Shown here piece by piece: positions 1-64,000 of a stretch of DNA of 64,000 nucleotides. The stretch's first letter is position 1, and each line of letters begins with the position of its first letter. This stretch comes from a virus, in IMG/VR virus record IMGVR_UViG_3300009151_000031. One strand, given 5' to 3'. Below the pieces are notes generated by a model. The model searched no databases and was not told where the DNA came from. It was given only the letters and a program-made list of their open reading frames with translations. Position numbers and translations under genes: made by a program.

Positions 1-1
1 A

Positions 2-778
2 CAAGAAAAAAATGTCAAGGGATATTTAGTAAAGTGTGGTGACTGGGATATAGATGGTTACGTAAAAAATTATAACATGCCAGAGTTTTTTGCATGGATA
101 CTTAATAATGAATTTAATCGTACCAGATTAGACTATACACACAGTCTGATAGATACTATGACAAAGTCACACAAGTTCCTATTCTTTAACGGAGAGTTCC
201 GCAACAATAGAGAACGCTTCTTTGAATTGTTTAAAGAGGCTGGATTACTTGAATCAAGTATATGGAGTCATAGGTCGGGCAAGAGTGCAGAAGGCTTCGG
301 TCCTGACAAAGATTGGCCGGATCCATTTATACATCCAGACTTTAGATTTTATGCATATTATCCTAGTCATTATTATGACACTAGTATAAGCATTGTGAGT
401 GAAACTACACAAACAGAATTCTTCCCTACGGAAAAGACCTATAAGAGTTTAATGCTAGGACATCCATTTGCTGTGTATGGCGGGCAACATAGTCTACGTA
501 AACTGCAAGCATTAGGATTTGAAACGTTTGGCGATAGCATAGATGAAACGTATGACAACTGCGAGTGGCCAGAAGAACGTGCCAATGTTCTAATAGAAAG
601 TCTAAAAAATTGCAGTATTCCACGACCCAGTAACCATAATAGGCTACAATTTCAGAAAGTGGCTAATTCAGCATACAATCATCTGTTAAATATCTTGCAA
701 GATATAGATAATAATGTTATAATAAAAGAGAACTTTGCAGTCAGTAGTTCTGTTTTGAACAAGTATTTTTTAAATTAA
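2..778 (+). CDS. Hypothetical protein with glycosyltransferase family 10-like C-terminal region (5'-truncated by window)
   Basis: ORF 77..778 stays open in frame back to position 2; motif FFPTEKTYKS...HPFAVYG...GFETF resembles the GT10-like C-terminus common in large phages. Confidence 0.5.
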   Translation, partial: QEKNVKGYLVKCGDWDIDGYVKNYNMPEFFAWILNNEFNRTRLDYTHSLIDTMTKSHKFLFFNGEFRNNRERFFELFKEAGLLESSIWSHRSGKSAEGFGPDKDWPDPFIHPDFRFYAYYPSHYYDTSISIVSETTQTEFFPTEKTYKSLMLGHPFAVYGGQHSLRKLQALGFETFGDSIDETYDNCEWPEERANVLIESLKNCSIPRPSNHNRLQFQKVANSAYNHLLNILQDIDNNVIIKENFAVSSSVLNKYFLN

Positions 779-787
779 AGGATTACA

Positions 788-1015
788 ATGCCACAGTACA
801 TCAGCCGCGGAGCATCAATTGACACAGAAAAATGTGTTGCAGAAGCAGGTGGAAATAGATTTGATTTAGTCATTATGGCCACTCAACGTGCCAGAGAAAT
901 TAAACAACGTAATCAACATAGTGTAAAGCATGAGCATCTACATGGTGTAGTTACAGCACTAATAGAAATACAAGATGGTAATGTAGATCCCAATTGGAAA
1001 CAAAAAGTTCGATGA
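788..1015 (+). CDS. rpoZ: RNA polymerase omega subunit-like protein
   Basis: GNRFDLVIMATQRAREI...VVTALIEIQDG matches omega consensus GNRFDLVLVAARRARQ...ALREIEEG. Confidence 0.85.
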   Translation: MPQYISRGASIDTEKCVAEAGGNRFDLVIMATQRAREIKQRNQHSVKHEHLHGVVTALIEIQDGNVDPNWKQKVR

Positions 1016-1449
1016 AACCAAAGTTTCAACAGCTATATATAACTATAGCAAGTACAGTAGCAACAATGAGTACAGCACGTCGCCTACAAGTTGGTGCTAT
1101 TGTGGTCAAAGATGATCGTGTTATTAGTATGGGCTACAATGGTATGCCTAGTGGGTGGGACAATAATTGCGAAGATGAAATATGTTGGCCCAATGGGGAA
1201 ATAAAGTTTTTAACAACTAAACCGGAGGTACTTCATGCTGAAACTAATGCAATCGCTAAGTTGGCAAGATCAAACGAGTCTGGCCTTGGTGCTACTATGT
1301 TCATTACTCACTCACCTTGCTTGGACTGTGCCAAATTGGTTTACCAATCTGGTATCAATACTGTTTATTATCGCAATAGTTATCGTAACGAAGAAGGCAT
1401 ACAATTCCTGGAAAAAGCAGGAGTAGAAGTAGTAAAATTAGAAGATTAA
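1012..1449 (+). CDS. dCMP deaminase (ComEB-like)
   Basis: HAETNAI and SPCLDC zinc motifs, GYNG; start set at ATG 1012 overlapping the rpoZ stop. Confidence 0.9.
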   Translation: MKPKFQQLYITIASTVATMSTARRLQVGAIVVKDDRVISMGYNGMPSGWDNNCEDEICWPNGEIKFLTTKPEVLHAETNAIAKLARSNESGLGATMFITHSPCLDCAKLVYQSGINTVYYRNSYRNEEGIQFLEKAGVEVVKLED

Positions 1450-1450
1450 C

Positions 1451-1526
1451 GGGGGTGTAGCTCATTTGGGAGAGCGCCTGCTTTGCAAGCAGGATGTAGC
1501 AAGTTCGATCCTTGTCACCTCCACCA
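1451..1526 (+). tRNA. tRNA-Ala (TGC)
   Basis: Cloverleaf: acceptor GGGGGTG/CACCTCC with G3:U70, anticodon arm CCTGC-TTTGCAA-GCAGG, TTCGATC T-loop, encoded CCA. Confidence 0.95.
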
Positions 1527-1532
1527 AAATAA

Positions 1533-1620
1533 GGAAAGTTGGCCGAGTGGTTAAGGCAACGGTTTGCTAAACCGTCGTCCCGAAAGGGGCGCATAGGTTC
1601 GAATCCTATACTTTCCGCCA
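1533..1620 (+). tRNA. tRNA-Ser (GCT)
   Basis: Acceptor GGAAAGT/ACTTTCC, anticodon arm ACGGT-TTGCTAA-ACCGT, long variable arm, TTCGAAT, encoded CCA. Confidence 0.95.
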
Positions 1621-1685
1621 AATTGTATCAAAAAAGTGTAAACGACAATAAATAAGTACATATACACTTACCAGGAGTTTCCCCC

Positions 1686-2651
1686 ATGAGTCAAACACGT
1701 ACAATACGTTGGGTTTTATACCACGAACCAGTTGATTTGTTTTTGCGTACAGCCAAGGCATTCAGCGAAGAAATCGCTCGTACAACCAACGGCCGTTTAG
1801 CAGTTGAAATTTTAACAACACAAGAGTTTGCTGACAAATACAACAAAGATGCTGGCCTAGAACCATTGACTTGGATGCAGTCAGGCGATGCAGAAATGAC
1901 ACAAGTTCAAGTTGTGCATTTAGGTATTTGGCATGCTCCAGAGTTTTTTGCACTGGAATTGCCATTCTTGTTTGATAGTCACGAACATGCTACTCGCGTA
2001 CTAGAAGGAGATATTGGTGAAACTATGCTAGGCGATCTAGATAGCAAGACTCCGGTACACGGTTTAGCATTCACATATTCAGGCGGTTATCGTTGTTTAG
2101 CACTCGACCGTGAAATTAGTAAAGCTGAAGATCTTCAAGGTCTTAAGATGGTGACTAATACAAACCCAGTATCAATTGATACAGCAGAAGCATTTGGATG
2201 CGTTGCAGTACCAGTCAATCTAAAAGAAGCAGTAAACGTTAATAGAAACAACGACAACAATCACAACGGCAACAACGCAATCGAAACAACATTGCCACGT
2301 TATGAAAAAGAAGCCAAGAGTGCAGTACATACACACGTAAGCAATACACGTCACAGCATGTATCTAACAAGTATTTTAATTAGTAAGGACTTCTGGGCAA
2401 GTTTAAGTGCAGAAGATCAAGCGTCTATCAAGGCAGCGGCAATGCACAGTTCTGCATTAGAACGCCATTGGACTGTTAATGATAGTGCCAAGATTGCTAA
2501 CAGCACAGAAGAACAAGCTAAAATGGGCATTAGTTATACTGAGTTTGCTGATAGCGAACGTGCTAAATTAAAAGAATTAGTACAGCCAATGTACAACAAG
2601 TATCGCCAAATCTTTGGCGTTGATCTAGTAGATGGAATTATCAAGGGATAA
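1686..2651 (+). CDS. dctP: TRAP transporter substrate-binding protein (DctP family)
   Basis: TNGRLAVEI, LELPFLFDSHEHA, GGYR, EDLQGLK, SKDFWASLSAEDQ motifs; SD ccaggag upstream. Confidence 0.85.
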   Translation: MSQTRTIRWVLYHEPVDLFLRTAKAFSEEIARTTNGRLAVEILTTQEFADKYNKDAGLEPLTWMQSGDAEMTQVQVVHLGIWHAPEFFALELPFLFDSHEHATRVLEGDIGETMLGDLDSKTPVHGLAFTYSGGYRCLALDREISKAEDLQGLKMVTNTNPVSIDTAEAFGCVAVPVNLKEAVNVNRNNDNNHNGNNAIETTLPRYEKEAKSAVHTHVSNTRHSMYLTSILISKDFWASLSAEDQASIKAAAMHSSALERHWTVNDSAKIANSTEEQAKMGISYTEFADSERAKLKELVQPMYNKYRQIFGVDLVDGIIKG

Positions 2652-3299
2652 ATGAAAGACTTTAGTTTTTCAATTCTTAAAAATAACGAAGTACAAAAAA
2701 TAACATTCCAGGACTTAGCCTTAAACAAGCGAGTCCTGGTTTGCTCTGTTGTCCGTATGCAAACCCATGTTTCGGATTTGTATGTTAAAGAATTAATTAA
2801 GCAAACTACTAGTTACAAACAACAAGGCATTGACGAAGTTTATCTAATAAACTCATGCCATGGACTATTTGCACTTGCAAGATTTGATAAGATATTTCCG
2901 GAAATTACAATGTTAGCAGATACTGATAATCAATTTGTAACGTGGATTAGTAGTACGGTAAACAAAGCTACGCAGACTATAGATAATTTATCAAAGTATT
3001 GGAGTTATCAAGTACTACTGAACAATGGCAAAATAGAGCAATTTTACGAACAGCCAACTGAAAATTATATTAGACATTTAATTAAGGCTGGACACAAACC
3101 AAATTTGGCACACCAAAAGTTTTTTATAACCGAAGGCGACACAGTTGCATTACATCGCCCTGGGTTAAGTAGAGAAGAACAAAATACATTTGGACATTTG
3201 CCATTTGATGGTGCTCGGTGTACTCCGTTGGAGTTTATGTATTTTAATCTTTGTCCAAACACTAAATTAAATCAATATTTGCTTGACACACAGGTGTAA
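2652..3299 (+). CDS. Divergent redoxin/peroxiredoxin-5-like protein
   Basis: N-terminal layout (NKRVLV...GIDEVYLIN...MLAD) resembles Prx5; the peroxidatic PGAFTPTC motif is absent. Confidence 0.45.
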   Translation: MKDFSFSILKNNEVQKITFQDLALNKRVLVCSVVRMQTHVSDLYVKELIKQTTSYKQQGIDEVYLINSCHGLFALARFDKIFPEITMLADTDNQFVTWISSTVNKATQTIDNLSKYWSYQVLLNNGKIEQFYEQPTENYIRHLIKAGHKPNLAHQKFFITEGDTVALHRPGLSREEQNTFGHLPFDGARCTPLEFMYFNLCPNTKLNQYLLDTQV

Positions 3300-3311
3300 C
3301 TAGTATATAAT
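3283..3311 (+). promoter_or_regulatory. sigma70-type promoter
   Basis: TTGACA(3283-3288)-17 nt-TATAAT(3306-3311). Confidence 0.8.
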
Positions 3312-3319
3312 TAATACAA

Positions 3320-3575
3320 GTAATAAGTTTGGGTACATGGTGTGGCGACCATCTGATACATGTGGTAGTCTTAGTAATAGTATGTAACACACGACCCCGT
3401 GGCACTGATACTGCAAAATCGGGTACTCCCGAGGGTACAAGGAATTTTAAAACTATGAACAGGTGCAAGAGTCCATGAAAAAGCCTGTGAAGGCAAGCTA
3501 TTTAGCCGAGTCGCTCTTGGTTAGCATTGTGGTCCACTGTCGAAAAGCAGATTTAGGTGTACCCAAACTTATTAC
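3320..3575 (+). ncRNA. Candidate structured non-coding RNA (~256 nt), family unassigned
   Basis: Perfect 18-bp terminal inverted repeat GTAATAAGTTTGGGTACA/TGTACCCAAACTTATTAC; several internal hairpins; starts just after a consensus promoter and precedes tRNA-Thr. Confidence 0.65.
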
Positions 3576-3590
3576 ATTAAATAGTATTAT

Positions 3591-3666
3591 GCCCTTTTAG
3601 CTCATTTGGTAGAGCAACGCACTTGTAATGCGTAGGTGGTCAGTTCGAATCCGACAAAGGGCACCA
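3591..3666 (+). tRNA. tRNA-Thr (TGT)
   Basis: Acceptor GCCCTTT/AAAGGGC, anticodon arm ACGCA-CTTGTAA-TGCGT, TTCGAAT, encoded CCA. Confidence 0.95.
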
Positions 3667-3681
3667 TTTTAACGAGGATAT

Positions 3682-3858
3682 ATGACAGAAGAAAAGAAAA
3701 GTAAGAATCCTTTTATTAACTTGGCAAATGCCGCAAAAGCGGCGGCCGGAGTACCAAGTACACCTGGATCTAAGACAGCAGAAGTTCAAAAAGCTAAATT
3801 TGGCACACAAGTACAGGGTAACAAACCAGCTAAACGAAGTGCTGGCAGAGGCAGATAA
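3682..3858 (+). CDS. Small basic hypothetical protein (58 aa; not in ORF track)
   Basis: ATG 3682 with GAGGA SD; MTEEKKSKNPFINLANAAK...KRSAGRGR stop TAA. Confidence 0.7.
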   Translation: MTEEKKSKNPFINLANAAKAAAGVPSTPGSKTAEVQKAKFGTQVQGNKPAKRSAGRGR

Positions 3859-3903
3859 GCATAAATAAAGCTATAGAGTACCATACTTGATTTAGGAAAA
3901 ATT

Positions 3904-4446
3904 ATGCACATTATATCATCCACAGATCCTTGGGATTTAACCACACGTCAAATTGATATTGGTTTACTGGTGTCGGCGCTTAACACAGCATCATCGTCAA
4001 CCGGGTCAGCATCTATTCAGATCAACGGAACAACAGTTGCATCTGGGATTGCTGTATCTAATATTGCCGCGAGCAACGAAACAATTGATCCAATTGGTGC
4101 AGATCATGCACAATTGACTATTCACAGCATTTATGCAAATATTTCACGTAACGATGCCACACAAGGTCCTATTACAGTTCGTGTAACTGCCGATGAAGGT
4201 AGTGCGGATTTGTTATGGTGCTATACAGGCTCTAAATCAATACAATATTTTCGTACTGTAAATGGTGTTATAGAATACGGTCCTAGAGGTAACACATTAC
4301 CAAGATTTGACCCAACTCTCGGAACCGTTCAAACTCCAACAGGCGGTGGTGTAGGCAATGTAGAGTTAGGGTATGGATGGAAAACTATTCCTTCAGCTGG
4401 TAGCGTTGTTGTAGATATAACCGGTATTTTAGGTAATATCGCTTAA
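3904..4446 (+). CDS. Hypothetical protein
   Basis: 180-aa ORF, SD aggaaa, ATAAATA motif at 3861, terminator follows. Confidence 0.7.
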   Translation: MHIISSTDPWDLTTRQIDIGLLVSALNTASSSTGSASIQINGTTVASGIAVSNIAASNETIDPIGADHAQLTIHSIYANISRNDATQGPITVRVTADEGSADLLWCYTGSKSIQYFRTVNGVIEYGPRGNTLPRFDPTLGTVQTPTGGGVGNVELGYGWKTIPSAGSVVVDITGILGNIA

Positions 4447-4463
4447 TTACCACATGCCACAAT

Positions 4464-4491
4464 AATCCGCTCTTTTGGGCGGATTTTTTTT
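4464..4491 (+). terminator. Rho-independent terminator
   Basis: AATCCGCTC-TTTT-GGGCGGATT followed by a T-run. Confidence 0.85.
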
Positions 4492-4547
4492 GACCTTTAA
4501 TTCTTTCTATGTTATACTAGATATTAGTTAAACCCTAGGAGTAATAA

Positions 4548-4712
4548 ATGTTTGAATCACTAGAAATCCGCAGAGTTGCAAATGGTTTTATTTTGGTAGT
4601 TAATACCGAAGAAGATGCCACTGAGTTTGTGTACGATACTGAACGCAAATTAATGCGTGTAGTTAAACAGTACCTTGGAGAGCGTGTAAGCAAGGATGAG
4701 TTGGCTGATTAA
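4548..4712 (+). CDS. Small hypothetical protein (54 aa; not in ORF track)
   Basis: TTGACC-17-TATACT promoter (4490-4518), AGGAG SD, MFESLEIRRVANGFILVV...DELAD stop overlapping the next ATG. Confidence 0.7.
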   Translation: MFESLEIRRVANGFILVVNTEEDATEFVYDTERKLMRVVKQYLGERVSKDELAD

Positions 4713-5353
4713 TGAGTATTGCCGATTATTTAACAAATAACCCGGTTGCTAAATTACAACTAGGGTGTGGTGGTAATATGTTGCAGGGCTGGTGCAATAC
4801 CGATGGTCAAAGTGACGGCTGGTATCATCCCAACGGGATCAAGTTAGATGCCAGTAAGCCTTTTCCCGTTGCCGACGATAGTTTTGATTATGTATTCAGC
4901 GAGCACATGATTGAGCATCTTGATTATTGGGCCGGGTACCGTATGCTAGAAGAATCATTTAGGGTAATGAAACCAGGCGCTCGTATTCGTATCAGTTGCC
5001 CGTCAATTGATTTGCTCATGCAAATTTGCGCCGATAAAGAGCATCCTGACCATCGAGCCTACATTGAATTTTTATTAAATGAACCCGACAAAGAGCCTTT
5101 TGTGGATACCATGTTTATCTTTAATAAAATGTTTAGATTTTGTGGGCATACACATATCTATACTAAAACAGGTTTAGTAACTACCATGGAGGCAGTTGGG
5201 TTTGCGGACTTCAGTGAACATAAGATCATTGAAAGCAACGATCCTAACTTGGCAGGATTAGAAAAAGTTTGGCACATGCCTGACTTTGATGGACATAACA
5301 GTCGTATCCTGCAAATGGAAACTATGACAATAGAAGCAGTTAAGCCAAAATAA
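4712..5353 (+). CDS. Class I SAM-dependent methyltransferase
   Basis: LQLGCGG motif I, FDYVFSEHMIEHL, RVMKPGARIRI. Confidence 0.85.
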   Translation: MSIADYLTNNPVAKLQLGCGGNMLQGWCNTDGQSDGWYHPNGIKLDASKPFPVADDSFDYVFSEHMIEHLDYWAGYRMLEESFRVMKPGARIRISCPSIDLLMQICADKEHPDHRAYIEFLLNEPDKEPFVDTMFIFNKMFRFCGHTHIYTKTGLVTTMEAVGFADFSEHKIIESNDPNLAGLEKVWHMPDFDGHNSRILQMETMTIEAVKPK

Positions 5354-5375
5354 AACCGCCCAAAGGCGGTTTTTT
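5352..5375. terminator. Bidirectional intrinsic terminator between convergent genes
   Basis: AAAACCGCC-CAAA-GGCGGTTTTTT. Confidence 0.8.
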
Positions 5376-5389
5376 AATGACTGTAAATG

Positions 5390-6421
5390 TTAACGCTCAA
5401 ACAACTTACGCTCAAAGTTTTCACGTAATTCATCTGCGGTACGATTAGCTTGATACCATTCGATGGTCTTTGCAATGCCATCTTTAAAACTAACAGTAGG
5501 TTGCCAACCTAACCATAGTTTCTGATTAGTAGTATCTGCCGCACGAGCATGTACACCTTCTGGCTTACTACGATCAAAGAAGAAACCATCAGCTGGCTGA
5601 TATCCCATAATGTCACATACTGTTTGGACTGCATCGGCGATCTTGGTAATTTCGCTAGTGCCAATGTTGATACTACGGCAGTCAGTAATGTTTTCACAGG
5701 CTAGTTTTAACCCTTCAACGATATCGCTTACATAGGTAAAGTTACGATCTTGTTGTCCACTGCCCCAAACCTCATACGGGTTTTGTTCTATCATGGCCTT
5801 GGCAATAAACGCAATAATAGCATGACTCTCGTTTTCACGTGGGCCGTATACAGTGAACAGTCGGCAACTTACACCCTTGGTACCATATTGTTTGTGATAC
5901 CCTTTAAGTGCCATTTCACCCATGAACTTGGCCCAGCCATATTCGCCATCGGCCAAGGCGGCACCTTTAGTAAATGGATCGGCCATTTCTTCGCTTAGGT
6001 AACGTTGTTGATCTGGCCCATCTTCTTGTAAGTTAGTTGGGTACGCACAAGCACTTGACGTATATACAACTCGGTCGACATTGTTTAAATGGCTATAGTA
6101 AAATACGTTACCATCGATTAAAAAGTTTTGACTGATCTCGCCTGGGTGTGTTTCAATGAAGCCTCGTCCACCATGGATGTTGGCCAAGTGGAATACAATG
6201 TCTTTATCTCGGGTCACATCTCGAGCAACATTGGCATCCCGTAAATCGCCTAATACAAAATTAATTTGGCCGCGAACTGTTTCGATGTTTTCAATCTTAC
6301 CACTACTTAAATCGTCAACTACAGTAACGTGTGCGCCATCGGCCAATAGGCTTTCAACCAAGAAGCTACCAATAAAACAACAGCCGCCTGTGACTAAAAC
6401 TTTTTTATTTTTAAAAAACAT
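5390..6421 (-). CDS. NAD-dependent epimerase/dehydratase (extended SDR, GDP-mannose-3,5-epimerase-like)
   Basis: TGGCCFIG Rossmann variant, TSSACAYP, YGWAK catalytic YxxxK, WGSGQQDRNFTYV. Confidence 0.85.
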   Translation of the reverse strand: MFFKNKKVLVTGGCCFIGSFLVESLLADGAHVTVVDDLSSGKIENIETVRGQINFVLGDLRDANVARDVTRDKDIVFHLANIHGGRGFIETHPGEISQNFLIDGNVFYYSHLNNVDRVVYTSSACAYPTNLQEDGPDQQRYLSEEMADPFTKGAALADGEYGWAKFMGEMALKGYHKQYGTKGVSCRLFTVYGPRENESHAIIAFIAKAMIEQNPYEVWGSGQQDRNFTYVSDIVEGLKLACENITDCRSINIGTSEITKIADAVQTVCDIMGYQPADGFFFDRSKPEGVHARAADTTNQKLWLGWQPTVSFKDGIAKTIEWYQANRTADELRENFERKLFER

Positions 6422-6430
6422 ATTTTTCCT

Positions 6431-7225
6431 TTATTCGATGGTTACAGCATACAAGCAACTACGACCAGACTGAACAGGTATGTGCCATGCACGTTCTGTT
6501 TCGCAAGTCATCAAGTAGTACTGCCCATCTTTTAATATAAATGCTGTTGGGTCAATGATGTTGTAACGGTTGTCCCAATCAAAATTAACGTTAACAATAT
6601 CAACATTTTGTTTTGACATATCAATGCACCAACCAAATGGTCTATGTCTAATACTATCTCTATTAGATGCATAATTGTCGTGTCCAAATCCTACAACTAA
6701 ATTGTTGCCAATATCTAATCCGTTGCACCCACCACGTAATGTTGAGTAGCTATCCAGTGGTTGTATTTCCGTTGGCAAGTCTTGTGTAAACACTGAGTAT
6801 ACTACATCACCCGCTAACTTTACTACCCTGAATGGAGAAATTTCATGCACAAAATAAATTTCGTCATTGTACACAAACGGTGCCCAATTTTTCCCTGGGC
6901 GTAGATTATCGCCCATATTGATTTGTATGCAATCCCATGTATCATCACTTTTGATATACAACTGCGGTATAAATTTGTTACCGGTAAACCTCACTGAGTA
7001 GCATACCGGGATTCCAAGCAAATCAAACGCTCTAGGATCTTCGCCAGGACCTATTAGGGTACTGCCAATTTTGACCTGCGTATTGAACCAGTCTTGACGA
7101 TTTACATGTCGAGAAAAAGTATGCTCAATGTCATCAACATAACATTGGCTATGGAACACATCAAAAGTTGTTGGAGTAAATTCAAATTGATTAATTATGG
7201 TACAATCAGTAATTGATATTTTCAT
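6431..7225 (-). CDS. Hypothetical protein, possible beta-propeller glycoside hydrolase-like
   Basis: GEDPRAF, KNWAPF, LRGG, IIDPTAF motifs. Confidence 0.45.
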   Translation of the reverse strand: MKISITDCTIINQFEFTPTTFDVFHSQCYVDDIEHTFSRHVNRQDWFNTQVKIGSTLIGPGEDPRAFDLLGIPVCYSVRFTGNKFIPQLYIKSDDTWDCIQINMGDNLRPGKNWAPFVYNDEIYFVHEISPFRVVKLAGDVVYSVFTQDLPTEIQPLDSYSTLRGGCNGLDIGNNLVVGFGHDNYASNRDSIRHRPFGWCIDMSKQNVDIVNVNFDWDNRYNIIDPTAFILKDGQYYLMTCETERAWHIPVQSGRSCLYAVTIE

Positions 7226-7299
7226 TAAGTGTATTTATAATAGCATAAACTATGGCTCGCAAATAATTGAGCCAAACTTGGCTAAAAATAAATACGTAT

Positions 7300-8169
7300 A
7301 TGAAAATCTATGACTGTTTTACGTTTTACAACGAACTCGACTTACTTGAATTTAGACTAGAAGAACTTTATGATCATGTTGATCATTTTGTCCTTGTGGA
7401 AGCAAACACAACATATACCAGCATACCTAAACCATTCTTGTTTGAAGAAAACAAAGAACGTTATGCCCGCTGGATGGATAAAATTATTCATGTTCGAGTG
7501 GAAGACATGCCCATGAATCCAGATGCCTGGGTAAACGACCGATTCCAGCGTGATCAAATTTATCGCGGCATCGCGGATGCTGATCATAATGATTTAATTA
7601 TAGTCAGTGACCTAGATGAAATTATACGCCCAGAAGCAATTGAGTATATGAAACAAAGCGATCAAAGTATATTTGCATTGCGTATGCCCTTGTTTAACTT
7701 CAAATTTAATTACATGAGGTTTAATCCTAATCAATATGATATTTGGGGCATGGCCGGAAGACGTATCTTTTTTGAAGATATCAAACCCGATGCATTTAGA
7801 TTCTTGCGTTTTAATTTTATGGACAAGCCATACCAGTATCAAAATGACGGTTGCGAAGTCATTGAACACGGCGGTTGGCAGTTTAGTAACCTAGGCGACA
7901 ACGAGTTTATGAAAAACAAACTTCGTAGTTTTGCTCATGCTGAAGTAAACTATCCAGAATATCTAGCACAAGTTGATATTGATGCTAGTATTGCCGAAGG
8001 CTTGGGTGTTGGCCGTAAGTTTGAGCAACAGGAATGGAAGCTAGTTGAAATAGACAGCTACTTTCCAAAAACATTGTTAAACAATCTAGACAAATATAAA
8101 AATTACATTTTGGACAATCCGGCAACTACAGCTCTTGCTATATTGCCCAAGTTCCCGTATAATAGTTAA
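7300..8169 (+). CDS. Glycosyltransferase family 17-like
   Basis: IYDCFTFYNELDLLEFRLEELYDHVDHFVLVEAN, FQRD, SDLDEI, GGWQFS, KLRSFAHAE; start set to ATG 7300. Confidence 0.85.
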   Translation: MKIYDCFTFYNELDLLEFRLEELYDHVDHFVLVEANTTYTSIPKPFLFEENKERYARWMDKIIHVRVEDMPMNPDAWVNDRFQRDQIYRGIADADHNDLIIVSDLDEIIRPEAIEYMKQSDQSIFALRMPLFNFKFNYMRFNPNQYDIWGMAGRRIFFEDIKPDAFRFLRFNFMDKPYQYQNDGCEVIEHGGWQFSNLGDNEFMKNKLRSFAHAEVNYPEYLAQVDIDASIAEGLGVGRKFEQQEWKLVEIDSYFPKTLLNNLDKYKNYILDNPATTALAILPKFPYNS

Positions 8170-8186
8170 ATTCAAACAGGTATATA

Positions 8187-9227
8187 ATGGCAAAGACAGT
8201 TCTAATAACAGGTGGTGCTGGATTCATCGCGCATCACGTAATTGACAAAATTTTAAAAGACACAGACTGGAAGATTGTTTGTTTAGATCGACTAGATATT
8301 TCTGGCAACCTAAACAGACTAGCAGACATGCTACACACGCACAATAAAGTGGATGTAACTCGGCGTTTGCGTATTGTATTCCATGATCTTAAAGCAGAAC
8401 TAAATGAAATGATTGTCAAGGACATCGGTCCTGTTGATATTGTATTACATTTAGCGGCCGGCAGTCATGTGGATCGTTCAATTACATATCCAATGGAATT
8501 TGTATTAGATAATACAGTTGGTACTGTTAACATGTTAGACTATGCTCGTAAACATTTGCCCGATCTAGAACGTTTTGTTTATTTTAGTACAGATGAAATA
8601 TTTGGTGTTGCTCCTCCTGGCGTCAGCTATAAAGAATACGATCGTTACAACAGCACAAACCCGTATTCAGCTAGCAAAGCAGCCGCAGAAGAGTTTTGCG
8701 TGGCATATGAAAACACATACAAAATGCCTATTGTGGTCACCCATACCATGAATGTATTTGGCGAACGTCAACATCCAGAAAAGTTTATTCCCATGTGTAT
8801 CCAACGTGCCAGAGATGGTGAACGAGTATATATTCACGCCAATGCAGACTGTACAGAAGCAGGCACACGTATGTATATCCATGCTCGAGATGTAGCAGAA
8901 GGCCTGATGTTCATTCTTAATACATTACCTCGAGATTACAAACACACAGGCGACTACGGATGGGCTCATTGTCCCAAGTTTAACCTGGTAGGCACAGAAG
9001 AAATTGATAACTTAACCTTGGCTCGCATGATTGCTGATGCACAAGGCCGAGAACTTAATTATGAAATGGTTGACTTCCACGGAAGCCGTCCCGGGCACGA
9101 CTTACGCTATGCATTAGATGGCGGATTGTTAAAGCAACTTGGATGGGAACCCAAGATTAAATTAAGCGAACGCATTAAAGAAATGACACTTTGGACTTTG
9201 GAGAACACACGTTGGCTCAGCAAATAA
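8187..9227 (+). CDS. rfbB: dTDP-glucose 4,6-dehydratase-like
   Basis: TGGAGFIA, HLAAGSHVDRSI, FSTDE, NPYSASKAA, HPEKFIP, RPGHDLRYA. Confidence 0.85.
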   Translation: MAKTVLITGGAGFIAHHVIDKILKDTDWKIVCLDRLDISGNLNRLADMLHTHNKVDVTRRLRIVFHDLKAELNEMIVKDIGPVDIVLHLAAGSHVDRSITYPMEFVLDNTVGTVNMLDYARKHLPDLERFVYFSTDEIFGVAPPGVSYKEYDRYNSTNPYSASKAAAEEFCVAYENTYKMPIVVTHTMNVFGERQHPEKFIPMCIQRARDGERVYIHANADCTEAGTRMYIHARDVAEGLMFILNTLPRDYKHTGDYGWAHCPKFNLVGTEEIDNLTLARMIADAQGRELNYEMVDFHGSRPGHDLRYALDGGLLKQLGWEPKIKLSERIKEMTLWTLENTRWLSK

Positions 9228-9946
9228 CTAATACAAAACACGCATTCATTGTTACATCTGCTATTAATAGCAAGTTTGGTGTATTCAACCCAATGCAACG
9301 TTTACAGCAAACCCTAGACACAATTAACAGTATTAAAAATAAAATACCCGCCGCTAAAATTATTATCTTAGAATGTTGTGGAGATCCTGTTACACCCGAA
9401 CAAGAAAACATACTTAGAAAAAGTTGTGATGTATATGTTGACTTTGGTACCGATCCAGACGTCAAGGACATGTACGATAACAACAACTGGGACGTTGTAA
9501 AGAACGGAACAGAAATCATGGTATTTGGTCGCGCTTTGGCAATTTTAAATAAAGAAAATCAGTTTGCAGGAATTGATCGTATTCACAAAATGTCGGGACG
9601 ATATGTATTAAACGACATGTTTGATCCGATGACATATGATCAATCTGAACTTGAAGATAAAATTATCATTGGACCAAAATGTCGAAGTCAGTTCCCGATT
9701 GAAGTAACTACCGTACCACTACAATACATGGCACGACTTTGGAGTTGGCCAACTAGTCGTATTGATGAAGTTATACAAGTATACAATGACAGTCTAATGT
9801 TCTTTGCAGAACGATTGGCAGTGGGTGGATACGTAGATATCGAACACGTACTGGCCAAGTTTCTAAATCCTGAAGTGGTACACGAAATTCAAAACATGGG
9901 CGTTGAAGGATGTATTGCACCCACTGGACAAGCTATTAAAAACTAA
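9212..9946 (+). CDS. Hypothetical protein in glycan cluster
   Basis: ORF 9191..9946; probable TTG start at 9212 behind GGAGA; KMSGRY motif. Confidence 0.6.
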   Translation: MAQQITNTKHAFIVTSAINSKFGVFNPMQRLQQTLDTINSIKNKIPAAKIIILECCGDPVTPEQENILRKSCDVYVDFGTDPDVKDMYDNNNWDVVKNGTEIMVFGRALAILNKENQFAGIDRIHKMSGRYVLNDMFDPMTYDQSELEDKIIIGPKCRSQFPIEVTTVPLQYMARLWSWPTSRIDEVIQVYNDSLMFFAERLAVGGYVDIEHVLAKFLNPEVVHEIQNMGVEGCIAPTGQAIKN

Positions 9947-11157
9947 TGGAAAACTGTACTCTTATCAATCAATGTCTGGCATGCGGTAGCACAGACTTAG
10001 TACCTACACTAGATCTTGGCAATCAACCATTGGCCAATAATTTCAGGTCTGGTGAATCCATGGACTCTGAAGAAAAGTATCCGTTGGCAATTAACCGTTG
10101 TCAAGATTGTGATCATTTACAATTAACACACGCAGTGGATCCTAAATTGATTTACACACATTATCTTTACGTTAGCGGTACTAGCGATACCTATGTACAA
10201 TACATGGATTGGTATGCTAAATTTGTACGCGAACAGTTTCGACATTGGACTACTAGGGTGTTAGACATTGGATGCAATGACGGCAGTCAACTTAACGCAT
10301 TTAAAAAAATAGGATATACCACGTACGGAGTAGATCCTGCTGAAAATTTATATGCCACGTCGAGTGCAAATCACAATGTTATCTGCGGATTCTGGAATGA
10401 AGAAGTTGCTGCCAAATTGGACTGTAATTTTGATATTATTAGTACACAAAATGCATTTGCACACAATCCCGATCCCTTGGCATATTTACAATTAGCTAAA
10501 AAATATTTAAAAGCTGATGGCAAAATCTTTATTAGTACCAGTCAAGCAGACATGGTTGTTAATGGCGAATTTGATACCATCTACCACGAACATATTAGTT
10601 ACTACAATGCCGAATCAATGCAGGCGCTAGCAGAACGTGCTGGCCTGCATTTAATTGATATGGTTAAGGCTCCCATACACGGAACTAGCTATATTTTTAT
10701 ACTTGCCAACGAGCCACTTAAAAAATACAGGATGGAAAATATTTTAGCAACAGAATTTAAACTACATTCAGGATCAACGTATAGAAATTGGGCCGCTGGT
10801 GTAGAAGAATTGCTAATAGGTCTTAAAGATCAAATCGACGAGTATCAGCATTGGGGATATCGGTGTATTGGCTACGGAGCCGCCGCCAAAGGAATGACCT
10901 TGCTCAATGCTAGCAAGATTACGTTAGATTGTGTCATTGATGACAATCCATTGAAGCAAGGACTGTATTGCCCGGGCACAACTATTCCAGTTGTAAGTAG
11001 TAACTACATTAATCAATTGCCCGAAACAGATCGAGTCATATTCATTCCATTGGCCTGGAACTTTTACGATGAGATCAAACGTAAAATACAAAAAATTAGA
11101 ACTAACGAACACGATATGTTTTTACGTTATTTCCCGACTATTAAAACCGAAACATGA
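9946..11157 (+). CDS. NDP-hexose C-methyltransferase
   Basis: N-terminal CLACGS...CQDC zinc site, VLDIGCNDG, FDTIYHEH, YGAAAKG, DDNPLKQG, LAWNF. Confidence 0.9.
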   Translation: MENCTLINQCLACGSTDLVPTLDLGNQPLANNFRSGESMDSEEKYPLAINRCQDCDHLQLTHAVDPKLIYTHYLYVSGTSDTYVQYMDWYAKFVREQFRHWTTRVLDIGCNDGSQLNAFKKIGYTTYGVDPAENLYATSSANHNVICGFWNEEVAAKLDCNFDIISTQNAFAHNPDPLAYLQLAKKYLKADGKIFISTSQADMVVNGEFDTIYHEHISYYNAESMQALAERAGLHLIDMVKAPIHGTSYIFILANEPLKKYRMENILATEFKLHSGSTYRNWAAGVEELLIGLKDQIDEYQHWGYRCIGYGAAAKGMTLLNASKITLDCVIDDNPLKQGLYCPGTTIPVVSSNYINQLPETDRVIFIPLAWNFYDEIKRKIQKIRTNEHDMFLRYFPTIKTET

Positions 11158-12044
11158 AATTAGAAAATCCAATTAACATACTTGTGCAACGTCGTGCGGC
11201 AATTGGCGACGTTATTATGACCACAGGTGTTGTGCGCGAACTAAAGAAACGTTACGGCGATGATGCCAACATTGATGTCGCCACGGACTTTGCTGGCATA
11301 TACCGCAATAACCCACACATACGCAATATCTTTCCAGTGGACCTGGTGCCTGCAGTCAATAACAAATATGAAATTTACATTAATCTAGATAACGCATATG
11401 AATTAAATCCCACAGAGCATTATGTAAAAAACTATTTTTATCGTGCGTTTGGTTCAACTACTATGAACATGTCTACAGAGCTGTTTCCCAGTAACGAAGA
11501 TAAGATTCTTGTTGATGCAGATCTTAAAGAAATTGGCACAAAGTTTATAGCAGTACATTTACGTAACTGGCATTGGACAGCTAAAAATATTACCATGGAT
11601 ATATGGTTAGAAGTATTTGGCAAGCTGTTTGAAAAACGTGCAGATTTTAAAGTGGTATGTTTGGGTGGATCCACTGATCACTTTGTTGACCATCCGCTGT
11701 TCCTGGACCGGCGCACAGTATATAATGATCAGCAGATTAAGTACCTGTGTGATCATGCCAAGTGTTTTGTGGGAATCGATTCTGGGCCCTACTGGGCGGC
11801 TTCGGCAAGTAGCACTCATATAGTTGCTTTGCTGACACATTTACGTCCAGAGGTTATTTTGCCGTGGCGCAAACATGATTATGCTAACAACGCCACAGCA
11901 ATACAAACATTAGAAGATTGCCGTGGATGCAATGATGATCAAGCACGTCCAGTTAGCCAATTGGTATGTAAAAAGGGTAACACTCCTTGTAACAATAATT
12001 TTGATACAGATGCAATAGCAAACGCAATATTGGAACAATTATGA
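11154..12044 (+). CDS. Glycosyltransferase family 9 (heptosyltransferase-like)
   Basis: RRAAIGDVIMTT, FVGIDSGPYWAA. Confidence 0.8.
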   Translation: MKLENPINILVQRRAAIGDVIMTTGVVRELKKRYGDDANIDVATDFAGIYRNNPHIRNIFPVDLVPAVNNKYEIYINLDNAYELNPTEHYVKNYFYRAFGSTTMNMSTELFPSNEDKILVDADLKEIGTKFIAVHLRNWHWTAKNITMDIWLEVFGKLFEKRADFKVVCLGGSTDHFVDHPLFLDRRTVYNDQQIKYLCDHAKCFVGIDSGPYWAASASSTHIVALLTHLRPEVILPWRKHDYANNATAIQTLEDCRGCNDDQARPVSQLVCKKGNTPCNNNFDTDAIANAILEQL

Positions 12045-12421
12045 TAGTACTGGCACCAATCAGTGTAGGTGAATTAATTGACAAGATTACTATCTTGGAG
12101 ATCAAAGTAGAAAACATTACAGACTTTGATAAAAATGACAACATCACCCGTGAACTAAGAACCTTAATTGGAATCTTAGAAGGGTTAGAAGGTTTACCGA
12201 ACTTGCAGTCTTTATCACAACAACTAAGCATGATAAATCTTGAACTATGGCGTATTGAAGATGCAAAAAGAGAATGTGAACGTAATCAATCATTTGACGA
12301 GCACTTTATTCATTTAGCCAGACAAGTTTACATTAAAAATGATGTACGTGCTCAGATTAAAAGAGAAATTAATATGCTCTGCGGTAGCTACATTGTAGAA
12401 GAAAAAAGTTACAAAAAATAA
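12041..12421 (+). CDS. DUF6165-like protein
   Basis: APISVGELIDKITILEIK...LWRIED...ARQVYIKNDVRAQIKREIN. Confidence 0.75.
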   Translation: MIVLAPISVGELIDKITILEIKVENITDFDKNDNITRELRTLIGILEGLEGLPNLQSLSQQLSMINLELWRIEDAKRECERNQSFDEHFIHLARQVYIKNDVRAQIKREINMLCGSYIVEEKSYKK

Positions 12422-12432
12422 TTAGGAAATTT

Positions 12433-13239
12433 ATGCAAACAGCATTTACTGTACCTAGCATACGCTCTGGATACAAAGTTGATATATCCGGGACAAGTTG
12501 CTATTGGTTTGAACCCGAGCACCCCGGCGAAGGCCATCGTACGTTACTAGATGTGTTTGACATGTACCTCAATGATTTTCAGTGGGACAAGTTTATCATT
12601 CCTGGCTCTACTGTTATTGACATTGGCGGACACTCAGGGGATACGGCTGTGCCTATGCAGTTACTCGCCAACGGCACAGTATTAGTAGTCGAGCCAAATC
12701 CTACTATTAAACCTTATTTAGATATGACCTGCATTGCCAATGGTCACTTAGGTAAATTTGTTACTGCCAGTGAAGCAGTTACTACCGAAGATACCGACAG
12801 CGTTACTATATTAGATCACTGTAACGCACTATGCAATGGCGGCATGATTGATCCAACATGGACTGAAGGACTACAGCAACGTATGACAGAAATGTCAGGC
12901 AACAGCGTTACAGTACCTGGATTGACCCTAGAACATCTTTGCGAAAAATATCTAACATCAACAGAAATTGATAATATTAGTTTTATTAAAACTGACACAG
13001 AAGGACATGATGTTAGTATCCTAGAATCAAGTAAAGCGTTTATTGATCGCAGACGGCCTGTAATTTTTATTGAATGGTTCTTTGCATTTACTGATGTTGA
13101 AAGCAAGCACATGTTTGATGTAATAGAATCAATGGACTACTTACCATTTTATCCGTTAACACTAGAGCCAGCTACGATTGATATTCGCAGTGACGATTTA
13201 GTGTTAATACATAAGTCTAAGGTCGGCAACTATCTATGA
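12433..13239 (+). CDS. FkbM-family methyltransferase
   Basis: VIDIGGHSGD, VEPNP, FIKTDTEGHD, RPVIFIE. Confidence 0.85.
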   Translation: MQTAFTVPSIRSGYKVDISGTSCYWFEPEHPGEGHRTLLDVFDMYLNDFQWDKFIIPGSTVIDIGGHSGDTAVPMQLLANGTVLVVEPNPTIKPYLDMTCIANGHLGKFVTASEAVTTEDTDSVTILDHCNALCNGGMIDPTWTEGLQQRMTEMSGNSVTVPGLTLEHLCEKYLTSTEIDNISFIKTDTEGHDVSILESSKAFIDRRRPVIFIEWFFAFTDVESKHMFDVIESMDYLPFYPLTLEPATIDIRSDDLVLIHKSKVGNYL

Positions 13240-14006
13240 AAACATTTGTACACTCTGGCACACTAGGTGATTTAATTTACAGCCTTCCTATTGTAAAGAA
13301 AATGGGCGGTGGCAAGTTCTTGGTTGCTATTGACAACATACAAGAGTGCGTAACTAAGTATTCGTGTGGTAATCCTGCGTGGGCACAAGTAGATCCCGAA
13401 CACGTAGGTCGCTTTACTGTTAAGGATTACGAAAAACTTAAACCGTTATTAGAACGACAAAGTTACATTCAAGATACAGGTATGTGGCACAAAGGTGATG
13501 CACCAGCTGATGTTGATCTAGACCATTTCCGTAGTGTACAGTTTAGATCGTTTGAAGGAAATTATGTACAAGGATATCATTTGGCATTTGATCTACCATT
13601 TACCATGGCTGACTATGATGCTACTTGGTTAGAAGCAGATCCAAATCCAGTTGCACCCATTGTGGTATGTCGGTCAGGGCGTTATCAAGATCCAGCAGGC
13701 GACGCACAATGGCAAAAAATAATTAACGATGTCCAATTGGAAAAACACGGAACATTTGTTGGTGTAGAATCCGAACGCCAAGCATTTATACAAGCAACCG
13801 GATGCAATATTCCACTTTGCCCAATTAATGGGTTCTTAGAATTAGCCAACGTAATAGCCGGCGCCGAACTGGTGCTATGTAACCAAAGTTTTACATATAG
13901 TATAGCAATGGGGCTGGGTAAACAAACAGTTTTGGAAACAATGAAACTCAAACCATTACAACATAACGAGTGTTTCTTTCCAAGAACCAATATTCAGTAC
14001 TTTTAA
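13236..14006 (+). CDS. GT-B (GT9-like) glycosyltransferase-like hypothetical protein
   Basis: HSGTLGDLIYSLP N-terminus; ELANVIAGAELVLCNQS. Confidence 0.5.
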   Translation: MKTFVHSGTLGDLIYSLPIVKKMGGGKFLVAIDNIQECVTKYSCGNPAWAQVDPEHVGRFTVKDYEKLKPLLERQSYIQDTGMWHKGDAPADVDLDHFRSVQFRSFEGNYVQGYHLAFDLPFTMADYDATWLEADPNPVAPIVVCRSGRYQDPAGDAQWQKIINDVQLEKHGTFVGVESERQAFIQATGCNIPLCPINGFLELANVIAGAELVLCNQSFTYSIAMGLGKQTVLETMKLKPLQHNECFFPRTNIQYF

Positions 14007-14033
14007 AAAAATAAATAAATTTGCCAATAGAGT

Positions 14034-14062
14034 TTGACTTATTGGCATTCATGTAGTATAAT
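14034..14062 (+). promoter_or_regulatory. sigma70-type promoter of groES-groEL, overlapped by an inverted repeat
   Basis: TTGACT-17-TATAAT; TGCCAATA-N10-TATTGGCA at 14022-14047. Confidence 0.7.
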
Positions 14063-14094
14063 CAATTATTAAATCATTTAACAAGGAGATCATA

Positions 14095-14388
14095 ATGAAT
14101 CTAAAACCGCTATCTGATAGGGTCGTAGTCCGCCGTGTTGACAGTGAATCTGTGACTGCTGGTGGCATTTTTATCCCAGACGCCGCCACGGAAAAAGCCG
14201 ATCAAGGCACCGTTCTCGCTGTTGGTCCAGGAAAACGCAATGACGAAGGTGAAGTAATTGCCTTGGACATTGCTGTAAACGACCGGGTATTATTTGGGAA
14301 GTTTTCTGGACAGACTGTCAAAGTCAACGGAGAAGAAGTTTTAATTTTAAAAGAGGATGACATCCTCGCTGTTATTCAAGGAGAATAA
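14095..14388 (+). CDS. groES: Co-chaperonin GroES
   Basis: [30 protein letters not shown]-type segment; AGGAG SD. Confidence 0.97.
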
Positions 14389-16011
<1,623 letters not shown>

Positions 16012-16125
16012 TTGATCAATAAATAGAAGTAACACGGCCCTGACCTCTGCGGATTGATCATCCTGGCACGTTGGGGTTTTCTTTGGCCAAAACGTATAAA
16101 TAACAGTATAGAGGGAGATTTATAA

Positions 16126-16410
16126 ATGATTCGCATATACGCCTTACACGAACAAGAAGAACAAATTTATCAACTACACGAGTGGTTAAACAGCAAAGAC
16201 TTGCCAATTGAACACGCATACGTAGACTTGAATGAAGATGCCAAAGCAGTTGCTGAACAATATAACCTAACAGTATTTCCAGTACTATTTGAACTTAAAA
16301 ATTTAAATGGCAAAGACATTATTACCAAGTTTGCAGACGGCAAAGATATTGACAAAATGTCCGACGACATGATTGCCAAAATCAAGGCAGAATTGACACC
16401 AGCCGAGTAA
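16126..16410 (+). CDS. Hypothetical protein, possible thioredoxin/glutaredoxin-like fold lacking CxxC
   Basis: VAEQYNLTVFPVLF resembles the Trx cis-Pro segment; TATAAATA at 16095. Confidence 0.45.
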   Translation: MIRIYALHEQEEQIYQLHEWLNSKDLPIEHAYVDLNEDAKAVAEQYNLTVFPVLFELKNLNGKDIITKFADGKDIDKMSDDMIAKIKAELTPAE

Positions 16411-16430
16411 GAAAATTACCAATTACATAT

Positions 16431-16453
16431 AAACCCGCTTAGGCGGGTTTTTT
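16431..16453 (+). terminator. Rho-independent terminator
   Basis: AAACCCGC-TTAG-GCGGGTTT plus T-run. Confidence 0.85.
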
Positions 16454-16484
16454 ATTGACCTATTAATCGTTTAATGCTATACTT

Positions 16485-16709
16485 GTGTTATCAATTAATT
16501 TAAGGATTGTGATGAAACTCAAAGAAATAATCATTGATGAATACGAAACTGCATTTCCGTATGAGCAGGAATATAATCTGTGGATTGAGGGCATGGAACG
16601 GGATTTTCAAGAAGAACTAGAATACAGGGCTAAGTTAGTGGTCACTAACAAAGTAGTACTTTATGCTGATGGAGAAGAATTAAGCCCGTTTGCTACTGTA
16701 AATTCCTAG
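16485..16709 (+). CDS. Hypothetical early protein
   Basis: ORF behind TTGACC-17-TATACT (16455-16483); true start may be GTG/ATG near 16509-16512. Confidence 0.55.
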   Translation: MLSINLRIVMKLKEIIIDEYETAFPYEQEYNLWIEGMERDFQEELEYRAKLVVTNKVVLYADGEELSPFATVNS

Positions 16710-16745
16710 GTTGACCCATAAATCCATTAAATGTATAATCAATAC

Positions 16746-16973
16746 ATGAAGTTAGAAATCAACGATATTTTACAGTGGACTGGAACAGTCTGTTTTATGG
16801 CGATGTATACACTTATGTCGCTGAACATTTATCCATGGAATATTGTAGCTGGAATCTGCGGTAGTACTTGTTACTTACTGTGGTGTATCCGTGTTGCAAA
16901 TAAGCCACAAATGGTGGTCAATGCTGTAGGCATACTAGTATGCTTGGTGGGCCTGGTAAAAGCCTTTGGTTGA
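16746..16973 (+). CDS. Small membrane protein
   Basis: About three hydrophobic segments in 75 aa; ATG 7 nt after the -10 box. Confidence 0.65.
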   Translation: MKLEINDILQWTGTVCFMAMYTLMSLNIYPWNIVAGICGSTCYLLWCIRVANKPQMVVNAVGILVCLVGLVKAFG

Positions 16974-17029
16974 CCCATAAATCCATTAAATGTATAATAG
17001 TTGTATTGTTTAGTTAAAAGGGGTTTTAG

Positions 17030-17365
17030 ATGAAGCTGATGATTACCACACAAATTCAGGAAAACTACGGTGCCCACGATTGGGACGGTATTGGTGCTTG
17101 CCCACAGTATTGGAAGTTCAAGGGTGGTAATGATTACTCATATGCGTTGGGCTCACACTTACGCAACCCGGAAGCTCTTGCAGAGTTGGTTGAGGCTTTC
17201 CGCGGTCAGATTGATTGCGATAACGAAGGTTATCGCGAGTACATTGTTGGTTGGTCTGTTGAGTCAGATGACTACCTTACTGACTTTGAACAAAGCCAGT
17301 TGGAGTACGAGGGTAAGATTACTTATCGTACTACCGAATTAAAATTACAAGAAGCTGTGGCGTAA
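17030..17365 (+). CDS. Hypothetical early phage protein
   Basis: 111-aa ORF with GGGG SD behind a repeated promoter; ENYGAHDWDG...YWKFKGG. Confidence 0.7.
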   Translation: MKLMITTQIQENYGAHDWDGIGACPQYWKFKGGNDYSYALGSHLRNPEALAELVEAFRGQIDCDNEGYREYIVGWSVESDDYLTDFEQSQLEYEGKITYRTTELKLQEAVA

Positions 17366-17442
17366 AAACAACACCTAGATGTTGACCCTAAAATCCATTA
17401 AATGTATAATAGTTGTATTGTGTTAATAAAGAAGGAGCTAAA

Positions 17443-18486
17443 ATGACTGTATCTTTTGTGCGTATTAAATCTGGTGCTTATCGTACTACAGATGTTTCCG
17501 GCCAAGTGTTTCAGCTAGTTGAGCAATATAAGTTCACAGCTAAAGGTGGCTATGTTACTGTTAAGAATGGTGGCCGGTTTCCTGGCATGCCAGTTGACAT
17601 CCGTGTCAAAGTTGAAGGCATGAGCGATTACGATTTTGTAAGCGAAACTGAATTCGTTGAAGCAGGTAATACACCTGTTAAAGAAGCCGTTGCACTAGAA
17701 GTTGCGGCAGAATCTGATGAAGAAGTGATTGCACGTATTCGTCAGCGTTTTGAGATCTTGGATGAGATGACTACTGCCGCAACAAACGGCGACATCCGTG
17801 CCATGATTGTAAGTGGCCCTCCTGGTGTTGGTAAATCATTTGGTGTTGAGCGTATTGTTGAGAAGGCTTGTTTGTTTGATCAAATCTCAGGTAAGCGTCT
17901 CCGTGCAGAAGTCATTAAAGGCTCAACAAGTGCCTTGGGTTTGTATTGCCAACTGTACAAATACAGTGATGCCAACAGTATGCTAGTGTTTGATGACTGT
18001 GACTCAATTTTGCTTGATGACGTAAGTTTGAACTTGCTTAAAGGTGCCCTGGACTCAGGTAAGAAACGTAAGATTTCGTGGTTGTCAGATAGCCATATGT
18101 TGCGTCGTGAAGGCGTTCCAGATAGTTTTGAGTTTAAAGGAAGTGTGATTTTTATTACCAACCTTAAGTTTGATCAAATGAAATCGCAAAAGTTGCGTGA
18201 TCACTTGGATGCACTACAAAGCCGTTGTCACTATTTGGATTTGACTTTAGACACAATGCGTGACAAGGTCCTGCGTATTAAACAGATTGCCAGTGACGGT
18301 GGTTTGTTTGACGAATATGACTTTGAACAATGTGAGCAAGATGAACTCATTGAGTTCTTGGAAACTAACAAGAACAAGTTCCGTGAAATGAGCCTGCGTA
18401 TGGCAATCAAGATCGCGGATTTGAAGAAGAGCTTCCCACTCAAGTGGAAGGCTATGGCTCAAGTTACTTGCATGAAAACTGCATAA
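17443..18486 (+). CDS. AAA+/P-loop ATPase
   Basis: Walker A GPPGVGKS, Walker B VFDDCD, ALQSRC Arg-finger-like; SD AAGGAG before ATG 17443. Confidence 0.85.
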   Translation: MTVSFVRIKSGAYRTTDVSGQVFQLVEQYKFTAKGGYVTVKNGGRFPGMPVDIRVKVEGMSDYDFVSETEFVEAGNTPVKEAVALEVAAESDEEVIARIRQRFEILDEMTTAATNGDIRAMIVSGPPGVGKSFGVERIVEKACLFDQISGKRLRAEVIKGSTSALGLYCQLYKYSDANSMLVFDDCDSILLDDVSLNLLKGALDSGKKRKISWLSDSHMLRREGVPDSFEFKGSVIFITNLKFDQMKSQKLRDHLDALQSRCHYLDLTLDTMRDKVLRIKQIASDGGLFDEYDFEQCEQDELIEFLETNKNKFREMSLRMAIKIADLKKSFPLKWKAMAQVTCMKTA

Positions 18487-18547
18487 GTTTTATAGCCGAA
18501 AGGCTATACTACCATAGCTCTCTTTAGCTCCTGAGTTATGGTTTTCG

Positions 18548-18579
18548 ATCCCCGGGTTTAACTGCTCGGGGATTTTTTT
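18548..18579 (+). terminator. Rho-independent terminator
   Basis: ATCCCCGG...CTCGGGGAT followed by TTTTTT. Confidence 0.8.
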
Positions 18580-18615
18580 ATTTGCAATATCATTGAATGT
18601 ATGCTACAATAACAT

Positions 18616-19788
18616 ATGGCTCAATACACACATCAATACGTAGAAGACTACATCGAAATTATTGCTGGTTACAGAGAACCTAGTGGTAAAAGTAACTACA
18701 GTATCTTTACTGTGGGAGAAAGTCCACTTAGTCTGGCCAGGTACGATATGAAAGTTGTACCAAGTTTGGCTGAGCAAATAATAGCAGGCAAAGGATTCAC
18801 AGACAAACAGGCCGCGTTGGCTGTGTCCTTGATTATTAAATACGAAAGACAGTTAACTAAATTATTGGTTGATATTACGCCAGTCAGGACACCACAGTAT
18901 AGAATTCCTTTGCGAACAATTGACAGAGAAAGTCGAGTATGGGTAGAAGGTGATATTATCAATTTGAAGTTTCCTTACGATACCAAGCTAATTGATCTAG
19001 TAAGGACTGCCAGCAAGGAGAGCAAAGGTAACATACACTTTAACAGAGAACGACGTGTGCAAGAGTTATCCTTGACCGAATGGAACGTGAACTGGGTATA
19101 TACATTTGCTCAGGTTAACAATCTCACAATAGATCCTGGTCTAGAAGCAATAATGCAAACACTACTGGCGGCAGAAAATACTCCTTATGCAATTGAACTG
19201 ACATACAACAATGGTGTTTTATCCATTAGTAATGCCACAGACAGTTTAATAGAATATGTAAATAGTAATGTTGGGTTTGATGATTTACTCAAACTTATTG
19301 ATCATGCACCAATTCTTGGGTACACCGTAAACAGTACAATACGTGATACAGTTGTAGAGCAATGTGGGACACGTTTTTGGAGCCTGTGTGCTAACCGTGA
19401 ACTCAAAGTTGATCCGCAAACAAGTCATGGCCTGGTTAAAGACCTTGCTGACTACGCAGAGAAAACTAATCGTTTTCCTATATACGTTTATGAAGCTGAC
19501 TTGACTGATAGGTTGTTGAATGAATTTACAAAACACTTTCCTGACCAAGTTTTTAAATTAGGCAATCAAAAGACCATACCAGATGATCCAACAATTAAAG
19601 TAATTTACACAAATAAAATTCCACGTACACCGCTTAACGGTCGTATTCCGTTATTGGTTAGTAGTGCAGGTATGTTACATGGTGGCGACAGGCAGATATG
19701 GATTCAAACAGCCGAAAAGATTGTGTACTTTGCCAAAGACGTGTATACTAAGAACTCTAAAGGACCCGAAGTTTGCAAGCTAGACTAA
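18616..19788 (+). CDS. Hypothetical protein upstream of the UvsW-like helicase
   Basis: 390-aa ORF behind TTGCAA-17-TACAAT. Confidence 0.75.
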   Translation: MAQYTHQYVEDYIEIIAGYREPSGKSNYSIFTVGESPLSLARYDMKVVPSLAEQIIAGKGFTDKQAALAVSLIIKYERQLTKLLVDITPVRTPQYRIPLRTIDRESRVWVEGDIINLKFPYDTKLIDLVRTASKESKGNIHFNRERRVQELSLTEWNVNWVYTFAQVNNLTIDPGLEAIMQTLLAAENTPYAIELTYNNGVLSISNATDSLIEYVNSNVGFDDLLKLIDHAPILGYTVNSTIRDTVVEQCGTRFWSLCANRELKVDPQTSHGLVKDLADYAEKTNRFPIYVYEADLTDRLLNEFTKHFPDQVFKLGNQKTIPDDPTIKVIYTNKIPRTPLNGRIPLLVSSAGMLHGGDRQIWIQTAEKIVYFAKDVYTKNSKGPEVCKLD

Positions 19789-21233
19789 TAATCAAAGATG
19801 AAGTGAATGTCAAGATTGAAGGATTAGATCTTGCCGACCGCACGGCGCTGGTAAAGAAATTCAAGTATGAAATCCCGGGAGCTCGTTATCAACCAAGTGT
19901 GCGATTAGGCAGGTGGGACGGCAAAGTAGCCTTCTTCCAACTTGGCGGCAGTACATACATCAATTTGTTGCCAGATATTATTACTTATTTGGAAAGCCAT
20001 AATTACGATATTGAGATTGATGACCAAAGAACTTACAGCACTAACTTTGCATTTGACCAAGTAGCCGAAGATAGCTTTGCAGATATTAGTTGGCCAAAAG
20101 GACATCCAGCCGCAGGTCAACCTATTATGCTTCGAGACTATCAGGTACAAATTCTAAATAACTTTTTAGCAAATCCACAAAGCATACAAGAAGTAGCTAC
20201 AGGCGCAGGCAAGACTATTATGACTGCGGCCTTGAGTAAAAGTGTAGAGTCGTATGGTCGCAGTATTATTATTGTCCCAAACAAAAGTTTAGTAACACAA
20301 ACAGAAGATGACTACAAGAACATGGGGCTAGACGTAGGTGTGTACTTTGGTGACCGTAAAGAGTTCGGCAAGACTCATACTATTTGTACATGGCAAAGTC
20401 TAAACATCCTGTTAAAGAATACACAAGCCGGCATCGGTGATGTTACTATTGGCGACTTTATTGAAGATGTTGTATTGGTCATGGTTGATGAAGTACACAT
20501 GGCCAAAGCAGATGCGTTAAAGACTCTGCTTACCGGTGTATTTGCTCGGGTACCTATTCGCTGGGGATTAACAGGAACTATTCCCAAAGAAGATTACGAG
20601 TTTGTTAGCCTGCGTTGTAGTTTAGGTGATGTCATTGGCAAACTAAGTGCTAGCGAACTTCAAGAAGCTGGACATTTGGCCAATTGTCACGTAAATATAG
20701 TACAGTTAATAGATCACGTAGAGTACAAAGAGTATCAAACAGAATTAAAGTATCTAACAGAAACACCGGAACGTTTAAAGTATATTTCAGACCTAGTCAC
20801 CAGCGTCAATGACACAGGCAATACACTAGTCCTAGTAGATCGTATTGCCACCGGTAAGTTACTTACAGAACAATTAGGCGATCGTGCTGTATTTGTTAGT
20901 GGTAGTACCAAAGCCAAAGACAGGAAAGATGAATATGATGAAATTGCTACTAGTACTGGGAAAATTATTGTTGCTACTTATGGTGTTGCCGCTGTTGGGA
21001 TTAATATTCCTCGCATTTTTAATCTTGTGCTTGTGGAACCGGGAAAATCCTTTGTCCGCGTTATCCAATCCATCGGGCGTGGTATTCGCAAAGCGGAGGA
21101 CAAGGACTTCGTTCAAATCTGGGACATAACTAGTACCTGTAAGTTTGCCAAGCGACATTTGACCAAGCGCAAGCAGTTCTATAAAGAAGCAAACTATCCC
21201 TTTACAATAGAAAAAGCAGAATGGCAAAATTAA
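19773..21233 (+). CDS. uvsW: Superfamily 2 DNA helicase, UvsW-like
   Basis: LRDYQ Q-motif, ATGAGKT, VDEVH, GLTGT, IQSIGRGIR. Confidence 0.85.
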   Translation: MQARLIIKDEVNVKIEGLDLADRTALVKKFKYEIPGARYQPSVRLGRWDGKVAFFQLGGSTYINLLPDIITYLESHNYDIEIDDQRTYSTNFAFDQVAEDSFADISWPKGHPAAGQPIMLRDYQVQILNNFLANPQSIQEVATGAGKTIMTAALSKSVESYGRSIIIVPNKSLVTQTEDDYKNMGLDVGVYFGDRKEFGKTHTICTWQSLNILLKNTQAGIGDVTIGDFIEDVVLVMVDEVHMAKADALKTLLTGVFARVPIRWGLTGTIPKEDYEFVSLRCSLGDVIGKLSASELQEAGHLANCHVNIVQLIDHVEYKEYQTELKYLTETPERLKYISDLVTSVNDTGNTLVLVDRIATGKLLTEQLGDRAVFVSGSTKAKDRKDEYDEIATSTGKIIVATYGVAAVGINIPRIFNLVLVEPGKSFVRVIQSIGRGIRKAEDKDFVQIWDITSTCKFAKRHLTKRKQFYKEANYPFTIEKAEWQN

Positions 21234-22018
21234 TAGTATGTGGTTGTAGTTACTCTGCCCCCAGCCAACCCTTACCCGGCACATCCTACGGTGAAGTCCT
21301 TGCTAAACGATTAGGATGGGACGTGGAGATACTAGCACGTCAAGGATGCAGTAATGGTGGTATTCGTGTGCAAATAGATGAAGTGTTACGACAACGTCCT
21401 GCCTTTGCAATCGTGGCACCTACGTTTTGGGACAGGATGGAAATACCTGCTGGTGCGGCACCTTATGATTGGTCGCAAAACACAGAACGTGGATGGAACC
21501 CTAGCTTACAACAACACCTACAACGAGAAATGCTCAACGGATATGATCGATCTGTGGGCATTGATAATGTAAACTATGGCACAAATCCATATCGTATGAT
21601 ATGCGAAACTATCTTTAGTCTAGCAGAGAATTACGATCATCCATATCGTAGTGGCCGGATTGACCGAGATACACAAGCGGCAGTTAAACATTACATTAAC
21701 CATATGTATGATAGTAATTGGAAGCGTCAACAAGATGAATGGATTGTGCGAGATGGTATTATGCAGTTGTTTTATTCAGGAATACCGTTTTTAGTTGTTG
21801 CAAACAACCTTTGGGATAGCGTTACCATACGAGATGCTATACCCAATGTAGTTGATGACAAATACTTGACTTTAAAGTATGAAGACACACCAGCCTATGC
21901 AACAAACAAGTGGCCGTTTGAAGGCAAACAAGACCCAGGATATCACGGTAGTCCTGCCAGTCAAGAGTATCTAGCTGATACCTATTATGATTTGATTAAA
22001 AATACCTGGAAACTATGA
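21221..22018 (+). CDS. SGNH/GDSL-hydrolase-like hypothetical protein
   Basis: CGCSYS block I, LARQGCSN block II, DPGYHG block V-like. Confidence 0.45.
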   Translation: MAKLIVCGCSYSAPSQPLPGTSYGEVLAKRLGWDVEILARQGCSNGGIRVQIDEVLRQRPAFAIVAPTFWDRMEIPAGAAPYDWSQNTERGWNPSLQQHLQREMLNGYDRSVGIDNVNYGTNPYRMICETIFSLAENYDHPYRSGRIDRDTQAAVKHYINHMYDSNWKRQQDEWIVRDGIMQLFYSGIPFLVVANNLWDSVTIRDAIPNVVDDKYLTLKYEDTPAYATNKWPFEGKQDPGYHGSPASQEYLADTYYDLIKNTWKL

Positions 22019-22950
22019 CCGACAATACAGTAACACAAAACATAGACGAATTCAATTGGTTCAAGAACAATGGTATATTCATGCCAATGATAAACGACAC
22101 TGGTCGCAATGTGTTTTATAAGCAGGCCATTGAAGAAAACGTCCGCGGCAAGACAGTGGTAGACATAGGTACAGGTACCGGATTCTTAAGTGTACTGGCC
22201 GCAAAAGCTGGTGCAGAAAAAGTATATGCAATTGAAATGGATCCCGGACGTGCCAAATATGCCAAGGAAATGATTCGTACAGTTGGATTAGATAATATCA
22301 TTGAAGTTGTCAATGATAATTTTTATAATACACAAATACCCGCAGACATTTATGTCAGTGAAACAATAGGTACACCAATCTTTAACGAACATATTATACC
22401 TATTGCTGAACATGCTCGCCAGTTTGGCGGAATGTTTATTCCGGGCAAGTTTGAAATATGGGCTACAGCATTTGCTGACCATCCAATCTTTCCCATTGTA
22501 GAAGTAGAGTCTAATGCATTTGAGTTTCAACCCGATATTGCCATTGATGCAGTATTTGAAAATAAAATCAACGAAGCATTCCAAAAACAACATCCACTAG
22601 ACACTACACTATATCGCGCCAATCATATAGAGAAGTTCTTCACAATGCTACCTAGGTTCAAGGATCTTAAACTAACAGAATTGTACAAGACCGAGCCTAT
22701 AACCGTCGATTTAAACAGCCCCGTGGACGTCAATAACATACGTCTGACTATTCCCAGTTCAGTTACACATCTGTCAGGTATGTGTGTAGTTATATTCTGG
22801 CGTGCCATTGCAGGCAACGTTGTTATGAATGTAACAGACACCTGGTGGGGTAATCCTAGCAAGATGATATTGACCCGCACCCGTAAACCCAACACAGATA
22901 TCACCATGTGGTATGATCCTACCATCCGAGATTGGAGATTTGCATTTTGA
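22015..22950 (+). CDS. SAM-dependent methyltransferase, protein-arginine-methyltransferase-like
   Basis: MINDTGRNVFYKQAI, VVDIGTGTGFLSVLAAKAGAEKVYAIE, DIYVSETIG..IFNE (double-E loop-like). Confidence 0.7.
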   Translation: MTDNTVTQNIDEFNWFKNNGIFMPMINDTGRNVFYKQAIEENVRGKTVVDIGTGTGFLSVLAAKAGAEKVYAIEMDPGRAKYAKEMIRTVGLDNIIEVVNDNFYNTQIPADIYVSETIGTPIFNEHIIPIAEHARQFGGMFIPGKFEIWATAFADHPIFPIVEVESNAFEFQPDIAIDAVFENKINEAFQKQHPLDTTLYRANHIEKFFTMLPRFKDLKLTELYKTEPITVDLNSPVDVNNIRLTIPSSVTHLSGMCVVIFWRAIAGNVVMNVTDTWWGNPSKMILTRTRKPNTDITMWYDPTIRDWRFAF

Positions 22951-23486
22951 GAGCAGTTGCACTTGTGGCCCACCCCGACGATTGTGTTATTTTTGCCTGG
23001 CCCTTTATAGAAGCTCACCCAGAGTTCAGCTGGCACATAGTCTATATGACATACATAGACTGGGAGCCTAGAGCAAAAGAGATGAGAGCCTATTGGTCAA
23101 AGCGCAATGTACCAACAACATTCTTGGGTTACACTGACGATTGGCAATACGTAAAGAATGGTGAATTGGGATTCAACGGAGATAATGCTATTAGAGAACT
23201 TGCCAGTATTTCTGGCCAATTTGATTTGATATTGACGCACTACCAGGACGGCGACTACGGCCACGTACATCATAAACTTGTTAATACAGCGGCTCAACAA
23301 AATGGTAAACCAAAGGTTTACTTTGCTAGTACTTTCAACTATAATACAGAATGTATAGTGCAAGAGCCAGTTGCAGTAGACGAGCTTCCGTTACACAAAA
23401 GCGTGATAGAAGAATTTACAGATCGAAATACCGGAAGGTATATCGTGACGCCGGAAGCGGAACTATTAATAAAGAATAATAAATGA
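22932..23486 (+). CDS. PIG-L/LmbE-family deacetylase
   Basis: VAHPDD and DYGHVHH metal-binding motifs. Confidence 0.75.
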   Translation: MEICILRAVALVAHPDDCVIFAWPFIEAHPEFSWHIVYMTYIDWEPRAKEMRAYWSKRNVPTTFLGYTDDWQYVKNGELGFNGDNAIRELASISGQFDLILTHYQDGDYGHVHHKLVNTAAQQNGKPKVYFASTFNYNTECIVQEPVAVDELPLHKSVIEEFTDRNTGRYIVTPEAELLIKNNK

Positions 23487-23983
23487 GAATTTTAACACTA
23501 GATAACACAGCATACCCAATGGATCAAATCCCAGATGAGATAGACGAGGTACGTTTCTGTGTATTAGATAACAGTGATCCCAAAGAACCTGATTATTTTT
23601 ATATTCCATTAATATTTTTAGAGTCATTTAATAGTCCAGCATTGGTGTTACGTATTGGACCGTATACTGTACGCATGCCAGTAGATTGGCAACTGTTAAT
23701 AGGCGAACCTGACTTTGGCGATCTAGAAGTTGTCCCACTAACAAGCATCAATGATCGTGGCTTTAATGTATTTTGTTTTAATCCACTAACTAGTTTTAGA
23801 CCCGAGTTCTATCCAGTGGAAATTATAGATATATATCAAGACGTTAAATGGTATTTTCCAAAACTTAAACCTGGTCAACTGTTGGCCATCCCGTTAACAG
23901 AAGGTGAAAAACCCATGTGTGCATATTTTATCAAAGACATCAGCCGCCAGAGCGAGGTCATAAATTACGGTAAGGTATGGTAA
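23483..23983 (+). CDS. Conserved hypothetical phage protein
   Basis: 166-aa ORF translationally coupled within the operon. Confidence 0.7.
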   Translation: MRILTLDNTAYPMDQIPDEIDEVRFCVLDNSDPKEPDYFYIPLIFLESFNSPALVLRIGPYTVRMPVDWQLLIGEPDFGDLEVVPLTSINDRGFNVFCFNPLTSFRPEFYPVEIIDIYQDVKWYFPKLKPGQLLAIPLTEGEKPMCAYFIKDISRQSEVINYGKVW

Positions 23984-24280
23984 ATGTACACAGGCCCATA
24001 CAAAGCTAATCAAATAAACGAATATGTTGTGTACGAAAGCCCAGATGGTGGACGCACAGTATATAAACGTAAAAGCGGACAAGTTGAAAGAGTATTACAC
24101 AGCATTGATCCAGCATTAGAAGCAGAGATATTGCGTGAAAGAGAACGCAACGAATGGATGGACATATTTAACACAGCCGAGCGTGTGCCTGCTTTACAAG
24201 AAGCCATGGACCGTGTTAAAATATTATACGAGTTAAGCAAAGATTCTAAAACACTTCCACCAGATTGGCACCCAGTATGA
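23984..24280 (+). CDS. Hypothetical protein
   Basis: 98-aa ORF, VYESPDGGRTVYKR. Confidence 0.7.
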   Translation: MYTGPYKANQINEYVVYESPDGGRTVYKRKSGQVERVLHSIDPALEAEILRERERNEWMDIFNTAERVPALQEAMDRVKILYELSKDSKTLPPDWHPV

Positions 24281-24765
24281 CAGTAGCAAAAGCAAAAAAA
24301 GCACCAGCACTTGATATTAAAAAAGAAATGGCGGCCTTTGATCGCAAGGATCGAGATTTCTATGACAACTTAACTGATGAAGAACGCAAGGCCTTCAGTG
24401 GGTTTATGATGATTCGTTGGGGTGCCACAGTACAAGGTAGTGGAGACCTGCAAGCATACTATGTAATGAGTGTTAACGAAAAGTTAAACAAGAACTTCTT
24501 TGACATCAGTCCCAAGGAACATGAAAAACTGCATTGGTTAATGGCCACAACAGTAAGTCCCGGTATGGGCACACACTATCATCCGTGGCTAGGTCTTCCA
24601 AAGAAAACAACAGACAATAAAAATGTTAAGTTTTTGCGTGAACTACACCCGCATTTTAAAGACGATGATCTTAAACTGATGTCTGAGCTAAACAGCAAAG
24701 ACGAACTCAAAGCGTATGCTCGAGATATGGGGTGGGCAGATAAGGATATCAAGAAAGAGTTATGA
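24277..24765 (+). CDS. Clamp-loader small subunit (T4 gp62-like)
   Basis: FSGFMMIRW...YVMSVNE...HEKLHWL pattern; replication-cluster context. Confidence 0.55.
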   Translation: MTVAKAKKAPALDIKKEMAAFDRKDRDFYDNLTDEERKAFSGFMMIRWGATVQGSGDLQAYYVMSVNEKLNKNFFDISPKEHEKLHWLMATTVSPGMGTHYHPWLGLPKKTTDNKNVKFLRELHPHFKDDDLKLMSELNSKDELKAYARDMGWADKDIKKEL

Positions 24766-25415
24766 ACGTACTGGTAAATGGCTGTAGTTTCATGGATAGC
24801 TATTTTTACACTAGACACTTTGATCAATTGCTAGGTGCCCGGACTGTAAACCTAGCCCGGCCTGGCAGTAGTAATCGCCGCATTATAAGAACCACAGTAG
24901 AATATATAGAACGCAATCCTGTAGACCTTGTTGTACTAGGATTGACTTTCTACGATCGTCAAGAAAGTCCGTTAAAACCACAGCATGCCAACCCCTGGGT
25001 CAGTTACAATAGTCAAGGTATGCAGGCGCAGTTTGCATCTGCGGAAGACTTTGATAGTTCAACGGAACATAAAATGGTAGACGATTATGTAAAATCACGT
25101 TACCGGTTTGATATCAATCAACACTATATGGAACAACTGTATCTTGACCTAAAGTTATTGGCCTCGTACCTTAGAGAACGATCCATTGAGTTTTGTATTT
25201 TTAACACCTGTGATAGACATCACCAAAATGTCAAGTTAGGACCGGGGTTTGTACCATTTACCTTTATTGGCAATGAGTATTTAGAACAAAATGGATCTGT
25301 ATGCATGGAGCAGGATCGGAATTTGCCCCTTAATGCTAGACATCATTACGGAGAAGATGTTATAATGTTAGTTCAGTATCTTGTAAAGTTTATCAATGAC
25401 AACCGAACCGTATAA
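24762..25415 (+). CDS. SGNH/GDSL-hydrolase-like hypothetical protein
   Basis: VNGCSF, LARPGSSN, terminal HHYG; paralogous pattern to 21221..22018. Confidence 0.45.
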   Translation: MNVLVNGCSFMDSYFYTRHFDQLLGARTVNLARPGSSNRRIIRTTVEYIERNPVDLVVLGLTFYDRQESPLKPQHANPWVSYNSQGMQAQFASAEDFDSSTEHKMVDDYVKSRYRFDINQHYMEQLYLDLKLLASYLRERSIEFCIFNTCDRHHQNVKLGPGFVPFTFIGNEYLEQNGSVCMEQDRNLPLNARHHYGEDVIMLVQYLVKFINDNRTV

Positions 25416-26088
25416 GTGTCGCTATTGCGAAAAGGCATTTGTCAAGGAATCAACCTTGGCGGTGCATCTTTGCGAGCCCAAACGTCGGTGGCAACAAGAA
25501 AAAGAAGTGGGTGTGCAATTAGGACTCAAAGCCTATTTGCGATTTTACGAAGTAACACAGGGTAGCGCCAGGCTAAAGTCATATGCAGATTTTGTTAGCA
25601 GTCCTTATTATAATGCTTTCGTCAAACATGGAAGATACTGTCAATCGATACGCTGTATTAACTTTGCTAATTTTCTTGATTGGCTATTACGCAATAATAA
25701 AAAAATAGATAACTGGTGTAGTGACAAATTATACGAAGAGTGGATGCATGACTATCTACGTCGAGAGGCAGTACAAGACGCTCTTGAAAGAGCATTAAAG
25801 GAAATGCAAACGTATGCAGATGACCATCCTGACCTTAAAAACGGTTTTAGCGATTATTTTCGTTATGGTAACAGCAACCGTGTGGTACATCATATTGTTA
25901 CCGGCCGTATTAGTCCTTGGATTGTTTACAACTGTGCTTCGGGTGTTGACTTTCTTGGTAACTTATCAGAAGAGCAAGTAGCAATGGTAATGCCCTGGAT
26001 CGATCCCGACCACTGGCAACGTAAATTTACAGATTATCTTGCTGATACAGAATGGGTCAAGGATATCTTGAACAAGGCAGACCTATGA
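25396..26088 (+). CDS. Protein with N-terminal C2H2-like zinc finger (possible helicase-loader-like)
   Basis: CRYCEKAF...LAVHLCE; located among replication genes. Confidence 0.5.
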   Translation: MTTEPYKCRYCEKAFVKESTLAVHLCEPKRRWQQEKEVGVQLGLKAYLRFYEVTQGSARLKSYADFVSSPYYNAFVKHGRYCQSIRCINFANFLDWLLRNNKKIDNWCSDKLYEEWMHDYLRREAVQDALERALKEMQTYADDHPDLKNGFSDYFRYGNSNRVVHHIVTGRISPWIVYNCASGVDFLGNLSEEQVAMVMPWIDPDHWQRKFTDYLADTEWVKDILNKADL

Positions 26089-26693
26089 AATTTCGGTCAG
26101 ACATTGATATTGATTTTGGTGATCGTACACGAGCACTAGACTTGCTTAAACATACTCCTGCTAGTATCAATCGTGATGGCAATTGGGTTAATCATAATAC
26201 TGGTGTATATGTAACAGACATTCCGACGGACCCATTTACAGGGCGTGCCAGCTTAGATTATGAAGCCGCAGAAGCTCGTGGCTACATGAAGTTGGACATG
26301 CTAAATGTTAGTTTATACAATCAGGTAAAGAGTGAACAGCATCTACAGGAGTTGATAGCACAAGAACCCGAGTGGGAACGACTGTATGACCCAGAGTTTT
26401 GCAGTAAACTAATACACATCGGTAACCACTATGACACCTTGATTAAAATGCCCGAAGCTGTGAACACTATACCACGAATGTCCATGTTACTGGCCATAAT
26501 ACGTCCAGCAAAAAGACATTTGATTGGTAAATCTTGGAAGGATGTTGCCGCTGATGTGTGGACTAAGCCCACAGATGATGGATACTTCTTTAAAAAGTCG
26601 CATAGCCTGGCCTATGCACATCTAGTTGTTGTAAATATGAACTTATTGAGTAATAGCGATATTACGTTTAGACAACTTTGCGGACAAGCGTAA
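26085..26693 (+). CDS. Miniature family C DNA polymerase (DnaE catalytic-core-like, ~202 aa)
   Basis: SDIDIDF, HNTGVY, GYMKLDML, FKKSHSLAY are collinear with DnaE PDxDxDF, HAxG, GLxKxDFL, FNKSHxxAY. Confidence 0.75.
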   Translation: MKFRSDIDIDFGDRTRALDLLKHTPASINRDGNWVNHNTGVYVTDIPTDPFTGRASLDYEAAEARGYMKLDMLNVSLYNQVKSEQHLQELIAQEPEWERLYDPEFCSKLIHIGNHYDTLIKMPEAVNTIPRMSMLLAIIRPAKRHLIGKSWKDVAADVWTKPTDDGYFFKKSHSLAYAHLVVVNMNLLSNSDITFRQLCGQA

Positions 26694-27042
26694 TACTTTT
26701 GCGCTTTGATCTTTTGCTGGCCATCTCTTTAAGGCTAACATAAGGTCCCATCTTGATTTCTACGTCCTTGCTGTTCATTGTACGTAGACAGGTCTTAAAG
26801 ATAGCCCAATCCTGCTTTAGAAACACGTTAATGGGCATCAATCTGTTACTTTCCCACCACCATGTTTCGCCAAGACTCAGGAACACCTTCTTGATTTCTG
26901 CATTTTTTAATGTGCCAAAATCATAAAGTGTAGTTATAATTTCGTCAAAGTTCTGTATGATGCCTATATAATCATTACCGCCATATGTTATATGTGAAAG
27001 GTAAGGGTATTGGGCGAGTAGTTGCTTGTAGTGATCTTCCAC
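26668..27042 (-). CDS. Hypothetical protein
   Basis: ORF track 26668..27093; probable GTG start at 27042; WWWESNR motif. Confidence 0.65.
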   Translation of the reverse strand: MEDHYKQLLAQYPYLSHITYGGNDYIGIIQNFDEIITTLYDFGTLKNAEIKKVFLSLGETWWWESNRLMPINVFLKQDWAIFKTCLRTMNSKDVEIKMGPYVSLKEMASKRSKRKSITLVRKVV

Positions 27043-27079
27043 GTTGTCCGATAAATAGTTATTAAAGACGAACCAATTA

Positions 27080-27568
27080 ATGATTACTGTCAAAACATAT
27101 TTATACCCAAATACAGCCGAGGTTCAGGTTTTTGATCCTACGATATTTACAACAAGGAATCGCCAAGTGTACTCACGCCCTATCAAAGTCTATCAAGGTA
27201 TAGACAATCCCATCCAAGTCTTGGTTAAGAATCAAGATCAAAAGAATGTTAACCTGACAGGATATACTGTGCAGGCCAGCATACAAGATCCCACTAACAA
27301 AACAACCATCGAAACTTATGCTGTTACTTTTGCCAATATTGCTGTTGGGCAAGGCACGTTTACTCTGGATAAAGGTACTATTAACACCTTGGAAAATCGT
27401 TTTTACAAACTGACATTTAAAACAATCAAATCAAGCGACAACACAGAACAACCGGTTTATATCGACGACAATTATGGTGTTCCACTGGATTTAGAAGTGT
27501 TGCCAGCTTATTATGCAGACTCTGCCAGCGATACCAGTGAAGTTATATTTGATGGTGGAGTAATTTAA
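27080..27568 (+). CDS. Virion structural protein (BppU-N/Ig-like)
   Basis: IKVYQGIDNPIQVLVKNQDQKNVNLTG pattern; ATAAATA upstream. Confidence 0.5.
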   Translation: MITVKTYLYPNTAEVQVFDPTIFTTRNRQVYSRPIKVYQGIDNPIQVLVKNQDQKNVNLTGYTVQASIQDPTNKTTIETYAVTFANIAVGQGTFTLDKGTINTLENRFYKLTFKTIKSSDNTEQPVYIDDNYGVPLDLEVLPAYYADSASDTSEVIFDGGVI

Positions 27569-28869
27569 TGACAACATACGCCAACGTGGGCCACGTACTA
27601 TTAAAACGTGGTAATACAGCACAAAGTCGAGGTTACACAGGCCCATTGGGTGAACTAACTTACGATACAGATCTAGGCACAGTACGAGTACATAATAATA
27701 TTGTAGCTGGCGGTGTTAATATCTTAGCCACACAGGCACAAGTCAATTCGATCAATGCCAACCTGGCATCAGCAGTCAGCACAATTGGCAACAGTATCAG
27801 CACCATCACCGGAATTGATGCTATTTTTGTTGCCAACATTAATACGTTGTTGGCCAATGCCGCTGTACAAAGTTTGGCCATTGGCAATTTACAAGCGTTT
27901 CAGACTTATGCCAATGCCACATTTGGTACCAGTAACTTTGGCAATGCCAATGTTGCGGCATATTTAACTTCTAACCCACAGGGCGGGCAATACAGCAACG
28001 CCAATGTGGCCAGTTACTTGCCAACTTATACTGGTAACATTACAACTGGAAACTTAACTGTAAGCAATCGCTCAATCAAATCTACTTACACCGTTCAATA
28101 TCTTTTAGCAAGCGGTGGTGGTGGTGGCGGTAGTGGATATTATACTGGTGCATTTTATGGTTCAGCACCCGGCGGTTCAGGTGGAGCAGGTGGAGTATTA
28201 ACTGGAACTACACAATTTACATCTGGCTTAACTTATAATGTTGTAGTTGGCACAGGCGGTACTGGCGGAGTATGGGGCACAAATAATGGCAATGCCACTA
28301 GTGGTAATGTAACTTACATTTCGGAACCTACAACATTAGCAAATATTATAGCATATTCTGGCGGGTATGGCGGAGGTGCTGGACAAAATGGTGGTGCTGG
28401 CTCTGCCGGCGGCGGCGGTGGAGCTGGAACATCACCTAACGGCACAGGTGACACAGTTACAACTGGTGGATCAGCAAATAATTATTTTGTTAGTTCTTCA
28501 TACACAACACAAGGTACAGCAGGCGGATCTGGTAATAGAACAATGGACGCGGGTGGCGGCGGTGGCGTTAATGTGTCTTTGAGTATAGGCAATGTTACAG
28601 CAACGTACGGCACAGGTGCAAGTGTAAGTAGAGCATATTCTGGTAACGGAGTTAACGCCACACCAAATACTGGTAATGGTGGGGGCGGGGGCGGGCAAGT
28701 ATCTGCTTCAAATAATCAAATTGGTGGCAACGGCGCATCCGGTGTAGTATACATCACCTACTGTAGTCTAACACAACTAGGTACCGGCGGCAACACTTGG
28801 TCCTACACACAAAACGGTTATACATACTGGATGCACCAATTTACTGCCAACGGAACTTACGTAGCCTAA
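27568..28869 (+). CDS. Tail fibre/spike protein with Mtd-N-like N-terminus and glycine-rich C-terminus
   Basis: LLKRGNT...GPLGELTYDTDLGTVRVH; GGGG-rich C-terminal half ending HQFTANG. Confidence 0.7.
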   Translation: MTTYANVGHVLLKRGNTAQSRGYTGPLGELTYDTDLGTVRVHNNIVAGGVNILATQAQVNSINANLASAVSTIGNSISTITGIDAIFVANINTLLANAAVQSLAIGNLQAFQTYANATFGTSNFGNANVAAYLTSNPQGGQYSNANVASYLPTYTGNITTGNLTVSNRSIKSTYTVQYLLASGGGGGGSGYYTGAFYGSAPGGSGGAGGVLTGTTQFTSGLTYNVVVGTGGTGGVWGTNNGNATSGNVTYISEPTTLANIIAYSGGYGGGAGQNGGAGSAGGGGGAGTSPNGTGDTVTTGGSANNYFVSSSYTTQGTAGGSGNRTMDAGGGGGVNVSLSIGNVTATYGTGASVSRAYSGNGVNATPNTGNGGGGGGQVSASNNQIGGNGASGVVYITYCSLTQLGTGGNTWSYTQNGYTYWMHQFTANGTYVA

Positions 28870-28873
28870 TCTG

Positions 28874-28902
28874 TTGACTTAACCAAAAACATCCTGTATA
28901 AT
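28874..28902 (+). promoter_or_regulatory. sigma70-type promoter of primase
   Basis: TTGACT-17-TATAAT; ATG 8 nt downstream. Confidence 0.75.
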
Positions 28903-28909
28903 TTACAGA

Positions 28910-29944
28910 ATGTTGAACTCTATTCGCGACGCCGTAACTCAAATATTACCGCACAAACGTAAAACTAATTCCGCTTCTGGCTGGATTAGTTTTAACGCAC
29001 CCTGTTGTCAACACAACGGTGAATCAGCGGACACACGTGGTCGTGGTGGATTAGTAATGAACGCAGATGGTGGTGTTTCTTATCATTGTTTTAACTGCAA
29101 CTTCAAAGCCAGTTATGTTCCAGGTCGTCCACTATATTATAAATTCCGTAAGTTACTAAGTTGGTTAGGTGCAGACGAAAATACAGTCAAACGACTAGTT
29201 ATAGATGCCATTCGCATACGTGAACTAGTATCACCAGAAACCCTGGTCGAAGTAGAAGAAGCAGAGCCCATAAACTTCAAGGCAAGACCATTGCCCGAAG
29301 AAGCACAAACATTTCACGCACTAAGCAATTTCTATGCATTAAATGATGATCGTGACGTGCCTGACGATTTTCATAACGCTGTGCTATACACAGCCAGTCG
29401 CAAACTTGATTTAAGTAAGTATGAGTTTTATTGGACTCCGGAAACACAATACAATTTACATAAACGAGTAATTGTTCCGTTTACTTGGCGGAACCAAACA
29501 ATAGGATACACAGCACGTGGTATATATGATACCATCAAGCCCAAGTATTACAACAGCCACGAACCTAACTATGTGTTCAACGTTGACCGACAGTTAAAAG
29601 ATGCCAAGTTTGTTGTTGTAGTAGAAGGGCCATTTGATGCCATGGCCATTGATGGTGTTGCTATTTGTGGCAATGAGTGTAGTGAAATGCAAGCAGACAT
29701 TATTGACAGTTTAGCACGTGAAGTTATTGTTGTACCTGATGCAGACCGGGCAGGTGCTCGGTTAGTAGACCGTGCTATCGAATTTGGTTGGAGTGTAAGT
29801 TTTCCTGAATGGCAACAACGGCACAAAGACGTAGGAAGCGCAGTAGAAGAATTTGGCAAGTTATTTGTTTTAAAGAGCATTATCGAAGCTAGACAGTCGA
29901 GCAAATTAAAAATTGAGTTACGTAAAAAAAGAATATATAATTAA
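28910..29944 (+). CDS. DNA primase (zinc finger + TOPRIM; gp61-like)
   Basis: APCCQH...YHCFNC; VVEGPFDA; PDADRAG; KDVG. Confidence 0.85.
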   Translation: MLNSIRDAVTQILPHKRKTNSASGWISFNAPCCQHNGESADTRGRGGLVMNADGGVSYHCFNCNFKASYVPGRPLYYKFRKLLSWLGADENTVKRLVIDAIRIRELVSPETLVEVEEAEPINFKARPLPEEAQTFHALSNFYALNDDRDVPDDFHNAVLYTASRKLDLSKYEFYWTPETQYNLHKRVIVPFTWRNQTIGYTARGIYDTIKPKYYNSHEPNYVFNVDRQLKDAKFVVVVEGPFDAMAIDGVAICGNECSEMQADIIDSLAREVIVVPDADRAGARLVDRAIEFGWSVSFPEWQQRHKDVGSAVEEFGKLFVLKSIIEARQSSKLKIELRKKRIYN

Positions 29945-29946
29945 CT

Positions 29947-31392
29947 ATGGCAAAAGAATACAACACCGATATACAAAAACTATTTTTAGAAATGATGATG
30001 CAGGATGCTACTAGTTACATCCGTGTTCAAAATATCTATAACCCAGAAAACTTTGATCGCAGTTTGCGTGATACCGCAAAGTTCATACAAGAACATAGTG
30101 CGACGCATAAAACACTACCCACATACGAACAAATTAAGGCAGTAACTGGCGTAGAACTTAAACCAATCCCAGATGCTGTTGAAGGGCATCAAGAATGGTT
30201 TATGAATGAGTTTGAAGGATTTAGCCGTAAGGAAGAACTATCACGTGCTATTCTTAAAGCCGCAGACTTGTTAGAAGAAGGCGACTACGATCCTGTAGAA
30301 AAGCTAATCAAAGATGCAGTACAAATATCATTAACCAAAGACATGGGTACAGATTACTTTGGTGATCCAAGAGCACGTATTGACCGATATTTTAACTCTG
30401 GTGGACAAGTAAGCACAGGCTGGCCCACTATGGATAAGATCTTGTACGGAGGTATGAGCCGTGGTGAACTTAATATTTTTGCCGGTGGATCGGGATCGGG
30501 CAAATCGCTTGTCATGATGAACAAAGCATTGAGTTGGTTACAAGCAGGACTCAGTGGCGCATATATAACACTAGAACTAAGTGAAGAACTATGTAGTTTG
30601 CGTACAGATGCTATGCTAACAGGTATGGGTACAAAAGAAATCCGCAAGGACATTGATACCACTGAACTTAAAGTTAAGATGGTATCTAAAAAAGCCGGGC
30701 AATATCGTGTTAAGGGATTTCCGGCACAAAGTAACATCAATGATATTCGTGCATACTTGAAAGAAGTACAAATACAAACAGGTATTAAGATTGACTTTGT
30801 TATGGTTGACTACTTAGACTTGTTAATGCCAGTGTCAGTTAAAGTTAATCCCAATGATCAGTTTATCAAAGACAAATACGTAGCAGAAGAATTGCGTAAC
30901 TTGGCTAAAGAACTTAATGTATTGTTGGTAACAGCAAGTCAGTTAAATCGTAGTGCTGTTGAAGAAATTGAATTTGATCACAGTCACATTGCTGGTGGTA
31001 TTAGTAAAATTAATACAGCAGATAACGTGTTTGGTATCTTTACAAGCCGGGCAATGAAAGAACGTGGGCGTTATCAAATACAATGTATGAAGTCACGTAG
31101 TAGTACAGGTGTTGGTATGAAGATTGATCTAGAATACAACATTGAAACTATGCGTATTACTGATCCGGGCGAAGACGGACAGGATAGTAATACAGGTGGC
31201 TACGGTAAACCTGCTACTAGTATCTTGAATCAAATTAAAACTAACAGTACTGTTACAGAGTCTAAACCCTGGGCAAGACCGCAGGCAAAAGAAGGATTTG
31301 ATTTAGAAGCGCCACAAGCTACTCCGGGCAGTAGCGTAGAAAGCACAAAACTCAAGCAAATGCTATCAGCTCTAAAAGCCAAATCTGAATAA
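29947..31392 (+). CDS. Replicative DnaB-like helicase (gp41-like)
   Basis: GGSGSGKS Walker A, VDYLDL, TASQLNR, KSRSS. Confidence 0.9.
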   Translation: MAKEYNTDIQKLFLEMMMQDATSYIRVQNIYNPENFDRSLRDTAKFIQEHSATHKTLPTYEQIKAVTGVELKPIPDAVEGHQEWFMNEFEGFSRKEELSRAILKAADLLEEGDYDPVEKLIKDAVQISLTKDMGTDYFGDPRARIDRYFNSGGQVSTGWPTMDKILYGGMSRGELNIFAGGSGSGKSLVMMNKALSWLQAGLSGAYITLELSEELCSLRTDAMLTGMGTKEIRKDIDTTELKVKMVSKKAGQYRVKGFPAQSNINDIRAYLKEVQIQTGIKIDFVMVDYLDLLMPVSVKVNPNDQFIKDKYVAEELRNLAKELNVLLVTASQLNRSAVEEIEFDHSHIAGGISKINTADNVFGIFTSRAMKERGRYQIQCMKSRSSTGVGMKIDLEYNIETMRITDPGEDGQDSNTGGYGKPATSILNQIKTNSTVTESKPWARPQAKEGFDLEAPQATPGSSVESTKLKQMLSALKAKSE

Positions 31393-31427
31393 CACTTCCA
31401 TAAATATAACATAAACTGGAGCATACT

Positions 31428-31670
31428 TTGCAAAAGAAGGCCCGTAGCATTTTAGACGAATTAGACACGTTGCTAGTACACAAAGATCGTGAGAATCTTG
31501 TGGAGAGCCGTGCCACCCATGTTATACAGGGTGCAATTAATCTAATCAACTATATTCGTGAAAACTATGATGCCGACGCCGCAGGAGAGCTGGAACGCCG
31601 CTTGATCAATTCAATCCGCACCCAAGAGCCAGAGAAATTCAAGCGTGGTGTTAGGAGAATGAAGCAATGA
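31428..31670 (+). CDS. Hypothetical protein (late cluster)
   Basis: TTG start with GGAG SD; ATAAATA at 31400. Confidence 0.65.
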   Translation: MQKKARSILDELDTLLVHKDRENLVESRATHVIQGAINLINYIRENYDADAAGELERRLINSIRTQEPEKFKRGVRRMKQ

Positions 31671-32416
31671 AAATTAATGAAGTAATCCAAGAAGGTATAG
31701 GTAATTGGGCTAAAGGCTGGGGCAAGGTTGGCAATAATTTAGCTAAAAGTGCATTTGGCATGGATCGTAATGACACCTGGACTGGCGAGAATGGATTGGT
31801 CCCAGGCGTAGGAAGATATAAAACCAATCGAGCACAAGCGGCCGCAAATGCACAGCCAACGGCTACCCCTGCTAGTACTACACCCCCAGAACAAACAGCA
31901 CCCGAGCCAGAAGAAGTAACAGGTAAAAATGTACCAAAACTAGTAAAACTAAAAAGCGGAAGAGAAGGTGTTCAATTTCAAGGTAAAATTTATGTTACCG
32001 GAGATGATGGGCGTTGGGTAGTTTTTGGTAGCAATAAGCCCGTTGGCACAGATTTACAAGCCGAGTTTGATAGCCTAATAGGTTACAAAAATACAGGAGG
32101 TGCTAATACGCCTCCTCCACCACAACCAGCGGCATCATCACCTGCACAGCAACAAACATCAACCGAGCCTGATGTGGGGTCTGATGTGGAGCCCGAATCA
32201 GACCCTGCTCCTACCACACCACCCCCAACCGCTAAAGCTAGAATTTCTAGAAAACCAGATGGTAGTGTAACAATAACTGATAAAAATGGTCAAGCATGGA
32301 CTAAACCTGCTGACAAAGATTACTGGTCTGATGGCAAGGGAATCTTTATGCCTGGCAGTGAACAGTACAACGCATTAACTAATTTTAATCAAAATCTTAA
32401 AGAAGCAGGCCTATAA
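31667..32416 (+). CDS. Pro/Thr-rich hypothetical protein, probable head-associated
   Basis: MKINEVIQEG N-terminus; low-complexity P/T/A linkers. Confidence 0.6.
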   Translation: MKINEVIQEGIGNWAKGWGKVGNNLAKSAFGMDRNDTWTGENGLVPGVGRYKTNRAQAAANAQPTATPASTTPPEQTAPEPEEVTGKNVPKLVKLKSGREGVQFQGKIYVTGDDGRWVVFGSNKPVGTDLQAEFDSLIGYKNTGGANTPPPPQPAASSPAQQQTSTEPDVGSDVEPESDPAPTTPPPTAKARISRKPDGSVTITDKNGQAWTKPADKDYWSDGKGIFMPGSEQYNALTNFNQNLKEAGL

Positions 32417-33183
32417 TGTATCTGTATGAAGGCGGAAACGTATTTGACAACACCAGTGATGTAGCAAAAGAAAATGTTGCCGCAGTAATAGACACGATTC
32501 GCAGAGAACTACCAAGCGGATTACAAAAGAAAATTATAGCAGACATTGGCTCTGCTGGATACAAAGTTCAATCCGGAGATATTGATTTATTTTTAGATCA
32601 AGTCGCTACTGTGAAGAACTTTGGTGTGGCTGATGAAAAGCAAGCTAAACAGGCACTAGCACAATATTTCCAAGCAAAAGGTTATGCAGTTAAAGTAATG
32701 GGTCGTAACGTTCACGTTGATGTTCCTTACAAAGGCGCAGACGGAAAAACATTGTACGCTCAAGTTGACGTAATGATTATTCCTAATGCCAGGGGAGTTG
32801 CTGATTGGCATCAACATGGCCCACGTGGTATGTACGATGATCCTAAGTTTAAAGGCGCCCATTTGTTTATGTTATTAAACAGCATTGGCAAAGCATTGGG
32901 TGTTAAGGTAGATGCATTTGGCGGTACTGTTATACGTCGAGATGATAATACAGTAGTTGCTGACAATCGTGAAGATGCCGCAAAACTGTTGTTAAACCCA
33001 GGCGCACATGCCGCCGACTTAAATTCTGTTGCTACAGTAATGGCCGCATTGGCCAACGATCCGGACAAAGAAGCTAAACTAGCACAAGCACGTCAAGACC
33101 AACAAAAAGGTTTGTTAACATTACCCGAAGACATTGCACCAGGCACAGCCGCTTGGTTCCGTAAACTAGGACACAATCTGTGA
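32416..33183 (+). CDS. DNA polymerase beta-type nucleotidyltransferase-like protein
   Basis: GSAGYKVQSGDIDL (GS..DxD) and QVDVM third Asp. Confidence 0.65.
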   Translation: MYLYEGGNVFDNTSDVAKENVAAVIDTIRRELPSGLQKKIIADIGSAGYKVQSGDIDLFLDQVATVKNFGVADEKQAKQALAQYFQAKGYAVKVMGRNVHVDVPYKGADGKTLYAQVDVMIIPNARGVADWHQHGPRGMYDDPKFKGAHLFMLLNSIGKALGVKVDAFGGTVIRRDDNTVVADNREDAAKLLLNPGAHAADLNSVATVMAALANDPDKEAKLAQARQDQQKGLLTLPEDIAPGTAAWFRKLGHNL

Positions 33184-34271
33184 GATTAGATTTTATCAAT
33201 AACATTCTTGTAGAAGCACGAGCAGGTGCCCAACCTCATCCAGAGGACAGCATATTTGATGGTGCACAGGCCGCAACACAAGCTCTACAAAGTTTACAAT
33301 ACGTTATTAAGAATCCTGGTAGTGTAACTATTAAATGGGATGGCTTCCCTGCATTGATATTTGGTCGTGTTAGAGATGGTCGTTTTACTGTACAAGACAA
33401 ATATATGTTTGACGCTAAGTTTTTTGCCGATAGCCCGGCCAATTGGCAAGAGTACGATAGTAAAAAAGCGTCAGGTAAACTACGTCCCGATTTATATTCT
33501 AAATTGGCAAATATTTGGAAGGGACTTGAAGCCGCAGTAGGTAGCAGTACTGGTTTCTTTTGGGGCGACTTGCTGTGGTGGGAACAACTACCGGAACAAA
33601 ATGGTATGTATGCGTTTAAGCCGAACGTGGTAGAGTATCGCATACCAGCTAATACTCCGCTAGGTCAAAAAATTGGTAAAAGTGTAGGTGGTGTGGTAGT
33701 ACACCAATTCTTTGCCGATGATGGCGCCTCACCACAACAATGGAACGGCAAAGGACTCAACACCGACGGCGCTGTAGTTATACTGACCCCAAGTGCAGGA
33801 GTTGCATTTAAGTTAAATGATCCTGTACAGTTGACCAAAGCCGCAAGCCGAGCAGTCTCACAGTACGGACAAACAGCTGAAAGTTTCTTGACAGAACTTC
33901 CTGGTGTTGTTCGTCAAGCAATGCAAAAGTATTGTAACAAAAAAATCACAGGACAAACCGCAGAAGAACTAGGCCCGTGGTTGCAAAAGAACGTTAGTGC
34001 CAAACAGTTCAACTTCTTGGTTGGTACAGAAGGACAAGACGGATATTTGGTACGTGAACAAAAGGGGTTGAATGCTCTATTTACTATATGGAACAGTTTG
34101 TATGCTCTCAAAGTTAACCTAGCAGATCAGCTAGAAAAACAAGTGCAAGGAATTGAGCAATCAGTTAACGGCAAACCTGCTGGTGAAGGATTTGTATTCA
34201 ATACCCCAACTGGCCTAGTAAAACTAGTAAACCGCGGAACATTTAGCGCGGCTTTGTTCGCTAAAGAGTAA
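33180..34271 (+). CDS. ATP-dependent ligase-superfamily-like protein (DUF6267-like)
   Basis: HPED, TIKWDG (KxDG motif I), GEGFV (motif IV), LVKLV (motif V). Confidence 0.6.
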   Translation: MRLDFINNILVEARAGAQPHPEDSIFDGAQAATQALQSLQYVIKNPGSVTIKWDGFPALIFGRVRDGRFTVQDKYMFDAKFFADSPANWQEYDSKKASGKLRPDLYSKLANIWKGLEAAVGSSTGFFWGDLLWWEQLPEQNGMYAFKPNVVEYRIPANTPLGQKIGKSVGGVVVHQFFADDGASPQQWNGKGLNTDGAVVILTPSAGVAFKLNDPVQLTKAASRAVSQYGQTAESFLTELPGVVRQAMQKYCNKKITGQTAEELGPWLQKNVSAKQFNFLVGTEGQDGYLVREQKGLNALFTIWNSLYALKVNLADQLEKQVQGIEQSVNGKPAGEGFVFNTPTGLVKLVNRGTFSAALFAKE

Positions 34272-34344
34272 TAACACACCATTTTCCTCCAGTTTGTATA
34301 AATAACTGTATGCAGAGATGCACATATATTAAGGAGATTTAAAA

Positions 34345-34749
34345 ATGGCAATCCAAACACGTTACGCAGGTGATGCAACAGGTATCAACAACGTTGATGC
34401 AAAATATGATGGTACATTAGCTACTATTATCGCTACAGGTTTAACAAAGAACCCAACAGCACTAAAGATTACTGGTTTCGGTACTTTCTCAGCCACTGAG
34501 AGCGGTACAGGCGGTCCAGTAGAAGCAATTCTACGTTCAATCGCTATCGATTCTACAATCGTTATGTATCAAGTTGATACTACACAGGTCAGCGTTTTAG
34601 TTGAAGCTACTGGCGCAACTACAGCACAGATCCAAACTCGTCTACAAACTTTAAATGGCGGAGCCGTTGGTAACATTGGCTTGGCAGCAAACATTTATAG
34701 CGGTCCAGGCGTTGCATGTGTTAGCACAGGCGGTTTCAAACTAGCTTAA
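34345..34749 (+). CDS. Probable abundant virion protein (head decoration-like)
   Basis: TATAAATA at 34297, strong AAGGAG SD, own terminator, Gly/Ala/Thr-rich. Confidence 0.55.
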   Translation: MAIQTRYAGDATGINNVDAKYDGTLATIIATGLTKNPTALKITGFGTFSATESGTGGPVEAILRSIAIDSTIVMYQVDTTQVSVLVEATGATTAQIQTRLQTLNGGAVGNIGLAANIYSGPGVACVSTGGFKLA

Positions 34750-34763
34750 TAGTTTTTAAAACT

Positions 34764-34797
34764 AACAAAAAGGCAACTTTATGTTGCCTTTTTTGTT
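34764..34797 (+). terminator. Rho-independent terminator
   Basis: AACAAAAAGGCAAC-TTTAT-GTTGCCTTTTTTGTT. Confidence 0.85.
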
Positions 34798-34817
34798 GGC
34801 CACTAAATACGTATATC

Positions 34818-35249
34818 ATGTCCAGCACTAATATACATCTATACCAAGGGTTCAGTCTAATAGACATTACCGCCACAGGTGTAATACGTGGACAGGATGC
34901 CGACGCTGTTGATCGTAACCAACAACGTAATTGGGAAACAGTTATACAATGCATGGGACTAAGAACACAGCCACAGAACATACAACCACCTTCACAAATT
35001 GATGTGGGACTCGACCAATTGGAATTTGGTGATTTTTATTCAGGCATACAACGAGTCTGGACGTGGACCTGGACTGTGGAAAGTGCTGGTGTGTATGATA
35101 CCGACCGACCACTGAGCGGACTACTGCAAGATTTTGAACAAGTACCTGTTATAACTGGATTAACTGAAACCGCTCGATTTATGCTACCCATATTTTATCC
35201 ATATGGTTCCATTAAAAACGTTTATTTCAAAGAGATTAAGCCAAGCTAA
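34818..35249 (+). CDS. Hypothetical protein
   Basis: 143-aa ORF; CTAAATA at 34803. Confidence 0.7.
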   Translation: MSSTNIHLYQGFSLIDITATGVIRGQDADAVDRNQQRNWETVIQCMGLRTQPQNIQPPSQIDVGLDQLEFGDFYSGIQRVWTWTWTVESAGVYDTDRPLSGLLQDFEQVPVITGLTETARFMLPIFYPYGSIKNVYFKEIKPS

Positions 35250-35348
35250 ATAGTAACATAGATGCTACAAGGCAATTATTAAGGCTCATATCAAGGCACA
35301 CACAGGCTCAAAAAATAATGCATCGCTAATATGAAAGCGACTGGATAA

Positions 35349-35612
35349 ATGTCCACTACAACAGATATAGAAAAGAAGAGTCTTGAAGCTCACGTAGAAC
35401 TTTGCGCGGAAAGATACTCTAACTTGGAAACAAAATTAAACAACCTAGACAATCGTATGGATAAACTAGAAGGTCACATTGTTGACATCAAAGATAGCCT
35501 AACTAAAAATGGCGGAGAAAGTAACAAAACTATTATTACCATTGGCACATCAATATTTGTGGCACTACTAACGGCAGTTCTAGGTATAGTGGTACATTTA
35601 GCAAACAGATGA
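35349..35612 (+). CDS. Coiled-coil plus C-terminal TM protein (XhlA/holin-like)
   Basis: LETKLNNLDNRMDKLE heptads followed by a single hydrophobic helix. Confidence 0.5.
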   Translation: MSTTTDIEKKSLEAHVELCAERYSNLETKLNNLDNRMDKLEGHIVDIKDSLTKNGGESNKTIITIGTSIFVALLTAVLGIVVHLANR

Positions 35613-35818
35613 AAATAGTAGAATTATTAAGCAAAATACAAGTTGCTATAACAAACGAACAAGCCGATCTACTTGGCCGCTTTCAACATGAGCCAAGTAT
35701 AGTAAAGAACAAACTCGATGAACGAGAGCAAGTAATTGCAAATCAATTAACACAGCAGGACATCCTGTTGCGCCGTAATGAAAATGGCCAAATCACATAC
35801 ACGAAAAAAATCCAATAA
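35609..35818 (+). CDS. Hypothetical protein
   Basis: 69-aa ORF, MKIVELL. Confidence 0.6.
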   Translation: MKIVELLSKIQVAITNEQADLLGRFQHEPSIVKNKLDEREQVIANQLTQQDILLRRNENGQITYTKKIQ

Positions 35819-36314
35819 TCTGGAACCCAAAGAAGTAAGAGCAATATCTAACGCCGCAACGGACTACATTAAACAGTGGACTAATCGTGAGTTAGGTAAG
35901 ATTCAGCAAGAACGTACAAGCCCGTTATGTATACCTGTAAAAAATGGGTATCGTATTGGGCTTTATAGTTTAAAAGTTTATCCAAATAAAACTTGTGATG
36001 TAACAAATCCCACTGGTGATTTTGTACATCGATTTGATACCAAAATTAGTGCTATACTATACACAATTTACACTATCAAGAATAGATTGTTTAACGCAGA
36101 CGAAATCCTTACGTGCGATAAGGAAATAAATAAGTGTTATACAGACATGTTGTCATTGCGTAATACTGTAGAAAAAGCAAGACAGCGCCAGGACTATGTA
36201 ACAGTTGATACTAGGATGCCTAGGTTGGAGATAGCTGAATCTAGGCTAAATCTTGCCCGGGATAAAATATCAAAATTACAAAGAACTGCTAAATACTACA
36301 AGATATGGGAATAA
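35778..36314 (+). CDS. Hypothetical protein
   Basis: 178-aa ORF in the late cluster. Confidence 0.65.
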   Translation: MKMAKSHTRKKSNNLEPKEVRAISNAATDYIKQWTNRELGKIQQERTSPLCIPVKNGYRIGLYSLKVYPNKTCDVTNPTGDFVHRFDTKISAILYTIYTIKNRLFNADEILTCDKEINKCYTDMLSLRNTVEKARQRQDYVTVDTRMPRLEIAESRLNLARDKISKLQRTAKYYKIWE

Positions 36315-36320
36315 TACATC

Positions 36321-37007
36321 ATGAGACTTTCTGAAATGCGAACCGAAGTAACACCACAAAAGATTAACAAAGTTATGGAAAGCCGCTTTGGTTTTACCAT
36401 TGACTATGATAACTTAACTTACGCTAAAGCGCAACGCTTGAGTAAAGCTCTTGGTGAGAACATCACACAAATTAAAAAATCCTTTGGCGCACACACCGCT
36501 GAAAAGAATGGCAAGTATATGGAACTTATGCTTGTTAAAGAAGGCCTAGACAAATGGATGGGCTCTGAACAAGGTTTGTTTGAATCTGAAATGGGTCGTA
36601 GCGAAGCTGTTCTAGCCGCTAAAGACATTGTTGACAGTATTCAAGACATGCTAGAAAAAATCAGCAAAGTACAGAACGAACAAGTTCCTGCACTAATTGA
36701 TACTATTCGTGACCAAATTGGTAGCGAACAGGCAGAAGCATTTAAAGGTGCTATTAGTCCAACACTAGCAGAACTATACACAGCATTGAGTCAAGCACGT
36801 GAAACAAGCGACACATCAGTTCGAGTACTAAGTGGTGAACAGCCACCAGCTACAGATATGAACTTGGGTGGTGCTCCTGATGCAATGGGTGGTGCTCCTG
36901 AAAGCGATATGGATAGTGACTTAGGTGCTCCTCCAGAAACTGATGGATTTGATGCTACCGATGCCGCAGTTGGCGGTGAAGAAGAACTAGGACGCGAACG
37001 TCGTTAA
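36321..37007 (+). CDS. Hypothetical acidic protein, possible prohead core/scaffold-like
   Basis: MRLSEM, LFESE, acidic low-complexity tail. Confidence 0.5.
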   Translation: MRLSEMRTEVTPQKINKVMESRFGFTIDYDNLTYAKAQRLSKALGENITQIKKSFGAHTAEKNGKYMELMLVKEGLDKWMGSEQGLFESEMGRSEAVLAAKDIVDSIQDMLEKISKVQNEQVPALIDTIRDQIGSEQAEAFKGAISPTLAELYTALSQARETSDTSVRVLSGEQPPATDMNLGGAPDAMGGAPESDMDSDLGAPPETDGFDATDAAVGGEEELGRERR

Positions 37008-37008
37008 T

Positions 37009-37461
37009 ATGCGTATTACTGAAATCATTCGTGAAGATTTAGGTCAACCTCCTACACAAGGACCCGACCCGGGTGCTGAACCCAATCATAACGATAAAGC
37101 TGACGCCCACGGTTACAATGACATTATGAATGCTCTTGCAACCACGCAAAGTCAGTTGGCATTTACACACGCAATACCAAGAGAAGAAGCCGCCAAGGTA
37201 GTTGCCATGGTCAACGCACAACGTGGCGACAACTCTTTCCGTTGGACAGATTTAAATGACGCAATCAAATCTGGACAATTTAAAGATGTAGTAGAAAAAA
37301 TTGAACCAGACGAAAAAACTGGTGTAAATTATGTCTACTTTGTAACACCAGAGACACAAGTACAGTCTACCGTAGATGGTGGCGGCGCAGGTGCTGGTGG
37401 CAGTCCAAAAGATTCCGGTAAAGTCGTTAGCCAAATGGCCAAACGTGCCGCCGGTGCTTAA
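37009..37461 (+). CDS. Hypothetical protein, probable head-associated
   Basis: MRITEIIRED; VVSQMAKRAA C-terminus. Confidence 0.55.
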   Translation: MRITEIIREDLGQPPTQGPDPGAEPNHNDKADAHGYNDIMNALATTQSQLAFTHAIPREEAAKVVAMVNAQRGDNSFRWTDLNDAIKSGQFKDVVEKIEPDEKTGVNYVYFVTPETQVQSTVDGGGAGAGGSPKDSGKVVSQMAKRAAGA

Positions 37462-37475
37462 TCCAAAAACTCCCA

Positions 37476-37504
37476 TTGACATACTGTGATTAATACGCTA
37501 TAAT
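37476..37504 (+). promoter_or_regulatory. sigma70-type promoter of iscU-iscA-nuclease
   Basis: TTGACA-17-TATAAT. Confidence 0.8.
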
Positions 37505-37522
37505 AGCGTAAGGAACATAGTT

Positions 37523-37903
37523 ATGGCTTATTCAGATAAAGTAATTGATCATTATGAAAATCCACGCAACGTGGGATCGTTTTCTAAAGAAGACGATAAT
37601 GTGGGCACCGGCATGGTTGGTGCTCCTGCGTGTGGTGATGTAATGAAACTACAAATAAAGGTTGAAGATGGGATCATCACAGATGCTAAATTTAAAACGT
37701 ATGGTTGCGGCTCGGCGATTGCATCGAGCTCTTTGGTTACAGAATGGGTCAAAGGCAAAACACTTGACGCCGCAGCCTCTATTAAAAATTCGGAAATTGC
37801 AGAAGAACTCGCCCTTCCGCCAGTTAAGATCCATTGTAGCATCTTGGCCGAAGATGCAATTAAAGCGGCTGTAAATGATTACCGTAACAAACACAGCGTC
37901 TAA
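37523..37903 (+). CDS. iscU: Fe-S cluster scaffold IscU
   Basis: YSDKVIDHYENPRNVG, GAPACGDVMKLQI, GCGSAIASSS, LPPVKIHCS. Confidence 0.97.
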   Translation: MAYSDKVIDHYENPRNVGSFSKEDDNVGTGMVGAPACGDVMKLQIKVEDGIITDAKFKTYGCGSAIASSSLVTEWVKGKTLDAAASIKNSEIAEELALPPVKIHCSILAEDAIKAAVNDYRNKHSV

Positions 37904-38201
37904 AAAAATTATTGACAACTTGGCCCGTCGTGGCAAAGGTGTTGGTATAAGGCTGGGCGTTCGCACCACAGGATGTAGTGGCATGGCGTATGTGTTAGAG
38001 TATGTTGACGAATACACCGGTGATCCTGGTACTATTAACTATGCCCAACAAGACTTTGTTATACTAGTAGATGTTAAAGATAATTTATATCTAGATGGTA
38101 TGGAAGTTGATTATGTAAGACAAGGCCTAAACGAAGGCTTTGAATTTAGTAACCCCAACGAACGTGATCGTTGTGGATGTGGCGAATCATTTAGAATATA
38201 A
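37875..38201 (+). CDS. iscA: Fe-S cluster assembly protein IscA
   Basis: GCSGMAY, FSNPNERDRCGCGESF. Confidence 0.93.
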   Translation: MITVTNTASKKIIDNLARRGKGVGIRLGVRTTGCSGMAYVLEYVDEYTGDPGTINYAQQDFVILVDVKDNLYLDGMEVDYVRQGLNEGFEFSNPNERDRCGCGESFRI

Positions 38202-38911
38202 TGCTTATACAAAAATACAATTATGAACCCATTAATAGAGAAACGATTGATGGGAAGAGACACTATTGTCTTCCAGATGGTAGCAAAGTTCCTAGTGTTA
38301 CAACAATCCTAGATAAAACTAAAAGTAAAGAATCTCGAGATGCATTAGCACAATGGCGCAAGAATGTTGGCGAAGTGCGAGCCCAACAGATTACTACGGA
38401 AGCCGCTAACCGCGGAACACGTATGCACAGCTATCTAGAGCACTATGTTCTAACCGGCGAAATGAAAGAACTCCCAGGTAATCCCTTTGCACAGCCAAGT
38501 TGGTTTATGGCCGCCCAAGTAATTCTAGAAGGATTCCAGAAAGTAAACGAAGTATGGGGAGTTGAAGTTCCTGTTTACTATAGTGGTTTATATGCTGGCA
38601 CTACAGATAGCGTAGGCGTACACGATAGCGAAGCATGTATAATGGATTACAAGCAAACTAATAAACTTAAAAAACGTGAGTATATTGGTGACTATTTTAT
38701 ACAGTTGGCGGCCTATGCACAGGCACACAATAGTATGCACGGAACAGACATCAAAAAAGGTGTAATTCTTATGTGCCAACAGCCAAAAGAGCTCAGTCCT
38801 GGCGTTTTTGACACCCCTGTTTATCAAGAGTTTATTCTTGAAGGACACGAGTTTGAGCACTATTGCACCCAATGGAATAAACGAGTAGAACAGTACTATC
38901 AAACTTCATAA
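38201..38911 (+). CDS. PD-(D/E)XK exonuclease (MGME1/Cas4-like)
   Basis: PSVTTIL, RGTRMH, EVPV, YAGTTD, DYKQT, QLAAYA. Confidence 0.85.
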   Translation: MLIQKYNYEPINRETIDGKRHYCLPDGSKVPSVTTILDKTKSKESRDALAQWRKNVGEVRAQQITTEAANRGTRMHSYLEHYVLTGEMKELPGNPFAQPSWFMAAQVILEGFQKVNEVWGVEVPVYYSGLYAGTTDSVGVHDSEACIMDYKQTNKLKKREYIGDYFIQLAAYAQAHNSMHGTDIKKGVILMCQQPKELSPGVFDTPVYQEFILEGHEFEHYCTQWNKRVEQYYQTS

Positions 38912-38938
38912 ATACATTATATTTCAGGATTAATGTAA

Positions 38939-40105
38939 ATGGCAATAGTACAAATCAGTCAAATTCAAGTTCGTAGAGGCCTACAGCAAGATCTTGCCGC
39001 CACTACGCTCACCGGCGGAGAAATGGGCTGGAGCCTAGATCAACGCAGATTATTCATTGGCAATGGCACAACAGCAGAAGGTGCACCAGCAATTGGGCAC
39101 ACAGAAATTCTAACTGAACATAGCGATTTCTTAGGATTTGTTTCTAGTTATACATTTGCAGGAACCGATGCCGGTTACACCAGTCAAACTGGCGCAACAA
39201 TTCTAGCACCTGTTACTCGTAGTTTACGAAGTGTATTAGATGACAGCGTTAGTGTACGTGACTTTGGTACAGTAGCTAACGGCACAACAGACGACACAGC
39301 CGCACTCAACCGTGCCATACAACAAATTTATGTAAGCAGTTTAAATGGTACATATCGCAATGTTCAGCGTACTATTAAAATTCCCGCAGGCACTTACAAA
39401 ATTTCAAGTCCTTTACTAATCCCACCTAATTGTACATTAGCAGGCGATGGTAAAAACAACACATATATTTCAGCCACCGCTGGCACAGCATTTTCTTTTT
39501 GCGATAGTTTATTCCAACTTGGTACCAACATGGGTACTAATGGTGCAACATTGCCGTCTGGAATTTCTATTAGAGATTTGTCAGTTGCTACAGCCAGCAT
39601 AATAGCCCCAACAGTACTAGTTAATAAATCTACAGATGTTACATTTAACGATGTAAAATTCATTGGTGGAAATTATGGACTAAGTTTAACTGGTGCAACG
39701 TCAGACATTAAACTTAATAACAGTTCTTTCTCAGGATACGCTACTAAGTCAATGTACATTGACCCGGCTGTAACCGGTATTGTTACTAGAGCACGTTATT
39801 TTGATACAACCAATGTGAGTATATCAAGTAACTCAGTAGCATCGATTGGCAACGTATTTGCCGCTGGTGCAGGCGTATTTAAATATCAAATGAATAATTC
39901 AGCAAGTACTGTTTATCGCATTGGCGAATTAAAATACAATAGCATGGGTACCGTGGGTAACGTAAAGTTTGATGATGAGTTTGTTGAACCAACTACGTAT
40001 GGTAGTTCATTAACTGCTAACCTTTTTGCTCATGCCAATGGCAATGTCATCTGCTCGACCACAACTCCGGTAACTATAAAATACAACCAGACACAATTTA
40101 TATAA
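38939..40105 (+). CDS. Tail/baseplate-associated protein with Mtd-N-like and pectate-lyase-like beta-helix domains
   Basis: QIQVRRG...GEMGWSLDQRRLFIGNG; SVRDFGTVANGTTDDTAALNRA; IPAGTY. Confidence 0.7.
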   Translation: MAIVQISQIQVRRGLQQDLAATTLTGGEMGWSLDQRRLFIGNGTTAEGAPAIGHTEILTEHSDFLGFVSSYTFAGTDAGYTSQTGATILAPVTRSLRSVLDDSVSVRDFGTVANGTTDDTAALNRAIQQIYVSSLNGTYRNVQRTIKIPAGTYKISSPLLIPPNCTLAGDGKNNTYISATAGTAFSFCDSLFQLGTNMGTNGATLPSGISIRDLSVATASIIAPTVLVNKSTDVTFNDVKFIGGNYGLSLTGATSDIKLNNSSFSGYATKSMYIDPAVTGIVTRARYFDTTNVSISSNSVASIGNVFAAGAGVFKYQMNNSASTVYRIGELKYNSMGTVGNVKFDDEFVEPTTYGSSLTANLFAHANGNVICSTTTPVTIKYNQTQFI

Positions 40106-40112
40106 GTACAAC

Positions 40113-40559
40113 ATGTTTCAACAAAAGCCAGAGGACCGACTGAGGTCCTGGCGTGAATTTCGATCGACGTTAGATTTAATACCATTAGAACAAGCACTAG
40201 CTCAAACAGCAGAGTATTGGGCAAGGGCTCCTTTTACTCCGTATTATCTGGATCCAGACGATCCATCTAGATGGCCAGATCCCTGGACATTAATTATGGA
40301 AAATACCTATTGTGATGTTGCAAAATGTCTTGGGATAGTGTATACTGTTACATTAACAACGCATAGAACGGATCTTGATATTGTATTTCAGCAATATACT
40401 GACACCAGAAATAATCATGTGTATAATTTAGCTTGTGTTAACCAGGGAAAATATATACTTAATATGATTGATGGAGCGGTAGTAAATACCAAACAGATAG
40501 ATAAAACATTAGCATTAACAAAGCAGTACCGTGAAGAGTTACAATTAGATAATTATTAA
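40113..40559 (+). CDS. Hypothetical protein
   Basis: 148-aa ORF, WPDPW. Confidence 0.7.
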   Translation: MFQQKPEDRLRSWREFRSTLDLIPLEQALAQTAEYWARAPFTPYYLDPDDPSRWPDPWTLIMENTYCDVAKCLGIVYTVTLTTHRTDLDIVFQQYTDTRNNHVYNLACVNQGKYILNMIDGAVVNTKQIDKTLALTKQYREELQLDNY

Positions 40560-40568
40560 GAGAAATCA

Positions 40569-42863
40569 ATGACATCAATTAAAGTTACAAAACGAGAAGG
40601 ACACACAGAGGTCCTCGATTTAGAAAAGTTGCACAAGGTAGTATTTTGGGCCACAGAAGGCATTACCGGAGTCAGCGCAAGCGAAGTAGAAATAAAAAGC
40701 CACATACAGTTTTATAATGGCATCAAGACAGCGGATATTCAAGAAACTCTTATCAAGAGCGCCGCAGATTTAATCAACGAAGAAACACCAAATTATCAAT
40801 ACGTAGCAGGTCGTTTAATCAACTACCATCTGCGTAAACAAGTTTATAACAGCTATGATCCGTGCTCGCTATTAGATCTAGTTAATAAAAACGTAGCCAG
40901 TGGTTTTTATGACCGCGGTCTACTAGAAGCGTATTCACAAGATGAGTGGAATACGTTGGATACATATATTCATCATGACCGTGATGAGAACTTTACTTAC
41001 GTTGCTATGGAACAATGGCGTGGCAAGTACCTGGTTCAAAATCGTGTCACAGGCGAAATCTTCGAAACTCCACAAATGGCCTATATCTTAATTGCGGCCA
41101 CGTTATTTCAATCGTACCCGGCCGATACTCGTTTGCGGTGGGTAAAGGATTATTATGATGCAATTAGTCTTGGAGACATTAGCCTTCCTACCCCTGTCAT
41201 GGCTGGTGTACGCACTCCTCAGAAACAATTTAGTTCCTGTGTTCTCATTGAAACAGACGATAGTCTTGACAGCATTAACGCTACTGCTAGTAGTATTGTC
41301 AAGTACGTATCTCAGAAAGCAGGTATCGGTATCGGCGCAGGTCGCATCCGTGCCTTGGGTAGCCCAATTCGTAACGGCGACGCCTATCACACTGGTGTAA
41401 TTCCTTTTTATAAGCATTTCCAAACAGCTACACGTTCATGCTCACAAGGCGGTGTACGCAATGGTGCCGCCACGTTGTATTTTCCGCTCTGGCATTATGA
41501 AATTGAAGACCTCATTGTATTGAAGAATAACAAAGGTACAGAGGATAATCGTATACGTCACATGGATTACGGTGTCCAATTCAACAAATTAATGTACAAA
41601 AGACTCATTCAAGGTGGCAATATTACCTTGTTTAGCCCCCACGATGTACCGGAAATGTACGAAGCTTTCTTTAATGACCAAGAGCGTTTTAAAGAACTTT
41701 ATGAACGTGCAGAACGCAATACCAAGTTACGCAAGAGGGTAGTAAAAGCAGGTGATTTATTCAGCGCCTTTATGAGTGAACGTAAAGACACTGGACGCAT
41801 TTATTTACAGAACGTGGATCATGCTAATACGCATAGTCCATTCAAGGAAGAGATTGCTCCTGTAAAAATGAGTAATCTTTGTTGTGAGATTGACTTACCC
41901 ACCGTGCCATTGAAAGATGTCAACGACGAGGATGGTAGGATCGCACTATGTACCTTAAGTGCGATCAATTGGGGCAATGTAAAAAGCCCACATGACTTTG
42001 AAAAGATGTGCCGCCTAGCAGTACGTGGTTTAGACGCACTATTAACATATCAGAATTACCCTGTAAGAGCAGCCGAACTAGCAACTGAAGAATTTAGACC
42101 ACTAGGCGTGGGTATTATTAACTTTGCTTATTTCTTGGCAAAGAACGATGTAAGTTATTCAGATCCAAAAGCACTAGCACTAGTAGACGAGTATGCTGAA
42201 GCTTGGAGTTATTACCTGCTCAAAGCTTCAGCAGATCTTGCCGTTGAACAAGGTCCTTGCCTGCGTTGGAAAGATTTAAAATCAGCAGACGGACGACTGC
42301 CTATTGATACACGCAAGGCAGAGATTGATGAATTAGTACCACACCAAGAACGTATGCCTTGGACAGAACTTCGCGAGCAAATTAAATCTACTGGTCAGCG
42401 TAATGCGACCCTCATGGCCCTAATGCCGGCAGAAACATCAGCACAAATTTCAAACGCCACAAACGGTATTGAGCCCCCTCGCAATTATGTAAGTATCAAA
42501 GGTAGTAAACACGGACAGCTACGTCAGGTAGTCCCCGAGTTCCGCCGCCTGAAGAACAAATACGAGTTACTCTGGGATCAAAAATCACCAGAGGGTTATC
42601 TAAAGATTTGTGCTGTATTACAAAAGTACATTGACCAAGGTATTTCGATTAATACAAGTTATAACCCACGTTTCTATGCGGATGAAAAAATCCCAATGAG
42701 CGAGATGTTACAGCACCTGTTATTGTGCTACAAGTATGGTACTAAGCAGTTGTATTATTTTAATACCAATGACCAGCAAGGTGAGATTGATATTGATAAA
42801 TTAAGTACTCCATTAGCCGTTACTAATAACGACGAAATGGATTGTGATAGTTGTGTAATTTAA
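40569..42863 (+). CDS. nrdA: Class Ia ribonucleotide reductase alpha subunit with ATP cone
   Basis: VTKREG ATP cone, PTPVMAG, FSSC, SNLCCEI, MPAETS, C-terminal CxxC. Confidence 0.97.
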   Translation: MTSIKVTKREGHTEVLDLEKLHKVVFWATEGITGVSASEVEIKSHIQFYNGIKTADIQETLIKSAADLINEETPNYQYVAGRLINYHLRKQVYNSYDPCSLLDLVNKNVASGFYDRGLLEAYSQDEWNTLDTYIHHDRDENFTYVAMEQWRGKYLVQNRVTGEIFETPQMAYILIAATLFQSYPADTRLRWVKDYYDAISLGDISLPTPVMAGVRTPQKQFSSCVLIETDDSLDSINATASSIVKYVSQKAGIGIGAGRIRALGSPIRNGDAYHTGVIPFYKHFQTATRSCSQGGVRNGAATLYFPLWHYEIEDLIVLKNNKGTEDNRIRHMDYGVQFNKLMYKRLIQGGNITLFSPHDVPEMYEAFFNDQERFKELYERAERNTKLRKRVVKAGDLFSAFMSERKDTGRIYLQNVDHANTHSPFKEEIAPVKMSNLCCEIDLPTVPLKDVNDEDGRIALCTLSAINWGNVKSPHDFEKMCRLAVRGLDALLTYQNYPVRAAELATEEFRPLGVGIINFAYFLAKNDVSYSDPKALALVDEYAEAWSYYLLKASADLAVEQGPCLRWKDLKSADGRLPIDTRKAEIDELVPHQERMPWTELREQIKSTGQRNATLMALMPAETSAQISNATNGIEPPRNYVSIKGSKHGQLRQVVPEFRRLKNKYELLWDQKSPEGYLKICAVLQKYIDQGISINTSYNPRFYADEKIPMSEMLQHLLLCYKYGTKQLYYFNTNDQQGEIDIDKLSTPLAVTNNDEMDCDSCVI

Positions 42864-42874
42864 GGAAAAGACAA

Positions 42875-44002
42875 ATGAGTGTATTTAATATTAAGAAAAC
42901 AGACCATACCAAATCATTGGCTTTTCTAGACACCAACGGAACACCAGCAATTCAGCGGTATGACGTACTAAAGTATCGTCAATTTGACAAACTAACGGAC
43001 AAGCAGTTGGGATTCTTTTGGCGTCCGGAAGAAGTTGATGTGTTACGTGATGCAAAAGACTTTAAAGAACTAACAGACTTTGAAAAGCATATCTTTACTA
43101 GCAATTTAAAACGTCAGATTCTATTAGACTCAGTGCAAGGACGAAGTCCTAACCTAGCCTTTCTACCTCTCGCCACCATTCCTGAATTAGAAACATGGAT
43201 TGAGACTTGGGCATTTAACGAAACCATTCATAGTCGTAGTTACACACATATTATTCGTAATGTCTATAGCGATCCAAGTGCTATATTTGATGAGTTAATG
43301 GATGTAGAAGAAATTCTTGCCTGTGCTCGAGATATTAGCAAGTACTACGATGATCTAATTGAATATGGTACATGGTATCGTATGCTTGGCGTAGGTACAC
43401 ATACAGTTAACGGTAAGAAGATTGAAGTTGACATGTATCAACTTAAAAAGAAGTTGTGGTTGGCATTAAATTCAGTAAACGCATTAGAAGGCATTCGCTT
43501 CTATGTTAGTTTTGCTTGCTCATGGGCATTTGCAGAATTAAAGAAAATGGAAGGTAATGCTAAAATTATTAAACTCATAGCCCGGGATGAAAATATCCAC
43601 TTAGGATCCACGCAAACCCTACTCAAAATTTTGCCTACAGATGACCCAGACTATGCTTTACTAAAAATTGAAACCAAGCAAGAGTGCGAAACAATGTTTC
43701 TGGCAGCGGCCGCACAAGAAAAAGCCTGGGCCAAGTACCTGTTCAAAGATGGATCAATGATTGGACTTAATGAAGTATTGTTAAGTCAATATATTGATTG
43801 GTTAACCTGTAAACGTATGACAGCGGTCGGATTGGACTGCGGCATGAAACCAGGCTCAAGCAATCCTCTACCATGGACACAAAAATGGATAGCAGGATCA
43901 GATGTACAAGTAGCACCTCAAGAGACCGAAATAACCACTTATGTAATTGGTGGTACAAAACAAGACGTTGACAATAACACATTCAAAGGATTTAGTTTAT
44001 GA
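42875..44002 (+). CDS. nrdB: Class Ia ribonucleotide reductase beta subunit
   Basis: FWRPEEV, ETIHSRSY, LEGIRFY, RDENIH. Confidence 0.97.
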   Translation: MSVFNIKKTDHTKSLAFLDTNGTPAIQRYDVLKYRQFDKLTDKQLGFFWRPEEVDVLRDAKDFKELTDFEKHIFTSNLKRQILLDSVQGRSPNLAFLPLATIPELETWIETWAFNETIHSRSYTHIIRNVYSDPSAIFDELMDVEEILACARDISKYYDDLIEYGTWYRMLGVGTHTVNGKKIEVDMYQLKKKLWLALNSVNALEGIRFYVSFACSWAFAELKKMEGNAKIIKLIARDENIHLGSTQTLLKILPTDDPDYALLKIETKQECETMFLAAAAQEKAWAKYLFKDGSMIGLNEVLLSQYIDWLTCKRMTAVGLDCGMKPGSSNPLPWTQKWIAGSDVQVAPQETEITTYVIGGTKQDVDNNTFKGFSL

Positions 44003-44241
44003 TCACAGTATACTCAAAGAACAACTGCCCTTTTTGCGTTCAAGCAAAGAGCCTATTACAACTAAAGGGTGTTGACTTCGAAGAAGTAAAAATAGATGAA
44101 AGCACAGAAGCACGTGAGTTTATTGTAGGAGAAGGACATAGAACTGTTCCGCAGATCTATCAAGATGGTAAATTATTAGTAGAGGGTGGATTCCAAGGCT
44201 TGAAGAAACAGTCTGATGAATTCTTCCAGGCTTTGCAATAA
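43999..44241 (+). CDS. Glutaredoxin
   Basis: CPFC, TVPQI, GGF. Confidence 0.92.
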   Translation: MITVYSKNNCPFCVQAKSLLQLKGVDFEEVKIDESTEAREFIVGEGHRTVPQIYQDGKLLVEGGFQGLKKQSDEFFQALQ

Positions 44242-44259
44242 TATCAATTAAGGAAAATT

Positions 44260-44568
44260 ATGTTAATTCAAAAAGGTTACCAAGCAGGTGACGTTGTAGT
44301 CTTCAAGACTGTTACAGGCGACGAAATTGTTGCTAAAATTGTAGAAACACTAAGCGACGGATTTTTAGTAAATCGTCCTTGTACTGTTATTCCTAGCCCG
44401 CAAGGTTTAGGACTCATGCAAAGCATGATTTCTGCGGATATAAATACTAATGTAACGCTGAAATCTGAGCATATTATTATGCATGGTCCTGTAATACAAG
44501 ATATTGAAAATCACTATATCCGTACTACAACAGGTATTCAGCCAGCCAAGAGTGGAATAATTACTTAA
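44260..44568 (+). CDS. Conserved hypothetical phage protein (Sm-like beta fold possible)
   Basis: GDVVVFKTVTGDEIVAK. Confidence 0.6.
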   Translation: MLIQKGYQAGDVVVFKTVTGDEIVAKIVETLSDGFLVNRPCTVIPSPQGLGLMQSMISADINTNVTLKSEHIIMHGPVIQDIENHYIRTTTGIQPAKSGIIT

Positions 44569-44569
44569 A

Positions 44570-44941
44570 ATGCCAGGCCCAAATTTAGTAGCAACAGTTG
44601 CCGCAAGCACTGACATAACCCCAGGAACAGGAGTAGAAGGCGCATGTGCGTTGCTACCAGCTGGCCCGGGATATGTTATGGCCACTGCCGCAACAGTTGT
44701 TTGTGAAATGTTGCCAGTTGCCAAAATGGGAGACCCTGTAAGCCCGCACGGTAATTTCACTAACCCTAAGTTGCCAGGATTTAATCCTTTATGTGGTGCG
44801 GCATTCATAGCCGAAGGTGCTCCTACAATACTTGTTAATGGTCGACCAATGGCAGTAGTAGGACCATTAGGTAGTTTATGTACATGTGGCCATTGGCTAC
44901 AAGTACCTCGTACTACACGTACACTCACTAAAGGTATATAA
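44570..44941 (+). CDS. PAAR-like spike-tip protein (T4 gp5.4-like)
   Basis: GDPVSPHG, IAEGAPTILVNGRPMAVVG, CTCGH. Confidence 0.75.
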   Translation: MPGPNLVATVAASTDITPGTGVEGACALLPAGPGYVMATAATVVCEMLPVAKMGDPVSPHGNFTNPKLPGFNPLCGAAFIAEGAPTILVNGRPMAVVGPLGSLCTCGHWLQVPRTTRTLTKGI

Positions 44942-46788
44942 TGGCATCAGCCGCAACACTAAATGCCACAGCTACTATTGTCAATGGACATGGACTTGCC
45001 GCTAGCCCAGAGCTAACATCTGCAATAGCTGTTTATCAAAATCACACGCCACTAACTCTATTGGCCAATGTATACACTAACGCACAAACCGACGGCAACG
45101 TGGCCAACGTCATTGTTCCATTATTAAACAATATAAGTAGTGCATCAGTTGGGCATTTTTTATTAAACATATATCCTTCTAACATCGCACCTGCTTGTAG
45201 TTCTAGCGTATCTTATTATGCCAGTGGCGGATTAGCAAATGTAACTGGAACTATACAAAGCCAGGCAAATTATCCTTTTAGAAACGGACTTGCTGGATTT
45301 GCTAGTGGATTTAGTTTATGTTACGGAAGTGCAAGCGGATCATTGGATACCGTTGGCTCATTGAGTATGTTGTCCGGAAAAACCTACAGTGATTGCGGAG
45401 TTGGATATACCGGGATCACTGATTTATTAACCGGCGGTGTTGGTAGCGAAGCTAATTTGCTTGGCTCAATAGTTGCTGGGTGGGGCACAATGTATGACGC
45501 AACCAATATTAATTTAATTGCAGATCCATATGTGTTTGGTCAAAACTTATTAAATCAAGGACTTGGTAGTTACGGTAATTTAAAAAGTAAACTAGAAGCT
45601 ACTGGATTAAACACAGCCGATATTACACAGTCATCATTGATTGGTACTATTAGTTACCCCGGCGACAGTGACCTAACCCATTCATCGTTTATTGGTCAAA
45701 TTACATTGACCACAGTAGATAATATTACAGAAACTACAACAGCTACAGGAAATAATCCTGAAGTAATTAAAGCAATTTATGCAACTATTACAGGTAGCGA
45801 CTTAGCCGCAATCGTGTCAGCTACAGGATTTAGTAATAAAAATAATAGTTTAGTAACACTAGCAGATTACATTAATTTTAATAAAGTAGTTGGCTCAACT
45901 AATGTTGTTGAATTAGCAAAATATGATGTTGCTACATTTGCTGATTTTAGCAGTTACTTAAATAGTCGACTTAGCAAACAACCACAAACTTTTAATAGTT
46001 GGAAAAGCATATCAGATTATTTACAGTCAGTATCAGTGCCAACATTATCGCACACACCCACAACAGCAAACACACCTGTATTAAATCCAGGAACCGCTAG
46101 CACATTACTTGCACAAGTCGGTACTGGCAGCGGTCCGTTTGGTAATCCGGTTATGTCGGATTATTTAGGCGCAGTTGCTGGCTTGCCGTACGCCAACAGC
46201 CTTACTACCATTAACACAAATTACAATTTATTTGCTGGCACAATTACACCGGCAATGCAGGCGTTAGACAAATCAGTAACCGATACATACCGTGATTATT
46301 GGGCATCCGGGACAGCCGGGACAGACCCTGACACAGGAGCACCAACATTTACGTATGGCAACGTAACTACTTCATATATAATTGCAAACGTTGGTAAGGT
46401 AACGTCTGCATTAAATTCGTTGACAGCCAATGCGGCATTTATAAATTCTCAAACGGCATATTATACAATGCTTAATAGTATAACTTCTGAAGTTGGAAAT
46501 TTATCCAGAGCCAGTATTAAATTTACCAGTGGCGGCACCACTATGTTGATGTCGTTTGGTTCAGGAATTGGACAGTGGGGAGGTCCAGATTTGTCAGGTC
46601 TTGGAGCAAATCAAATTATTGGTAAGCTGATTACCAATGATGCTTACGGAGATACTATCCGTGCAGTCATTGCCGAAGCAACAAATAGTCAATCTACTTC
46701 AACAAATGACCCTAATCCAAGACAAGCCTTATCACAGGCAAACACCCAAGGTATACCATTAACTACATACTTATCACAGAATAAGTAG
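44941..46788 (+). CDS. Probable virion structural protein
   Basis: 615 aa, Ser/Thr/Gly/Asn-rich, coupled to the PAAR gene. Confidence 0.55.
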   Translation: MASAATLNATATIVNGHGLAASPELTSAIAVYQNHTPLTLLANVYTNAQTDGNVANVIVPLLNNISSASVGHFLLNIYPSNIAPACSSSVSYYASGGLANVTGTIQSQANYPFRNGLAGFASGFSLCYGSASGSLDTVGSLSMLSGKTYSDCGVGYTGITDLLTGGVGSEANLLGSIVAGWGTMYDATNINLIADPYVFGQNLLNQGLGSYGNLKSKLEATGLNTADITQSSLIGTISYPGDSDLTHSSFIGQITLTTVDNITETTTATGNNPEVIKAIYATITGSDLAAIVSATGFSNKNNSLVTLADYINFNKVVGSTNVVELAKYDVATFADFSSYLNSRLSKQPQTFNSWKSISDYLQSVSVPTLSHTPTTANTPVLNPGTASTLLAQVGTGSGPFGNPVMSDYLGAVAGLPYANSLTTINTNYNLFAGTITPAMQALDKSVTDTYRDYWASGTAGTDPDTGAPTFTYGNVTTSYIIANVGKVTSALNSLTANAAFINSQTAYYTMLNSITSEVGNLSRASIKFTSGGTTMLMSFGSGIGQWGGPDLSGLGANQIIGKLITNDAYGDTIRAVIAEATNSQSTSTNDPNPRQALSQANTQGIPLTTYLSQNK

Positions 46789-46925
46789 GGTTATATTAGT
46801 GGTTTTTTGTTCAGAAACGCTACTTACCTTGACTTTCGCTGACTTATATAGTATTATAATGACATAGATATGGCCGTAAATATCTAACACCTTGAAAAAG
46901 GTGTAACTCTATAGGAGGACGAAGT

Positions 46926-47618
46926 ATGAAAAAGATAATTTCAATTATCGTATCAATAATCGCCCTGACCGTAATGGCACCCGGTCATGCAGAAGAAGTA
47001 CAGGTAACGCAAGCATCACAGAATTTTTTTGATACTGTTACATCACAAGCGAAAGACCGCTTGGACACATTGGTAGACGTTATTATGAGACCCATAGTAG
47101 ACATTACCATATCAAGCAAGGACATAGATTGTCTTGCAAAGAATATCTATTACGAAGCTGGCGGTGAGCCAGAAGAAGGCAAAGTGGCAGTAGCCATGGT
47201 AACCATTAACCGTGTTCGCGATGGCCGGTTTGGGAAATCAATTTGCTCAGTAGTAGAACAACGCACAGTCATGGTTCGTGAACGTGCTGTTAAACGAGTA
47301 GAAGTAGTTAGTACAGGCTGGTTTGGTAAACCTGAACCACGTACAGTGACTGAAATCAAAATGGACCAAGTTCCAGTTTGTCAGTTTAGTTGGAAGTGTA
47401 TGTTTGTACGTGTCCCAAAGTCAACAGATCAGCGATGGGAAGAAAGTCAGCGAGTGGCCTCCCAGTTACTCAAAGGCAATTATGCACCCTGGCAAGCCAA
47501 GTACAGCGATGCATTATATTTCCATAATACTTCTGTTCGTCCAGTTTGGTCTAAAACCAAACAGTATGTGGCTCGTATAGGCGGGCATCTGTTTTATTCG
47601 GAAACAAATAAAAGTTAA
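46926..47618 (+). CDS. Cell wall hydrolase, SleB/CwlJ (Hydrolase_2) family, with signal peptide
   Basis: CLAKNIYYEAGGEPEEGKVAVAMVTINRV, CQFSW, ALYFH, IGGHLFY. Confidence 0.9.
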   Translation: MKKIISIIVSIIALTVMAPGHAEEVQVTQASQNFFDTVTSQAKDRLDTLVDVIMRPIVDITISSKDIDCLAKNIYYEAGGEPEEGKVAVAMVTINRVRDGRFGKSICSVVEQRTVMVRERAVKRVEVVSTGWFGKPEPRTVTEIKMDQVPVCQFSWKCMFVRVPKSTDQRWEESQRVASQLLKGNYAPWQAKYSDALYFHNTSVRPVWSKTKQYVARIGGHLFYSETNKS

Positions 47619-48223
47619 TGTTTTTTCAAGTTTTTGAGCGTATGAAAAGTCTTGCCGCTAAACACGGTGGCAAGACTTTTACTCCCAAGCAATTCACACA
47701 CCTACTGCGTATGCAATTTCGTGACCCACAGTTACGATTTACCACGGGACGAGATGATATGGTAGTTAGCAAAAATTTCCACATCCAAGGTCTATACAAT
47801 CCCGGCGATGACGAGGACGGCAAACCCTGTATCACTATCAGCCTGATGTTCAGTCCAAGATGCCGTCGAGTATCATTAAATGACTACAACTGGAACGAAA
47901 TGAGCTTCCATATTGCAGATACTGTTACGCACGAATACCTGCATCAGTATTATTGTCGCCAACGTGGATTTGAATTTGGTCGAGGATATCGAACAGATAA
48001 ACTTTTACAATACAGCGACACCATGAAAGATTACTTGGGGTGCGAGGACGAAATACTTGCTTACTCGTTTAACATAGCCAGCGAAATGGTAGTTTATAAA
48101 CGTCATATGGTCTTAACAAAAGTATACAGAATGTATCGCCGTTATTTTAGGCAAGATCGTAAAGTTATGCTACAATTAGAAAAACAAACGAATAAGTATA
48201 TTAAACGACTGGAGCTATCATGA
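47618..48223 (+). CDS. HExxH motif protein (possible zincin)
   Basis: VTHEYLHQ and downstream EDEILAY. Confidence 0.5.
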   Translation: MFFQVFERMKSLAAKHGGKTFTPKQFTHLLRMQFRDPQLRFTTGRDDMVVSKNFHIQGLYNPGDDEDGKPCITISLMFSPRCRRVSLNDYNWNEMSFHIADTVTHEYLHQYYCRQRGFEFGRGYRTDKLLQYSDTMKDYLGCEDEILAYSFNIASEMVVYKRHMVLTKVYRMYRRYFRQDRKVMLQLEKQTNKYIKRLELS

Positions 48224-48441
48224 GTAAATTATCCGAAGAATTAGCAGTTGAAGATGGCGTGTACGATGATCAAGATATTGGTGACGAGGACTACGGTTTT
48301 ATCCTAGGACCCGATGGAGAATTAAAGTCGTTATTTTTACCCGATGTATTGCCGTTCAAGCAACCTAAAAATGTTTACAAAATTTTAAAGTTGTTTGGCA
48401 TTCGCGATCCCATTCAATTTGACAGCGACACACTACACTAG
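48220..48441 (+). CDS. Hypothetical protein
   Basis: 73-aa acidic ORF with GGAG SD. Confidence 0.65.
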   Translation: MSKLSEELAVEDGVYDDQDIGDEDYGFILGPDGELKSLFLPDVLPFKQPKNVYKILKLFGIRDPIQFDSDTLH

Positions 48442-48479
48442 TTGACTCAAAATTCGTAATATTGTATAATTACTATATT

Positions 48480-48626
48480 ATGAAGAATAAACAACAAACC
48501 CCACGCAAAACCCGTGCCCATATGGTGTTGTTTTTTCACGACACTCCATTCAAGCCAAAACGTGTTGAGCTCAAAACTCGCTATCAGCGTCAGCCCAAGC
48601 ACAAAAAGAGTGCAGATCCAGGTTGA
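48480..48626 (+). CDS. Small basic protein, ArfA-like (48 aa; not in ORF track)
   Basis: Behind TTGACT-17-TATAAT (48442-48470); LFFHDTPFKPKRVELKTRYQRQPKHK resembles ArfA LHDPLFRQRVE..SYMRKGKH. Confidence 0.5.
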   Translation: MKNKQQTPRKTRAHMVLFFHDTPFKPKRVELKTRYQRQPKHKKSADPG

Positions 48627-48948
48627 CCCTAAAATCCATTAAATGTATACTGTATGTATTGTAAATTTTTGGAGATTGTATGGCTTACACCGTTTTCCAG
48701 CACGATCCTAAGTGGGAACCACGCAAAGGCCTAGAAGGCCCGTATCATTATCCCAATGGTCAAGTCCTGTACTATGATCCCAAAGAAGGACAGTACTACG
48801 ACCCTACTACTGACTTTTATGTCAGCAACGAAGATGTTGCAGAATTACAACAAACTATTTTTGACGCTATTGCCAGGGACTACCGCGATCCTTGGAAGTT
48901 TGTCACTGTCTAATTTTGGTTGACCCAAAAATCCATTAAATGTATAAT
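48623..48948 (+). repeat. Two more copies of the 29-bp early promoter repeat
   Basis: 48623-48651 (TTGACCCTAAAATCCATTAAATGTATACT) and 48920-48948 (TTGACCCAAAAATCCATTAAATGTATAAT). Confidence 0.9.
48680..48913 (+). CDS. Hypothetical early protein
   Basis: GGAG SD; YYDPKEGQYYDP. Confidence 0.7.
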   Translation: MAYTVFQHDPKWEPRKGLEGPYHYPNGQVLYYDPKEGQYYDPTTDFYVSNEDVAELQQTIFDAIARDYRDPWKFVTV

Positions 48949-48978
48949 ACTTGTATAGAAACTAAAAAGGAGCTGAAA

Positions 48979-49245
48979 TTGAACATTAGTACACTAGAAC
49001 AGTATGTAGAGCAAAAAAACAGTTGGGGCAAGATCTTTGATAAGAAGCCTTTGAGTTTGCTTAATGCCAAAGATCGTCAGGCTATTGCTAACAGCATTGA
49101 CTCTGACATGAGTCCCGAAAATTTAACTTGTGATGGTGAACTGCCACGTGCAGAAGTTAGCCGTCGTATCAAGTTCCTGAGCCGTTGTGCTGAAGAATTG
49201 CTCAGCATTGATTCAACTGTAACCTTTTACGAAATGGGAGTTTAA
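48979..49245 (+). CDS. Hypothetical early protein
   Basis: Probable TTG start at 48979 behind AAGGAG; SPENLTCDGE. Confidence 0.65.
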   Translation: MNISTLEQYVEQKNSWGKIFDKKPLSLLNAKDRQAIANSIDSDMSPENLTCDGELPRAEVSRRIKFLSRCAEELLSIDSTVTFYEMGV

Positions 49246-49246
49246 C

Positions 49247-49663
49247 ATGGCGTTAATTACTTTTGCCGGTTTCAGCCGAGTCAACGGTGTTTTAAAATTT
49301 CGTACAGCCTGCGACTCTAAGCGTATTGCTCAATTGATTAAATTAGGCGACACAGAAGTCGACATAGACAAACTGCCGTTGCCAATGGACAAAAATGAAG
49401 CGGTCAAGTATGTACTTACTAACATTGGCCGGTTTCAGGTCAACGCAACAGAAGCAGAAGCATTACTTTCTACTTTAGTTAAAGACGAAAACCCTTTTGC
49501 TAAACCGGTGGCAGTTAAAAAGTCAAAGACAGTTATAGCAAAAAATGTTAAAATTAAGACTGCACCTGTAGTCGTTGACGATGAGCCAATGAGTGCTAAA
49601 CAGGCGGCACGGATTCGTGCAGAATTTATGAAGAAGTTGAAAATTGCTTACGAGGCCAACTGA
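49247..49663 (+). CDS. Hypothetical early protein
   Basis: 138-aa ORF with GGGAG SD. Confidence 0.65.
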   Translation: MALITFAGFSRVNGVLKFRTACDSKRIAQLIKLGDTEVDIDKLPLPMDKNEAVKYVLTNIGRFQVNATEAEALLSTLVKDENPFAKPVAVKKSKTVIAKNVKIKTAPVVVDDEPMSAKQAARIRAEFMKKLKIAYEAN

Positions 49664-49883
49664 TATGCGTGGAACTGATCTAATGTTTTCTTATAACGAT
49701 TATCAATATCGTACTTGGGAAGACCGTGAAGAAGATAACTGTAAAATTTTTCATGAGTGTTACAAAGACGGTGTACGGATTGTTATGCCGAGTGATTTTT
49801 ACAATCATAGTCCTTATAGTTATATGGATCGTGCCGAGTTTGCCCGCCATATTCAAACTGTAGAAGTATTTGTACAAGGCTAG
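49644..49883 (+). CDS. Hypothetical early protein
   Basis: ORF; start may be ATG 49665 or 49683. Confidence 0.55.
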   Translation: MLTRPTDMRGTDLMFSYNDYQYRTWEDREEDNCKIFHECYKDGVRIVMPSDFYNHSPYSYMDRAEFARHIQTVEVFVQG

Positions 49884-50091
49884 CATGTACTACGGTCGAA
49901 TGCTTTTTATTCTTGCATTTGTGTATTTTGGTGCTCATGTAGTCATTGGATATCTTAATTGTTCTTCTGGGTTTTGTCCCGGCGATAATGAAAATGATTA
50001 TGTGTACGAATACACTGATGCAAGTGGTAAGAAATTTATTGTAGAAGATGGTGCAACCGTCCCTAAGGAACAATACGATGGAAAGAAATAA
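49870..50091 (+). CDS. Small membrane-anchored hypothetical protein
   Basis: N-terminal hydrophobic helix. Confidence 0.55.
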   Translation: MYKASMYYGRMLFILAFVYFGAHVVIGYLNCSSGFCPGDNENDYVYEYTDASGKKFIVEDGATVPKEQYDGKK

Positions 50092-50313
50092 ATGACAATT
50101 CAAATCGAAGGTTTTACTAAAAAGCAATCCATGTTGGCTGATATAATTTGGTCGTGTGACACACAAGATCAAGTTACAAATCTGATTGCATCATTGCCTA
50201 AGCGGGATCGAATTGAAGCTCAGATTGTACTAGAAATGATTGTTACTGCTACATTTGATCAATCATTGGATACTGATTTGGCTAATGAAGTACTTGCACG
50301 ATTTCGACTTTAA
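50092..50313 (+). CDS. Hypothetical protein
   Basis: 73-aa ORF. Confidence 0.65.
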   Translation: MTIQIEGFTKKQSMLADIIWSCDTQDQVTNLIASLPKRDRIEAQIVLEMIVTATFDQSLDTDLANEVLARFRL

Positions 50314-50327
50314 TACTATAATTAAAT

Positions 50328-51350
50328 ATGATTAAACGAATAGGCTTCTGTTGTAAATGGCTCAATGACCCTAGTGAGTGCGGCGGCATGAAGGTCAATG
50401 CTGTGGATCGAGACTTAAACGGACGTAGCACCACCATGCGTTGGTTGCGTGAACATCCTGCTGAAGCTGAACAACGACAGTGGGATATTATGAATCATAA
50501 TGCTTCTGCCGCTGTGCGAATGATCGAGCGTGTGGCCACACTTCCGCCAGAGCGTAGAATGGTACGACTTGGTAGCGAAATGCTACAAGGTTACACTGAA
50601 CCCAGCTGGAAAGCCTGGTGGCAAGATAGAGCAATACAGGACCATCTTGAACGTATCTTTGCTCCAATCGGCGAAACTGCTAGACGCCTTGACGTTAGGC
50701 TCAGCTTCCATCCTGGACAGTTTTGCGTACTAGCAAGCGAATCCAAAGAAATTGTAAATAGAAGTATAGAGGAGTTTGAATATCATGCTGACATGGCCAG
50801 GTGGATGGGTTACGGACAAACCTTTCAGGACTTCAAGATCAATGTCCACATTTCAGGTAAACGCGGTCCAGCCGGTATTCGCTCTGCCCTCCGACGGCTT
50901 TCTCCCGAAGCAAGAAATTGTATTACCATCGAAAACGACGAAATGTCCTGGGGAGTCGACGCCAGCCTTGAACTTGCACAGGACTGTGCATTGGTTCTTG
51001 ACATACACCACCACTGGATACGCACGGGTGAATATATACAACCTACCGACGATCGAGTTAAAGGCGTAATTGAATCGTGGCGTGGTGTTCGCCCGGCCAT
51101 GCATTATAGTGTCAGTAGAGAAGATGTACTAGTTGATCATGCGTTAAATGTTGCCCCAGACCATGCGTTACTATTAGAAAGTGGATACAAGAAACAAAAA
51201 ATGCGAGCCCACAGTGATTTTTATTGGAATCAACCGGTAACTGACTGGGCCTTGACTTTTTGGAATCAATTTGACATACAATGCGAATCAAAAGGCAAAA
51301 ATCTAGCCAGTGAGCAGGTTTACACCCGTGCAAAACAGCTAGGTTTATAA
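50328..51350 (+). CDS. uvsE: UV-damage endonuclease (UvsE/UVDE family)
   Basis: RIGFCC, RLSFHPGQFCVLAS, ITIENDE, LDIHHH, HYS, AHSD, ESKGK. Confidence 0.9.
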   Translation: MIKRIGFCCKWLNDPSECGGMKVNAVDRDLNGRSTTMRWLREHPAEAEQRQWDIMNHNASAAVRMIERVATLPPERRMVRLGSEMLQGYTEPSWKAWWQDRAIQDHLERIFAPIGETARRLDVRLSFHPGQFCVLASESKEIVNRSIEEFEYHADMARWMGYGQTFQDFKINVHISGKRGPAGIRSALRRLSPEARNCITIENDEMSWGVDASLELAQDCALVLDIHHHWIRTGEYIQPTDDRVKGVIESWRGVRPAMHYSVSREDVLVDHALNVAPDHALLLESGYKKQKMRAHSDFYWNQPVTDWALTFWNQFDIQCESKGKNLASEQVYTRAKQLGL

Positions 51351-51387
51351 ATACTGTTGTTACCGAAAGGTACTGTGTAATACCCCC

Positions 51388-51413
51388 AAGCCCGCTTTCT
51401 GCGGGCTTTCTTG
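51388..51413 (+). terminator. Rho-independent terminator
   Basis: AAGCCCGC-TTTCT-GCGGGCTT followed by TCTTG. Confidence 0.8.
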
Positions 51414-51449
51414 TTTATAGATAAATACTCAATAACAAGGTTAATAAAT

Positions 51450-54431
51450 ATGAGTATTTTTGCTAACGTCTACACAGGTGCCACAGCTAATGATGGAACG
51501 GGCGATGCATTACGTGTGGCATTTCAGAAGATTGATAGAAATTTTGCTAATTTAGCGGCTGTTAATAGTTCTGCCAACGTAATTGTATATGCATCTGGTA
51601 ACGCCAATGTGTTTGCAACATATAATCCCGGTGTAAGCTCGGTTGCTGGCAGATATGGCAATATTGTTCTAAGTGTCAACGACGTAGTTGGTGCGGCCAG
51701 TTTAGGTACATTAAACAATTCAATGGTAGCATCCAATGTTTATGCTACCAGTGTTATCAATACATTTACAGCCAATGCGGCCAATGTAATTTACAATCAA
51801 GTTGCCGCAAATTTATCAAGTACAATCGCTAATACAGCATCAACTCTTGCAAATGCTTCTTTGGCTCCAATGACAGGATTCCAGGCAAATGTAACAGCCG
51901 CAAATTTACGTATACAAATCATTGATGCTAATCTAGGATCAGTTACAACTACTGTAGCCGCTATTCTAAATACAGATATTCTACAATCTGCCAACCTTGG
52001 TACAGCAACAAATAATATTACAACTTTGTTTGCCAATGCGGCGACCCAGTCAACTGCAATCAGCACAATCAATGCAAACGTGTCCGCCGCAAATGTTGTG
52101 GTTAGATCTTTTGATGCCAATGTTGGTACGTTAAATGTTGTTGTTGCTAGTTTACTTTCCAATGCCGCAACACAAGCTGGCACTTTAAATTCACATGATG
52201 CTAACCTGGGTGTTGCTACTGCAAGCATCATAACGCTACAAGGCAATGCTAGAACTCAAGAAACAGAAATACTAACATTAGGCAATCAGATCACTGCGGC
52301 CAATGCATCAATTGTTGCGGCCAATGCCGCGATTGTGACAGCCAACACAGCAATGAAAGGCTACGTTGATGCAGTCTCAACAGCATGGACTGCCAATGCC
52401 GCTACTCAGGCATCTGCGCTATCTACATTGACTGCCAATGCTGTTACACAAGATTCTACTTTGACTACATTGACTGCCAATGCCGGGACGCAAGCATCTT
52501 CAATTAATACTCTTAATAATTCTGTTGCTAACCTAAACACCAGCGTTGGCGGCGTATTAAATACCATTGCTAATATCAATGCCAACCTTGGCACAGCAAC
52601 TACAAATATTACTGGGTTACAAAATACCACGTCGGTTCACGACACACAGATTTATAATCTTAATGCTAATGTAACAGCCGCCAATGCACGTATTAGAGCA
52701 ATTGATGCCAACCTTGGTGTGGTATATTCTGCGGTTGGTTCGGTTACTTCTCAAATTGCATCAACTAATTCTAATGTTTCTACTACCAACGCCACACTTG
52801 TTGCTAACGTAGCTACCTTAACTGCCAATGCAGGCACACAATCAGGACAAATAACAACAACAAATGCAAATGTTGCTGCCGCAAATGTAGCTATCCAGAT
52901 GACTAATTATTCACTGAGTGTATTTGCGGCCAGTACTAATTCTAACATTGGTAACCTATGGGCCAATGCCGGTAGTCAACAAACAACAATTAGTAGTGTT
53001 TACTCTCAGGCCAATGCTACCGCTATATCATTGACCACATTGAATAACAGCTTCCTTGATTTGATTGGTACTGGCTATGCAGGTACCATGACAGTCACTG
53101 GAAACGTCAAAGGCAGTAGCGTAATTGCTAGTAATTTTTATTATGCCAACGGTGCTCCGTTCCTTGGCGGATATGGTAACACACAAGCTGCCGCTTACCT
53201 TCGAACTAATACTGGTAACGTAAATGCTGGATATTTTAAAGGCAATGGATACTTCTTAACTGATGTAACAGGAGCTGGCACCTATAGTAATGCTAACGTA
53301 TCGGCTTTCCTAACAACATACTCAGTGCAAGGAGTTGGAAATATTACTGCCAATGGCATAACCATTAACAGTTATATCAATAACATTACTCCTGTTATTA
53401 CTATGTATAACAATGGTGATTTAACAGCATCTAATATTGCAGTTGGTAATATCACTATTGCTAATAATATTATTTTTGCCGGAAACGTAACCGGTAATGC
53501 TGTTGGTACAACTGCAAGATACTCTAATTATTATTTTGCCAATGGTATAAACATTCTAAGTACTGTTGGCGCAGGTGCTTATGGCAACGTTAACGTAGCC
53601 GCATACTTGCCAACATACTCGGGTAATTTAAGCGGCATTAATTCGTTTAGTGCGGCATCTGGATCATTTGCTAACTTAAATGTGACCAATCAGATCAGTG
53701 GTAATTTATTTGGTACAGTACAAGGCAACGTAAGTGGTACTAATGGTTCGTTTACCAATATTAACACAACCATTGCTGTGGTAAATGCCAATGTTACCGC
53801 AGCCAATGTTGCAATAGGTTTGCTACAGTCACAGCAGTTTGGTAATGCAAACGTATCGATATTCCATGGCAATTTAAATCCGGGCAATATCAATGCCGGC
53901 ACTGGCAGTATTGTAGGCGGTAATCTTACTGTTGCCAGCGCCCTGATCGGTGGCAATATCACCACTGGAAACATTACTGTAACTGGCAACACAAGTGTTA
54001 CAGGTAACATCACCACATCAAGTAGTTTCTTTGGTGATGGTTCTAACCTGTCCAATGTGGCAATAAAGTATACAGGTTCTTGGTCAGTGCCTACAGGCAA
54101 CAGCACACAAAGTTTCACTGTGACTCCTAGCAACACCTACTACATGTGGGTGGATTGCAATATCCCCAATGGTATTTTGACTTGGACCGCCACTGCCACA
54201 GTGACCAACACTAACGTACCTGTGGTAGGCGCTCAGTATGCCTGGGTCTATACTGGTGGTGGAACGCCCATTGACTTTACCAGCATACCCAATCAGTTTA
54301 CAGGCACAGCAAATACCATTGTGCGATCCAGTGTGGCTCCCAGTGCAACCACCAATAGATTTGACTTTGGCATCAACAACACCAGCGGCAATGTTCAAAT
54401 CGTGCGTTACGGTTGGGCTAGAATAAGTTAA
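51450..54431 (+). CDS. Long tail fibre protein
   Basis: N-terminal ANDGTGDALRVAFQKI anchor motif; Asn/Ala/Thr-rich repeats; start set to ATG 51450. Confidence 0.8.
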   Translation: MSIFANVYTGATANDGTGDALRVAFQKIDRNFANLAAVNSSANVIVYASGNANVFATYNPGVSSVAGRYGNIVLSVNDVVGAASLGTLNNSMVASNVYATSVINTFTANAANVIYNQVAANLSSTIANTASTLANASLAPMTGFQANVTAANLRIQIIDANLGSVTTTVAAILNTDILQSANLGTATNNITTLFANAATQSTAISTINANVSAANVVVRSFDANVGTLNVVVASLLSNAATQAGTLNSHDANLGVATASIITLQGNARTQETEILTLGNQITAANASIVAANAAIVTANTAMKGYVDAVSTAWTANAATQASALSTLTANAVTQDSTLTTLTANAGTQASSINTLNNSVANLNTSVGGVLNTIANINANLGTATTNITGLQNTTSVHDTQIYNLNANVTAANARIRAIDANLGVVYSAVGSVTSQIASTNSNVSTTNATLVANVATLTANAGTQSGQITTTNANVAAANVAIQMTNYSLSVFAASTNSNIGNLWANAGSQQTTISSVYSQANATAISLTTLNNSFLDLIGTGYAGTMTVTGNVKGSSVIASNFYYANGAPFLGGYGNTQAAAYLRTNTGNVNAGYFKGNGYFLTDVTGAGTYSNANVSAFLTTYSVQGVGNITANGITINSYINNITPVITMYNNGDLTASNIAVGNITIANNIIFAGNVTGNAVGTTARYSNYYFANGINILSTVGAGAYGNVNVAAYLPTYSGNLSGINSFSAASGSFANLNVTNQISGNLFGTVQGNVSGTNGSFTNINTTIAVVNANVTAANVAIGLLQSQQFGNANVSIFHGNLNPGNINAGTGSIVGGNLTVASALIGGNITTGNITVTGNTSVTGNITTSSSFFGDGSNLSNVAIKYTGSWSVPTGNSTQSFTVTPSNTYYMWVDCNIPNGILTWTATATVTNTNVPVVGAQYAWVYTGGGTPIDFTSIPNQFTGTANTIVRSSVAPSATTNRFDFGINNTSGNVQIVRYGWARIS

Positions 54432-54452
54432 TTTTTAACGGTAAATAATATT

Positions 54453-54668
54453 ATGTCACAAAACGGAATTTCGCACTTGGCAACTAAACAGGCACGTCAA
54501 ACTGCCAAACTGGCTCTGGCACAGACCAAACGTGCCGCTGCCGGTACCACGGGTTATAGAGCACTACATACCTTGGACACCACGGAACTGCCCACGGTGT
54601 ATTCTGGAAATGTGGTAGTGGACAACCCCAACGCCGGCGGTTTAGTAACAGGTCGCCCGTGGAGTTAA
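54453..54668 (+). CDS. Small hypothetical protein
   Basis: 71 aa; GTAAATA 5 nt upstream; ends GRPW. Confidence 0.6.
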   Translation: MSQNGISHLATKQARQTAKLALAQTKRAAAGTTGYRALHTLDTTELPTVYSGNVVVDNPNAGGLVTGRPWS

Positions 54669-54735
54669 ACCAATTCTGTTGACACGCACCATTTATCTGT
54701 GTATACTATAGGACTAAAACCTATAAATACATACT

Positions 54736-56232
54736 ATGATACTTGCTTGGCTACTACTCTTAACTGGATTAACCATATCCTCGGTTGCTATCTACTATAG
54801 TGTAGTAGGTCTCACAGCAATCTTCTCAGCCGCAGCCATTCCAATTATGATTATGGGCGTAAGCCTAGAAGTGGCCAAACTGGTTTGTGCTACTTGGATC
54901 AAACAGTATTGGACACAGGTTCCACGCTTAATGAAGACCTATATGGTCACAGCCGTAGTGCTGTTGATGCTGATCACAAGTATGGGTATTTTTGGATTCC
55001 TATCAAAAGCACACAACGACCAAAACCTAGTGTCGGGCGATGTACAAAGTAAAATAGCAATATATGATGAAAAGATTAAAACAGCCCGCGACAACATCGA
55101 AGCCAACCGCAAGGCGCTTCGACAAATGGATGAAGCTGTGGACCAGGTTATGGGCAGGTCAACTGATGAAAAGGGTGCTGACAAAGCAGTCGCCATCCGT
55201 AGGTCACAGGCCAAGGATCGTCAGGCACTCGGCCGGGATATTGAAGCCAACCAGAGAATTATTAGTACTCTCAATGACGAAGCCGCACCAATACGAGCAG
55301 AGGTTCGCAAGGTTGAAGCAGAAGTAGGCCCAATCAAATACATAGCGGCATTCTTATACGGTGTTACACCCGATGCTGGTATGTTAGAGAAGGCAGTAAC
55401 TTGGATCATTATTACCATTGTTGTTGTATTTGATCCATTGGCAGTTATTATGTTGCTAGCCGCACAAATGACCTTTGCATGGCGACGTGGTGAAGAAACA
55501 GATGCAGAAGCTCACACGAGAATTGAAAGTGAACTAGCTGAAACTATGAATGATCTTGGCATAGTAAACACCCCAGTAGAAGAACCAAAAACAAAAATAG
55601 ATTTTGAAGGTGTGCGTATGCCCAATGGAGAGTGGGTGCAAACTGGTCCCGCATTTGAAGTACCAGCTGGAACTCCCGGGTACAAAGCCGATGATGGCGC
55701 ATTAACTGATAACCAAATTGATCAAATTAATGCTATGCTGGCCGACCATGCAGAAACTGTTGAATCTATTGTTGTTGATGAGCAACCAGAGTCTAAGACT
55801 GTGGATGAAATCGTTGACGAAATTATAGAAAAACTTCCTCCTGAAGAAGCAGTTGTGCCTGAATCCCCGAATACAAGAACTTCAGAAGCCGCCCCAGGCA
55901 CAAATCGCGGAGTGATGTACAGTCAACCGATCGTAGCAGATAACTCACCGACTTTAGGCAAAGCATCAAACAGCGACTTCGGTAACGAATACCCTGCAAA
56001 CCCAGAAAAAGGTGATGTGTATTTGCGTACAGATTACTTGCCAAATCGATTGTTCAAGTATAACGGATTTAAATGGATAGAGGTTGACAAATCGTCTACA
56101 GACGTGTATGCTTATGAAGAAGCGTATATTCGACACTTGATTGAAGAAATAGAAGCTGGACGTTACGATCCGGATGCTTTAACAGAAGTAGAACGTGACC
56201 AGATTGCTAACTATTTAAAGAAAAATGCATAG
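54736..56232 (+). CDS. Membrane protein with coiled coil and acidic C-terminal domain
   Basis: About three N-terminal TM helices, heptad region, TM at IIITIVVVFDPLAVIMLLAA; sigma70 (54679-54707) and TATAAATA (54722) promoters. Confidence 0.7.
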   Translation: MILAWLLLLTGLTISSVAIYYSVVGLTAIFSAAAIPIMIMGVSLEVAKLVCATWIKQYWTQVPRLMKTYMVTAVVLLMLITSMGIFGFLSKAHNDQNLVSGDVQSKIAIYDEKIKTARDNIEANRKALRQMDEAVDQVMGRSTDEKGADKAVAIRRSQAKDRQALGRDIEANQRIISTLNDEAAPIRAEVRKVEAEVGPIKYIAAFLYGVTPDAGMLEKAVTWIIITIVVVFDPLAVIMLLAAQMTFAWRRGEETDAEAHTRIESELAETMNDLGIVNTPVEEPKTKIDFEGVRMPNGEWVQTGPAFEVPAGTPGYKADDGALTDNQIDQINAMLADHAETVESIVVDEQPESKTVDEIVDEIIEKLPPEEAVVPESPNTRTSEAAPGTNRGVMYSQPIVADNSPTLGKASNSDFGNEYPANPEKGDVYLRTDYLPNRLFKYNGFKWIEVDKSSTDVYAYEEAYIRHLIEEIEAGRYDPDALTEVERDQIANYLKKNA

Positions 56233-56461
56233 TAACTTTATAACACCACCAGATTACATAGAAACAGTATTAATTCTTAATGCTCCGCAAGAGCAAATAA
56301 AAGTGTTAGCTACTATGATACAACAAAGAGAACAATGTTATAACGTGTATTTTTATAATGATTTAATGAATCAAACAGAATGGCGTGATCGTATTAGACA
56401 AAAAGCAGATACAATTTTAGACGCAAATTTAACCAACCCCGAAGAATACTTCAATAAATAA
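56225..56461 (+). CDS. Hypothetical protein
   Basis: 78-aa ORF, FITPPD. Confidence 0.65.
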   Translation: MHSNFITPPDYIETVLILNAPQEQIKVLATMIQQREQCYNVYFYNDLMNQTEWRDRIRQKADTILDANLTNPEEYFNK

Positions 56462-56467
56462 ACAACT

Positions 56468-56719
56468 ATGGCATATAAACCAAACGGCGGTCCAATCGTT
56501 TGTAGAGGAAATACAGTTACCTTACGTGAAGGCGAACCTGTAGAAAAAGCTCTACGTAAATTTAAAAAGAAAGTATTAGAGTCCGGCCTACTTCGCGAAC
56601 TCAAAGAACGCGAAACTTACGAAAAACCTACTACAGCACGTAAGAAAGCTAAAGCGGCGGCCAAGAATCGTTGGCGCAAAAAGTTAGCTTCAGAATCTTT
56701 GCCCAAAAAACTTTACTGA
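56468..56719 (+). CDS. rpsU: 30S ribosomal protein bS21
   Basis: GEPVEKALRKFKKKV..GLLRELKERETYEKPTTARK. Confidence 0.92.
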   Translation: MAYKPNGGPIVCRGNTVTLREGEPVEKALRKFKKKVLESGLLRELKERETYEKPTTARKKAKAAAKNRWRKKLASESLPKKLY

Positions 56720-56780
56720 TTTACATTTTTCGTGTATAAATATATTTGTAGTGCCGATAGTCGGGCTACAACTTATAGTC

Positions 56781-56811
56781 ATATTTTGCTTAATAAAGGA
56801 GATATAAAATG
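56781..56811 (+). promoter_or_regulatory. ROSE-like RNA thermometer
   Basis: ATATTTT-G-CTT/AATA/AAG-GAGATAT: UUGCU with bulged G pairs over the AGGAG SD of the sHSP gene. Confidence 0.7.
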
Positions 56812-57264
56812 ACACAATTACAAATCCACACCCTTGATTTACCTACATTTGTTAACCAAATCCATCGCCAAACCATTGGCTTTGATAATTTGTTTGACCA
56901 GTTAAATCGCACTTTTGCCAATAGTAAAACTGATGGCAACTATCCCCCACACAACGTAGTTAAATTAGATGACACTCACTATGTTATTGAAGTAGCCGTT
57001 GCGGGGTTCGCTGAGAACGAAATTGACGTTGAACTAAAAGAAAACGTGTTGACCGTTAAAGGCGAACAAGAAAAAACAGATAAAGAAATTGAGTACCTAC
57101 ACAAAGGTATCAGTGCTCGTAACTTTGTCCGTACATTTCCATTAGCTGAGCACATCGAAGTTCGTGGTGCTACTGTTAAAAACGGTATACTTGCTATAGC
57201 ATTAGAGCAAGTGGTTCCTGAAGAACAAAAGGCTAAAAAAGTACAAATAACATTTGCAAAATAA
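56809..57264 (+). CDS. Small heat-shock protein Hsp20 (IbpA-like)
   Basis: YPPHNVVK, EVAVAGF, YLHKGISARNF, NGILAI, KVQI. Confidence 0.95.
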   Translation: MTQLQIHTLDLPTFVNQIHRQTIGFDNLFDQLNRTFANSKTDGNYPPHNVVKLDDTHYVIEVAVAGFAENEIDVELKENVLTVKGEQEKTDKEIEYLHKGISARNFVRTFPLAEHIEVRGATVKNGILAIALEQVVPEEQKAKKVQITFAK

Positions 57265-57312
57265 GCGATAGTTATGTATAATAAGGGGAAGTAATAACAC
57301 TTCCCCTTTATC

Positions 57313-57651
57313 ATGAGCGAAAAATTAATGTCCAGAACAAAAACAAAAACTGATGCAGTAGTACGCAATCGTATTGACCCAAAACTCAATATTCCTGAGC
57401 CACCACAATTTCGTGTTATCTATATCAACGATGAGCAAACTACACAAGAATTTGTTGTAGAAACACTCAAAATTATTTTTAATTACGATCAAGGCGCTGC
57501 CGAAGCCCTGACTACGCGAGTACACGAAGAAGGGTCAGCAGTGGTAGCAGTACTGCCTTATGAACTGGCTGAACAAAAAGGCATTGAGGTTACACTACTT
57601 GCACGTAACAATGGTTTTCCATTGCAGGTGAAAATAGAAATGGACGTATGA
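57313..57651 (+). CDS. clpS: ClpAP adaptor ClpS
   Basis: VIYINDEQTTQEFVV, VHEEGSAVV, FPLQVKIE. Confidence 0.88.
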   Translation: MSEKLMSRTKTKTDAVVRNRIDPKLNIPEPPQFRVIYINDEQTTQEFVVETLKIIFNYDQGAAEALTTRVHEEGSAVVAVLPYELAEQKGIEVTLLARNNGFPLQVKIEMDV

Positions 57652-58115
57652 TATTCAACCACATTCGTAAACTCAAAGATGATGGCAAGAAGATTGGCAT
57701 TACCTTTAGTACTTTTGATATGCTACATGCAGGCCATATTGCCATGCTGGCCGAAGCTAAAAATCATTGCGATTATCTAATTTGTGGCTTACAAACAGAT
57801 CCCACTATTGATCGCCCAGACACCAAGAATCATCCTGTGCAGAGCATTGTGGAACGACAAATCCAATTGGCCGCTTGTCGTTATGTAGACGAAGTAGTAG
57901 TTTATCAAACAGAACAAGACTTAGTTGACTTGCTACTAATCCTTCCCCTAGATGTACGTGTGCTCGGCGTTGAATATCAAGATAAAGAGTATACTGGCAA
58001 ACACGAAGGTCTACGTCGAGGCATACAACCGATATTTAACGGTCGTGATCACAGCTTCAGTAGTTCGGGATTACGCAGTCGCGTAGTAGAAGCCGAAGCA
58101 ATAAAAAATACTTAA
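57648..58115 (+). CDS. Cytidylyltransferase (TagD-like)
   Basis: TFSTFDMLHAGH (HxGH), ERQIQL, RDHSFSSS. Confidence 0.85.
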   Translation: MIFNHIRKLKDDGKKIGITFSTFDMLHAGHIAMLAEAKNHCDYLICGLQTDPTIDRPDTKNHPVQSIVERQIQLAACRYVDEVVVYQTEQDLVDLLLILPLDVRVLGVEYQDKEYTGKHEGLRRGIQPIFNGRDHSFSSSGLRSRVVEAEAIKNT

Positions 58116-58133
58116 AATAAAATAAGGAAAAAA

Positions 58134-59111
58134 ATGTTTAAAAAAATCTTAATGACAATTACCATTGCCTGTTTCTCAATGTCTACATTGGCCGCTTGGC
58201 AACCCAATAGGCCAATTGAAATCACTGTGGGCTACCCAGCAGGCGGTGCCAGTGATGCGTTTGGTAGGTTAGTTGCTAAAATCTTTACGGACCATGGATG
58301 GAATAGTATAGTTGTTAATCGTCCTGGTGCTAGTAGTACAATTGGCGCTAACCATGTAGCACAACAAAAACCCGATGGTCACAATGTATTCATTGGTGGC
58401 CTAGGTTTCCTTGATGCTAACCTGGCAGCAGGAGATTCTAGTTTGGGTATTAACTATAATGAAAATAGTTTTACTGATATTATTACATTTGCCTATGGTA
58501 GCTTGACTTTAATTGTAGGCAAAGATGTACCTGTTAATAACTACGAAGAATTTAAACAGTATGTTAGAAAAAATCCTACTAAGTTTAATCTAGGTTATTG
58601 GAATCAATATGCCGCTAATATTTTCTACAAGTGGGCAGAACTTGAAAAGTTGCCCAGGCCTGAAATTATAATTTATAAAGGTACAGCTCCAATGATGCAA
58701 GATGTGTTTGCCAATCAGATTCCGTTTGTAATTGACACATGGACTTCGGCATATCCTTTATACGAAGCAGACCGCGTGAAAATTATTGCTGTGTTAGATC
58801 GTGAGGGATTGGCTTTTGTTAAAAAGACTGCGCCCAAGGGCAAAGATACTAGCCGACTGGTTAGCCTATCACAAAAACATCCAGAGCTTGATATTGTAAT
58901 TTGGAACGGCCTAGTTGGGCCAGCTGGTATGCCAAAAGAGGTTGTTGACGAAATGAATGCCGTACTTAATTCCGCATTAAAAGATCCCAAGTATGCCGCA
59001 GACTTTGACTTTTTAAAAGTTCCTGTTAAAGGAGGAACACCAGAGTATCTAAAACAAACTCACGAAAATCTATTAAGTAAATTCCGTAAAATTAACGCGG
59101 ATACTAAATGA
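58134..59111 (+). CDS. Bug/TctC tripartite tricarboxylate transporter substrate-binding protein
   Basis: Signal peptide; WQPNRPIEITVGYPAGGASD, NRPGASSTIGA, PDGH, YKGTAP, WNGLVGPAGMP. Confidence 0.88.
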   Translation: MFKKILMTITIACFSMSTLAAWQPNRPIEITVGYPAGGASDAFGRLVAKIFTDHGWNSIVVNRPGASSTIGANHVAQQKPDGHNVFIGGLGFLDANLAAGDSSLGINYNENSFTDIITFAYGSLTLIVGKDVPVNNYEEFKQYVRKNPTKFNLGYWNQYAANIFYKWAELEKLPRPEIIIYKGTAPMMQDVFANQIPFVIDTWTSAYPLYEADRVKIIAVLDREGLAFVKKTAPKGKDTSRLVSLSQKHPELDIVIWNGLVGPAGMPKEVVDEMNAVLNSALKDPKYAADFDFLKVPVKGGTPEYLKQTHENLLSKFRKINADTK

Positions 59112-59941
59112 TACATCGAGATTTTCTAGATCCTGACTTTAGAAAAAATAGAGATCCACGACGTGGATTACCTTCAACTGATTCTCTTACTATTCGCAAA
59201 CACGAAATACTATTGCCTAGATCTGTTGTTGAAGGCAAACGTGTATTAGACCTAGGTAGCTTCATTGGTGCTACCGGAGACTGGTGTTTAAAAAATGGTG
59301 CCAAGGAATATGTTGGAGTTGAAATCAGTGCTGAGTTTAACAATATAGCTAAACAGGCACTGACCAAATATCACTCGGGACAAAATTGGACTTGTATCAA
59401 CCAGGGTTTTGATCAATTCTTTGCTGACAATACAGACAAGTTTGATATTGTATTTGCCTGGGGTGTAGTACATCATACATTCGACCATGTATGGTTCCTA
59501 AGGAATCTAGCTCTACGTGGAGACCATGTTATTGTTGCCGCCCGTCCGCCCAAGGTAATGTGGCGAGGACAGGCAGATTCTATTTCAGATGAATTTCTAA
59601 AACAATTAGAATACGATATCCCATACACTGAATACCACAATGGCGAAATGAGTTTAATGTATAAACCCGGTATTAGCATACAATGTACATCTGCTAATTC
59701 TAGTTTGGCCGCTGTAAAAACTATTATGGGACTAGAAGGTTTTGGTGCCGACCTAACAGCACACGAACAATTTAAACAACTACAGCCCAACGATTTTGGC
59801 ATATTCAAAGATTTTGATCACCCGGGCATGTATGTAATTAATTTTTACCGAAACCAAATTAAGCAGTACAATACCTACGAAGAGTTTCATTACAACACTG
59901 AGTTATTTCAGAACCAAACTACTTCAATTTGGGGCAAATAG
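59108..59941 (+). CDS. SAM-dependent methyltransferase (CmoB/DUF1698-like)
   Basis: EGKRVLDLGS...GAKEYVGVE, FDIVFAWGVVHH. Confidence 0.65.
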   Translation: MIHRDFLDPDFRKNRDPRRGLPSTDSLTIRKHEILLPRSVVEGKRVLDLGSFIGATGDWCLKNGAKEYVGVEISAEFNNIAKQALTKYHSGQNWTCINQGFDQFFADNTDKFDIVFAWGVVHHTFDHVWFLRNLALRGDHVIVAARPPKVMWRGQADSISDEFLKQLEYDIPYTEYHNGEMSLMYKPGISIQCTSANSSLAAVKTIMGLEGFGADLTAHEQFKQLQPNDFGIFKDFDHPGMYVINFYRNQIKQYNTYEEFHYNTELFQNQTTSIWGK

Positions 59942-59978
59942 GATTGACACACAACTATTAATATAGTATAATGTTCAT

Positions 59979-60527
59979 ATGGACATAATGCTTGATTTAG
60001 AATCTTTAGGAACACGCCCAGATTGTGCAATCTTAACTTTGGGTGCTGTTAAATTTGATCCCTTTACTCCCGACGCATTTGGCGATAGTTTATATCTACG
60101 TATTGATGTAGATGAACAGCTAGCCCTGGGTCGAGAAGTACAAGAAGATACACTTGCTTGGTGGTCGACCCAAGCAGAAGACGTTCGTGAGGAAGCCCTA
60201 GGACTAGGTAACCGTGTTAGCCTAGAATCAATGTATCGTCAACTAAACAAGTTTTGTGTTGGTGTAGAAAACATCTGGTGCCAAGGTCCTGCGTTTGACA
60301 TTGTTATACTAGAAAACATTTATCGCCAATTGGGTTGGCCTACGCCATGGCAGTACTGGCAAATACGTGATAGCCGTACCTTATTTGGTGTACATGGAGA
60401 CCCACGTGAAAAGAACAAAGCTGGCTTACACAATGCCTTAGAAGATTGCGTTAGTCAGGCACAAGGTGTACAAGCAGTATACCACGCACTTAAATTAGAA
60501 AAGCGAACTTATGCGAATTCTAGATGA
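59979..60527 (+). CDS. DEDDh 3'-5' exoribonuclease (Rv2179c-like)
   Basis: [27 protein letters not shown]; promoter TTGACA-17-TATAAT at 59944-59972. Confidence 0.85.
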
Positions 60528-61530
60528 TGTTAAACTAGATTTTAAAGATGTACTGTTTGTTCCTAAACGTAGTACATTGCGTTCACGTAGCGATGTAGAT
60601 TTAAATCGCAATTATGTTTTTAAGCATAGCCAGCAAACATTTAGCGGTGTTCCTATCATGGCCAGTAACATGGATGGTGTTGGTACATTTGAAATGGCCA
60701 ATGCGCTACAATCATTTCCGTTGTTTACTTGTTTGGTCAAAAGTTACGGATTGCCTGACTGGAATACCTATCAAGATTTTGATGAAAATTACACAGCAAT
60801 CAGTACGGGCATTGGAGAAAATGATTGGACTAGATTACAATCAGTATTAATAGCACACAGTAGAATTAAATATATTTGTATTGATATAGCAAATGGATAC
60901 AGCGAATACTTTGGAGACTTTGTTGCTCGAGTTCGCGCCAAGTACCCAGATAAAACTATTATTGCTGGTAATGTTGTTACAGCAGATATGACACAGGAGT
61001 TAATATTACGTGGAGCAGATATTGTCAAAGTTGGTATTGGTCCGGGAAGTGTTTGCACTACTCGAAAACAAACGGGTGTGGGCTATCCTCAGCTTAGTGC
61101 TATTATTGAGTGTAGTGATGCCGCTCATGGTTTGGGTGGGCATATTATTGCTGACGGCGGATGCACAAACCCTGGAGACGTCGCTAAGGCTTTCGGCGGA
61201 GGCGCTGACTTTGTAATGCTCGGAGGCATGCTTGCCGGACACAATGAGGGTGGCGGCGAAGTTAAAGATGGACTAGTTACATTTTACGGAATGAGTTCGG
61301 ACACAGCTATGGAAAAACATAGTGGCGGTGTAGCACAATATCGTAGTAGCGAAGGCAAGACAGTTTCAGTTCCATATCGTGGCGCAGTAGAAAATACTGT
61401 ACTAGATATACTCGGTGGACTACGTAGTACCTGCACTTATGTCGGAGCATCTACTTTAAAACAACTAAGTAAATGTACAACCTTTGCTCGTGTAACACAG
61501 CAGTTGAATACAGTATATGGAAATTCATAA
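60511..61530 (+). CDS. guaC: GMP reductase
   Basis: [49 protein letters not shown]. Confidence 0.93.
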
Positions 61531-61838
61531 TGCAAATAGTTTGGGATCCAGAAGTAATAGAACAATTACGTAAAAGTCAAACGGTGTTGGAACTTGAAAC
61601 ATTTCAAGTTGAAGATCGAACATTGACAGCATATTGTGTTGTGCCAGCTGAAAAAATCTTTAGTGAAATGGCACAGTTAAACAACTATATTGATTTACAC
61701 AAAGGCTTTATAGTAGCACTTAATAAAAAAAACTATAAGCTCTGTGAAGATATTGCAGAGCATCTAAAGGGCAAATTCGGTGGAGAGCTAGATAGTTTTT
61801 ACAATGAGATATTAAGGAGGATTGCCAGTGCCAAATGA
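61530..61838 (+). CDS. Hypothetical protein
   Basis: Start set to ATG 61530; HLKGKFGGELDSFY. Confidence 0.65.
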   Translation: MQIVWDPEVIEQLRKSQTVLELETFQVEDRTLTAYCVVPAEKIFSEMAQLNNYIDLHKGFIVALNKKNYKLCEDIAEHLKGKFGGELDSFYNEILRRIASAK

Positions 61839-62469
61839 ATCTTGGAAATTTGATAAGTCTATAGCTGGCGTATTTGTTGACCATGCACGTAAGCACATAC
61901 CAAACTACGAAACTGTAATTCAAAAAGCAATTAATTTAACTAATCTCAAATTAAAAAAAACAGATAAAATCCTAGACTTTGGGTGTGCTACTGGCCGCAC
62001 CTTAGAACTGTTTAAATTAGCCGGGTACGATAACTTATACGGAATAGATAATAGTCAGGCCATGTTGGATCAATGCAACATACACGCAGATTATCTATGC
62101 TTGGACACAGTACCAGAGTCGTATAAAGATTTTAATTTAATATTGTCTAATTGGACGTTACATTTTTCTGATACTGACGTTAAAGTATCTATACTAAAAA
62201 ATATCTATAGCGCACTGGTTGTTGATGGATATTTTGTTGTATCAGAAAAAGTAACAGAAGACCCTGAACTTATAGATCTTTACTACGAGTGGAAATTCTT
62301 CCAAGGTGTGTCTAGAGAAGAAATAGAACTTAAAAAGAAACAATTAGTTGGCGTAATGAAACCTGAATCTCATGAGTGGTGGCTTAAAACGTTAACATTG
62401 TTGGGATTTAGAAAAATTGCTGTTATTGATGCTGACTGGTGTTTTACTACATTCATGTGTATAAAATGA
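61822..62469 (+). CDS. SAM-dependent methyltransferase, CmoA-like
   Basis: WKFDKSIAGVFVDHARKHIPNY resembles the CmoA N-terminus; ILDFGCATG; GYFVVSEK. Confidence 0.65.
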   Translation: MPVPNESWKFDKSIAGVFVDHARKHIPNYETVIQKAINLTNLKLKKTDKILDFGCATGRTLELFKLAGYDNLYGIDNSQAMLDQCNIHADYLCLDTVPESYKDFNLILSNWTLHFSDTDVKVSILKNIYSALVVDGYFVVSEKVTEDPELIDLYYEWKFFQGVSREEIELKKKQLVGVMKPESHEWWLKTLTLLGFRKIAVIDADWCFTTFMCIK

Positions 62470-63617
62470 TCAAACCTAATTCATCACACGGCTATTATAC
62501 TGTCGGCGACCAAATTTATCTAAACAAACCTGAGGCACTATACCAAGCGTCTATGCGGAAGCAAACTGTCGAATGGCATTTTCATGATGATGTATTTGGC
62601 GCAATAGATTGGACGGTACGTCCGGCAGGTACTATTAGGGAATTATATAAACAACGTGCCCAACAACTGAGAGACAATTACGATTATATCATTGTAAACT
62701 TCAGTGGTGGGTCAGATTCGTGGACAGTACTTAATTCATTCCTGGCCAACGGAATACAGGTCGACGAAGTATATACCCGTTGGGGTAGAGCTGAGAGAAA
62801 CTATAGGGCAGCCAATCCCACTGACTTTGATGCTGGAAACTTGGGTAGTGAGTACGAATATGCTGTGGTCCCGGTATTAGAATATATTGAAAAAAACTAC
62901 CCAAAGATAAACATAGTGGTCAATGATTATTCAGAATGTTTACAGGGCGAGTTAACTGAAAAAATGTTTTTTCAATCTAATCAGTATCAGGCAATGCCTA
63001 GCTTTTTTAGATTTAATCAAAAATCCACGTACGAACTAGAACAAGAACGTAAACATAAACGAATTGCTGTAGTACACGGATACGATAAAATTCGCTGTAC
63101 AAGCAAAGATGGTAATTTGTATTCGTACTTTACAGATACTATTGGCGGAACCAATGACGATCCTAGTAGGCAGTTTGAATTATTTTACTGGACACCAGAT
63201 TTTCCTAGTATTCCTGTATTACAGTCGCATTGTATTAAAGATTTTTTTAAAGAACGCCCTGAATTTATCAAGTCATTGATGTCTAAGTATTACCCGCCAA
63301 GCAACGAAGAATATTATAAGTTAGTGCATAGAGAAGTATGTTATCCTGATTACGATCCCACTACTTTTCAAGTTGGAAAATCACGGGGATCCATATTATG
63401 GAAAAGTGATTCGTGGATCATGAGTTACAGTCCCGATTATTATAAGTCTTGGCGATGGGCCACCGGACAATTTACAAAATCAATTGATGATCAATATCTT
63501 TCAAAACTTAGTGGAGTTACTGTAGGATTAAAACCCTATAGAAGCCCACTGTATCTTGTGTCAACGGGCGAGAACCTAACACCTTTTGCTGTTAGGGTTG
63601 ACATGATTATCAAATAA
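62466..63617 (+). CDS. PP-loop (adenine nucleotide alpha-hydrolase-like) protein
   Basis: IVNFSGGSDS (SGGxDS); start set to ATG 62466 overlapping the upstream stop. Confidence 0.65.
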   Translation: MIKPNSSHGYYTVGDQIYLNKPEALYQASMRKQTVEWHFHDDVFGAIDWTVRPAGTIRELYKQRAQQLRDNYDYIIVNFSGGSDSWTVLNSFLANGIQVDEVYTRWGRAERNYRAANPTDFDAGNLGSEYEYAVVPVLEYIEKNYPKINIVVNDYSECLQGELTEKMFFQSNQYQAMPSFFRFNQKSTYELEQERKHKRIAVVHGYDKIRCTSKDGNLYSYFTDTIGGTNDDPSRQFELFYWTPDFPSIPVLQSHCIKDFFKERPEFIKSLMSKYYPPSNEEYYKLVHREVCYPDYDPTTFQVGKSRGSILWKSDSWIMSYSPDYYKSWRWATGQFTKSIDDQYLSKLSGVTVGLKPYRSPLYLVSTGENLTPFAVRVDMIIK

Positions 63618-63710
63618 GCCCACATCATTTGTTCTAGATCCTACGATAAATATACGTAGGAGCGAGGTCTCACGACTTTACTACCATTATAATTATAAAA
63701 GAGGTAGGAT

Positions 63711-64000
63711 ATGTGTATGATCAAAAAAACAATCATTATATGTTGTTTATCTTCAACAGCCGTATTCGCGGCGCCAATGGCTGACTACACATTTAAGAGC
63801 CCAAGTTTCAATGGATCGGGTTACAGTAGTCACGTGCTGACAATTGAGAACCAAGAGTTTACTAGAAGAAATCAGTTACAAAAAGATATACAAGCCGCAT
63901 TAGATAAAGCCGCCTCTGATGCTAAAAATACAAATATTGCTAAGTTTATGAACAACTTAGAATCACGTATCTATGCTCAGATTAGTCAAAATTTAGCTAC
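63711..64000 (+). CDS. csgF: Curli assembly CsgF-like protein (3'-truncated by window; not in ORF track)
   Basis: Signal peptide, then YTFKSPSFNGSGYSSHVLTIENQE...AKFMNNLESRIYAQIS; SD GAGGTAGG. Confidence 0.7.
   Translation, partial: MCMIKKTIIICCLSSTAVFAAPMADYTFKSPSFNGSGYSSHVLTIENQEFTRRNQLQKDIQAALDKAASDAKNTNIAKFMNNLESRIYAQISQNLA

What the first reader, a model, noticed from the sequence alone, without database searches (positions are those of the whole stretch)
3283..3590. Unassigned ~256-nt structured ncRNA closed by a perfect 18-bp stem, with its own promoter, next to tRNA-Thr
Seen: consensus TTGACA-17-TATAAT places +1 near 3318. 3320-3337 pairs perfectly with 3558-3575. Inside are hairpins ATGGT/ACCAT, GTACTC-CCGA-GGGTAC, GCCT-GTGA-AGGC (GNRA loop) and CTGT/GCAG, and the ORF track has no + strand ORF here. 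I could not match RNase P, tmRNA, SRP, 6S or group I/II signatures by eye. Inference: a phage-encoded functional RNA, perhaps a protein sponge or a tRNA-linked processed RNA, possibly a new class.
Basis: partly seen in the sequence, partly recalled or inferred. Interest (0 to 1): 0.8.

Follow-up and report, generated by a model that had tools for sequence, protein, structure and literature searches.

The report
New structured RNA in phage tRNA clusters
The ~257-base stretch is a real non-coding RNA gene with an elaborate conserved fold; it defines a family missing from RNA databases that sits inside the tRNA gene clusters of giant lake phages, and its job is unknown.

Summary
The promoter, closing stem and neighbouring tRNA-Thr are all confirmed. 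TTGACA-17-TATAAT at 3283-3311 is the only 12/12 promoter match in 8 kb. Bases 3320-3338 pair with 3557-3575, and tRNA-Thr follows at 3591.

The element is not a chance fold. A covariance model found 51 copies (38 distinct) in IMG/VR and lake-metagenome contigs of related T4-like jumbo phages. It occurs once in each of two complete ~355-kb genomes.

Twelve helices are supported: 96% of cells pair, against about 38% in slid controls. Compensatory changes occur in 41 of 73 pairs. Invariant G·U pairs fix the + strand as the RNA strand.

Rfam 15 gives no match even at E ≤ 10. ARAGORN finds no tmRNA. There is no homology to T4 rnaC/rnaD, and no RT or Ro gene in carrier genomes.

The ancestral position is tRNA-Ser, then the RNA after 0-6 nt, then tRNA-Thr after 13-20 nt. 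Where a gene cassette or spacer separates it from tRNA-Ser, as here, a strong σ70 promoter sits exactly at the base of P1.

Best reading: a stable trans-acting RNA matured with the tRNAs. Its molecular function is not established.

First readers flagged look-alikes in three other genomes of this scan.

The parts
3283..3311 (+). Sigma-70-type promoter, TTGACA-17-TATAAT. It predicts a start near 3318, 2 nt before helix P1.
   Evidence: Only 12/12 match in 8 kb. Relatives not abutting a tRNA also carry 9-12/12 promoters, with the -10 box mostly ending 5-9 nt before the model start.
3318..3577 (+). The structured RNA gene (model match). The paired body is 3320-3575.
   Evidence: cmsearch with R1 gives 264 bits. 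Family alignment is A4.
3320..3338 (+). P1 5' strand. It pairs with 3557-3575: 19 bp here, 21 in the consensus.
   Evidence: 15 of 21 pairs show compensatory changes.
3557..3575 (+). P1 3' strand.
3339..3350 (+). Hairpin H2: GGU/ACC around the hexaloop GUGGCG (consensus letters conserved in at least 90% of the family), stacked on P1.
   Evidence: All 3 pairs covary: UA/CG/AU and GC/AU.
3351..3365 (+). 5' strands of P3 (3351-3355) and P4 (3358-3360 and 3362-3365, with U3361 bulged), separated by AU.
   Evidence: They pair with 3548-3552 and 3534-3540. P4 pair 3360/3538 occurs as AU, UA, CG and GC. P3 is UUUGG/CCAAA in the distant relative L248.
3377..3381 (+). Px 5' strand (AUAGU). It pairs with 3452-3456 (ACUAU) and encloses the P5-P6-P7 junction.
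   Evidence: Found by inspection. All 5 pairs have compensatory changes and 89% of cells pair.
3394..3436 (+). Three-way junction: P5 (3394-3397 with 3433-3436), P6 hairpin (3402-3414), P7 hairpin UCGGG-UACU-CCCGA (3419-3432).
   Evidence: This is the most conserved block and is shared with L248.
3452..3456 (+). Px 3' strand.
3473..3532 (+). Second domain: P8 (3473-3478 with 3527-3532, with a near-invariant tandem U.G/G.U), P9 GNRA hairpin (3483-3494), P10 (3497-3500 with 3522-3525), P11 hairpin (3505-3521).
   Evidence: All 5 counted P11 pairs covary.
3534..3552 (+). 3' strands of P4 (3534-3540) and P3 (3548-3552), flanking the invariant loop CGAAAAG (3541-3547).
   Evidence: The block GTCCACNGTCGAAAAGCAG is invariant in the first nine members, which were not selected by it.
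3576..3590 (+). 15-nt spacer to tRNA-Thr, with no terminator. RNase P cleavage at 3590/3591 would release the RNA's 3' side (inferred).
3591..3666 (+). tRNA-Thr (tgt), the conserved downstream neighbour.
   Evidence: About a dozen loci have it 13-20 nt downstream of the model match.
1533..1620 (+). tRNA-Ser (gct), the ancestral upstream neighbour. Here it is separated from the RNA by the DctP-like/Prx-like cassette at 1686-3299.
   Evidence: In relatives tRNA-Ser ends 0-6 nt before the RNA. L259 has Ala-Ser-Val-RNA-Thr.
4464..4485 (+). First terminator-like hairpin downstream on the + strand. It is the probable end of the transcription unit that starts at 3318 (inferred).

Best explanation
Window 3318-3577 (+) encodes a member of a previously uncatalogued family of ~255-270-nt, highly structured non-coding RNAs. 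The family is carried by freshwater T4-like jumbo phages of about 355 kb.

Shown:
- The fold has 12 helices. A 19-21-bp terminal helix P1 and a stacked 3-bp hairpin with a conserved GUGGCG loop lead into P3 and P4, which flank an invariant asymmetric loop (AU opposite CGAAAAG).
- P4 opens into two domains: Px enclosing a P5/P6/P7 three-way junction, and P8 enclosing a GNRA hairpin and P10/P11.
- The gene lies in the tRNA cluster, ancestrally between tRNA-Ser and tRNA-Thr on the same strand.

Inferred:
- It is transcribed with the tRNAs.
- Its 5' end is set either by 3' processing of the upstream tRNA or, where extra DNA intervenes as in this window, by a strong sigma-70 promoter placed at the base of P1.
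- Its 3' end is set by RNase P cutting at the 5' end of tRNA-Thr, followed by exonuclease trimming back to P1. P1 seals both ends and makes the RNA stable.

Inferred, weakest step:
- The mature RNA acts in trans through its three-dimensional fold, as a binding platform or decoy for a protein, a tRNA or the ribosome.
- This would parallel the other stable RNAs of phage tRNA islands. It is not read as an antisense regulator or as a cis-regulatory leader.
For: Family and structure:
- 51 matches (38 distinct) at 160-303 bits.
- 96.3% of cells pair, against 36-40% when partners are slid.
- 41 of 73 pairs have compensatory changes, and 0/500 shuffles reach the covariation score.

Strand:
- (Near-)invariant G.U pairs in P8, and common ones in P5, P11 and P1, would be A.C on the other strand.

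Not coding:
- No conserved frame exists, and indels are not in multiples of three.

Context:
- tRNA-Ser lies 0-6 nt upstream in about 16 of the 46 listed loci. tRNA-Thr lies 13-20 nt downstream in about a dozen, always on the same strand.
- The order is kept in complete genome G006 even with genes inserted.
- Promoters scoring 9-12/12 appear where no tRNA abuts, mostly ending 5-9 nt before the model start.
- There is no terminator between the RNA and tRNA-Thr.

Distribution:
- One copy per genome.
- A shorter relative with the same core lies in the tRNA cluster of a phage whose gp41 is only 29% identical.

Precedent:
- ROOL and GOLLD lie near phage tRNA islands (PMC12286853).
- T4 rnaC and rnaD are annotated next to tRNA-Arg.
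Against: - No transcript data exist. The ends, stability and abundance are all inferred.
- No partner has been identified.
- No carrier genome gene was found to co-occur specifically with the RNA.
- P1 is much shorter (about 6-7 bp) in the distant relative L248, so a long sealing helix is not universal.
- High sequence conservation of P1 and of several loops is not explained by end protection alone.
- The related genome G001 (gp41 82% identical, about 80% complete) has no copy, so the RNA is dispensable for some close relatives.
Confidence: 0.6

Rival explanations
1. It is a cis-acting processing cassette. The long terminal helix would be an RNase III site, like the stems flanking 16S and 23S rRNA. 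The element's only role would be to separate and mature the flanking tRNAs or to punctuate the operon, and the excised piece would be waste.
For: - A 19-21-bp perfect or near-perfect helix lies directly between two tRNAs.
- First-reader notes report other AT-rich long-stem elements in the same tRNA region (unchecked).
Against: - Twelve covarying helices, invariant loops (GUGGCG, UACU, CGAAAAG), a conserved tandem G.U and an optional GNRA hairpin are far more than a cleavage signal needs.
- The element keeps its fold when it has its own promoter and no upstream tRNA.
- L248 keeps the core but has only a short P1.
Confidence: 0.12
2. It is a ribozyme or tRNA-handling RNA of a new class. It might dock tRNA or pre-tRNA, for instance with the conserved UGGC of the hexaloop pairing with a 3' GCCA end as T-box RNAs and RNase P do. 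It would then process, protect or sense the phage's own tRNAs.
For: - The size, multi-domain fold and invariant internal loops are typical of ribozymes and aptamers.
- It lives exclusively in tRNA clusters of two very distant phage lineages.
- The GUGGCG loop is complementary to the CGCCA 3' end seen on the upstream tRNA-Ser in relatives. That complementarity is my own inference.
Against: - No similarity to RNase P, T-box or any ribozyme model.
- The hexaloop hairpin is not recognisable in L248.
- There is no covariation test for an intermolecular pairing.
- The idea rests on a 5-nt complementarity.
Confidence: 0.15
3. It is a cis-regulatory leader, such as a riboswitch or attenuator, for the downstream gene.
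For: It lies upstream of tRNA-Thr, or of a DctP-like gene, on the same strand.
Against: - The downstream gene differs between members.
- DctP-like genes carry their own ATAAATA box between the RNA and their start codon.
- P1 closes the whole element, and no alternative terminator or anti-terminator is conserved.
- In many members the RNA begins right after a tRNA.
Confidence: 0.04
4. It is a divergent member of a known RNA family: RNase P RNA, tmRNA, 6S, SRP RNA, Y RNA or a retron msr-msd.
For: - Its size, the closing helix and its tRNA neighbourhood recall these families.
- Other first readers noted an 'RNase-P-like outer architecture' (unchecked).
- Phages do place tmRNA next to tRNA-Thr, as in phage Marzo.
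Against: - No Rfam family reaches even E <= 10 in three divergent members, apart from unrelated chance hits.
- ARAGORN finds no tmRNA, and there is no T-arm, CCA end or tag frame.
- The helix order does not allow the RNase P P4 pseudoknot; only 4-6 nt separate P3 3' from P1 3'.
- No RVT_1 or TROVE gene in five carrier records, two of them complete.
- The model does not hit the Marzo tmRNA or T4 rnaC/rnaD.
Confidence: 0.04
5. It is a DNA-level element, a MITE-like insertion with terminal inverted repeats, and not an RNA gene.
For: It has 19-bp terminal inverted repeats and lies in a region with inserted cassettes.
Against: - It is single copy per genome and holds a fixed position between tRNA-Ser and tRNA-Thr.
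- Compensatory changes run throughout the interior.
- Strand-specific G.U pairs are present.
- Promoters are positioned at its 5' end.
Confidence: 0.02

Closest known systems
T4 stable RNAs, species 1 and 2 (rnaC, rnaD)
   Same: Both are small stable non-coding RNAs of unknown function, encoded on the same strand inside the tRNA gene cluster of a T4-type phage and abutting a tRNA. That they are released by tRNA-processing enzymes is established for T4 from my own knowledge and only inferred here.
   Different: - No sequence or structure homology: the model scores below 10 bits on the T4 region with filters off.
- The T4 RNAs are 119-139 nt, and rnaC ends in a tRNA-like T-arm.
- This RNA is about 257 nt, has no tRNA-like module and has a long closing helix.
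ROOL and GOLLD large phage RNAs
   Same: Both are ornate, covariation-supported RNAs of unknown function encoded by phages, often near tRNA islands (PMC12286853). Both were discovered from metagenomes.
   Different: - ROOL and GOLLD are much larger, with many GOLLD members over 800 nt, and form RNA-only nanocages.
- Neither Rfam model matches here.
- The UUUUAAAA stretch in this RNA is not kept as a palindrome across members, so no self-pairing site is evident.
Phage-encoded (permuted) tmRNA in tRNA clusters, e.g. Stenotrophomonas phage Marzo
   Same: It has the same kind of location: a 300-nt-class RNA gene between two tRNAs, directly upstream of tRNA-Thr.
   Different: tmRNA has an acceptor/T-arm module, a CCA end and a tag reading frame. 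None of these is present here, and the model does not match the Marzo locus.
Bacterial RNase P RNA
   Same: It is a multi-domain RNA closed by pairing of its 5' and 3' ends and is functionally tied to tRNAs.
   Different: - No match to any RNase P model.
- The helix order differs, with a hairpin before rather than after the second helix.
- There is no room for the P4 pseudoknot, and the RNA is about 100 nt shorter than the bacterial types.

Membership tests
RNase P RNA (Rfam RF00010, RF00011, RF00373, RF02357) | Match to a family covariance model | tested here: not met
   No hit at E <= 10 in window 3200-3700, L248 or L182.
RNase P RNA | P4 pseudoknot formed by CR-I and CR-V between P2 3' and P1 3' | tested here: not met
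   Only 4-6 nt (UUUA) lie between P3 3' and P1 3'. No long-range covarying pair beyond the nested helices was seen.
tmRNA | tRNA-like acceptor and T-arm with 3' CCA, plus a tag reading frame | tested here: not met
   ARAGORN finds none. No Rfam tmRNA hit. No GGUUCGA-type T-arm or CCA end in 3318-3577.
6S RNA / SRP RNA | Match to a family covariance model: rod with central bubble for 6S, helix 8 motif for SRP | tested here: not met
   No hits. The fold is multi-branched, not a rod.
Y RNA / YrlA | Ro60 (TROVE) partner and a Ro-binding stem with a tRNA-like module | tested here: not met
   No TROVE domain in five carrier records, two of them complete; the control genomes gave hits. No Rfam hit. 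A host-encoded Ro protein could not be tested.
Retron msr-msd / DRT ncRNA | Adjacent or same-genome reverse transcriptase | tested here: not met
   No RVT_1 in five carrier records; the control genomes gave hits. The neighbours are tRNAs.
T4 rnaC / rnaD | Sequence or structure homology to the T4 RNAs | tested here: not met
   Best score 9.8 bits, hairpins only, with filters off on T4 66000-76000.
T4 rnaC / rnaD (works-like) | Same-strand gene inside a phage tRNA cluster, abutting tRNAs | tested here: met
ROOL / GOLLD | Match to Rfam models; RNA well above this size (many GOLLD over 800 nt) | tested here: not met
   No hit in the window or in 12 related loci totalling 143 kb. Length here is 255-274 nt.
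Structured RNA gene (general) | Compensatory base-pair changes above controls, strand-specific G.U pairs, no conserved ORF | tested here: met
Stable processed transcript | Discrete RNA species with defined ends in infected cells | not testable with these tools
No cultured host is known.

The most novel reading that the evidence does not exclude
This is a new class of catalytic or tRNA/ribosome-docking RNA that giant phages carry alongside their near-complete tRNA sets. Examples would be an RNA that captures or shields tRNA 3' ends, or one that decoys a host tRNA-targeting defence nuclease. That would make it a phage-encoded RNA component of the translation or anti-defence machinery with no known homologue.
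Probability: 0.2. Interest if true: 0.9.

Novelty: new variant of a known kind. Interest (0 to 1): 0.7.

Why it matters
Structured RNAs of this size and complexity, with 12 covarying helices and invariant loops, are rare. Historically they have turned out to be ribozymes, riboswitch-like sensors or cores of ribonucleoproteins.

This one is confined to tRNA gene clusters of giant phages that encode nearly a full tRNA set. The same genomic niche holds T4 RNAs C and D, ROOL and GOLLD, whose functions remain unsolved.

A compact member of about 257 nt with a clean alignment and a defined structure is a tractable entry point. It suits cryo-EM, pull-downs and processing assays aimed at finding out why phages keep such RNAs next to their tRNAs.

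Tried and rejected
- BLAST of 3200-3700 and 1-8000 against GenBank phages found only the tRNAs.
- Searches of IMG/VR with the two proteins nearest the RNA (2652-3299 and 3904-4446) found no relatives.
- DNA and model searches of five large relatives chosen through gp41 (G001-G005) found nothing.
- Of 80 dCMP-deaminase loci, only one (L105) held the RNA.
- All nine pattern hits in 185,579 bacterial and archaeal species genomes were chance matches and did not match the model. This test sees only an exact 18-nt block.
- L249 and 12 of the 13 new loci from a relaxed junction pattern were chance matches; only L259 was a member.
- The Marzo 'tmRNA' lead turned out to be a genuine, unrelated permuted tmRNA.
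- A palindromic dimerisation site at UUUUAAAA was rejected, because variants break the symmetry without compensation.
- A kissing interaction between the P11 loop and the tRNA-Ser anticodon was rejected, because the loop variants are inconsistent with it (my own comparison of the loop variants).
- Resemblance of the GAAAGCGU and AGCAG stretches to the 23S GTPase-centre sequence, which I compared from memory, was rejected. The order differs and the window itself lacks the first motif.
- Pfam and PHROGs gave nothing for the two downstream ORFs, 3682-3858 and 3904-4446.
- A mutual-information scan for extra long-range or pseudoknot pairs gave only scattered weak candidates.

Full report
**What is in the sequence**

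Window 3283-3311 reads TTGACA, 17 nt, TATAAT. It is the only 12/12 promoter match in the first 8 kb, where the total number of promoter-like sites is no higher than in shuffles. Bases 3320-3337 are the exact reverse complement of 3558-3575. With a U.G pair the helix reaches 19 bp, 3320-3338 with 3557-3575.

tRNA-Thr(tgt) follows at 3591-3666. The upstream ORF ends at 3299, and the short ORFs inside the stretch are not conserved. The single sequence folds to -81.1 kcal/mol, z = -3.4 against dinucleotide shuffles.

**The source genome**

The window comes from a large T4-like phage. It carries a gp41-type helicase, a UvsW-like helicase, GroEL, NrdA and dCMP deaminase. No GenBank phage shares the element; only the tRNAs match.

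**Finding relatives**

- The two flanking proteins found nothing in IMG/VR.
- The gp41 helicase found hundreds of relatives, but five long ones lacked the element.
- One of 80 loci retrieved through dCMP deaminase (L105) carried a 78%-identical copy with the same promoter position and a downstream tRNA-Thr.
- Exact searches with two invariant blocks then gave 13 IMG/VR loci and 53 metagenome loci.
- A covariance model built from 12 sequences (R1) confirmed 51 copies, 38 of them distinct, at 160-303 bits.
- The model rejected all nine pattern hits from 185,579 bacterial and archaeal genomes.
- Two complete genomes (356,865 and 354,429 bp) and three partial ones each hold exactly one copy.
- Carrier genomes have gp41 proteins 73-86% identical to the window's.

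**Structure**

On the 38 distinct sequences, 96.8% of cells in the RNAalifold-derived structure form standard pairs, against 36-41% when partners are slid by 1-3 columns. Of 68 pairs, 36 show compensatory double changes, and no shuffle in 500 reaches the observed covariation score.

Inspection of the unassigned regions revealed a further helix, Px (window 3377-3381 with 3452-3456). It switches between ACAGU/ACUGU, ACGAU/AUCGU, ACGGU/ACCGU, UUGGC/GCCAA, GUAGU/ACUAC and AUAGU/ACUAU. All five of its pairs carry compensatory changes. The total is then 41 of 73 pairs in 12 helices.

The architecture has three parts:
- **Stem.** P1 is followed by a 3-bp hairpin with a conserved GUGGCG loop. P3 and P4 come next, flanking an invariant AU/CGAAAAG internal loop.
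- **Domain 1.** Px encloses a three-way junction of P5, P6 and P7, with an invariant UACU loop on P7.
- **Domain 2.** P8 carries a near-invariant tandem U.G/G.U and encloses a GNRA hairpin (P9) and P10/P11.

Some members insert an extra GCAA-capped hairpin after Px. These include L236, which is otherwise nearly identical to the window in its flanks.

The many conserved G.U pairs would be A.C on the opposite strand, so the + strand is the RNA strand. No reading frame is conserved; the window has stops in all six frames.

Two of its local hairpins are superseded by covarying alternatives, and ATGGT/ACCAT survives only as its inner 3 bp.

**Context**

- The upstream neighbour is tRNA-Ser, ending 0-6 nt before the model start in about 16 of the 46 listed loci. 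One locus (L259) has tRNA-Val there instead.
- The downstream neighbour is tRNA-Thr(tgt), 13-20 nt after the model end in about a dozen loci.
- All of these lie on the same strand.
- In complete genome G006 the order Ser, RNA, Thr persists with protein genes inserted on both sides.
- In the window, tRNA-Ala and tRNA-Ser (1451-1620) are followed by a DctP-like/Prx-like cassette (1686-3299), then the RNA.
- Where the RNA does not abut a tRNA, a sigma-70-like promoter scoring 9-12/12 is present, with its -10 box mostly ending 5-9 nt before the model start. L225 and L171 squeeze one into a 40-nt gap after tRNA-Ser.
- No terminator lies between the RNA and tRNA-Thr.
- When a DctP-like gene follows instead, it has its own ATAAATA box.

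**A distant relative**

L248 (27 bits, E about 1e-8) lies between tRNA-Tyr and tRNA-Ala in a 15-tRNA cluster. Its phage has a gp41 only 29% identical to the window's.
- It is about 195 nt long with a short P1.
- It keeps P3 (fully covaried to UUUGG/CCAAA) and GAUAC opposite GUUGAAAAG.
- It also keeps Px (AAGAAC/GUUCUU) and the CCCCGUG ... UCGGAUACUUCCGAGGGUA junction.

The core is thus older or more mobile than the jumbo-phage clade, and again lives among tRNAs.

**What it is not**

- Rfam 15 gives nothing at gathering score in the window or in 143 kb of related loci except tRNAs.
- At E <= 10 it gives only unrelated chance hits for the window copy, L182 and L248.
- ARAGORN finds no tmRNA.
- The model scores under 10 bits on the T4 rnaC/rnaD region. 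It does not score at all on the genuine permuted tmRNA that phage Marzo carries next to its tRNA-Thr.
- Carrier genomes encode no RVT_1 or TROVE protein, while the control genomes gave hits. That argues against a retron-like RNA or a phage-encoded Ro/Y pair.
- The helix order leaves no room for the RNase P P4 pseudoknot.
- Literature searches found no description of this RNA.

**Most likely mechanism**

Shown: this is a conserved, single-copy, strand-specific, multi-domain RNA gene embedded in a phage tRNA operon.

Inferred from gene layout and from general knowledge of tRNA operon maturation:
- The RNA is co-transcribed with the tRNAs.
- Its ends are produced by the TSS or by upstream tRNA 3' processing, and by RNase P cleavage at tRNA-Thr followed by trimming.
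- P1 protects the ends, giving a stable RNA.

Inferred with low certainty: it acts in trans through its fold as a binding platform or decoy. This resembles what is suspected for T4 RNAs C and D and for ROOL and GOLLD, which also sit near phage tRNA islands (PMC12286853).

A more specific idea is that the UGGC of the hexaloop pairs with GCCA 3' ends of tRNAs. This is only a lead: the hairpin is not recognisable in L248, and no test was possible.

**Limits**

- No expression data could be obtained.
- The search for members relied on exact seed patterns, so the family's breadth is a lower bound.
- The host is unknown.

**Earlier notes in this scan**

First readers independently flagged look-alike elements in three other genomes. 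One was described as lying between tRNA-Ser and tRNA-Thr, which matches what I found. One suggested RNase-P-like architecture, which my tests do not support.

Noticed in passing
window 788-1015 (+): A 75-aa ORF matches the RNA polymerase omega/Rpb6 family (Pfam PF01192, E 8e-9). It sits in the tRNA region of a phage.
   Followed up: partly
window 1686-3299 (+): A DctP family-7 solute-binding protein (E 8e-35) is followed by a PHROG 2281 peroxiredoxin-like ORF. The cassette is inserted exactly where relatives have 0-6 nt between tRNA-Ser and the RNA. In relatives a homologous gene follows the RNA behind an ATAAATA box.
   Followed up: partly
L236:103-371 (-) versus window 3318-3577: A near-identical relative with the same promoter and flanks carries an extra GNRA-capped hairpin (GUAGA-GCAA-UCUAC) after the Px 5' strand. 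This shows a modular peripheral insertion between close kin.
   Followed up: partly
L208:272-528 (-): This copy lacks the 3' strand of P1 through a deletion, so it may be decaying.
   Followed up: no
L263 (MZ326868.1 70994-71368): Stenotrophomonas phage Marzo carries a genuine permuted two-piece tmRNA between tRNA-Leu and tRNA-Thr. The acceptor piece ends in CCA and is followed by the coding piece with a tag frame. It is unrelated to the RNA studied here.
   Followed up: yes
L242, L221, L171, L181, L198 and others, upstream tRNA-Ser: ARAGORN assigns anticodon 'act' (A34) to the tRNA-Ser preceding the RNA in many relatives. That is unusual, and it may be a miscall or a modified wobble base.
   Followed up: no
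window 3576-3590 and the equivalent spacers in L204, L200, L242, L212, L202: The short spacer between the RNA and tRNA-Thr keeps the motif UAAAUAG (one locus, L202, has UAAAUAU). It could be a processing site or a weak late-promoter-like box.
   Followed up: no
L242, L225, L221, L209, L174, L172 and others, minus strand of the RNA: About a third of members have a stop-free antisense frame of 85-88 codons across the RNA. The window and many others have stops in every frame, so I read this as a by-product of composition.
   Followed up: partly
same genome, outside this window (first-reader notes): Notes report further candidate structured RNAs in the same tRNA region: a ~350-nt element upstream of tRNA-Tyr, a tRNA-like RNA, and 85-110-nt elements with AT-rich terminal stems. 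A ~530-nt element lies elsewhere in the genome. I did not examine any of them.
   Followed up: no
window 14392-16011 (+): A full-length GroEL homologue (PHROG 5725, E 2e-179) is encoded by the phage.
   Followed up: no

Follow-up and report, generated by a model that had tools for sequence, protein, structure and literature searches.

The AAA+ ATPase gene of the 64-kb stretch of DNA analysed here (hereafter, the window) is followed by a hairpin whose loop is complementary to the ribosome-binding site (RBS) of the same gene. What the relatives of this phage have conserved is the design of the element rather than its sequence. Collectively, its structure, complementarity and co-evolution strongly support base pairing between loop and RBS, which is very likely on genetic evidence, in the absence of biochemistry. 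Control of ATPase translation through this pairing is inferred.

The 3′ element and its target

The window has no nucleotide match among GenBank phages, and its source is inferred from sequence alone to be an uncultured lytic giant phage. IMG/VR contains hundreds of relatives, including one 357-kb record rated complete. The ATPase belongs to phrog_1250, whose function is unknown; it shares 40% identity with proteins of PA5oct-like Pseudomonas giant phages and about 33% with a homologue in the T4-like Acinetobacter phage Acj9, the product of a gene annotated nrdC.10. Its gene is inferred, on the same basis, to be the first of an early transcription unit, with a leader of about 26 nt as counted from the promoter at 17382–17410. 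The features of this unit are as follows.

17382–17410, + strand: sigma-70-type early promoter of the ATPase unit, TTGACC-17-TATAAT, with 11/12 consensus matches
17433–17442, + strand: ATPase RBS, AGGAGCTAAA, the target of the loop, abutting the ATG at 17443
17443–18486, + strand: AAA+ ATPase gene, 347 aa, phrog_1250
18491–18508, + strand: hairpin 1, TATAGCC-GAAA-GGCTATA, with a 7-bp stem and a GAAA loop (RNA fold)
18511–18542, + strand: hairpin 2, the anti-RBS hairpin, with a 10-bp stem and a 12-nt loop (RNA fold)
18547–18579, + strand: intrinsic terminator, with an 11-bp G+C-rich stem, a 6-nt loop and 7 T (fold and terminator scan)

The three hairpins 3′ of the ATPase stop codon are supported by both the sequence and the RNA fold. 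The 3′ region folds at −41.2 kcal/mol (z = −6.8), and none of 200 shuffles was equally stable. The stem of hairpin 2, ACCATAGCTC/GAGTTATGGT, contains one G-U pair among its 10 bp and closes the loop TCTTTAGCTCCT (12 nt, 18521–18532), while the terminator is made up of a stem-loop at 18547–18574 and a T-run at 18573–18579. A promoter scan revealed no promoter-like site on the + strand between 17410 and 18581; the element thus has no promoter of its own, and either processing or action in cis would be needed. A tRNA search gave no match at the element. No Rfam family reached its gathering threshold, the best score being 23.9 bits against a threshold of 54, and the matches obtained are merely a generic resemblance to a hairpin followed by a terminator.

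Loop bases 18523–18532 (TTTAGCTCCT) are the exact reverse complement of the RBS at 17433–17442. This 10-mer occurs once per strand in the window, where about 0.01–0.05 such matches are expected by chance (a rough estimate). In the complete 357-kb relative, the 9-mer AGGAGCTAA is likewise present once per strand, i.e., as RBS and as loop. The word GGAGCTA is retained in most ATPase orthologues and is found in only 2 of the 26 GGAG-type RBSs on the + strand of the window; it is gene-specific and not the general RBS of the phage. The loops before 12 terminator-like sites in the window give runs of 3–7 nt with upstream RBSs, against 10 nt for the anti-RBS loop. Indeed, no other operon of the window has the same design, and no other terminator-proximal loop there matches an upstream RBS over more than 7 nt.

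The loop–RBS duplex is predicted at −13.5 kcal/mol. Opening costs +3.6 kcal/mol for the 10-nt target and 0.0 for the loop, consistent with a weakly structured leader and a fully open loop, which leaves a net energy of about −9.9 kcal/mol as compared with −8.0 kcal/mol for the E. coli-type SD:anti-SD duplex at the ATPase site. This estimate ignores the strain of a 10-bp helix inside a 12-nt loop.

The first-pass annotation, made without database searches, had described three hairpins after the ATPase stop, and these were confirmed in every detail of coordinates, sequence and fold. The perfect reverse complementarity it had claimed between 18523–18532 and 17433–17442 was correct to the base. Two further matches on its list, AGGAGCT at 48968–48974 and GGAGCTA before 48220 (at 48211–48217), were also verified.

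Some features of the surrounding region are worth recording in their own right. A near-identical 29-nt promoter box, TTGACCC(A/T)(A/T)AAATCCATTAAATGTATA(A/C)T, is present at 16711, 16970, 17382, 48623 and 48920, corresponding to five early promoters, and its conservation is far above the needs of promoter function alone. It may reflect copied promoter modules or an extra binding site within the spacer. Shortly before the early promoter cluster, at 14392–16011, the phage encodes a GroEL-type chaperonin (PF00118, E = 2.8e-76). On the other side, the ORF that follows the terminator (18616–19788) has no family match. Its ATG is located 5 nt past the −10 hexamer TACAAT (region 18582–18618) and lacks a Shine-Dalgarno (SD) sequence, and its mRNA may therefore be leaderless. 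In many relatives, the −35 TTGAC of the promoter that follows begins right where the T-run of the terminator ends (TTTTTTTGACTT).

Conservation and covariation among relatives

Relatives were taken from IMG/VR, in which 232 loci yielded 150 non-redundant ATPase genes with 63–91% protein identity. The scan took in all perfect hairpins downstream of the ATPase gene, about 80–270 per locus. In at least 84 of the 150 loci, the longest Watson-Crick run between a loop and the contig's own ATPase RBS, 8–11 nt in length, belongs to a hairpin with a T-run after it, and the best runs obtained by the same scan in loci without the element are 5–8 nt. A looser search adds further loci (L036, L118, L145, L183, L215, L228, L197 and L163). 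For about a third of the relatives, the element was not found within the 3–6 kb available.

The stems of these hairpins are unrelated in sequence between lineages and carry compensatory changes; at least 14 different stems occur, such as CCATAGCTC, CTGTGATTC, CGTGGC, ATATCGCCC, CCCGGGC and AATTGCCTTC. In the window's own geometry class, double-sided changes are present in 8 of 10 pairs of the hairpin 2 stem, and 92% of its stem cells are paired, as opposed to 22–39% when the partners are slid. RNAalifold recovers hairpin 2 together with the terminator. Hairpin 1, with compensatory stem changes, is found in 9 of 14 close relatives and is missing in the rest, and it is therefore regarded as an accessory part. 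The position of the anti-RBS hairpin is also informative. In 44 of the 84 loci, extra small genes separate it from the ATPase stop by more than 200 nt and as much as 4 kb; even with 0.2–4 kb of such genes behind the ATPase, it is still placed directly before the first terminator of the unit. Since the hairpin precedes the first terminator and is not tied to the stop codon, it marks the 3′ end of the transcript that has the ATPase as its first cistron.

Cultured relatives at 33–40% protein identity (PA5oct and Acj9) show no convincing element. In the cultured Pseudomonas phage PA5oct, for which RNA-seq data exist, the homologous ATPase is annotated thioredoxin and is followed by the hairpin AAAGTAGCA-AGGA-TGCTACTTT (L233:4150-4200, MK797984.1), the 3′ arm of which is complementary to 7 nt (AGTAGCA) of the RBS spacer of this homologue. 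The match is short and lies inside a stem, and it may be due to chance.

A second conserved structured motif, CCCCTGCCGTGTGCGTAAC-NGG...CCN-GTTTCGATAA, is present in other clades 8–15 nt past the ATPase stop (L087:3358-3425, L076:4022-4090, L081:7030-7095, L176, L050, L102, L150 and L180). Its stem covaries (AACAGG/CCTGTT, AACGGG/CCCGTT and AACCGG/CCGGTT) around a variable insert, and it has no Rfam match. L071 and L081/L082 contain this motif plus an anti-RBS hairpin further downstream.

A lack of conserved loop–RBS complementarity in orthologues had been named by the first-pass annotation among the results that would refute its reading. This comparison was run; the complementarity proved to be conserved, with loop and RBS co-varying through many different sequence pairs. 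A total of 31 different paired words were obtained, including GGAGCTA, GGAGCCAACCA, GGAGTTGGC, GGAGCTGAC, GGAGCAA and AGGAGCTAA/G. The RBS GGAGCCAACCA is accompanied by the loop TGGTTGGCTCC throughout a whole clade, and AAGGAGCCA by TGGCTCCTT in a second, separate clade. Further RBSs and their loops are GGAGTTGGC with GCCAACTCC, GAGTTAGT with ACTAACTC, AGGAGCTGAC with GTCAGCTCCT, CGGAGCAA with TTGCTCCG, TGGAGCAACA with TGTTGCTCCA, and GGAGCGAAA with TTTCGCTCC. In L231 (GGGCTAGTAA with TTACTAGCCC), one base has been lost at matching positions of the RBS and the loop. In the L118 clade, an RBS with GGAGCCA occurs together with a TGGCTCC loop. On the ATPase tree, the types of paired word arise in separate clades.

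At the second base after GGAG, among independent pairs in which both RBS and loop differ, the loop differs in the same way in 3.4–4.9 and in the opposite way in 0–0.1. Sign tests at single positions rest on few independent pairs, with p values of 0.06–0.25 each. Leaving the RBS flanks out of the definition of the element, and taking simply the first hairpin that combines a CTCC-containing loop with a T-run, does not remove the signal. A swap test gave the same picture from both sides: with CTA-type RBSs, the runs are 9.2 for CTA-type loops and 5.5 for CCA-type loops, and with CCA-type RBSs they are 6.0 and 9.9, respectively. The orientation of the match was also compared with three non-complementary controls over 143 loci. 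Runs of at least 9 were found for the complement in 66 loci, against 3, 11 and 4 in the controls, and runs of at least 10 in 31 loci, against 0, 1 and 0. That the complementary sense alone is enriched favours RNA pairing over a DNA motif indifferent to orientation.

Two other explanations of the match can be weighed against these data. The first is an inverted repeat acting at the DNA level, as a site of recombination or of a dimeric DNA-binding protein, or simply a chance match. A lone 10-nt inverted repeat in 64 kb is, admittedly, not overwhelming by itself. However, the copy at the transcript end invariably lies within the loop of an RNA-type hairpin whose stem shows compensatory changes, and the other copy is always at the RBS. 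The spacing between the copies varies from 1 to 5 kb, and no inversion or excision is seen among about 230 loci, in which gene order and strand are identical; chance is excluded by recurrence with different words. This explanation is considered very unlikely. The second is a protein-binding RNA site, e.g., one acting on the adjacent terminator in the manner of boxB of the lambdoid nut sites, with an incidental match to the RBS. A conserved loop on a covarying stem beside a terminator is indeed the pattern expected of such a site. Yet it leaves unexplained both the loop changes that match the RBS in many lineages (CCAACC, TTGGC, CTGAC, CAA and the paired deletion) and the enrichment of the complementary sense only, and it is likewise considered very unlikely. 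Because the loop follows the gene-specific RBS bases beyond GGAG, the boxB-like site and the DNA inverted repeat were rejected as candidates, as was a mimic of the 16S tail.

The covariation is real but not strict. Over the seven bases after GGAG, nearest-pair covariation gave no signal: among the closest independent pairs that differ there, the own loop fits better in 9 and worse in 7, indicating that recent changes outside the 8–11 nt core are uncompensated. One clade, characterised by the loop TTTTGATAGCTCCTTTT, has kept its loop despite drift of the RBS bases that follow GGAGC; the pairing has shifted upstream and rests on AAAGGAGC(T).

Proposed mechanism and range of targets

In the proposed mechanism, the loop would pair with 8–11 nt of the ATPase RBS, comprising the SD bases and the spacer up to the start codon. 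The RBS would thereby be hidden from the 30S subunit, and less ATPase would be translated. The SD is always within the paired stretch, which in many cases extends as far as the start codon; the simplest outcome is therefore that 30S binding is blocked, and because loop and target come from one promoter, the result would be negative feedback. RNA–RNA pairing that blocks the ATPase RBS, with feedback from the 3′ end of the operon, is accordingly regarded as the likely function, with the reservation that repression is inferred and that there are no expression data. To this extent, the autoregulation from the 3′ end postulated by the first-pass annotation, through pairing of the loop with the RBS of its own gene, is supported.

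A rival reading accepts the pairing but makes it protective, the 5′ leader joined to the 3′ hairpin shielding the mRNA from decay that is either 5′-end-dependent or endonucleolytic, or from a phage nuclease that, like RegB of phage T4, cleaves at GGAG. ATPase output would then gain on balance, or the mRNA would be stored. The same covariation evidence fits any function that requires pairing, and the Bacillus subtilis hbs mRNA has a 5′/3′-UTR interaction controlling ribonuclease action (PMC5737220). Against this reading, the paired site always covers the SD bases and is therefore unusable for initiation while paired, and no nuclease site is known at the ATPase locus. Protection is considered unlikely.

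Returning to the block of translation, two versions of it can be envisaged. In the cis version, the finished mRNA would fold back onto its 5′ end, and initiation would be largely confined to the time before the 3′ end is transcribed. In the trans version, a stable 3′ piece consisting of the hairpins and the terminator would outlive the mRNA and act as a 3′-derived small RNA. The first-pass annotation had left this choice open, and the sequence does not decide it; the lack of a promoter of its own is compatible with both versions alike. Action mainly in trans, or in both ways, appears almost as probable as not, and action mainly in cis slightly less so. Outcomes other than these two versions are unlikely. 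Behind the seed come a U-rich linker and the terminator hairpin, features that might suit an Hfq-type small RNA, but dependence on Hfq and release by RNase E are inferred by analogy only.

A bolder reading, for which no more than possibility is claimed, is that the cis version serves as a completion timer. The RBS would be open only during transcription and would close once the 3′ hairpin is made, limiting each transcript to a brief and fixed burst of ATPase whose duration would be set by operon length (1–5 kb across phages). If true, this would be the first 5′–3′ end interaction of such a kind in a lytic phage, and its conservation would extend over a large group of uncultured giant phages from fresh water.

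When both strands were scanned for duplexes, two RBSs ranked at the top of all start sites, that of the ATPase (−15.5 kcal/mol) and that of a small early ORF (−15.6 kcal/mol), which is a possible second target.

48968–48977, + strand: RBS AGGAGCTGAA of a small early ORF with a TTG start at 48979; 10 pairs with the loop, including one G-U

No orthologue of this ORF was found in five large related records. Its leader (48949–48981; …cttgtatagaaactaaaaaggagctgaaaTTG) closely resembles the ATPase leaders of the relatives L033 and L037, and may represent a copied promoter-leader module that brought the target word along, rather than a conserved second target. In the window, the complementary word is present in only 2 of 14 strong promoter leaders, so that a general shut-off of early genes by a small RNA, also suggested by the first-pass annotation, is not supported there. 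An RBS tag common to all early genes was rejected for the window on the same count.

Relation to known systems

A literature search returned analogous bacterial systems and nothing on this element or on similar giant-phage RNAs. The element is thus real, conserved and, as far as could be found, without a published description; its inferred regulatory outcome would rest on a mechanism of known type, in this case with a new form and a new carrier. To date, self-control of a single gene by RNA from the 3′ end of its own transcript has been described in few bacterial cases, namely OppZ, CarZ and icaR. The hok mRNA is generally known as a further case. If repression is as inferred, the same logic now appears in lytic giant phages in many natural variants (at least 84 of 150 relatives). 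These variants form a ready-made series of compensatory mutations and provide unusually strong genetic evidence for a long-range RNA–RNA contact in organisms that cannot be cultured. The inferred feedback would also mark the ATPase as a protein whose dose is tightly controlled by the phage, and the element could potentially serve as a small, orthogonal and programmable feedback module in which loop and RBS are altered together.

The autoregulatory 3′UTR-derived small RNAs OppZ and CarZ of Vibrio cholerae (Hoyos et al. 2020, PMC7398697) are comparable in position and target. Like them, the phage element lies at the 3′ end of its operon, shares the operon's intrinsic terminator and is complementary to the translation-initiation region of its own operon; in OppZ and CarZ, this pairing results in post-transcriptional negative feedback. 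For these RNAs, release by RNase E and the need for Hfq have been demonstrated, and pairing of OppZ also triggers Rho-dependent termination (PMC7398697). There is no sequence or structural homology between OppZ or CarZ and the phage element. The latter differs further in that it presents its seed in a hairpin loop, targets the first gene of the unit and is carried by a lytic giant phage.

The icaR mRNA of Staphylococcus aureus contains a 5′UTR–3′UTR interaction (Ruiz de los Mozos et al. 2013, PMC3868564), and the phage element shares its key feature, an anti-SD motif in the 3′ UTR that is complementary to the SD region of its own mRNA. In icaR, a UCCCCUG motif within a long 3′ UTR makes the pairing, which prevents the initiation complex from forming, and RNase III cuts the duplex (PMC3868564). 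Unlike that of icaR, the pairing of the phage element extends 4–7 nt beyond the SD into gene-specific bases, and it is for this reason private to one gene and its covariation visible.

Two other well-known systems show parts of the same architecture. In Gram-positive bacteria, the S. aureus small RNAs RNAIII and the Rsa RNAs use C-rich hairpin loops to pair with SD sequences. The presentation of the seed in a hairpin loop that masks an SD is common to these RNAs and the phage element, but RNAIII and the Rsa RNAs are encoded by separate genes and have many targets. In the hok mRNA, the fold-back element (fbi) pairs the 3′ end with the 5′ end and keeps the full-length mRNA untranslated; hok, however, belongs to a toxin-antitoxin system, and its mRNA is activated by 3′ processing. 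In contrast to all of these, the phage element forms the end of an ordinary early operon, and its match is to a single gene.
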